Part shown: positions 1 through 13,414 of the stretch, one piece after another | Layout of the letters: every line of letters starts with the position of its first letter | Numbering within the stretch: the stretch's first letter is position 1 | Origin: Candidatus Hermodarchaeota archaeon | Lineage (GTDB): Archaea > Asgardarchaeota > Lokiarchaeia > Sigyniarchaeales > SOKP01 | Assembly (NCBI GenBank): GCA_048885525.1 | Contig: JBHLLP010000066.1 | Span: 1 to 13,414, forward strand | DNA: 13,414 nt | Direction: 5' to 3' | Position numbers and translations under genes: made by a program | The notes under the pieces: generated by a model | The model's input: only the letters and a program-made list of their open reading frames with translations | The model's database searches: none | What the model was told of the DNA's origin: nothing

Positions 1-2
1 TC

Positions 3-896
3 GAATTGGGAGCTGAAGTAATAGGGATCGATAATCTTTTTAGTGGAAGATTAGATAATTTGGAAGACGCCTTAAAGAATAAAAATTTTGATTTTCAAAA
101 AGGAGATATAAGAGATCTAAACTTTCTTTTAGATCTCTTTGAAGATATTGATATTATATTTCATGAGGCTTCCTTTGTTAGTGTTCCACAATCTGTAAAA
201 ATGCCTTACTCTTGTAATGACTTTAATGTAAATGGGATTCTAAATATATTAAACGCAGCTAGAAAAAAGGATGTTGAAAAGATTATATTTGCTTCGAGTG
301 CTTCTGTGTATGGTGACACACCCACCTTACCTAAAACAGAAGATATGCCAAGATTACCATTATCTCCTTATGGCGTATCAAAGTTGGCTTGCGAAGCTTA
401 TATCCAATCTTATCATCATGTTTATGGATTAGATGCATCTTGTTTAAGATATTTTAATATATATGGTCCGAGGCAAAGAGATTCTCCTTATAGTGGCGTT
501 ATTGCGATATGGTTAGGTAGAATTATTAGAAATGAAGATTTAATTATATTTGGAGATGGTAAGAATATAAGAGATTTTACTTATGTTAAAGATGTTGTTC
601 AAGCAAATTTATTAGCTGCTCAAAATGATATTGGTGGTGAAATCTTAAATATTGCTTGTGGATCTCCAATCACATTGACAGATCTTGCTAAATTAATGTT
701 AAAATTAGCTAATAAAGAAAATCTTAAAATTAAATATGCTGATCCTCGACCAGGGGATATATTACATAGTTATGGAGATGTCTCAAAAGCGAAACAAATA
801 ATAGGTTTTGAAGCAAAATTCAATCAAGAAGAGGGTCTTCGCGATTATTTTTTATGGTATCGTAAAAATTATGGTGTAGATTTGCAAGTAAATTGA
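3..896 (+). CDS. NAD-dependent epimerase/dehydratase (extended SDR; UDP-glucose/UDP-GlcNAc 4-epimerase-like), 5'-truncated by window edge
   Basis: Translation shows IGIDNL, GDIRD, FASSASVYG, catalytic YGVSK (YxxxK), LRYFNIYGPRQ, FGDGKNIRDFTYVKDVVQAN and RPGDI. The N-terminal GxxGxxG motif is absent and the frame is open to the window start (GAA at 3-5), so TTG at 6 is not the true start. Confidence 0.93.
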   Translation, partial: ELGAEVIGIDNLFSGRLDNLEDALKNKNFDFQKGDIRDLNFLLDLFEDIDIIFHEASFVSVPQSVKMPYSCNDFNVNGILNILNAARKKDVEKIIFASSASVYGDTPTLPKTEDMPRLPLSPYGVSKLACEAYIQSYHHVYGLDASCLRYFNIYGPRQRDSPYSGVIAIWLGRIIRNEDLIIFGDGKNIRDFTYVKDVVQANLLAAQNDIGGEILNIACGSPITLTDLAKLMLKLANKENLKIKYADPRPGDILHSYGDVSKAKQIIGFEAKFNQEEGLRDYFLWYRKNYGVDLQVN

Positions 897-1030
897 AAAT
901 CTTGGCAGTTTTTGAAAAATATTGCTATTTTCTTTTAGTAAGATTTAAAATTTGAAGAATATCCCATTTGAGAATAAAATTTTAATTAATACAATTTTTA
1001 ACTAATTTAAAAATAGTTTTTCAGATCTTA

Positions 1031-1993
1031 ATGATAAAAAATAAGAATGTAGTAATTACTGGGGGAGCAGGTTTTATAGGTTCTCATCTTTTTGAAAGAT
1101 TAATTGAGAGTGACAATTTTGCAATAATCATAGATAATTATAGCAGTCCGTATTCTGAAAATGAAAAGATCATTTCAGATATAACAAAAAATTATGAAAT
1201 TGATAAAGAATATGATCTTCTAAAAATGGATTTAGTGGAGGATTCAACTTTTACAAAGATCGATTACGATATTGATATTATTTTCCATTTAGCAGCCATA
1301 CCGGGAGTTCGTTATTCTATTAAGAATGCGGTAAAAGTTACAGATAATAATATTATCAGCACAGTGAATATCTTTAAAAATGCTTTAAATAGGAACGTGA
1401 AAAAAGTAGTTTTTGCTTCATCATCCTCTATATATGGAAATCCACTTTATACTCCTGTGGATGAAAATCATCCAAAAAATCCAATATCTCCATATGCGGT
1501 TTCGAAATTATGTTGTGAACTTTATGCAGATTATTATTATAGAGAATTTGATTTACCTGTAACCTCACTTAGGTTTTATACCGTATATGGACCAAGAGGA
1601 AGATCTGATATGGCAATTAGAATATTTATAGATAATATACTGCACAACAGACCAATAAAGGTATTTGGTAATGGAGAACAGATTAGAGATTTTACATATA
1701 TTTCAGATATTGTTGATGGTTTAATTTTAGCAGCAGAAATTGATCAATCTTCTGGTGAAGTTTTCAATTTAGGATGCTCAAATCCAGTAAGTATAAATCA
1801 ATTAGTTGATAAAATGTATAAGATTGCAAAGAAACCTAAAAATGTTCAATACTATGACAGGCAGAAAGGAGATGTAGAAATCACACATTCTAATATAGAT
1901 AAGGCTAAGAAAGTGCTAAATTTTGAACCCAAAGTTAATATAGATGATGGATTACCAAAAGCATACGAATGGCAACTTAATATTTCGGAATAA
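1031..1993 (+). CDS. NAD-dependent epimerase/dehydratase, UDP-glucuronate 4-epimerase-like
   Basis: ITGGAGFIGSHL Rossmann motif, HLAAIPGVRYS, FASSSSIYG, YAVSK. RFYTVYGPRGRSDMA matches the RFFTVYGPxGRPDMA signature of the UDP-glucuronate epimerase-like subgroup. Confidence 0.92.
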   Translation: MIKNKNVVITGGAGFIGSHLFERLIESDNFAIIIDNYSSPYSENEKIISDITKNYEIDKEYDLLKMDLVEDSTFTKIDYDIDIIFHLAAIPGVRYSIKNAVKVTDNNIISTVNIFKNALNRNVKKVVFASSSSIYGNPLYTPVDENHPKNPISPYAVSKLCCELYADYYYREFDLPVTSLRFYTVYGPRGRSDMAIRIFIDNILHNRPIKVFGNGEQIRDFTYISDIVDGLILAAEIDQSSGEVFNLGCSNPVSINQLVDKMYKIAKKPKNVQYYDRQKGDVEITHSNIDKAKKVLNFEPKVNIDDGLPKAYEWQLNISE

Positions 1994-2020
1994 ATATAAA
2001 AATTATGAAAATTTTGAGAT

Positions 2021-4273
2021 ATGAGCGACATTAAAATTAAAATTTACAAAATTCTTTTCTATTTAAGAGATAACATTCATCTAATTTTTTTTCTCTCATC
2101 AATTTTATCTCTTGTAATTGTTTTTTTAAATTTAATGGGATTTTCATCAGTCTTATTTCAACCCTTCACTTTACTAAGTACAATTTTTATATATTTATTT
2201 TTACCTACATATCCTATTTTTTACACAATATTTAAAGAGAAGGGTTTTACTATTGCAGAGAAACTTAGTTTAACAATCGTTATTAATTTCGTTTTTTATA
2301 TTCTTATAGGCTATATTGGTTATTTTCTAGGGATTCCTCTCACAGGCTTTTTCTTCTTTTTTTCATTAATATTATGCTATTTTTCTGTTATATCTTATAT
2401 AGCATATCGCGAACTCAAATCAGGAACATATAATTTTTTTAAATCCAAAAAAACTTTTGATGAAAAAAAGAATCAATATAGGAGTTTTTCACTAATTAAA
2501 AAGATTAAAAATTCGATTCCTTTAAATGTACTTTTGTTGATTATTTTTATTTTTTTGATTTGTATTTTAAATATTGTAAGAGTAAGTTATTTTGCAGGTA
2601 CAGATCCATGGAAACATATTTTTAATAGCAGACTAATTACCGAATATCATTATCTACCTCTCGGAAATTACAAGGGAGGGATGGGGTTAAACATTCTTGA
2701 AGCTCTAATTACTTTTTTTTCTGGTTTAGATCATATCATTATTCCGCGATATTTCATATTTTACACTTTTTTCTTATCAAGTTTAATATTTTATAATATA
2801 TCTATGAGGATTTTTAAGAATCTAAATTTAGCTCTATTTAGTGTTTTTCTCTTAGAATTCTCGTCATTAGGATTTTCAATAATGATGATCCAGTATTGGC
2901 CTTCTGGTTTAACCTTAATCATGTGTTTAATGGCGTTTTTCCTTTTATATTTAAGAATGCAGAAATTCATTCAATTAAAGCGTCCAGAGAAGAAAGCTAT
3001 TTTCGAAGATATTTATTTTATTTACTCTTTAGTAGCATTGATTTTCATAAGTGCTTTCCTTACACACGTGATAACTGCAGCAATTTTTTTATTTTCATTT
3101 ATATGGTTATACTTTGTTTATTTCTTAAAAGATTATAAAAGAGGAATTGACCTCTTATTTGTTTTTGGCTTATTTGGAATCTTATTAATCTTGAATTATT
3201 TAGGCATAGGGCGGGATTATGCTAATTTATTTATTCCAATTAACATTTCTTGGTATTTTATAGTAGCAATTGGAATTGCAGGAATCGTATCAGGAGCAAT
3301 CATTTTCTGGAAAATACAAAAATCAATTAATTTTACCAAGGGAAGATATAAATCAACAATAATAGGGAAGACAAATAAAATTTATAAGAAAATAGAGGAT
3401 AAAATAATAATTCCTCTTATTTTTAGTATAGTAATTTTATTAACAATTATTATATTAATAATAAATATTTTATTGTTTAATCTCGAAACTATCAATATAA
3501 TAAACATCACTGAAATCATACTTTTTAGTTTTTTTGCATTCTGGGGATTAATTATTTTTCAAAAAAAGCCAAAAGGTAAAGTCTTATTTATTTGGGGTGC
3601 ATTTTTTGTAGTATTATTAGGAGTAGGGTTTATCCTTAACATATTTTTAATTAATATAATGGTCTGGGAAAGAATTTTATTTCTTATCGCCCCTTTAATT
3701 GTGTTTGGTTTTATTTCATATATTCATAAACTTATAAAGGTAAATTCAATTCAGAGTGTACGTATTAAATTATTCATTTTATTAACAATTGCATTTTCAT
3801 TATTTATTACTTATTTTAATGAATTTGTAAGTATTGAGATTTTTAATACGAAAAATAGAGAAGTAAGCACTCTCCAATGGTATTCAAATAATACTCATAA
3901 TCAAAATGTAGTATTTTCTGAATTTGGATGGGGATATGTAATTAATTACTATGATTATCCTTTTAACGATAAAGATGGAGCTCTTCTATACAATGAGAAT
4001 ATCTATATCATACCCACTGAAATAGATTTATTTCCACCGGCTAATCATATTAACGAAAGTGGGATAAATCTATTAAAAGACCTTAAAAATAAATATAAAA
4101 CTGACGTATATATCATCTTCGAGAATGATTATATAATAGATAGAGGTTTTGAATTATTTGGACGTTTAACACAAGAGGAAACAGAACAATATTATAATCT
4201 CGATTATTTAAATAAAATTTGCTCATCGAAAGTCGAAGATGGCACAGAAATACCTCTATATTGGGTTATTTAA
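2021..4273 (+). CDS. Polytopic membrane protein, probable GT-C fold glycosyltransferase (AglB/STT3/PMT-like architecture)
   Basis: 750 aa with many hydrophobic segments. N-terminal LFLPTY...EKLSLTI segment resembles DUF1616-type repeats. GTDPWKH follows a TM helix (D at codon 2603-2605). A soluble C-terminal domain begins TLQWYSNNT...VVFSEFGWG. Lies directly downstream of two sugar epimerases. The CDS is certain; the function is inferred. Confidence 0.6.
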   Translation: MSDIKIKIYKILFYLRDNIHLIFFLSSILSLVIVFLNLMGFSSVLFQPFTLLSTIFIYLFLPTYPIFYTIFKEKGFTIAEKLSLTIVINFVFYILIGYIGYFLGIPLTGFFFFFSLILCYFSVISYIAYRELKSGTYNFFKSKKTFDEKKNQYRSFSLIKKIKNSIPLNVLLLIIFIFLICILNIVRVSYFAGTDPWKHIFNSRLITEYHYLPLGNYKGGMGLNILEALITFFSGLDHIIIPRYFIFYTFFLSSLIFYNISMRIFKNLNLALFSVFLLEFSSLGFSIMMIQYWPSGLTLIMCLMAFFLLYLRMQKFIQLKRPEKKAIFEDIYFIYSLVALIFISAFLTHVITAAIFLFSFIWLYFVYFLKDYKRGIDLLFVFGLFGILLILNYLGIGRDYANLFIPINISWYFIVAIGIAGIVSGAIIFWKIQKSINFTKGRYKSTIIGKTNKIYKKIEDKIIIPLIFSIVILLTIIILIINILLFNLETINIINITEIILFSFFAFWGLIIFQKKPKGKVLFIWGAFFVVLLGVGFILNIFLINIMVWERILFLIAPLIVFGFISYIHKLIKVNSIQSVRIKLFILLTIAFSLFITYFNEFVSIEIFNTKNREVSTLQWYSNNTHNQNVVFSEFGWGYVINYYDYPFNDKDGALLYNENIYIIPTEIDLFPPANHINESGINLLKDLKNKYKTDVYIIFENDYIIDRGFELFGRLTQEETEQYYNLDYLNKICSSKVEDGTEIPLYWVI

Positions 4274-5063
4274 ATATTTCATAATCTCCTAGAAATTTAA
4301 GGTCTTTTTTGCCATTTAAAATCCTATGTTTTTCTCCTTCAATTTTTACTAGTTGTGGAAGTTTACCCGTTTGACCCACTTTATTTTCTCTGGATATGAA
4401 TGTGCCGATGATACCATCAAGATCATCTGCTGCATCTAATCCTTGTTTTATAGATTTTTCAATATCTTCTCCCTTAACTAAATTACATATTTTTGTAGCT
4501 GCAGCATCTGCTAATGCAGCATTTTTTGCAAAGATAGTTACAGCATCAGCTTGCCCTAAACTAATAGCATGGCCTACTGTCGCAGAACTTGTTCCGATAC
4601 CCAGAGGGCAATCTTTCTTTTTTACTAAAAAACCTAAGTTGAGGTTCAATTCATTTTCTCCAGCATAAAGAGCAATTGTTATTGGTTCTTGAGAATCGAG
4701 TGCAATTTCTCCTCCGTTTTCAACCATAGCAATTTTGGGATAAACAAATCCAGATTCTTCACTATTGTCTTTAGTCTTCATAGCTTCAAGCATCAAATCT
4801 GCCAATGCTCCAGCGACAGCAGCCATAGGTCCAACATCACAAACTTCTGCTGTTTCAGCCATAATATTAACAATTTTGAAGTTAGTTATTACCTTTACGG
4901 GACTAAAAGAATTTAAAAAATCTCTATTCTTTGCCACAAATTTTTCTAAATTATTTCGATGGAAATAAAAACTCTTTTTTGCTTGTAAAATTGCTTTCCT
5001 TGAATCAGATATAATTGTAACATCAGATTCTTTTTCCAAAAAACGTGTTTTGTAAGTTTTCAA
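4266..5063 (-). CDS. UPF0280 family protein (ApbE superfamily)
   Basis: Family-typical motifs VGPMAAVAGALAD, VENGGEIAL, GIGTSSATVGHAISLGQADAVT and ALADAAAT. TTG start. Confidence 0.9.
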   Translation of the reverse strand: MKTYKTRFLEKESDVTIISDSRKAILQAKKSFYFHRNNLEKFVAKNRDFLNSFSPVKVITNFKIVNIMAETAEVCDVGPMAAVAGALADLMLEAMKTKDNSEESGFVYPKIAMVENGGEIALDSQEPITIALYAGENELNLNLGFLVKKKDCPLGIGTSSATVGHAISLGQADAVTIFAKNAALADAAATKICNLVKGEDIEKSIKQGLDAADDLDGIIGTFISRENKVGQTGKLPQLVKIEGEKHRILNGKKDLKFLGDYEIFK

Positions 5064-5176
5064 ATCTAATTAAAGGTTAAAATCATTTGTGTTTTAGTAT
5101 TATAATGAGTCTAAGAACTAAACAAATATAAATAAATAGTTTTTCATTATTTATGTAAATACACAATTTCTCAATT

Positions 5177-5668
5177 ATGAGTCAAAATAAATACGAAAAT
5201 ATTATCTCTCAATTAAAATCTGATTTAAATGCTGAGTGTGCTATAGCAAATAAATATGGAATTATATTAGGATCATTAATAAAGGAATTTACGAAAGGAA
5301 AAGTTATACCTCAAGGGATTTTATCTTTGATTTCCAATTCTAAGGACATAGCGAATGAACTTAATTTAAAAAAAATAACATCCTTTGCGTTGGAATCAGA
5401 AAAATATAATTATTTATTCTCATTTAGTGAAGAATTAATACTTATCTCAAAATTAGATTTAAATGTAAATTTAGCAAAGTTTATGCCAAATATTAGTGCT
5501 TTTTTAAAGAAATTAAATCTGAGTATAAATGAAGAAGACATAAAGAATTTTTCTGTCTTCGATTTTTCAAAAGAAATCACAAAGATTGAAGATACTCTAG
5601 AACGAGATAAAATTAGAAAAAATAAATATTCAATTATTAAGGATTTAGTTAAACACATTTCAAATTAA
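5177..5668 (+). CDS. Roadblock/LC7 (MglB/LAMTOR-like) domain protein with C-terminal helical extension
   Basis: The first ~115 aa follow the Roadblock alpha-beta-beta-alpha-beta-beta-beta-alpha pattern (YENIISQLKSDL / CAIANKYGIILGS / ILSLISNSKDIANELNL / SFALESEKYNYLFSF / LILISKLD / NLAKFMPNISAFLKKL). Immediately upstream of a small GTPase gene. Fold assigned by eye. Confidence 0.7.
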   Translation: MSQNKYENIISQLKSDLNAECAIANKYGIILGSLIKEFTKGKVIPQGILSLISNSKDIANELNLKKITSFALESEKYNYLFSFSEELILISKLDLNVNLAKFMPNISAFLKKLNLSINEEDIKNFSVFDFSKEITKIEDTLERDKIRKNKYSIIKDLVKHISN

Positions 5669-5697
5669 GTTTTAAGATTTAAAATTTTGTTTATCAT

Positions 5698-5702
5698 GGT
5701 GA
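5698..5702 (+). promoter_or_regulatory. Putative Shine-Dalgarno motif (GGTGA) for the GTPase gene
   Basis: GGTGA is a common archaeal SD core and lies 6 nt upstream of the in-frame ATT at 5709. Confidence 0.5.
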
Positions 5703-5708
5703 ACGATT

Positions 5709-7622
5709 ATTTTAAGACAAGTATTTGTTTATAGAAGCAATGAACTTTTATATTATAGACATTTTGGGAAAGCTTTAAAACAGGAAGTATTAGATCTTCT
5801 AATAGAAGATATCATTAATGAAGCACTGATTAGGACTGAATCTAATATAGATTTTCATGATTATTACAAATATAGAGTATCTTTCATTACAGATAAGGCA
5901 AATAATCTCATCTTTTTATTTGTGACAAGTTTATCTGATAAATTTGAGAATATAAAAAAAGAATTGGAAAAATGTAGATCTGAATTCTTAAGTTTATTTG
6001 AAGATATTTTACAACATCGGTTTGATACTAAAACTTTCGAGGTCTTTGATCCTACTATCGATTCTATCCATCGGAATTTACGCCCTAAAATATCTCTAGT
6101 TGGATTTTCTGGAGTTGGAAAAACAACAATTACTAAATTAATCAAAGCTGATGAAATTCCAATGCAACATATACCAACAATTACAGGAGATATTGCAACT
6201 ATAAGAATTGGTAAGCTTCACTTTCATTTGTGGGATTTCGCTGGACAAGAACAATTTAGTTATTTATGGAACAATTTTATAAAAGGTAGTGATGCGGTAC
6301 TTTTAATCACTGATTCTTCATTAGAAAATATTGAAAAAAGCAAGTATTTCCTAGATTTAATAAGAGAGCAAGCTCCGAAGGCTCAAGCTGCGGTAATAGG
6401 AAATAAGCAGGACTTAAAAGACGCGCTAAACCCTGTTCAAATTGAAAAGATTTTGGGTTTAAAAACTTACTCTATGATAGCGTTGGACCCAAATAACCGT
6501 GATAAAATGATTCAAATAATTGCTGATATTTTAGAAATGAGTGCAGAAGTTTCTCCTCTATTGAAGCCCCTTCTTGAGAGAGATAAATTAACAGAGGAAG
6601 CAGTCAGAGCTCTTAAGGATGCTGATTTTAATAAAGCAGCCTTTCTATTTGATAAAATTAGTGATTTATGCATAGAATTAGGAGATGATTCCTTAGGGCG
6701 AGAATTTTTTGATAAAGCACAAAAAATTAAAGATATGCTTAAGGAAGTAGGGGCACCTCCACGTACTCCCGCGACACCTATAGAACCCAAAGAAATGACG
6801 CCTCAAGTAAATCTTGAAAAACCTGAAGAACTTAAAGAACACGTTTCTGTTCCAGAACCAAGAATTTCAGATCAAACAATACAATCTAGCATACCACCTC
6901 AAGAAAAACCATCAATTATTACCCAAAAATTACACACTATACAAAAACCGATTGAAGCACCTAAAGTTGAAAAACCTTCAGAAATTTTAACTTCAGAGAG
7001 AAAAGAAGAAATCTCTGAACTAGAGGCTCAAAGTTTTAAACAAGTTGAACCCTCAATAAAACCAGAAATTAAGCAAGAAACTGTTGGTTTAAAGTTGAAC
7101 CCAGAAGATTTTATGGTAAAAGCTACACCAAAATCTGTAAGTTTTGTCCCTAAAGATGCGAAAGATAAATTGAAAATATCACCGTATAGTCAAGTAAAAA
7201 ATGTGGAAGAATCTAAAGCCTCTGTAGCTGTATCACCATTCAAAATATTAGATAAAAAAACACCTTCAATTCCTCCTTCACCAAAATTACCTGAAATTCC
7301 AAGAGGGCCGCTTGAATCTAAAGAAATAAAAGCTACTCCACAAATTAGTGAAGTAACAAAAGTATCTACACCAATAAAAAGTGAAATTCCAAAAAAACCT
7401 GCTTCAATTGAAACATATCAAAAAGATAATATAAATAAATCATTACTTGATTTAAAAATAAGAAAAGCAAGTATTTCTAAAATGCTTATAGAGCTTGATA
7501 TGAAAGAACTCACGGGGGAAATTACAGCTGAAGAAGCTAGGGAAAAAAAAAAGAAAATTGACTTATTGGTTAATAAAATTGATGGGCAAATCCAAGAATT
7601 ACAAAAGCTTTTAAATGATTAG
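5709..7622 (+). CDS. Multidomain small GTPase: N-terminal longin-like domain + Arf-like G domain + helical bundle + Pro/Glu/Lys-rich linker + C-terminal coiled-coil/SHOCT-like hairpin (~637 aa; ORF track start 5922 is probably internal)
   Basis: G1 GFSGVGKT (6102-6125), G2 HIPTIT, G3 WDFAGQ (6231-6248), G4 NKQD (6402-6413), plus Arf-like LWNNFIKGSDAVLLITDS. The frame is open from 5703 (after TGA at 5700-5702) and reads ILRQVFVYRSNELLYYRHFGKALKQEVLDLLIEDIINEALIRTESNIDFHDYYKYRVSFITDKANNLIFLF into the called V/M at 5922. The GTPase call is firm; the exact start is inferred. Confidence 0.85.
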   Translation: MLRQVFVYRSNELLYYRHFGKALKQEVLDLLIEDIINEALIRTESNIDFHDYYKYRVSFITDKANNLIFLFVTSLSDKFENIKKELEKCRSEFLSLFEDILQHRFDTKTFEVFDPTIDSIHRNLRPKISLVGFSGVGKTTITKLIKADEIPMQHIPTITGDIATIRIGKLHFHLWDFAGQEQFSYLWNNFIKGSDAVLLITDSSLENIEKSKYFLDLIREQAPKAQAAVIGNKQDLKDALNPVQIEKILGLKTYSMIALDPNNRDKMIQIIADILEMSAEVSPLLKPLLERDKLTEEAVRALKDADFNKAAFLFDKISDLCIELGDDSLGREFFDKAQKIKDMLKEVGAPPRTPATPIEPKEMTPQVNLEKPEELKEHVSVPEPRISDQTIQSSIPPQEKPSIITQKLHTIQKPIEAPKVEKPSEILTSERKEEISELEAQSFKQVEPSIKPEIKQETVGLKLNPEDFMVKATPKSVSFVPKDAKDKLKISPYSQVKNVEESKASVAVSPFKILDKKTPSIPPSPKLPEIPRGPLESKEIKATPQISEVTKVSTPIKSEIPKKPASIETYQKDNINKSLLDLKIRKASISKMLIELDMKELTGEITAEEAREKKKKIDLLVNKIDGQIQELQKLLND

Positions 7623-7664
7623 GCTCAATTGAAATTAATTTAATTTACATTTAGAGCCAAAAAA

Positions 7665-9128
7665 ATGAAAAAGAGAGATATCCTTTCTCTAATTCTATTT
7701 CTGAGTTTGATATTAATTCTTTTAATGGATACTTACTTGTTTCTCCCAAATCAAGTTTTAATTGCTGCAGATTTAGGTATTTATTTTGATACAATTGGAA
7801 TAATTATTGGCACCTATATTATTATTCATGGAATATCTATTATCATTTTTGGATATTTAACAGATAAAATTGAAAGAAAGAAATTGGTATTATTTGCCGG
7901 GATTTTATGGTCTCTAACAGCAATAATGCATATATTAATTTCTAATATAATACATTTGTATATAGCACGAATAGCAGCAGCGATAGCTACAGGAGTAACA
8001 GGGCCCTTAGCTATTTCTTATTTAACTGACATTGTATCTTCTGATTCACGATCAAAATTATTTGCAGGCTGGACATTTATAGAATTGGTAGGAGGTCTTT
8101 TCGCAGGAGTTATTGCTTTGATGTTTAATCAAATTCCGTATGAAAAGATTGATATTGAATCAGAAAGTATTAGAGAGAATATTGACTACATCATAGCTAA
8201 TTACTCAAATTTATTAAATACTTGGCGTTTTCCCTTTTTAATTTTAGGTTTAATCGGCTTGATTTTTACTCTTTTAAATATTTTTTTTACCCAAGAACCA
8301 AAGAGAGCCGCAAAGGATAAGCTATTTGAAGATATCTTAAGTAATGAAGATCTTCAATATTCTTATCGTATTAATTTTTCAGATTTGAGAACGATATTCA
8401 AAAGAAAATCAAATATTTTTTTAACAATTAACTTATTTGACGTAGTAGTTTCTGGATTATTAGTTGCCTATTTATTTCCCTACTTTGAGTTAGAAATGGG
8501 GGTTTCATTTAGTGATCCTTTGGGTTTAGCAGCTATTATTGTATTGATCATTATTATTGGTCCATTAGGATTTGTGCTTGGTCAATTTGGTTTAGCTCAT
8601 TGGGGTGATAGAAAAGTTCAAAATGGTGATTTAACAGGACGAGTAAAGGTTGCAACAATTTGTGGAATTCTTAATATACCTTTTCTTCTATTAGGATTCA
8701 TGATGAGACCTGATGTTGCTAATCAAACTTTCTTCTTAAGTAAAATAGCAGTAAATTTAGTTGGTTTTTGGTTATTATGGATTATTTTCTGCCTTTTTAT
8801 TGGTGTAGGTCTGGGATTCTCGTTGGGGATTGCTCCAAATTGGTATTCTTCTCTTATTGATGGAAACTTACCAGAACATAGAGGTACAATGGTAGCAATG
8901 GGATTATTCATTGATACTTTTGGGCGTGCTTTAGGAGCAATCTTAGGGGGGTTAGTTGTGAATTTAACTGATAGCTTTTCAATCACTATTGTTTGGTCGA
9001 CATTAATATTTGGAATAATATCAACTTGCTTCTGGATTCCATTATTTTATACTAGTAAAAAGGATTACACTTACATAAATGAAATAATGAAAGAGAGATC
9101 TTCTACATTAAAAACAATCCGGGACTAA
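7665..9128 (+). CDS. Major facilitator superfamily transporter (Spinster-like features)
   Basis: About 12 TM segments. MFS motif A FGYLTDKIERK, WRFPFLILGLIG at TM6, EPKR after TM6, second-half repeat AHWGDRK, and LPEHRGT before TM11. Confidence 0.9.
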   Translation: MKKRDILSLILFLSLILILLMDTYLFLPNQVLIAADLGIYFDTIGIIIGTYIIIHGISIIIFGYLTDKIERKKLVLFAGILWSLTAIMHILISNIIHLYIARIAAAIATGVTGPLAISYLTDIVSSDSRSKLFAGWTFIELVGGLFAGVIALMFNQIPYEKIDIESESIRENIDYIIANYSNLLNTWRFPFLILGLIGLIFTLLNIFFTQEPKRAAKDKLFEDILSNEDLQYSYRINFSDLRTIFKRKSNIFLTINLFDVVVSGLLVAYLFPYFELEMGVSFSDPLGLAAIIVLIIIIGPLGFVLGQFGLAHWGDRKVQNGDLTGRVKVATICGILNIPFLLLGFMMRPDVANQTFFLSKIAVNLVGFWLLWIIFCLFIGVGLGFSLGIAPNWYSSLIDGNLPEHRGTMVAMGLFIDTFGRALGAILGGLVVNLTDSFSITIVWSTLIFGIISTCFWIPLFYTSKKDYTYINEIMKERSSTLKTIRD

Positions 9129-9997
9129 AGAAAGCTCTTTATATATGTATCTGGAACATTAGCTTCTCCCATTTTAATCTTCTTCTTATTTCCATGATAA
9201 TCTGAACCTCCCGATTTTATAAGATTAAAATCATTAGCAATTTTTCTATAGTACTCAGGAAAGTAATTCTGAGCCCAATCTGCTTTATCTGTTCCATAAT
9301 AAGGCCTATTTTTAGCATATGTATATTCCACTTCTACACCTTCAATCCCTGCCTCAATGCAGGATTTTACAAATTCTTTTTTATCTTTAACTGCATAAAT
9401 TCCTGGATGTGCTAAAATAGGAATACCGCTAGCAAATTTAATTAATTCGATAGATTCTTCAAGATTTAACTCAACTTTTCTATCAACGTATGCAGCTCCA
9501 CCAATACTGATCATTTTAAATAATTCATTTTTAGATTTGCCTTCAGTCTTTTCAGAATTATTTCTCCTTAAAATTTCTACAATATGAGGGCGTCCAACTA
9601 CTTCATTTCCAGCAATGGCTTTAACTTCTTCAAACGAAATATCGTATCCAAATTCATCTCTTAAGCGTTTACAAATAGCTTTTTTTTGCTCTAATCGCCC
9701 TTTAATCTGTTCATTAATCGAATTGATCAATCTTGTAGAGGAATAATCAATATTTAAACCGATAATGTGAACATCTATTAATTCCCTCTTAGGTTCGTGT
9801 CTAATCGAAATTTCTATACCCGGAATTAGAATAATCTCCTTTATTTCTCCATATGATAAAAATTCCTCAATACCCGCTATTGTATCATGGTCAGTAATAG
9901 CAATTGCTTTTAGTTTAAGTTCTAAAGCATGTTCAATCAATAGGGAAGGTGTTTCAGAACCATCAGATGCAGATGAATGGAGATGAAGATCGATCAT
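9125..9997 (-). CDS. PHP-domain metal-dependent phosphoesterase (TrpH/YciV-like)
   Basis: DLHLHSSASDG, AITDHD, PGIEIS, VHIIG, GRPH, ILAHP, GIEGVEV, GGSDYHG: the complete PHP metal-ligand set. Confidence 0.93.
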   Translation of the reverse strand: MIDLHLHSSASDGSETPSLLIEHALELKLKAIAITDHDTIAGIEEFLSYGEIKEIILIPGIEISIRHEPKRELIDVHIIGLNIDYSSTRLINSINEQIKGRLEQKKAICKRLRDEFGYDISFEEVKAIAGNEVVGRPHIVEILRRNNSEKTEGKSKNELFKMISIGGAAYVDRKVELNLEESIELIKFASGIPILAHPGIYAVKDKKEFVKSCIEAGIEGVEVEYTYAKNRPYYGTDKADWAQNYFPEYYRKIANDFNLIKSGGSDYHGNKKKIKMGEANVPDTYIKSFL

Positions 9998-10128
9998 TAG
10001 AATTATGAATTAAAAAACCAATAATATATTTGTTTAAATGAATATTGATGAATAAAATTTACTAATTAAATGTAATTACTTATTTATATTCAGAAGAATA
10101 GTTACTTTAAAAGAACTACTTGAACAAT

Positions 10129-11544
10129 ATGCCAATAATTATAATGAAATTTGGGGGCTCTTGTCTAAAAGATAAAACTGCATTCAATAGAATCCTCGAT
10201 ATAACGAAAATTTATAGTGATGTGAAAAAAATATACGTTACTTCAGCTCTGAATGGGATAACAGATTTACTTCTAAAAACTGCTAATATGTTAGAAGATG
10301 ATAAAGATACTGATATGAATATGGCATTAATAGAAAAAAAGCATATAGATATAATTGAACAAATATTTATCGAGGAATCTGAACAATACAACAAAGTAAA
10401 AGATTGGATTGATGAAAAATTAAGTGAATTAGAAGATAGATTTGCTGATATTAAAGAATTTGGATTAGAACCATATTATAAAGATTACATATTAAGTTTT
10501 GGAGAACTTTTATCAACCTATATATTAGACCAATATCTTTTAAGTAATGGATTAGATTCTGAATTTATAGCAGCAAATAAATTGATTATTACAAATGACG
10601 ATTTTAATAACGCTTACCCCTTATATAACTTAACTAACTCTCGAATTGAAAAATTATTACTCCCGCTTATTGTAAATCCCAAAAAAGATACAATTGTCTG
10701 TATAACAGGATTTATTGGTAGAAATAAATTAGGCATTACTACAACTCTTGGGAGAGGAGGTTCAGATTATACAGCAACTATTTTAGCACGAAGCCTATAT
10801 GATGTAGGAGATGACAAAGACATTAAAGTTATTCTGTGGAAAGATGTTGATGGTTTATTAGCAATCGATCCAAAATTTATACCACATGCCTCTCTCATAA
10901 AAAATTTAGATTATGCTGAGGCCAAGCATATCGCTAATTTTGGAGCAAAAATTCTCCATCCTAAATGCTTAGAAGCTATTGAAAATTATAAAATTCCATT
11001 AGAGATACGAAATTTTGATAAACCATTAGAAAGCAACTTTACGGAGATTTCTAAAATAACAGATAAGGATCATATTAAGGGGATTTCTGCTGTAGAATTT
11101 GCTACAATTATCACAGTTATTTCCGGAAGCATGGTTGATGTTCCTGGTATTTTAGCTAAAATATTCAAAATTATGAGTAAAAATAAAATTAGTGTGTCTC
11201 TAGTAGCTCAAAGTTCCTCAGAAATAAGTACTTCTTTTATTATAAAAGAAGAAGATTCTGAGAAGGCTATTAATGCTTTAAAAATTTCAGATTTCTTTTC
11301 AGAATTTTTTAAAATCAAATGGGAGAAAGTTGCTGTGATTAATATAACAGGACTTAAAGTTCTTGAAACAAGGACCAAAGTAGACATTTTCAATGCTTTA
11401 GATAAAAAAAATATACGAGTTAAAGCTATTTCACAGAGTTATGATGAACTAAATTTATCAATAGTTATCGAGAGAGATAAATTGAAAGACGCAATAACAA
11501 TTATTCATGATGACCTTTATGATGAATTTGAAAGTTCTAGTTAA
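10129..11544 (+). CDS. lysC: Aspartate kinase with C-terminal ACT domains
   Basis: MKFGGS, VTSALNGITDLL, LSFGELLS, TGFIG, TTLGRGGSDYTA, WKDVDG, DP, FGAKILHP, followed by two ACT-like repeats (GSMVDVPGILAKIF...SSSEISTSF; IFNAL...ISQSYDELNLSIVI). ATG at 10129 is preferred over TTG at 10120. Confidence 0.95.
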   Translation: MPIIIMKFGGSCLKDKTAFNRILDITKIYSDVKKIYVTSALNGITDLLLKTANMLEDDKDTDMNMALIEKKHIDIIEQIFIEESEQYNKVKDWIDEKLSELEDRFADIKEFGLEPYYKDYILSFGELLSTYILDQYLLSNGLDSEFIAANKLIITNDDFNNAYPLYNLTNSRIEKLLLPLIVNPKKDTIVCITGFIGRNKLGITTTLGRGGSDYTATILARSLYDVGDDKDIKVILWKDVDGLLAIDPKFIPHASLIKNLDYAEAKHIANFGAKILHPKCLEAIENYKIPLEIRNFDKPLESNFTEISKITDKDHIKGISAVEFATIITVISGSMVDVPGILAKIFKIMSKNKISVSLVAQSSSEISTSFIIKEEDSEKAINALKISDFFSEFFKIKWEKVAVINITGLKVLETRTKVDIFNALDKKNIRVKAISQSYDELNLSIVIERDKLKDAITIIHDDLYDEFESSS

Positions 11545-11657
11545 AATTTTTAATATTATGTAAAACAACTTAAGAAACGTACTTTTAACTTTTAAGAAAC
11601 CTAACTCATCATAAACATATCAAATTAGAAATAGATAGATGAATTTACTCTTAAAAC

Positions 11658-12182
11658 TTAAGTTCTAGAGTCAATTATTCGACGAGTTAACTCTGTAAAA
11701 GCTTCATCGACATTAATTCCAGTCTTAGCAGAAGTTTCTATATAAATACTTCCCTCGTTTTCTGCAAATGAACGTGCTTCATCCCGATCTATAACCATGC
11801 CGACATCTTCTATTAAATCATATTTATTCCCAATAAATACAAAAGGAATTTTTTCACCCGCGAACTGTCTTATCTCTGTAAGCCACTTTCTTGTTTCCGT
11901 ATAAGTTTGTTCTCTTGTTAAATCAAAGACTAACAGTGCTCCAGCAGCACCTTTATAAAACGTACTACGGATAAATTCAAATCGCTGTTGACCTCCTATA
12001 TCCCATATAGAAAGTGTTGCTATTTCGCCTTGTCTGAATTCTACATCTTTGGTTAAAATATCTACCCCCACTGTTAATTTGTAATTTGCTTGGAATCTAT
12101 TTTTAATGAATCTCTGAACAAGACTAGTCTTTCCTACAGCAGCCGCTCCAGTCAATAATACTTTTAGTTTAAAACTTGACAT
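11658..12182 (-). CDS. Rab-like small GTPase (Ras superfamily)
   Basis: G1 GAAAVGKTS, G2/RabF1-like YKLTVGVDI, G3 IWDIGGQQRF, RabF4-like FYKGAAG, RabF5-like LVFDLT, G4 NKYD, G5 ETSAK. 174 aa, ending without a Cys-containing tail. Confidence 0.95.
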   Translation of the reverse strand: MSSFKLKVLLTGAAAVGKTSLVQRFIKNRFQANYKLTVGVDILTKDVEFRQGEIATLSIWDIGGQQRFEFIRSTFYKGAAGALLVFDLTREQTYTETRKWLTEIRQFAGEKIPFVFIGNKYDLIEDVGMVIDRDEARSFAENEGSIYIETSAKTGINVDEAFTELTRRIIDSRT

Positions 12183-12188
12183 AAAGCT

Positions 12189-12194
12189 TCACTC
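12189..12194 (-). promoter_or_regulatory. Putative Shine-Dalgarno-like motif (GAGTGA) upstream of the Rab-like gene
   Basis: The minus strand reads ...CGTGAGTGAAGCTTT-ATG, a G-rich island in otherwise very AT-rich upstream sequence. Confidence 0.4.
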
Positions 12195-12236
12195 ACGTCG
12201 GTTATTAATATCTTTTTAAATTATTTTTTAATGATG

Positions 12237-12244
12237 TATATAAA
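12237..12244 (-). promoter_or_regulatory. Candidate archaeal TATA box (TTTATATA) for the Rab-like gene
   Basis: Matches the TTTAWATA consensus about 55 nt upstream of the ATG, compatible with a ~30-nt leader containing the SD-like motif. The AT-rich background weakens the call. Confidence 0.3.
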
Positions 12245-12539
12245 TAATTATTATAATTTCTATTTAAGAATTTATTTAATTTATTTATATGGACTAAATT
12301 AAAGATAAAATAATTTCTGAATTTAAATATTTTTACATAATATAAAACTAGTTTTTATACAATTCTTTGCTATCTAATTTGTATAGATATCTTTTATTCA
12401 AGATTGATAATATTGATAAAAAGGAGAGATAAAGAAGAACATTATTCATCTCCAAATTAGAAGTAAAAATCATAATTCTTAAATGCTACATCAACTCAAT
12501 TTTTTACACTAAACAAAACTGAGAGCTTCACGACCTTTT

Positions 12540-12598
12540 TAACTAATTGATAAATCGATTTATACTTCTAACTAATTGTACCACTAACTACGTTGTAC
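12540..12598. repeat. Short direct repeats (TAACTAATTG x2 plus one degenerate copy) around a 14-bp palindrome
   Basis: TAACTAATTG at 12540-12549 and 12569-12578; ATAAATCGATTTAT at 12550-12563; CTAACTACGTTGTAC at 12584-12598 resembles CTAACTAATTGTAC at 12568-12581. Confidence 0.5.
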
Positions 12599-12655
12599 TG
12601 AAGTGTCACAAGTCATTTTATCTAACCAAATTTGAATGTTTTTTTCCGAAATAAA

Positions 12656-13414
12656 CTATTCTTTTGCTTTCTCGTTAATTTTCTTCTTTTTTTCTACATC
12701 CTCCTTCTCTTTTTTATAGGGTTTTGAAGGTTTAGATTCGTCTAATGGAGTATTGCAAAACCAACACGCATTTTCGAGATTTGCTAAGGTTTCCTCACAT
12801 TTTATGCAGTATAGAGCACCACATTCAGGACAGATATAATTAATTCTTGAGACTCTACCCTTACATACAAGACATATCTTACGCTCTTTAAAAAAAGTAA
12901 TAACTTCTTGTGTAATGTCCTCTTGTTTATATTGAGATACTTTGAACATTTCATCCTTAATTTCTTCTTCTTCCCGTAGGGGTTGTTTAATTATTTTTCC
13001 ATTTGGTGTCTTAGGTAGATCCTCTCGAAATTCTATGTATTTTGGTACTTTAAAATCAGCAAGGTTTTTTTTACAATATTCGATAATTTCTTCTTCAGTA
13101 ATAGATTCTCCTTCCTTCAACACAACTAATGCTTTAGGAAGTTCTCCATAAATTTTATCCCGAACTCCAATAACAGTTGCAAATGAAACTGCTGGATGAG
13201 AGTATAAAACCTCTTCTATTTCACGTGGATAAATATCTTTTTTACGGTCTGTGATGTAGAAAAAACCATCCTCATCCATTAAACCAATATCACCAGTATA
13301 TAACCACCCTTCTTTAATTATTTCTGCGTTAGCTTCAGGATTCTTAAAGTATCCTTTCATAATATTATCCCCTTTAATGACGATTTCGCCCTTTGTATTT
13401 GGTGGAACATCATT
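12656..13414 (-). CDS. Long-chain acyl-CoA synthetase/AMP-binding enzyme (3' part; truncated by window edge) fused to a C-terminal 8-Cys zinc-binding domain; hinge motif partly deleted
   Basis: The frame is open to the window end: NDVPPNTKGEIVIKGDNIMKGYFKNPEA...GWLYTGDIG...DRKKD, YPREIEEVLYSHPAV, FKVPKYIEF, LPKTPNGKIIK (catalytic Lys). It is followed by CLVC/CPEC/CIKC/CWFC. Confidence 0.88.
   Translation of the reverse strand, partial: NDVPPNTKGEIVIKGDNIMKGYFKNPEANAEIIKEGWLYTGDIGLMDEDGFFYITDRKKDIYPREIEEVLYSHPAVSFATVIGVRDKIYGELPKALVVLKEGESITEEEIIEYCKKNLADFKVPKYIEFREDLPKTPNGKIIKQPLREEEEIKDEMFKVSQYKQEDITQEVITFFKERKICLVCKGRVSRINYICPECGALYCIKCEETLANLENACWFCNTPLDESKPSKPYKKEKEDVEKKKKINEKAKE

Follow-up and report, generated by a model that had tools for sequence, protein, structure and literature searches.

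A conserved operon-like pair of a divergent Roadblock-fold protein and a longin-Arf-like GTPase with a probable AUU start in one Lokiarchaeia order

In Myxococcus and Thermus, the gene of the Roadblock GAP/GEF MglB lies directly upstream of that of the Ras-like small GTPase MglA and in the same orientation (the mglBA order). Among the archaea, the closest described proteins to the GTPase presented here are the longin-Arf-like fusions of the same phylum, which likewise join an N-terminal longin domain to a G domain scoring best as Arf: five were found in Lokiarchaeum (Klinger et al. 2016, as cited in PMC4917890), and lokiarchaeal fusions of this type, termed 'Rag-like', also appear in Tran et al. 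2024 (PMC10933270). The available portions of PMC4917890 and PMC10933270 catalogue architectures, without a group carrying a tail of ~300 aa or a dedicated Roadblock partner, and the supplement of PMC10933270 may list the protein. Each part of the two-gene unit was already known. The conserved operon with a Roadblock partner is an exception to the general lack of such operons (PMC10933270), and our literature searches returned no paper on it. Orthologues of the GTPase bear the NCBI name 'ADP-ribosylation factor-like protein'.

Asgard genomes encode small GTPases by the dozen, along with numerous Roadblock and longin proteins. Genome layout rarely tells which regulator suits which GTPase (Tran et al., in the text available of PMC10933270). 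A Roadblock-GTPase operon conserved across one Lokiarchaeia order would offer one rare match of a GTPase with a candidate regulator, and with such a pair the question of archaeal Roadblock regulation of Arf-like GTPases before eukaryotes becomes testable.

The window (the whole 13,414-nucleotide stretch of DNA analysed) carries both genes co-oriented on the + strand (Table 1), and the ORF listing and the sequence place them where the first-pass annotation had put them. The open frame of the GTPase spans 5703 to 7622; read from ATT 5709, it encodes 637 aa. This is the start implied by the 40-nt gap of that annotation, and both the spacing of the GGTGA motif and conservation across 48 loci support it.

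Table 1. Features of the Roadblock-GTPase locus, in window positions
Feature	Position	Strand	Basis and details
A/T-rich region upstream of the Roadblock gene	5132..5176	+	without Shine-Dalgarno-like motif
Roadblock-like gene	5177..5668	+	163 aa; start ATG, stop TAA; ORF listing
Extra C-terminal helix of the Roadblock protein, residues 131-162	5567..5662	+	AF2 H131-162, pLDDT about 63-82
Intergenic spacer	5669..5708	+	40 nt; Shine-Dalgarno motif GGTGA at 5698-5702
GTPase start codon ATT	5709..5711	+	homologous-codon comparison, 48 loci; putative non-canonical AUU initiation
Longin domain, GTPase residues 1-119	5709..6065	+	AF2 model and Foldseek
Arf-like small GTPase domain, residues about 124-282	6078..6554	+	Pfam Arf and PDB sequence matches
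P-loop GFSGVGKT	6102-6125	+	G1 GxxxxGK[ST]
Switch II DFAGQ	6234-6248	+	G3 DxxGQ
NKQD	6402-6413	+	G4 NKxD
Conserved 60-aa segment after the G domain	6555..6737	+	SPLLKPL..RD...A..LGDD..EF..K..KI; alignment conservation
Pro/Lys/Glu/Ser-rich linker, variable length, roughly 230 aa	6738..7415	+	composition and alignment
Conserved short linear motif LKLNPEDFMVKxxPKSVxxVPKDAKxKLKxSP in the linker	7089-7184	+	alignment
Conserved C-terminal segment (residues about 570-637, ~65 aa) and stop codon	7416..7622	+	alignment conservation

In only one of 50 loci do the 20 nt ahead of the Roadblock start codon contain a Shine-Dalgarno (SD)-like motif. A block similar to ataaata..cattattta is repeated ~45 to 20 nt upstream of the gene across the genus. 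Since the Roadblock gene apparently has no ribosome-binding site, it is probably leaderless. The A/T-rich region ahead of it probably serves as promoter/TATA region for this first gene, whose leader would be short if not absent. The spacer of the window holds no T-run longer than 4, and Rfam and tRNA scans of the whole window gave no matches. From the operon signals, namely an SD ahead of the GTPase and none ahead of the Roadblock gene in 49 of the 50 loci, we infer that the two genes are co-transcribed as one unit.

The AF2 model of the Roadblock protein (pLDDT 82.4) comprises the elements H3-17, E20-25, E29-33, H46-61, E69-73, E77-83, E87-94, H99-118 and H131-162, of which residues 1-118 form a core with the alpha-beta-beta-alpha-beta-beta-beta-alpha topology of Roadblock/LC7. 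Foldseek returned MK-D1 Roadblock3 9jue (E 7.5e-6), 7yh1, MglB 6hjm and LAMTOR as top matches, and the best 10 were all Roadblock/MglB. Superposition gave VIA Z-scores of 13.8 for 9jue_D, 12.9 for 7yh1_D, and 12.8 for both 7f8m and MglB 6hjm_A, with GAF domains and profilins at about 10-11, below the solved Roadblock proteins. Neither Pfam, even at E <= 10, nor NCBIfam assigned a family to this sequence, and a genome scan with PF03259 (Robl_LC7) found 15 places, its gene not among them. The profile built from its own family, however, matches the PDB Roadblock chain 7yh1_D (E 1.1e-5), which supports Roadblock homology for a protein lying outside the curated Pfam model. Judged on its model, the 163-aa protein is a divergent Roadblock/LC7-fold protein, and topology, Foldseek matches and superposition agree in upholding its initial reading as such.

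Beyond the core, the extra C-terminal helix ends in a conserved amphipathic motif, K-Y-x-I-I-K-D-L-V-K-x-I-S. It is conserved among 30 sequences with identities down to 22%, E133 being nearly invariant, and solved Roadblock chains align to model residues 1-125 only. No fused form, including a Roadblock-GTPase fusion, was found among longer proteins, a search that is in itself weak evidence.

The start of the GTPase gene deserves closer scrutiny. The first ATG, GTG or TTG in its frame is GTG 5922, none occurring between 5703 and 5921, and for this reason the protein has only 566 aa in the list of ORFs as well as in the public gene call. Taken at face value, that call describes a truncated or broken gene: either GTG 5922 is the real start and the protein lacks longin strands 1-5, or an assembly error hides an ATG. 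Against it stands the conserved geometry of the start region. Exactly 6 nt separate the GGTGA motif from the ATT, and the TGA inside GGTGA lies in the reading frame of the GTPase and shuts it upstream. Across 48 loci, the window's own included, this SD-N6-start arrangement is kept with ATT in 34, ATA in 8, ATG in 5 and GTG in 1, the exact GGTGA standing at the same distance in 31; at one locus (L020) a TAA immediately precedes the homologous start codon. The 71 codons ahead of GTG 5922 evolve as coding sequence, with 151/112/353 changes at codon positions 1/2/3 in 13 pairwise comparisons. The 120-aa N-terminal domain has 17 invariant residues among 28 sequences, and the longin domain folds confidently only with the residues of these codons included. 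Four sequencing runs of one study, two of which may be the window's own source, yielded contigs that cover 5460-6133, 5460-5777 and 5634-5990 with zero mismatched letters and zero indels. Given the conserved geometry, the coding-type substitutions and the indel-free contigs of other runs, a frameshift artefact at the 5' end is unlikely, and a truncated or broken gene, already disfavoured, is highly improbable.

A +1 frameshift from the out-of-frame ATG 5696 was also considered and rejected: this ATG overlaps the SD, its frame closes after 12 codons, and it is absent from the relatives, which keep SD-N6-ATT.

With an ATT start and no ATG, GTG or TTG near it, public gene calls miss 71 residues of the longin domain. 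Callers restricted to those three codons thus drop most of the longin (566 versus 637 aa), and longin-GTPase fusions would be undercounted in domain censuses as a result. In the same genome, starts behind GGTGA at this spacing are ATA in 10 cases, ATT in 9 and ATG in 7, so that AUU/AUA starts behind this motif seem common. The weak start of the GTPase may therefore be a habit of the genome rather than a stoichiometry device.

The N-terminal domain restored by this start gave a confident AF2 model (pLDDT 88.6, pTM 0.83) with elements E2-9, E12-18, H25-41, E47-52, E55-62, E67-74, H79-97 and H107-119, that is, the longin topology beta-beta-alpha-beta-beta-beta-alpha-alpha without an N-terminal helix. 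Its best Foldseek match is the VAMP7 longin 4b93_A (E 7.2e-6, TM 0.76 on the query), and it also matches Sec22b 1ifq, synaptobrevin-like 1, sigma- and mu-adaptins, TRAPP Bet5/Trs23 2j3t and, at rank 31, SRX 1nrj_A (E 9.3e-4). Ragulator subunits and MglB are matched as well (5y3a_G, 6ehr_B, 6hjm_L). At the level of sequence, Pfam and NCBIfam returned only unrelated, sub-threshold Pfam matches and no curated longin family, and the longin profile found nothing below E 0.8 among PDB sequences, matches at chance level.

The G domain is Arf-like. It scores 79.7 bits with Pfam Arf (cut-off 22.3), with further matches to Roc, Ras and, at 25.3 bits and just above the cut-off, Gtr1_RagA. The closest PDB sequences are Arl1 (2e-16), Arf1, Arl8 and Arf6, and the best 60 consist of Arf/Arl proteins and one 'GTP-binding protein', with no MglA among them. 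The residues of the three nucleotide-binding motifs are invariant among 28 sequences. In place of the N-terminal amphipathic helix of Arf, often myristoylated and coupled to an interswitch toggle, we found the 119-residue longin domain. The first-pass view of an Arf-like GTPase carrying its own longin-like domain thus stands, on the Pfam score, the invariant motifs and the Arf/Arl matches for the one part, and on the model topology and the Foldseek longin matches for the other.

The G domain is followed by a long tail, and orthologue lengths range from 562 to 777 aa. The 60-aa segment, whose invariant columns include S282, L284, L285, P287, L288, R291, D292, G325, D326, D327, F333 and K336, is by its sequence probably a helical hairpin around an invariant G-D-D turn; in Pfam it drew only a non-significant TPR_8 match (E 0.2), which we set aside. 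The linker (P 31, K 30, E 28 and S 23 among the 216 residues 345-560) is presumably disordered, judging by this composition, and its conservation is confined to around residues 461-492. The C-terminal segment, a charged, heptad-like sequence broken at L-T-G-E, probably forms either a coiled coil or a helical hairpin and is found by tblastn at 34-60% identity in 19 of 20 ten-kb loci. Pfam gave it sub-threshold matches only (GvpG, E 0.0036, 17.9 bits against a cut-off of 30.6), and for its last 83 residues the ESM Atlas held nothing usable. The GvpG match and one to DUF2357, likewise below cut-off, were set aside. No Roadblock profile or Pfam match was found in the tail, where Rag/Gtr proteins have the C-terminal Roadblock domain through which they heterodimerise.

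Nearly every relative that has the Roadblock gene also has the pair. By coordinates, the two genes are adjacent and co-oriented, in one order throughout, in 67 of the 70 genomes with a Roadblock orthologue (E <= 1e-45), which confirms the expected synteny; in two of the exceptions a contig end interrupts the locus (G198, G113), and the third has the genes on different contigs (G129). Counted over loci of relatives, the GTPase is directly downstream and co-oriented in 47 of 49. All 70 genomes of the order with the Roadblock orthologue have the long GTPase, and from the 6 without it (G216, G159, G246, G297, G083, G089) the long GTPase is missing as well, although the genomes are kin and these counts are not independent. 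Adjacency inside family f1 is weak evidence taken alone because most of the neighbourhood is syntenic there (an epimerase, a 750-aa membrane protein, a PRK04334-like gene, PHP, an aspartate kinase and a Rab-like GTPase). The sister family f2 also keeps the pair, with mostly different flanking genes and identities of 29-38% for the Roadblock protein, 38-47% for the longin and 69-71% for the G domain, and the pair is kept at two loci with differing flanks (L031, L046). Most loci have an intergenic gap of 12-60 nt that includes the SD; in the f2 loci and L048 the gap is about 146-176 nt, which leaves space for a separate promoter.

Ordinary Robl_LC7 genes number 13 in the genome of the window and small-GTPase ORFs 59, and the two kinds generally do not adjoin. 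A short paralogue of the GTPase on another contig (C24; 342 aa) ends directly after the 60-aa segment and has neither the tail nor a Roadblock neighbour, and the divergent Roadblock protein thus goes with the long form.

The explanation that we lean towards, and which we hold to be somewhat probable as a whole, is this: a single transcription unit would encode a matched small-GTPase switch, in which the Roadblock protein regulates the GTPase as MglB does MglA. Mechanistically, the GTPase would be translated from the SD-led AUU codon, and its longin domain would stand in for the usual Arf N-terminal amphipathic helix. The Roadblock protein would form a dimeric platform, either as a homodimer or by joining the longin of the GTPase in a pseudo-heterodimer, dock on the GTPase and set its nucleotide state by GAP activity, exchange or both. 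Dimers of RB and longin domains have been described as small-GTPase platforms (PMC10933270, in its available part). Its extra helix could provide a second contact, like the Ct-helix of MglB, which contacts MglA away from its active site, leading to dual GAP/GEF action (PMC6785124, in the text available). The GTPase tail would bring in partners or drive self-association, and the weak AUU/AUA start could keep the GTPase scarcer than its regulator. That the proteins bind, which way regulation runs, what the tail does and that the start sets stoichiometry are all inferred, and the Roadblock GAP/GEF, cis-regulatory longin and trafficking or polarity function first proposed for this pair remain analogies with MglB/MglA, Ragulator/Rag and SRX/SRbeta. 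With a G domain that is Arf/Arl-like rather than MglA-like, the MglB analogy crosses GTPase families. Two runs of complex prediction that paired GTPase residues 1-343 with the Roadblock protein, without controls, gave ipSAE 0.00 and speak neither for nor against binding.

The same data could be read differently. The Roadblock protein might line up alongside the cis longin in a pseudo-heterodimer that localises or stabilises the GTPase and leaves catalytic rates unchanged, much like LAMTOR pairs, Rag C-terminal domains or the longin pairs of TRAPP and Mon1-Ccz1. Roadblock and longin folds have a common dimerisation core (PMC10933270, in its available part), the longin model matches Ragulator subunits and MglB, and in f2 both domains diverge faster than the G domain; yet shared phylogeny alone would produce similar divergence rates, and our searches found no mixed Roadblock-longin dimer. 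We regard such a scaffold as unlikely. A bolder version, which we hold doubtful, has the GTPase bring half of its own regulatory platform, the mixed pseudo-heterodimer cradling the Arf-like G domain as a minimal Ragulator/TRAPP-like unit, with the Pro-rich tail, its linear motif and terminal coiled segment included, tethering it to a partner or surface and the AUU/AUA start setting dosage; if true, an operon in a prokaryote would encode an intermediate that stands between MglB/MglA and the GEF-GAP platforms of longin and Roadblock type in eukaryotes.

The tail itself offers another partner. The C-terminal helix of the Roadblock protein may bundle with the C-terminal segment or the linear motif of the GTPase and act as a tail adaptor instead of a G-domain regulator, considering that the tail marks the long form, that the tail-less paralogue has no Roadblock neighbour, and that the extra helix sets this family apart from the ordinary Robl_LC7 genes. 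This correlation comes from one paralogue in one genome, and we judge the adaptor role quite unlikely. Mere neighbourhood, with an inherited gene order, different processes and a Roadblock protein possibly serving others among the dozens of GTPases, would suit the broad synteny of f1 and the general location of GTPase and RB genes outside operons in MK-D1 (PMC10933270, as far as its available text goes). However, the pair persists where flanks differ, the two genes are strictly co-present and co-absent within the order, and the spacing is tight in most loci with an internal SD, all of which make unrelated neighbours very unlikely. The regulated switch remains our preferred reading.

Compared with known systems, the pair resembles mglBA in that the Roadblock gene precedes the GTPase gene and its product carries a helix beyond the core, with MglB among its best structural matches. 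Unlike MglA, the GTPase is Arf-like, with a cis longin and a long tail, and the likeness is one of gene layout only. With Ragulator-Rag it shares the use of Roadblock-fold proteins as a putative GTPase platform, and LAMTOR2/3 and the Rag C-terminal domains match structurally; in contrast to Rag, the GTPase has no C-terminal Roadblock domain and scores far better as Arf than as Gtr1_RagA, and there is no LAMTOR1-like anchor as in Ragulator. SRX-SRbeta of the eukaryotic SRP receptor likewise combines a longin-like domain with an Arf-like GTPase, whereas here a single chain holds both, SRX is a weaker match than the longins of VAMP7, Sec22b and the adaptins, and we saw no transmembrane anchor or SRP context for the GTPase. 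Finally, E. coli infC has an SD-led AUU start. As in infC, the start of the GTPase gene is a near-cognate AUU behind a Shine-Dalgarno motif and is conserved across relatives, but it belongs to an archaeal genome in which the AUU/AUA habit looks widespread.

The 163-residue protein encoded upstream of the GTPase has no match in Pfam or NCBIfam and belongs to a narrow family, with 432 proteins at E ≤ 0.001 (among candidates of similar length) and merely 37 cluster representatives at 50% identity in 1.84 billion proteins, nearly all of them 160–177 residues long. A 30-member profile picked up a Roadblock protein of known structure, 7yh1_D (E 1.1e-5). The AlphaFold2 model (pLDDT 82.4) displays an alpha-beta-beta-alpha-beta-beta-beta-alpha topology followed by a long extra helix (residues 131–162), which in the 30-member alignment is closed by a conserved amphipathic motif. 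Foldseek placed MK-D1 Roadblock3 (9jue), MK-D1 Roadblock (7yh1), MglB (6hjm, 6h5b, 6izw, 3t1x), Thor Roadblock (7f8m) and LAMTOR subunits in its top ranks, and VIA-align gave Z scores of 13.8 to 12.3 against Roadblock/MglB/LAMTOR structures and of about 10–11 against GAF domains and profilins. Judged by the profile match and the model, this is a Roadblock-fold protein, in line with the Roadblock-like gene of the first-pass annotation, and lies outside the curated Pfam model. Newer Lokiarchaeal relatives in the PDB include 9m28 (the monomeric Rag-like GTPase 'LokiRagM', 2026) and 8yqk (the Roadblock domain of a Roadblock-Longin protein, 2025); a literature search turned up no paper on either.

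The open frame of the GTPase spans 5703–7622, on the strand of the Roadblock gene. Its earliest ATG/GTG/TTG is the GTG at 5922, and for this reason the public gene call has 566 residues. The N-termini of the relatives' proteins, M-(I/V)-I-L-R-Q-V, M-L-R-Q-V or similar, line up with T-I-I-L-R-Q-V at 5703 of the window. When the DNA of 48 loci was aligned on the Leu codon of L-R-Q-V, the codon immediately 5' of it was ATT in 34, ATA in 8, ATG in 5 and GTG in one. A GGTGA motif stands six nucleotides 5' of this start codon; 31 of the 48 loci have it exactly, and most of the others show a one-letter change or a shift by one. At this spacing its TGA is in frame with the GTPase, so that the frame opens just two codons before the start; at one locus (L020) a TAA immediately precedes the ATT. 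Over the 71 codons 5709–5921, 13 pairwise comparisons summed to 353 third-position changes versus 151 first- and 112 second-position changes. The Roadblock–GTPase junction showed no differing letter and no indel in contigs from four runs of one study, two of which are possibly the window's source. From the aligned start codon with its GGTGA geometry, the third-position changes and the indel-free contigs, we take the gene as 5709–7622, encoding 637 residues with a putative AUU initiation. This start agrees with the 40-nt gap between the genes and the hidden N-terminal extension of the GTPase that had been noted in the first pass. At 6421 the window has A (GAC, Asp) where contigs from all four runs have G (GGC, Gly). 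As orthologues vary at that position, the mismatch probably reflects strain variation or a difference in consensus.

Non-canonical starts seem to be a genome-wide habit in the window's own genome (3.58 Mb in 87 contigs, the window being contig C66). A scan for codons six nucleotides after GGTGA that begin an open frame of 150 codons or more returned ATA 10, ATT 9, ATG 7, TTG 4 and ATC 3 times, and every other codon at most twice; examples are C22:10738(+), C18:16061(+), C15:28923(+) and C24:40089(+). As ATA and ATT are as common as ATG in this setting, AUU/AUA/AUC initiation appears to be general, and gene calls restricted to ATG/GTG/TTG would therefore truncate a set of proteins. No relevant paper on AUU initiation in Asgard archaea came up in a literature search.

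Residues 1–119 of the GTPase were modelled with pLDDT 88.6 as beta-beta-alpha-beta-beta-beta-alpha-alpha, with the VAMP7 and Sec22b longins as first structural matches, followed by adaptin sigma/mu, TRAPP subunits and SRX. Against the Pfam Arf model the G domain reaches 79.7 bits, and its nearest solved sequence relatives are Arl1, Arf1, Arl8 and Arf6; both the longin-like domain and the Arf-like assignment of the earlier reading thus stand. Because GFSGVGKT, DFAGQ and NKQD are kept in 28 of 28 orthologues, GTP binding and hydrolysis are to be expected of the protein. Behind the G domain come a strongly conserved segment of 60 residues and then a Pro/Lys/Glu/Ser-rich linker of varying length (whole orthologues have 562–777 residues), with conservation limited to residues ~461–492 and resuming over the final ~65 residues. 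The 'helical hairpin' in these C-terminal parts is a reading of the sequence.

Coordinates of the pair, its start signals, neighbouring genes and the nearest GTPase paralogue
Feature	Position	Strand	Remarks
Two NAD-dependent sugar epimerase/dehydratase genes	3-896, 1031-1993		adjoin the 750-aa membrane protein gene
Polytopic membrane protein, 750 aa	2021-4273	+	no Pfam/NCBIfam match; 24-51% identity in relatives
PRK04334-type conserved hypothetical protein	4266-5063	-	NCBIfam NF003321, E 4.6e-69, below its cut-off
Roadblock ORF	5177-5668	+	163 aa
GGTGA motif	5698-5702	+	DNA alignment of 48 loci
GTPase start ATT	5709	+	DNA alignment of 48 loci; exactly 40 nt past Roadblock stop
Rab/Ras-like small GTPase, 174 aa	11658-12182	-	Pfam Ras E 1.6e-48
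Nearest GTPase paralogue	C24:41253-42308	-	342 aa, ATG start; longin + G domain + conserved 60-residue segment

In a phylum sample of 301 genomes, own genome included, one strong Roadblock orthologue each (E ≤ 1e-45) was found in 70, of which 65 belong to the window's family (f1) and 5 to the sister family f2, these being related genomes whose co-occurrence counts are not independent. Outside them the profile gave merely weak matches, to ordinary Roadblock paralogues. Those 70 genomes are also the ones in which the longin-domain profile found a strong orthologue (cut by a contig end in G243); in the 223 genomes of families f5–f30 it found nothing at E ≤ 1e-10. The long GTPase is also absent from the order's six genomes without the Roadblock orthologue, four of which are 84–87% complete. 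By tblastn, the GTPase lies directly downstream on the same strand in 47 of 49 relatives' loci; of the other two, L008 stops 200 nt after the Roadblock gene and in L005 (genome G129) a different gene follows. By coordinates the genes are adjacent in 67 of the 70 genomes, so the co-oriented pair first noted in the window is syntenic in relatives. The spacing between the two genes varies, from about 12 nt up to 176 nt. The wider neighbourhood is syntenic too in f1, and the f2 loci L031 and L046 share just the pair. Sources label the window's protein relatives Promethearchaeota or Lokiarchaeota.

Archaeal operons can combine a leaderless first gene with internal genes led by a Shine-Dalgarno (SD) motif. 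Since in 49 of 50 loci no SD-like motif precedes the Roadblock gene, and the GTPase gene does have one, the pair would fit this pattern. In the sole SD-like case, L033 (G207:C10), the Roadblock gene appears to start at ATT behind GGAGG.

Around the pair, the PRK04334-type gene is divergent from the Roadblock gene and adjoins the pair in most loci; in the f2 loci L034 and L037 it lies directly upstream and co-oriented. The 750-residue membrane protein gene may belong to a glycan-assembly locus. The Rab/Ras-like GTPase, 4 kb downstream of the pair, has 77–94% identity in f1 loci with conserved gene order.

The own genome holds PF03259 at 15 places (13 above cut-off) and 59 G-domain ORFs, mostly not neighbours, in agreement with a statement in PMC10933270 that in MK-D1 GTPase and Roadblock genes as a rule do not share operons. 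The nearest GTPase paralogue stops right after the conserved 60-residue segment, with no tail and no Roadblock gene upstream, and the divergent Roadblock protein therefore appears to travel with the long, tailed form. Two paralogous ORFs of ~370–380 residues, starting MP(I/V)GLV(I/V)MRW, flank this paralogue on the opposite strand.

The pair and the unusual GTPase start are real, and the original observation was accurate. A full-text literature search, limited to main texts, found no description of this Roadblock partner or operon. The parts are already known, and it is for the conserved pairing, the extra Roadblock helix and the GTPase tail that no description was found. Longin-Arf-like fusions were reported for Lokiarchaeum in 2016 (five cited in PMC4917890) and modelled for MK-D1 in 2024 (PMC10933270), and according to PMC11914678 Asgard Arfs include members with a longin N-terminus; in the preprint of Vargova et al. 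(10.1101/2024.02.28.582541) longin appears only in the introduction. The interest of the pair is moderate, as a bench-ready matched pair.

Our analysis supports a dedicated two-protein GTPase module. Three rivals to the reading that we prefer are live but less likely: the Roadblock and longin domains could form a pseudo-heterodimer serving as scaffold, the Roadblock protein could be an adaptor binding the GTPase tail, or the two genes could be mere neighbours. We lean slightly towards the Roadblock protein acting as an MglB-like regulator of the GTPase, by analogy with known systems: Roadblock and longin dimers are platforms for small GTPases (PMC10933270), and MglB exerts GAP and GEF action on MglA via its dimer face and C-terminal helix (PMC6785124).

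Follow-up and report, generated by a model that had tools for sequence, protein, structure and literature searches.

The genes infC and pcnB of Escherichia coli are bacterial genes initiated at AUU, and ATT, ATC and ATA are listed as starts in NCBI translation table 11. In the systems so far tested, AUU initiates poorly. To our knowledge, no AUU start has been validated in archaea. An AUU start in archaea goes unmentioned in the archaeal translation reviews cited, and in a literature search of partial coverage no paper describing AUU or AUA starts in Asgard archaea was found. The small GTPase gene presented here resembles infC and pcnB in having a near-cognate AUU at the methionine position and a Shine-Dalgarno (SD) sequence at normal spacing, and in being missed by gene finders. 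It differs from both in its host, an archaeon with a eukaryote-type apparatus (aIF1, aIF1A, aIF2) and not IF3, and in that the non-AUG codon is kept genus-wide and belongs to one of dozens of such genes. Unlike infC, it encodes a signalling GTPase and not a translation factor; a likeness to infC lies in the aIF1 gene of this organism, a translation-initiation factor gene that also appears to be ATT-started. SD-led AUU initiation is a known kind of start, and the Asgard GTPase gene is a new instance of it.

Two further systems share part of this layout. Eukaryotic near-cognate initiation, as in the autoregulation of eIF1, likewise employs a weak site that should rely on a stringency factor (eIF1/aIF1) for its use, but the site here would be chosen by SD pairing instead of scanning and Kozak context. 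An SD-like GGTGA whose TGA is in frame and directly precedes the coding frame recalls the prfB +1 frameshift; in contrast to prfB, no upstream ORF feeds in, no slippery codon is conserved and the upstream DNA is unconserved.

Arf/Rag-like small GTPases of Lokiarchaeia that are fused to longin or roadblock domains were described by Tran et al. 2024 (PMC10933270), and fusions of a longin domain with a GTPase are known already from the Loki-type archaeon MK-D1 (PMC10933270). The present protein is similar in its GTPase domain, which is closest to Arf/Arl, in an N-terminal domain of predicted longin topology and in its Asgard host, whereas its orthologue group adds a low-complexity, coiled-coil tail of approx. 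340 aa. The gene also adjoins a possible roadblock gene, while the GTPases of MK-D1 generally lie outside such operons (PMC10933270).

The GTPase locus and its start-free 5' region

The window, that is the whole stretch of DNA that was analysed, comprises positions 1 to 13,414 of the forward strand of contig JBHLLP010000066.1 from Candidatus Hermodarchaeota archaeon (GCA_048885525.1), a draft assembly of 87 contigs. The GC content was 29% in the window and likewise in the genome. The features of the locus are collected in Table 1.

A TGA at 5700–5702 is in frame with the GTPase gene, and from 5703 the frame is open until the stop codon at 7620–7622. The TGA is followed by the codons ACG, ATT, ATT and TTA, and the first in-frame ATG, GTG or TTG is the GTG at 5922, with 73 open codons upstream of it. 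Direct inspection of the sequence agreed with an earlier sequence-only reading, which had reported that the GTPase frame contains no start from 5703 to 5922, that GGTGA is followed by six nucleotides (5703–5708) and an ATT which would open the protein as (M)LRQVFVY, and that an ORF of 12 codons begins out of frame at ATG 5696; this ORF is closed by TAG 5732–5734. Start-free 5' stretches of at least 60 codons were found in 37 of the 2701 genome frames of at least 150 codons.

The same reading had proposed that the apparent gap before 5922 hides an N-terminal extension of 71 codons, and this was borne out by comparison within the genus. All 24 same-genus genomes searched contained an orthologue matching from query residue 1–3, with 73–92% identity over 296 aa, and the orthologous open frames were 587–660 aa long. 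For codons 2–71 (5712–5921) of these orthologues the mean dN was 0.22 and the mean dS 1.44, resulting in a ratio of 0.15 for the region upstream of 5922. Variable sites at codon positions 1, 2 and 3 amounted to 44, 37 and 68 of 70 codons, the third positions varying most. We concluded that the 71 codons 5709–5921 are real coding sequence under purifying selection, and that the long start-free 5' stretch together with this selection is more than chance.

The upstream 163-aa gene has a conserved C-terminal coding end (-HIS/-ISx), which is found ahead of the GTPase gene at the orthologous loci. A Pfam search with this protein gave no match, and a protein atlas gave Roadblock as a lead only (score 0.87–0.89; cluster in Promethearchaeota). 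A second Ras-family gene is located at 11658–12182 in the window, and small GTPases gave 51 matches genome-wide. Taken together, these surroundings indicate a Loki-type Asgard archaeon (Promethearchaeota).

Table 1. Features of the GTPase locus; positions refer to the window.
Feature	Positions	Strand	Evidence or remark
Upstream 163-aa gene, possibly Roadblock/LC7-like	5177..5668	+	Conserved neighbour; ends 40 nt before ATT
Out-of-frame 12-codon ATG ORF, judged incidental	5696..5734	+	ATG in 3/24 orthologues
Shine-Dalgarno sequence GGTGA	5698..5702	+	Complements 16S 3' end; its TGA is the upstream in-frame stop
ATT, putative initiation codon	5709..5711	+	Aligns with ATG/first Met of homologues; 6 nt past SD
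71-codon N-terminal stretch, lost if the gene is called from GTG 5922	5709..5921	+	dN/dS, AF2
N-terminal domain of predicted longin topology, residues 1–123	5709..6077	+	AF2 model
Arf/Arl-like small GTPase domain	6081..6548	+	Pfam, Foldseek, VIA-align, motifs
Corrected full CDS, 637 codons and stop	5709..7622	+	Translation
GTG, first canonical in-frame start; taken as false start, internal Val codon	5922..5924	+	

The start codon and its Shine-Dalgarno sequence

Homologues of the type M-[LI]-R-Q with an ATG at the position of 5709 were found in the same genome, in the genus and outside it. The paralogue encoded in the same genome (contig C24) has ATG-TTA-AGA-CAA at the aligned position. Among the 24 same-genus orthologues the start codon was ATT in 17, ATA in 4, ATG in 3 and ATC in none, and the 11 orthologues beyond the genus all had ATG or GTG (one GTG). 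In a library of 1.8 billion representative proteins, of which the best 65 homologues were considered, most full-length homologues begin with MLRQ, MLRE or MLRD and have their residue 2 aligned with query residue 4; approx. 45 of the 65 start at the position of 5709. The closest library representatives (76–82% identity) turned out to be N-terminally truncated calls, in line with the earlier expectation that gene callers shorten this protein; the first 71 aa are cut off by standard gene finders because of the rare ATT start.

In a maximum-likelihood tree the genus formed a clade with a support of 100/100, and all 14 members of the subclade to which the window belongs had ATT. The three in-genus ATG cases were nested separately among the ATT/ATA rows, and ATG and ATT/ATA have thus swapped repeatedly at this one codon. 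The two codons before 5709 vary freely among the orthologues (GGT, GCT and AAC included) and were for this reason excluded as start. Counting from ATT 5709, strand 1 of the AF2 model begins at residue 2.

The 3' end of the 16S rRNA, GGATCACCTCCT, contains UCACC, which complements GGTGA. The exact GGTGA was present in 22 of the 24 same-genus orthologues, and other intergenic DNA was unconserved. At the exact spacing of 6 nt, GGTGA preceded all 21 ATT/ATA starts versus one of 14 ATG/GTG starts (nominal p=9e-9, a value inflated by the relatedness of the rows, as are the other statistics across orthologues). Where ATG has returned within the genus, the SD is decayed in two of three cases, GATGG and GGTAA. 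The alignment shows that SD and start codon co-vary across the orthologues, the SD apparently decaying upon return to ATG. The probable ATT initiation put forward by the sequence-only reading was thereby strengthened, as Met-1 of the homologues aligns with this codon and the conserved GGTGA 6 nt upstream can pair with the 16S rRNA.

No GGTGA-type SD was detected at any other gene of the window, which fits the rarity of SD sequences in Lokiarchaea reported in the archaeal translation reviews. In a minimum free energy fold of the RNA the SD was paired, but z was only −1.8 and the pairing partner was unconserved, and an RNA structure hiding the SD was therefore let go. In view of a TATA-like TTTAAAAT at 5679–5686, approx. 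25 nt upstream of the ATT (read by eye), GGTGA could conceivably fall outside the transcript. A scan for sigma-70 promoters and terminators used bacterial models and was uninformative for an archaeon.

To place the locus in its genome, frames were surveyed in which GGTGA and six nucleotides are followed by a codon X, the frame then staying open for 100 codons or more and lacking a canonical start within 15 codons. With ATT, ATA or ATC (ATH) as X, 16 of 312 qualified, versus 7 of 2686 with other non-start codons (Fisher p=1.6e-11), and the same survey behind non-GG xxTGA pentamers gave no ATH enrichment (p=0.92). Other spacings scanned in this survey are meaningful only at multiples of 3. In a screen subject to known biases of spacing, a spacing of 6 was found in 14 of 19 ATH cases versus 8 of 37 ATG starts (p=3e-4). 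When the SD definition was relaxed, approx. 30–50 candidate genes were obtained genome-wide. The 16 GGTGA-N6-ATH frames include the gene of ribosomal protein L10e, whose domain, like that of a HIT protein, is whole only with the ATH start. An ATH start is needed as well by candidates encoding a Ras-like GTPase (positions 1–161 of the Pfam Ras profile match from residue 2), an aldehyde:ferredoxin oxidoreductase (AFOR_N from residue 6) and a rubrerythrin (rubredoxin-like domain from residue 6). Judged from these patterns, the putatively ATT-started GTPase gene is one case of a genome-wide habit.

The aIF1 gene showed a related arrangement. In 13 of 13 readable same-genus genomes the stretch from an in-frame TAA to the N-terminal zinc knuckle was devoid of canonical starts, and in the same 13 genomes AGGTTGTGATAA was followed by six bases and ATT; the outgroups had TTG, ATG or ATA. 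The aIF1 gene thus appears to be ATT-started behind the related AGGTTGTGAT motif, and the fixation of ATT in all 13 congeners suggests a purpose.

Domain structure of the corrected protein

The AF2 model, computed with a 45-sequence alignment, had a mean pLDDT of 86 and a pTM of 0.80, and the pLDDT over codons 5709–5921 was 80–92. DSSP assigned to the N-terminal part of the model the elements E2–9, E12–18, H25–41, E48–52, E55–62, E67–74, H79–97 and H107–123. Their order, b1-b2-a1-b3-b4-b5-a2-a3 without an N-terminal helix, is the longin topology as described for comparison in PMC10933270. On the basis of the model we concluded that residues 1–123 are a domain with longin topology, to which the 71-codon stretch is predicted to supply strands 1–5 and helix 1. 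GTG 5922 corresponds to residue 72, within the predicted strand 67–74, and a protein begun there would miss more than half of the N-terminal domain. Compared with known longins, Pfam Clat_adaptor_s was matched with E=0.026 in 2 of 18 members, and no significant Pfam or PDB sequence match was obtained. Fold searches with the whole model returned GTPases only, the GTPase domain filling the match lists, and the N-terminal domain alone reached a pLDDT of 44 in single-sequence AlphaFold.

The GTPase domain was recognised by Pfam as Arf with E=2.3e-22. The translation contains GFSGVGKT, PTITG, WDFAGQ and NKQD, corresponding to G1, the switch I Thr, G3 and G4, and the GTPase residues K138, T140, D176, N232, K233 and D235 were invariant across the alignment. 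The best Foldseek matches were Arl8b, Arl1 and Arf1 at approx. 2e-12, together with the Asgard ArfR1, and VIA-align gave Z of approx. 21 to small GTPases for model residues 120–280. True Arf-family proteins are defined by an N-terminal amphipathic helix and an interswitch toggle. In the AF2 model such a helix is absent and a folded domain of 123 residues precedes the GTPase domain instead; we therefore describe the protein as Arf-like by fold and sequence and do not file it as a true Arf. The C-terminal half opens with low-complexity sequence rich in Pro, Glu and Lys and closes with a tail predicted to be helical, the low-complexity, coiled-coil tail comprising approx. 340 residues in all.

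We concluded that the gene at 5709–7622 very probably encodes a protein of 637 aa, composed of a domain of longin topology, an Arf/Arl-like GTPase domain and a low-complexity tail, and translated from AUU 5709.

Alternative explanations and the meaning of the AUU start

Several other explanations of the start-free 5' region were weighed against the AUU start. A fallback offered by the earlier reading, a +1 frameshift or an indel, did not hold. Initiation at ATG 5696, which exists and whose frame is open for 12 codons, or at GTG 5699, which is conserved as part of GGTGA, combined with a programmed +1 frameshift in the opening codons, is extremely unlikely. ATG 5696 occurs in 3 of 24 orthologues only, the others having TTG, CTG, AAG, CCG, ACG or GTG, and a start at GTG 5699 would be without an SD of its own. 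Since L2, R3 and Q4 of frame 0 are fixed, any shift would be confined to the 6-nt spacer, which is unconserved (ACGATT, AAGATT, AAAAGG, AAAAAC and others); no slippery site is conserved, and a separate frameshift would be needed at each of 16 other loci of the same layout. A one-base assembly or sequencing error that masks a canonical start could be suspected from the draft state of the assembly and the nearby homopolymer (TTTT 5710–5713). Its probability is vanishingly small, as ATT or ATA is found in the same frame layout in 21 separate assemblies of different species, and a single-base change yielding an in-frame ATG would also alter the conserved M/I-L-R-Q.

The start reported by the standard ORF caller is GTG 5922, the first canonical one, in which case the upstream frame would be a decaying remnant or non-coding. 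This too we hold to be extremely improbable, because the dN/dS of 0.15 was measured upstream of it, no SD precedes it, and it lies mid-strand in a confidently predicted domain, where, within the strand LIFLFVTSL, most orthologues have an internal Val and a few have L, I, A or S. A neighbouring non-canonical start is likewise very unlikely: the codon at 5706 is also ATT in this genome, but its distance of 3 nt from the SD is too short, the aligned codon in other orthologues is GGT, GCT, AAC, ACC, GTT or GTC, and the Met of the homologues aligns with 5709. Recoding of the TGA with a start farther upstream was also considered and rejected, as that frame reaches only to TAA 5673–5675 without a start codon and the intergenic DNA is unconserved. 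TGA is a normal stop in this genome, where it ends 375 of 2701 long frames; a tRNA-Sec exists.

For initiation at AUU 5709 we propose the following course. The mRNA would bear the GGUGA SD sequence, which would pair with the 16S rRNA 3' end ...GAUCACCUCCU and let the codon 6 nt downstream enter the P site. There the initiator Met-tRNA, with anticodon CAU, would read AUU by its first two bases with a mismatch at the third position, so that the first residue would be Met, and the strong SD, at its optimal spacing, would make up for the weakness of the codon. ARAGORN detected 34 tRNAs; they included an ordinary initiator-like tRNA-Met(CAT) and no odd candidate that could serve as a dedicated initiator with an anticodon other than CAU. 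AUU would be expected to lower the output compared with AUG, or to make the output depend on the fidelity factor aIF1, and it is plausible that the ATT start limits expression of the GTPase.

A serious alternative to regulation is that ATH is simply tolerated, as a neutral variant, when a strong SD precedes it. Here ATT 5709 would still be the start, and the SD would make ATT, ATA and ATG near-equivalent; only the limitation of expression is called into question. The several switches between ATT, ATA and ATG within the genus and the occurrence of the layout at dozens of unrelated genes speak for such neutrality. Against it stand the retention of ATT by all 14 subclade members despite a dS of approx. 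1.4, the absence of ATC at the start codon and the aIF1 ATT fixed in 13 of 13 congeners, and we give neutrality somewhat less than an even chance. A broader proposal, that AUU, AUA or AUC 6 nt behind GGUGA marks a translational regulon of tens of genes, including the longin-GTPase and L10e, with its output set by aIF1, is put forward as a tentative and rather unlikely one.

The practical outcome is a corrected protein of 637 aa with its N-terminal domain intact. Standard calls drop 71 residues and with them over half of the longin-like regulatory domain. The protein belongs to a family cited in favour of a eukaryote-like machinery for membrane trafficking in Asgard archaea, and domain censuses and structure predictions made from such calls are wrong for this GTPase orthologue group. 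By pairing a strong SD specifically with a weak start codon, the gene offers a way to test, on an archaeal ribosome of eukaryote type, how SD strength and start stringency interact. Along with the apparently ATT-started aIF1 gene, the start of the GTPase gene points to a possible set of genes controlled by a fidelity factor.

Start of the aIF1 gene

The aIF1 (SUI1) gene of G000, the genome of the window, was compared with the loci L052-L065, and 13 same-genus genomes were readable. In none of these 13 was an ATG, GTG or TTG detected ahead of the N-terminal zinc knuckle of aIF1, and in all 13 a conserved ATT sits six bases after AGGTTGTGATAA. Since a canonical start is lacking and the ATT is kept after AGGTTGTGATAA, the start-codon fidelity factor itself seems to be ATT-started. 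The outgroup genes start with TTG, ATG or ATA.

Further near-cognate frames and the tRNA set

At least 16 more long frames in G000 are opened by GGTGA-N6-ATT/ATA/ATC, with the TGA of the Shine-Dalgarno motif (SD) in frame. The exact 6-nt SD spacing was more strictly preferred at ATT/ATA/ATC starts than at ATG starts. A tRNA-Sec with the anticodon TCA was found in G000 using ARAGORN, and thus selenocysteine is probably inserted at some of its TGA codons. The ARAGORN total was only 34 tRNAs, a low count that is probably due to introns.

Coordinates of the features discussed (W, window; C-numbers, contigs)
Feature	Location	Strand	Remarks
Further GGTGA-N6-ATH frames (H = T/A/C), G000, among others	C12:31531, C37:22697, C22:10738, C47:24321, C24:12392, C2:83043		
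aIF1 (SUI1), G000, locus L041	C32:32305-32520	-	
Tandem GTPase copies, L012 and L023	G011 C11: 5481-6362 and 7562-8443		
GTPase, C-terminal half	W 6590-7622	+	Pro/Glu/Lys-rich low complexity; helical coiled-coil-like end
Upstream neighbour	W 5177-5668	+	163 aa
ORF	W 2021-4273	+	750 aa; canonical start
ORF	W 4266-5063	-	265 aa; canonical start
Second small GTPase, Ras-family, stand-alone	W 11658-12182	-	174 aa; Pfam Ras E=1.6e-48

The GTPase gene and its neighbours

The C-terminal half of the GTPase varies in length across orthologues (open frames of 587-660 aa). In one congener, G011, the gene is present in two tandem copies, one starting with ATT and the other with ATA, and GGTGA precedes both. 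Within the window, the Ras-family gene starts with ATG and without GGTGA; the 750-aa and 265-aa ORFs are not preceded by an SD and gave no Pfam match at E<=0.01.

At the orthologous loci, too, the GTPase gene is preceded by the end of this upstream neighbour. Its product had no Pfam match; a protein-atlas match to Roadblock/LC7 (score 0.87-0.89), taken as a lead only, suggests a Roadblock/LC7 candidate. In MK-D1 the pairing of roadblock and longin-GTPase genes is uncommon (Tran et al., PMC10933270). If the assignment is true, a roadblock gene would be paired with the longin-GTPase gene here.

Follow-up and report, generated by a model that had tools for sequence, protein, structure and literature searches.

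At one end of the DNA analysed here, a single reading frame joins an acyl-CoA synthetase to a cysteine-rich tail. This raises the question whether the two parts were combined by an assembly error, by selection for a link between lipid metabolism and ubiquitin-like signalling, or by a recent rearrangement without such a function.

The fused gene is supported by independent assemblies

The window, i.e. the whole stretch of 13,414 nucleotides that was analysed, is the entire contig C66 of a genome of 3.58 Mb with 29% GC. On its minus strand, a frame is open from the contig end (13414) down to the stop codon at 12656-12658. This segment (12656-13414; 252 codons and the stop) is the 3′ part of a gene for 594 amino acids, the 5′ part of which is located on contig C16 (from about 71355 to the contig end); the two contigs are joined by an exact overlap of 77 nucleotides. 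Within the window, positions 12962-13414 encode the end of a long-chain acyl-CoA synthetase-like part that is probably inactive, with the AMP-binding_C domain at about 13222-12995. Past the A10 motif, with its catalytic lysine codon at 12997-12995, the frame runs on for about 100 amino acids.

The earlier note had named a chimeric assembly as the alternative to a genuine fusion. This possibility was rejected, as the junction is bridged by two error-free contigs that come from further samples of the same study (spanning 12330-13414 and 12439-13414, respectively) and by a contig from a second study that covers 12583-13039 with two differences. Moreover, the identical protein of 594 amino acids is encoded, each time on a single contig, in GCA_048938225.1 and GCA_048886605.1, bringing the number of assemblies to three. 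The fusion is real.

Elsewhere in the window, an Arf/Roc-like small GTPase of 566 amino acids (5922-7622, plus strand) contains a long linker rich in Pro/Lys/Glu, and its C-terminus is coiled. It is preceded by an ORF of 163 amino acids without a Pfam match (5177-5668, plus strand).

The tail is predicted to be a C4C4 RING

The eight cysteine codons of the tail start at 12874, 12865, 12832, 12823, 12808, 12799, 12766, and 12757 (spacing x2-x10-x2-x4-x2-x10-x2), which bears out both the extension beyond the enzyme end and the eight cysteines down to 12755 that had been described before. The putative C4C4 RING-type zinc domain (12755-12874, minus strand) is preceded by a segment that would stem from a 7TM-class donor and represent its cytoplasmic linker and pre-RING helix (12878-12961, minus strand), starting directly after the junction at 12961/12962. 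It is followed by a family-conserved Pro/Asp/Lys/Pro segment and a low-complexity Lys/Glu end (12659-12754, minus strand). Among 116 members of the tail family, six zinc-ligand positions are invariant Cys, and the other two are Cys in 92-97% and otherwise His.

An AlphaFold model built from these 116 members (pLDDT 79) shows a pre-RING helix, two short strands (36-38 and 45-47), and a central helix (48-57). Structure searches (Foldseek, a wide VIA search, and Atlas) returned RING and U-box domains almost exclusively. Nearly all top matches belong to these two classes and extend over 46-54 residues with an rmsd of 2-3 Å and a Z of just 4-5, modest scores that would be expected for a domain of about 50 residues. 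No Foldseek match of the tail was obtained at E<=0.001, no Pfam family reaches its cut-off for the domain, and zinc-ribbon families are not among the leading fold matches of the model. The double zinc ribbon (PF12773) gave sub-threshold Pfam hits in 107 of the 116 members; the model aligns to RINGs over the whole domain. In line with the earlier suggestion of a RING-like domain, the tail is predicted to adopt a C4C4 RING fold with cross-brace topology and is less likely to form two independent ribbons. The likeness to p44/Ssl1, which had been noted as well, holds for the cysteine spacing but is not specific, because RNF4, p44, and RBBP6 lead the profile comparison and the RINGs of RBBP6 and RNF4 score as well as p44 or better.

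Within the family, the loop-1 Val and the helix Leu are conserved, and Trp occupies the position where RINGs usually have Pro. The Arg/Lys linchpin after the last Cys is absent; the fused protein has Asn here, which is also the most frequent residue in the family (Asn 62%, Asp 14%, Glu 7%). RBX1 likewise uses Asn at the linchpin position. The fused copy deviates at only one of 27 conserved RING columns, and its predicted E2-contact residues correspond to the family consensus.

The tail belongs to a lineage-specific family of C-terminal modules

As 17 ORFs of the host genome carry the tail domain (E<1e-3), the eight-cysteine pattern is not a product of chance. The family comprises 936 clusters at 50% identity (E<=1e-10). 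It is present in 55 of the 68 genomes of the same Lokiarchaeia family, and weak matches (E about 1e-6) occur in 9 of 232 other genomes of the phylum; the tail family is lineage-specific and nearly confined to one Lokiarchaeia family. Six tail-bearing contigs are labelled Hodarchaeota or Thorarchaeota (L091, L107, L114, L119, L129, and L138), which may reflect mislabelling or bin contamination, given that the strong matches across the phylum lie in one family.

In all 267 proteins examined, the tail is located at the C-terminus. The listing of their front ends substantiates the statement in the earlier note that the module recurs on many unrelated Lokiarchaeia proteins: 7TM (111 plus 10), 8-9TM (62), and TPR (34) proteins prevail, followed by beta-helix (5), ATC-hydrolase-like (4), and PNPOx-like (2) proteins and assorted singletons. 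The protein studied here is the sole case with a synthetase as front end.

The PNPOx-like domain is joined to the same RING in L003:5461-6192 on contig C7 of the host genome and in P0015, possibly representing a steadier fusion with an enzyme fold than that of the synthetase. The four ATC-hydrolase-like carriers are P0012, L095, L097, and L115. Among the singletons, P0023 (L244:414-1202), P0028, P0122, and P0001 comprise a truncated dehydrogenase joined to part of an arginine decarboxylase, a C_GCAxxG_C_C protein, a short fragment, and a 7TM protein in which two RINGs are arranged in tandem. In addition, contig C19 of the host genome encodes a stand-alone distant member of 68-71 amino acids (L036:2124-2336).

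The RING family is linked to a ubiquitin-E2-E1-JAB operon

One type of E2 is encoded within about 3 kb of 12 of the 110 family loci, typically in the order membrane-RING gene and then ubiquitin, facing E2, E1, and JAB. Conversely, a tail gene is found at a distance of at most 1.5 kb at 16 of the 30 loci of this E2. At the level of genomes, a strong tail copy is present in all 32 that contain the operon E2 and in 4 of the 36 that do not, a contrast for which the p-value overstates the significance since kin genomes are not independent. The difference persists within two large genera and among genomes that are at least 95% complete. In the host genome, the ubiquitin-E2-E1-JAB operon is located on contig C37 (27296-29676; L195) without an adjoining RING gene, at a position where congeners often have a membrane-RING gene; the fused gene lies outside this operon.

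A complex model of the fused protein's tail with the E2 of the C37 operon scored 0.68, compared with 0.15 for the best control; the mark applied was attained by 58 of 80 solved pairs and by 2 of 110 mismatched ones. The contacts agree to at least 83% between runs, the partner pLDDT is at least 82, and the interface comprises helix 1 of the E2 and its two usual loops. The RING half of the fused protein is thereby predicted to bind the dedicated E2 of the lineage, although RING-E2 is a textbook pair that is well represented among solved structures, so that the score may reflect likeness and does not by itself show binding. Taken together, the operon neighbours, the genome co-occurrence, and the complex model uphold, for the family, the proposed connection to the ubiquitin system. 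The tail family probably acts as E3; we grade this activity as no more than probable because of the Trp in place of Pro, the missing basic linchpin, and a complex model that shows likeness.

Closer to the fused gene, contig C16 encodes an E2, an E1-like gene, and a TPR/coiled-coil repeat protein of 2127 amino acids at 59131-69070 (L001, L229), i.e. 2-12 kb upstream. The proximity of the E1-like gene and this different E2, at 9-12 kb, is probably coincidental.

Insertion site and probable donor of the fused gene

None of 119 synthetase homologs at 70-87% identity (the longest of 539 amino acids) is fused to the tail. Likewise, no fusion was detected in 53 congeneric genomes, in which the DNA matches stop at the junction. 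The fused gene resides within an insertion of 2.14 kb between the RACo gene and the gene for a Rab-like small GTPase (11658-12182, minus strand). The latter represents the conserved right flank and directly follows the RACo/ASKHA gene in congeners. The non-coding 3′ end of the insertion covers 12388-12655, with the right border near 12388. RACo and GTPase genes are adjacent, and the site hence empty, in 20 of 29 congeners, and neither a synthetase nor a RING is present at this site in any of the 29. Six congeners (L164, L171, and L174-L177) contain different, unrelated small inserts in the spacer downstream of RACo, which suggests that it is an insertion hot spot.

A 5-bp repeat is found at both borders of the insertion; convincing terminal inverted repeats or a transposase were not detected in it, and a promoter and terminator scan remained at chance level. 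The insertion starts about 70 bp before the fused gene, and its match to the upstream region of the sister gene does not extend beyond about 15 bp.

This sister is a metagenomic gene on JGI contig Ga0452204_282071 with 88.7% nucleotide identity. On the same strand, 124 bp past it, lies a gene whose matches are confined to the main 7TM class of tail carriers; the RING of this gene is assigned from its class, as the contig stops before reaching it. The best match of the downstream gene contains a linker motif which, among 258 family members, occurs in just 3, including the fused protein. Furthermore, the fusion junction shows a 5-nt purine microhomology. A gapped linker score favours the 7TM class (3 of 500 shuffles); an ungapped score did not discriminate. 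Since a synthetase gene lies directly upstream of a 7TM-RING-class gene with the matching linker type, a deletion of about 0.9 kb probably generated the chimera.

The host genome also encodes an intact paralog on contig C13, which is 79% identical to the fused protein, the nearest intact relative reaching about 86%. The C13 copy groups with the copies of congeners and not with the fused one. A recent duplication of the C13 gene was rejected as the source, since the two genes share only 77% of their nucleotides and belong to different clades. The simplest history would combine the deletion route with transfer from another lineage.

The synthetase half has decayed

The earlier note had overlooked that the eight-residue A8 motif is gone from the enzyme part and that the P-loop, encoded outside the window, carries lesions. 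The A8 motif is removed by an in-frame deletion of 24 nucleotides at 13234/13235 (minus strand), flanked by a 4-nt repeat and also present in independent contigs. In intact orthologs, the lost motif occupies residues 409-416, and both of its glycines are gone with it. In the P-loop (A3), we observed the changes T167I, T171N, and G172S; further changes comprise A282N in the adenine loop, G304A, A313V, and the loss of Pro222, and the CoA tunnel is touched as well. By PheA numbering, G304A and A313V are at probable acyl-pocket positions. The lesions fall on the equivalents of Thr161, which corresponds to T167 of the fused protein, Gly166, and Gly409 of CBL, where T161A causes a 2,000-fold loss and G409L abolishes thioester formation (PMC6122825).

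Of 246 columns conserved to at least 97%, the fused copy departs at 26, as compared to a median of 1 and a maximum of 7 in 115 homologs. A first dN/dS estimate of 0.093 was not distinctive, two intact orthologs being at 0.096 and 0.137; when redone with closer relatives, the branch gave 0.169 versus 0.052 (p=3e-7). We infer that constraint on catalysis is gone and that the synthetase half, judged from its sequence, is catalytically dead. The retention of the A10 lysine, the A5 glutamate, and the A7 aspartate speaks for an active synthetase that links lipid activation to ubiquitin-like signalling through its RING, as the earlier note had proposed, and so does a fold that is still recognised by NF004837 (470.7 bits, just below the cut-off of 476 that the C13 paralog passes with 535.7 bits). 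With A8 deleted, three P-loop residues changed, and a lesion load that none of the 115 homologs approaches, we regard such an activity as very improbable. The proposal of a working lipid enzyme or conserved lipid sensor tied to ubiquitin is therefore not supported, as the ATP, acyl, and CoA sites are lesioned and the fusion was found in no other species.

Despite this decay, the frame is open through about 40 excess amino-acid changes, where about 2.9 stop codons would be expected under full neutrality (probability of none about 0.06). Both fixed deletions are in frame, and every indel observed is a multiple of three. The reading frame may still be under some constraint. At the 5′-end, the GTG start codon of the sister gene is replaced by ATT, and a TTA-to-TTG change provides a possible new start five codons past the lost one. 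A further in-frame deletion of 15 nucleotides (13140-13154, minus strand) in a minor contig (depth 6.7 of 18.6, one run) is probably a segregating allele.

These features bear on two alternatives. The insertion could be a silent pseudogene, unexpressed and open only by luck and by ascertainment, given that only open frames were flagged. The lost start codon, the insertion border and the end of the sister match so close to the gene, and the redundancy conferred by the intact paralog and about 17 other synthetases are in agreement with this, and the excess changes would be accounted for if the longer branch had been neutral for about 5% of its length. As 594 codons are free of stops and frameshifts, and as the co-oriented RACo gene upstream could provide read-through, we consider silence unlikely.

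Alternatively, the dead synthetase fold could have been kept by selection as a ligand sensor (for fatty acid, acyl-CoA, or AMP) or as an adaptor for the intact paralog, which it would bind and bring to the RING-E2 for tagging; this alternative appears doubtful to us. The open frame with its indels in multiples of three, a dN/dS of 0.17 and not 1, the possible TTG start, the nearly unaltered RING, and the identity of the protein in three assemblies would fit such a pseudo-enzyme E3. On the other hand, the lesions show no significant clustering in catalytic motifs (p=0.10), and none of the binding sites is spared, since P-loop, adenine loop, CoA tunnel, and probable acyl pocket are all hit. Moreover, the fusion was found in only a single species, in which the additional in-frame deletion seems to be segregating, and the RING is too short, and has no close relative, to reveal selection on it. 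The idea that a dead synthetase was repurposed in one species to serve a soluble archaeal RING E3, with private ubiquitin and E2, as its sensor or as its substrate adaptor hence deserves only tentative consideration, and the same reserve applies to the notion that a newborn pseudo-enzyme ubiquitin ligase has been captured soon after its origin.

Interpretation and significance

With about even confidence, we favour a young, species-private RING-E3 chimera that is probably translated, has a dead enzyme as its front end, and lacks dedicated lipid sensing. The starting point would be a related Lokiarchaeia lineage in which a 7TM-RING gene closely followed a gene for an acyl-CoA synthetase. Deletion of about 0.9 kb, comprising the stop codon of the synthetase, the spacer, and the membrane helices, may have placed linker and RING in frame behind the enzyme. 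Before or after this event, the unit would have moved, as the 2.1-kb insertion, into the site between RACo and the Rab-like GTPase. The host keeps its own intact synthetase. The fused synthetase half would have decayed to a non-catalytic carrier, with the RING half left intact. If made, the protein would bind the E2 dedicated to the lineage and act in an E3-like manner as a soluble protein without an evolved lipid input. Several points stand against this favoured history: dN/dS is still far below 1, the frame that stays open despite the excess changes and two in-frame deletions suggests some selection on the product, the RING downstream of the sister gene is deduced from its class with the contig ending earlier, and the RING is devoid of the Arg/Lys linchpin that matters in the Caldiarchaeum E3 (PMC5654768).

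The fused gene offers a traceable birth of a new family member, with donor arrangement, junction, insertion site, and decay all visible, and illustrates how the RING family acquires new front ends. Citing it as a conserved lipid-to-ubiquitin pathway would be unwarranted. In practical terms, the protein provides a soluble construct for testing the E3 activity of the family and the Trp/Asn motif without a membrane protein. The RING family suggests a layout of one E1, one E2, and many modular E3s in an archaeal lineage, of which we found no description in the literature searched. Likewise, neither the tail family nor the synthetase-RING fusion was found described there, subscription papers being outside the scope of the search.

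Comparison with known RING and synthetase systems

Compared to long-chain acyl-CoA ligases (PF00501 and PF13193; NCBIfam NF004837), the fused protein carries a C-terminal extension of 85 residues together with the P-loop, A8, and start-codon lesions. With respect to its tail, the C-terminal C4C4 RING of TFIIH p44/Ssl1 (PDB 1z60, 8ebs_E; PMC5737387) shares the all-Cys ligands and a spacing within one residue (Z 4.8, rmsd 3.0, 48 residues), and the C4C4 RING of CNOT4 (1ur6) is all-Cys too (NOT4 match: Z 4.0, rmsd 2.1, 49 residues). Dozens of ordinary RINGs and U-boxes match equally well, so that neither of the two matches indicates specific kinship. In addition, p44/Ssl1 has a vWA domain and a zinc finger before the RING, whereas the fused protein has an AMP-binding fold.

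Among the closest known systems are the srfp E3 of the Caldiarchaeum subterraneum Ub-E1-E2-Rpn11 operon (PMC5654768) and the Helarchaeia RING E3 (bioRxiv 10.1101/2023.07.25.550441). They have in common with the tail family the RING fold, genes beside ubiquitin, E2, E1, and JAB, a hydrophobic residue in the first zinc loop, and predicted docking on helix 1 and loops 4 and 7 of the E2. In contrast to these E3s, the tail family is C4C4 and not RING-H2, has Trp for Pro before the last Cys pair closes, and carries Asn instead of the Arg/Lys linchpin, the mutation of which impairs the Caldiarchaeum E3 (PMC5654768). Moreover, a single genome may contain up to about 19 copies of the tail, each as a C-terminal module, and the copy on C66 is, unlike those E3s, fused to an enzyme and encoded outside the operon.
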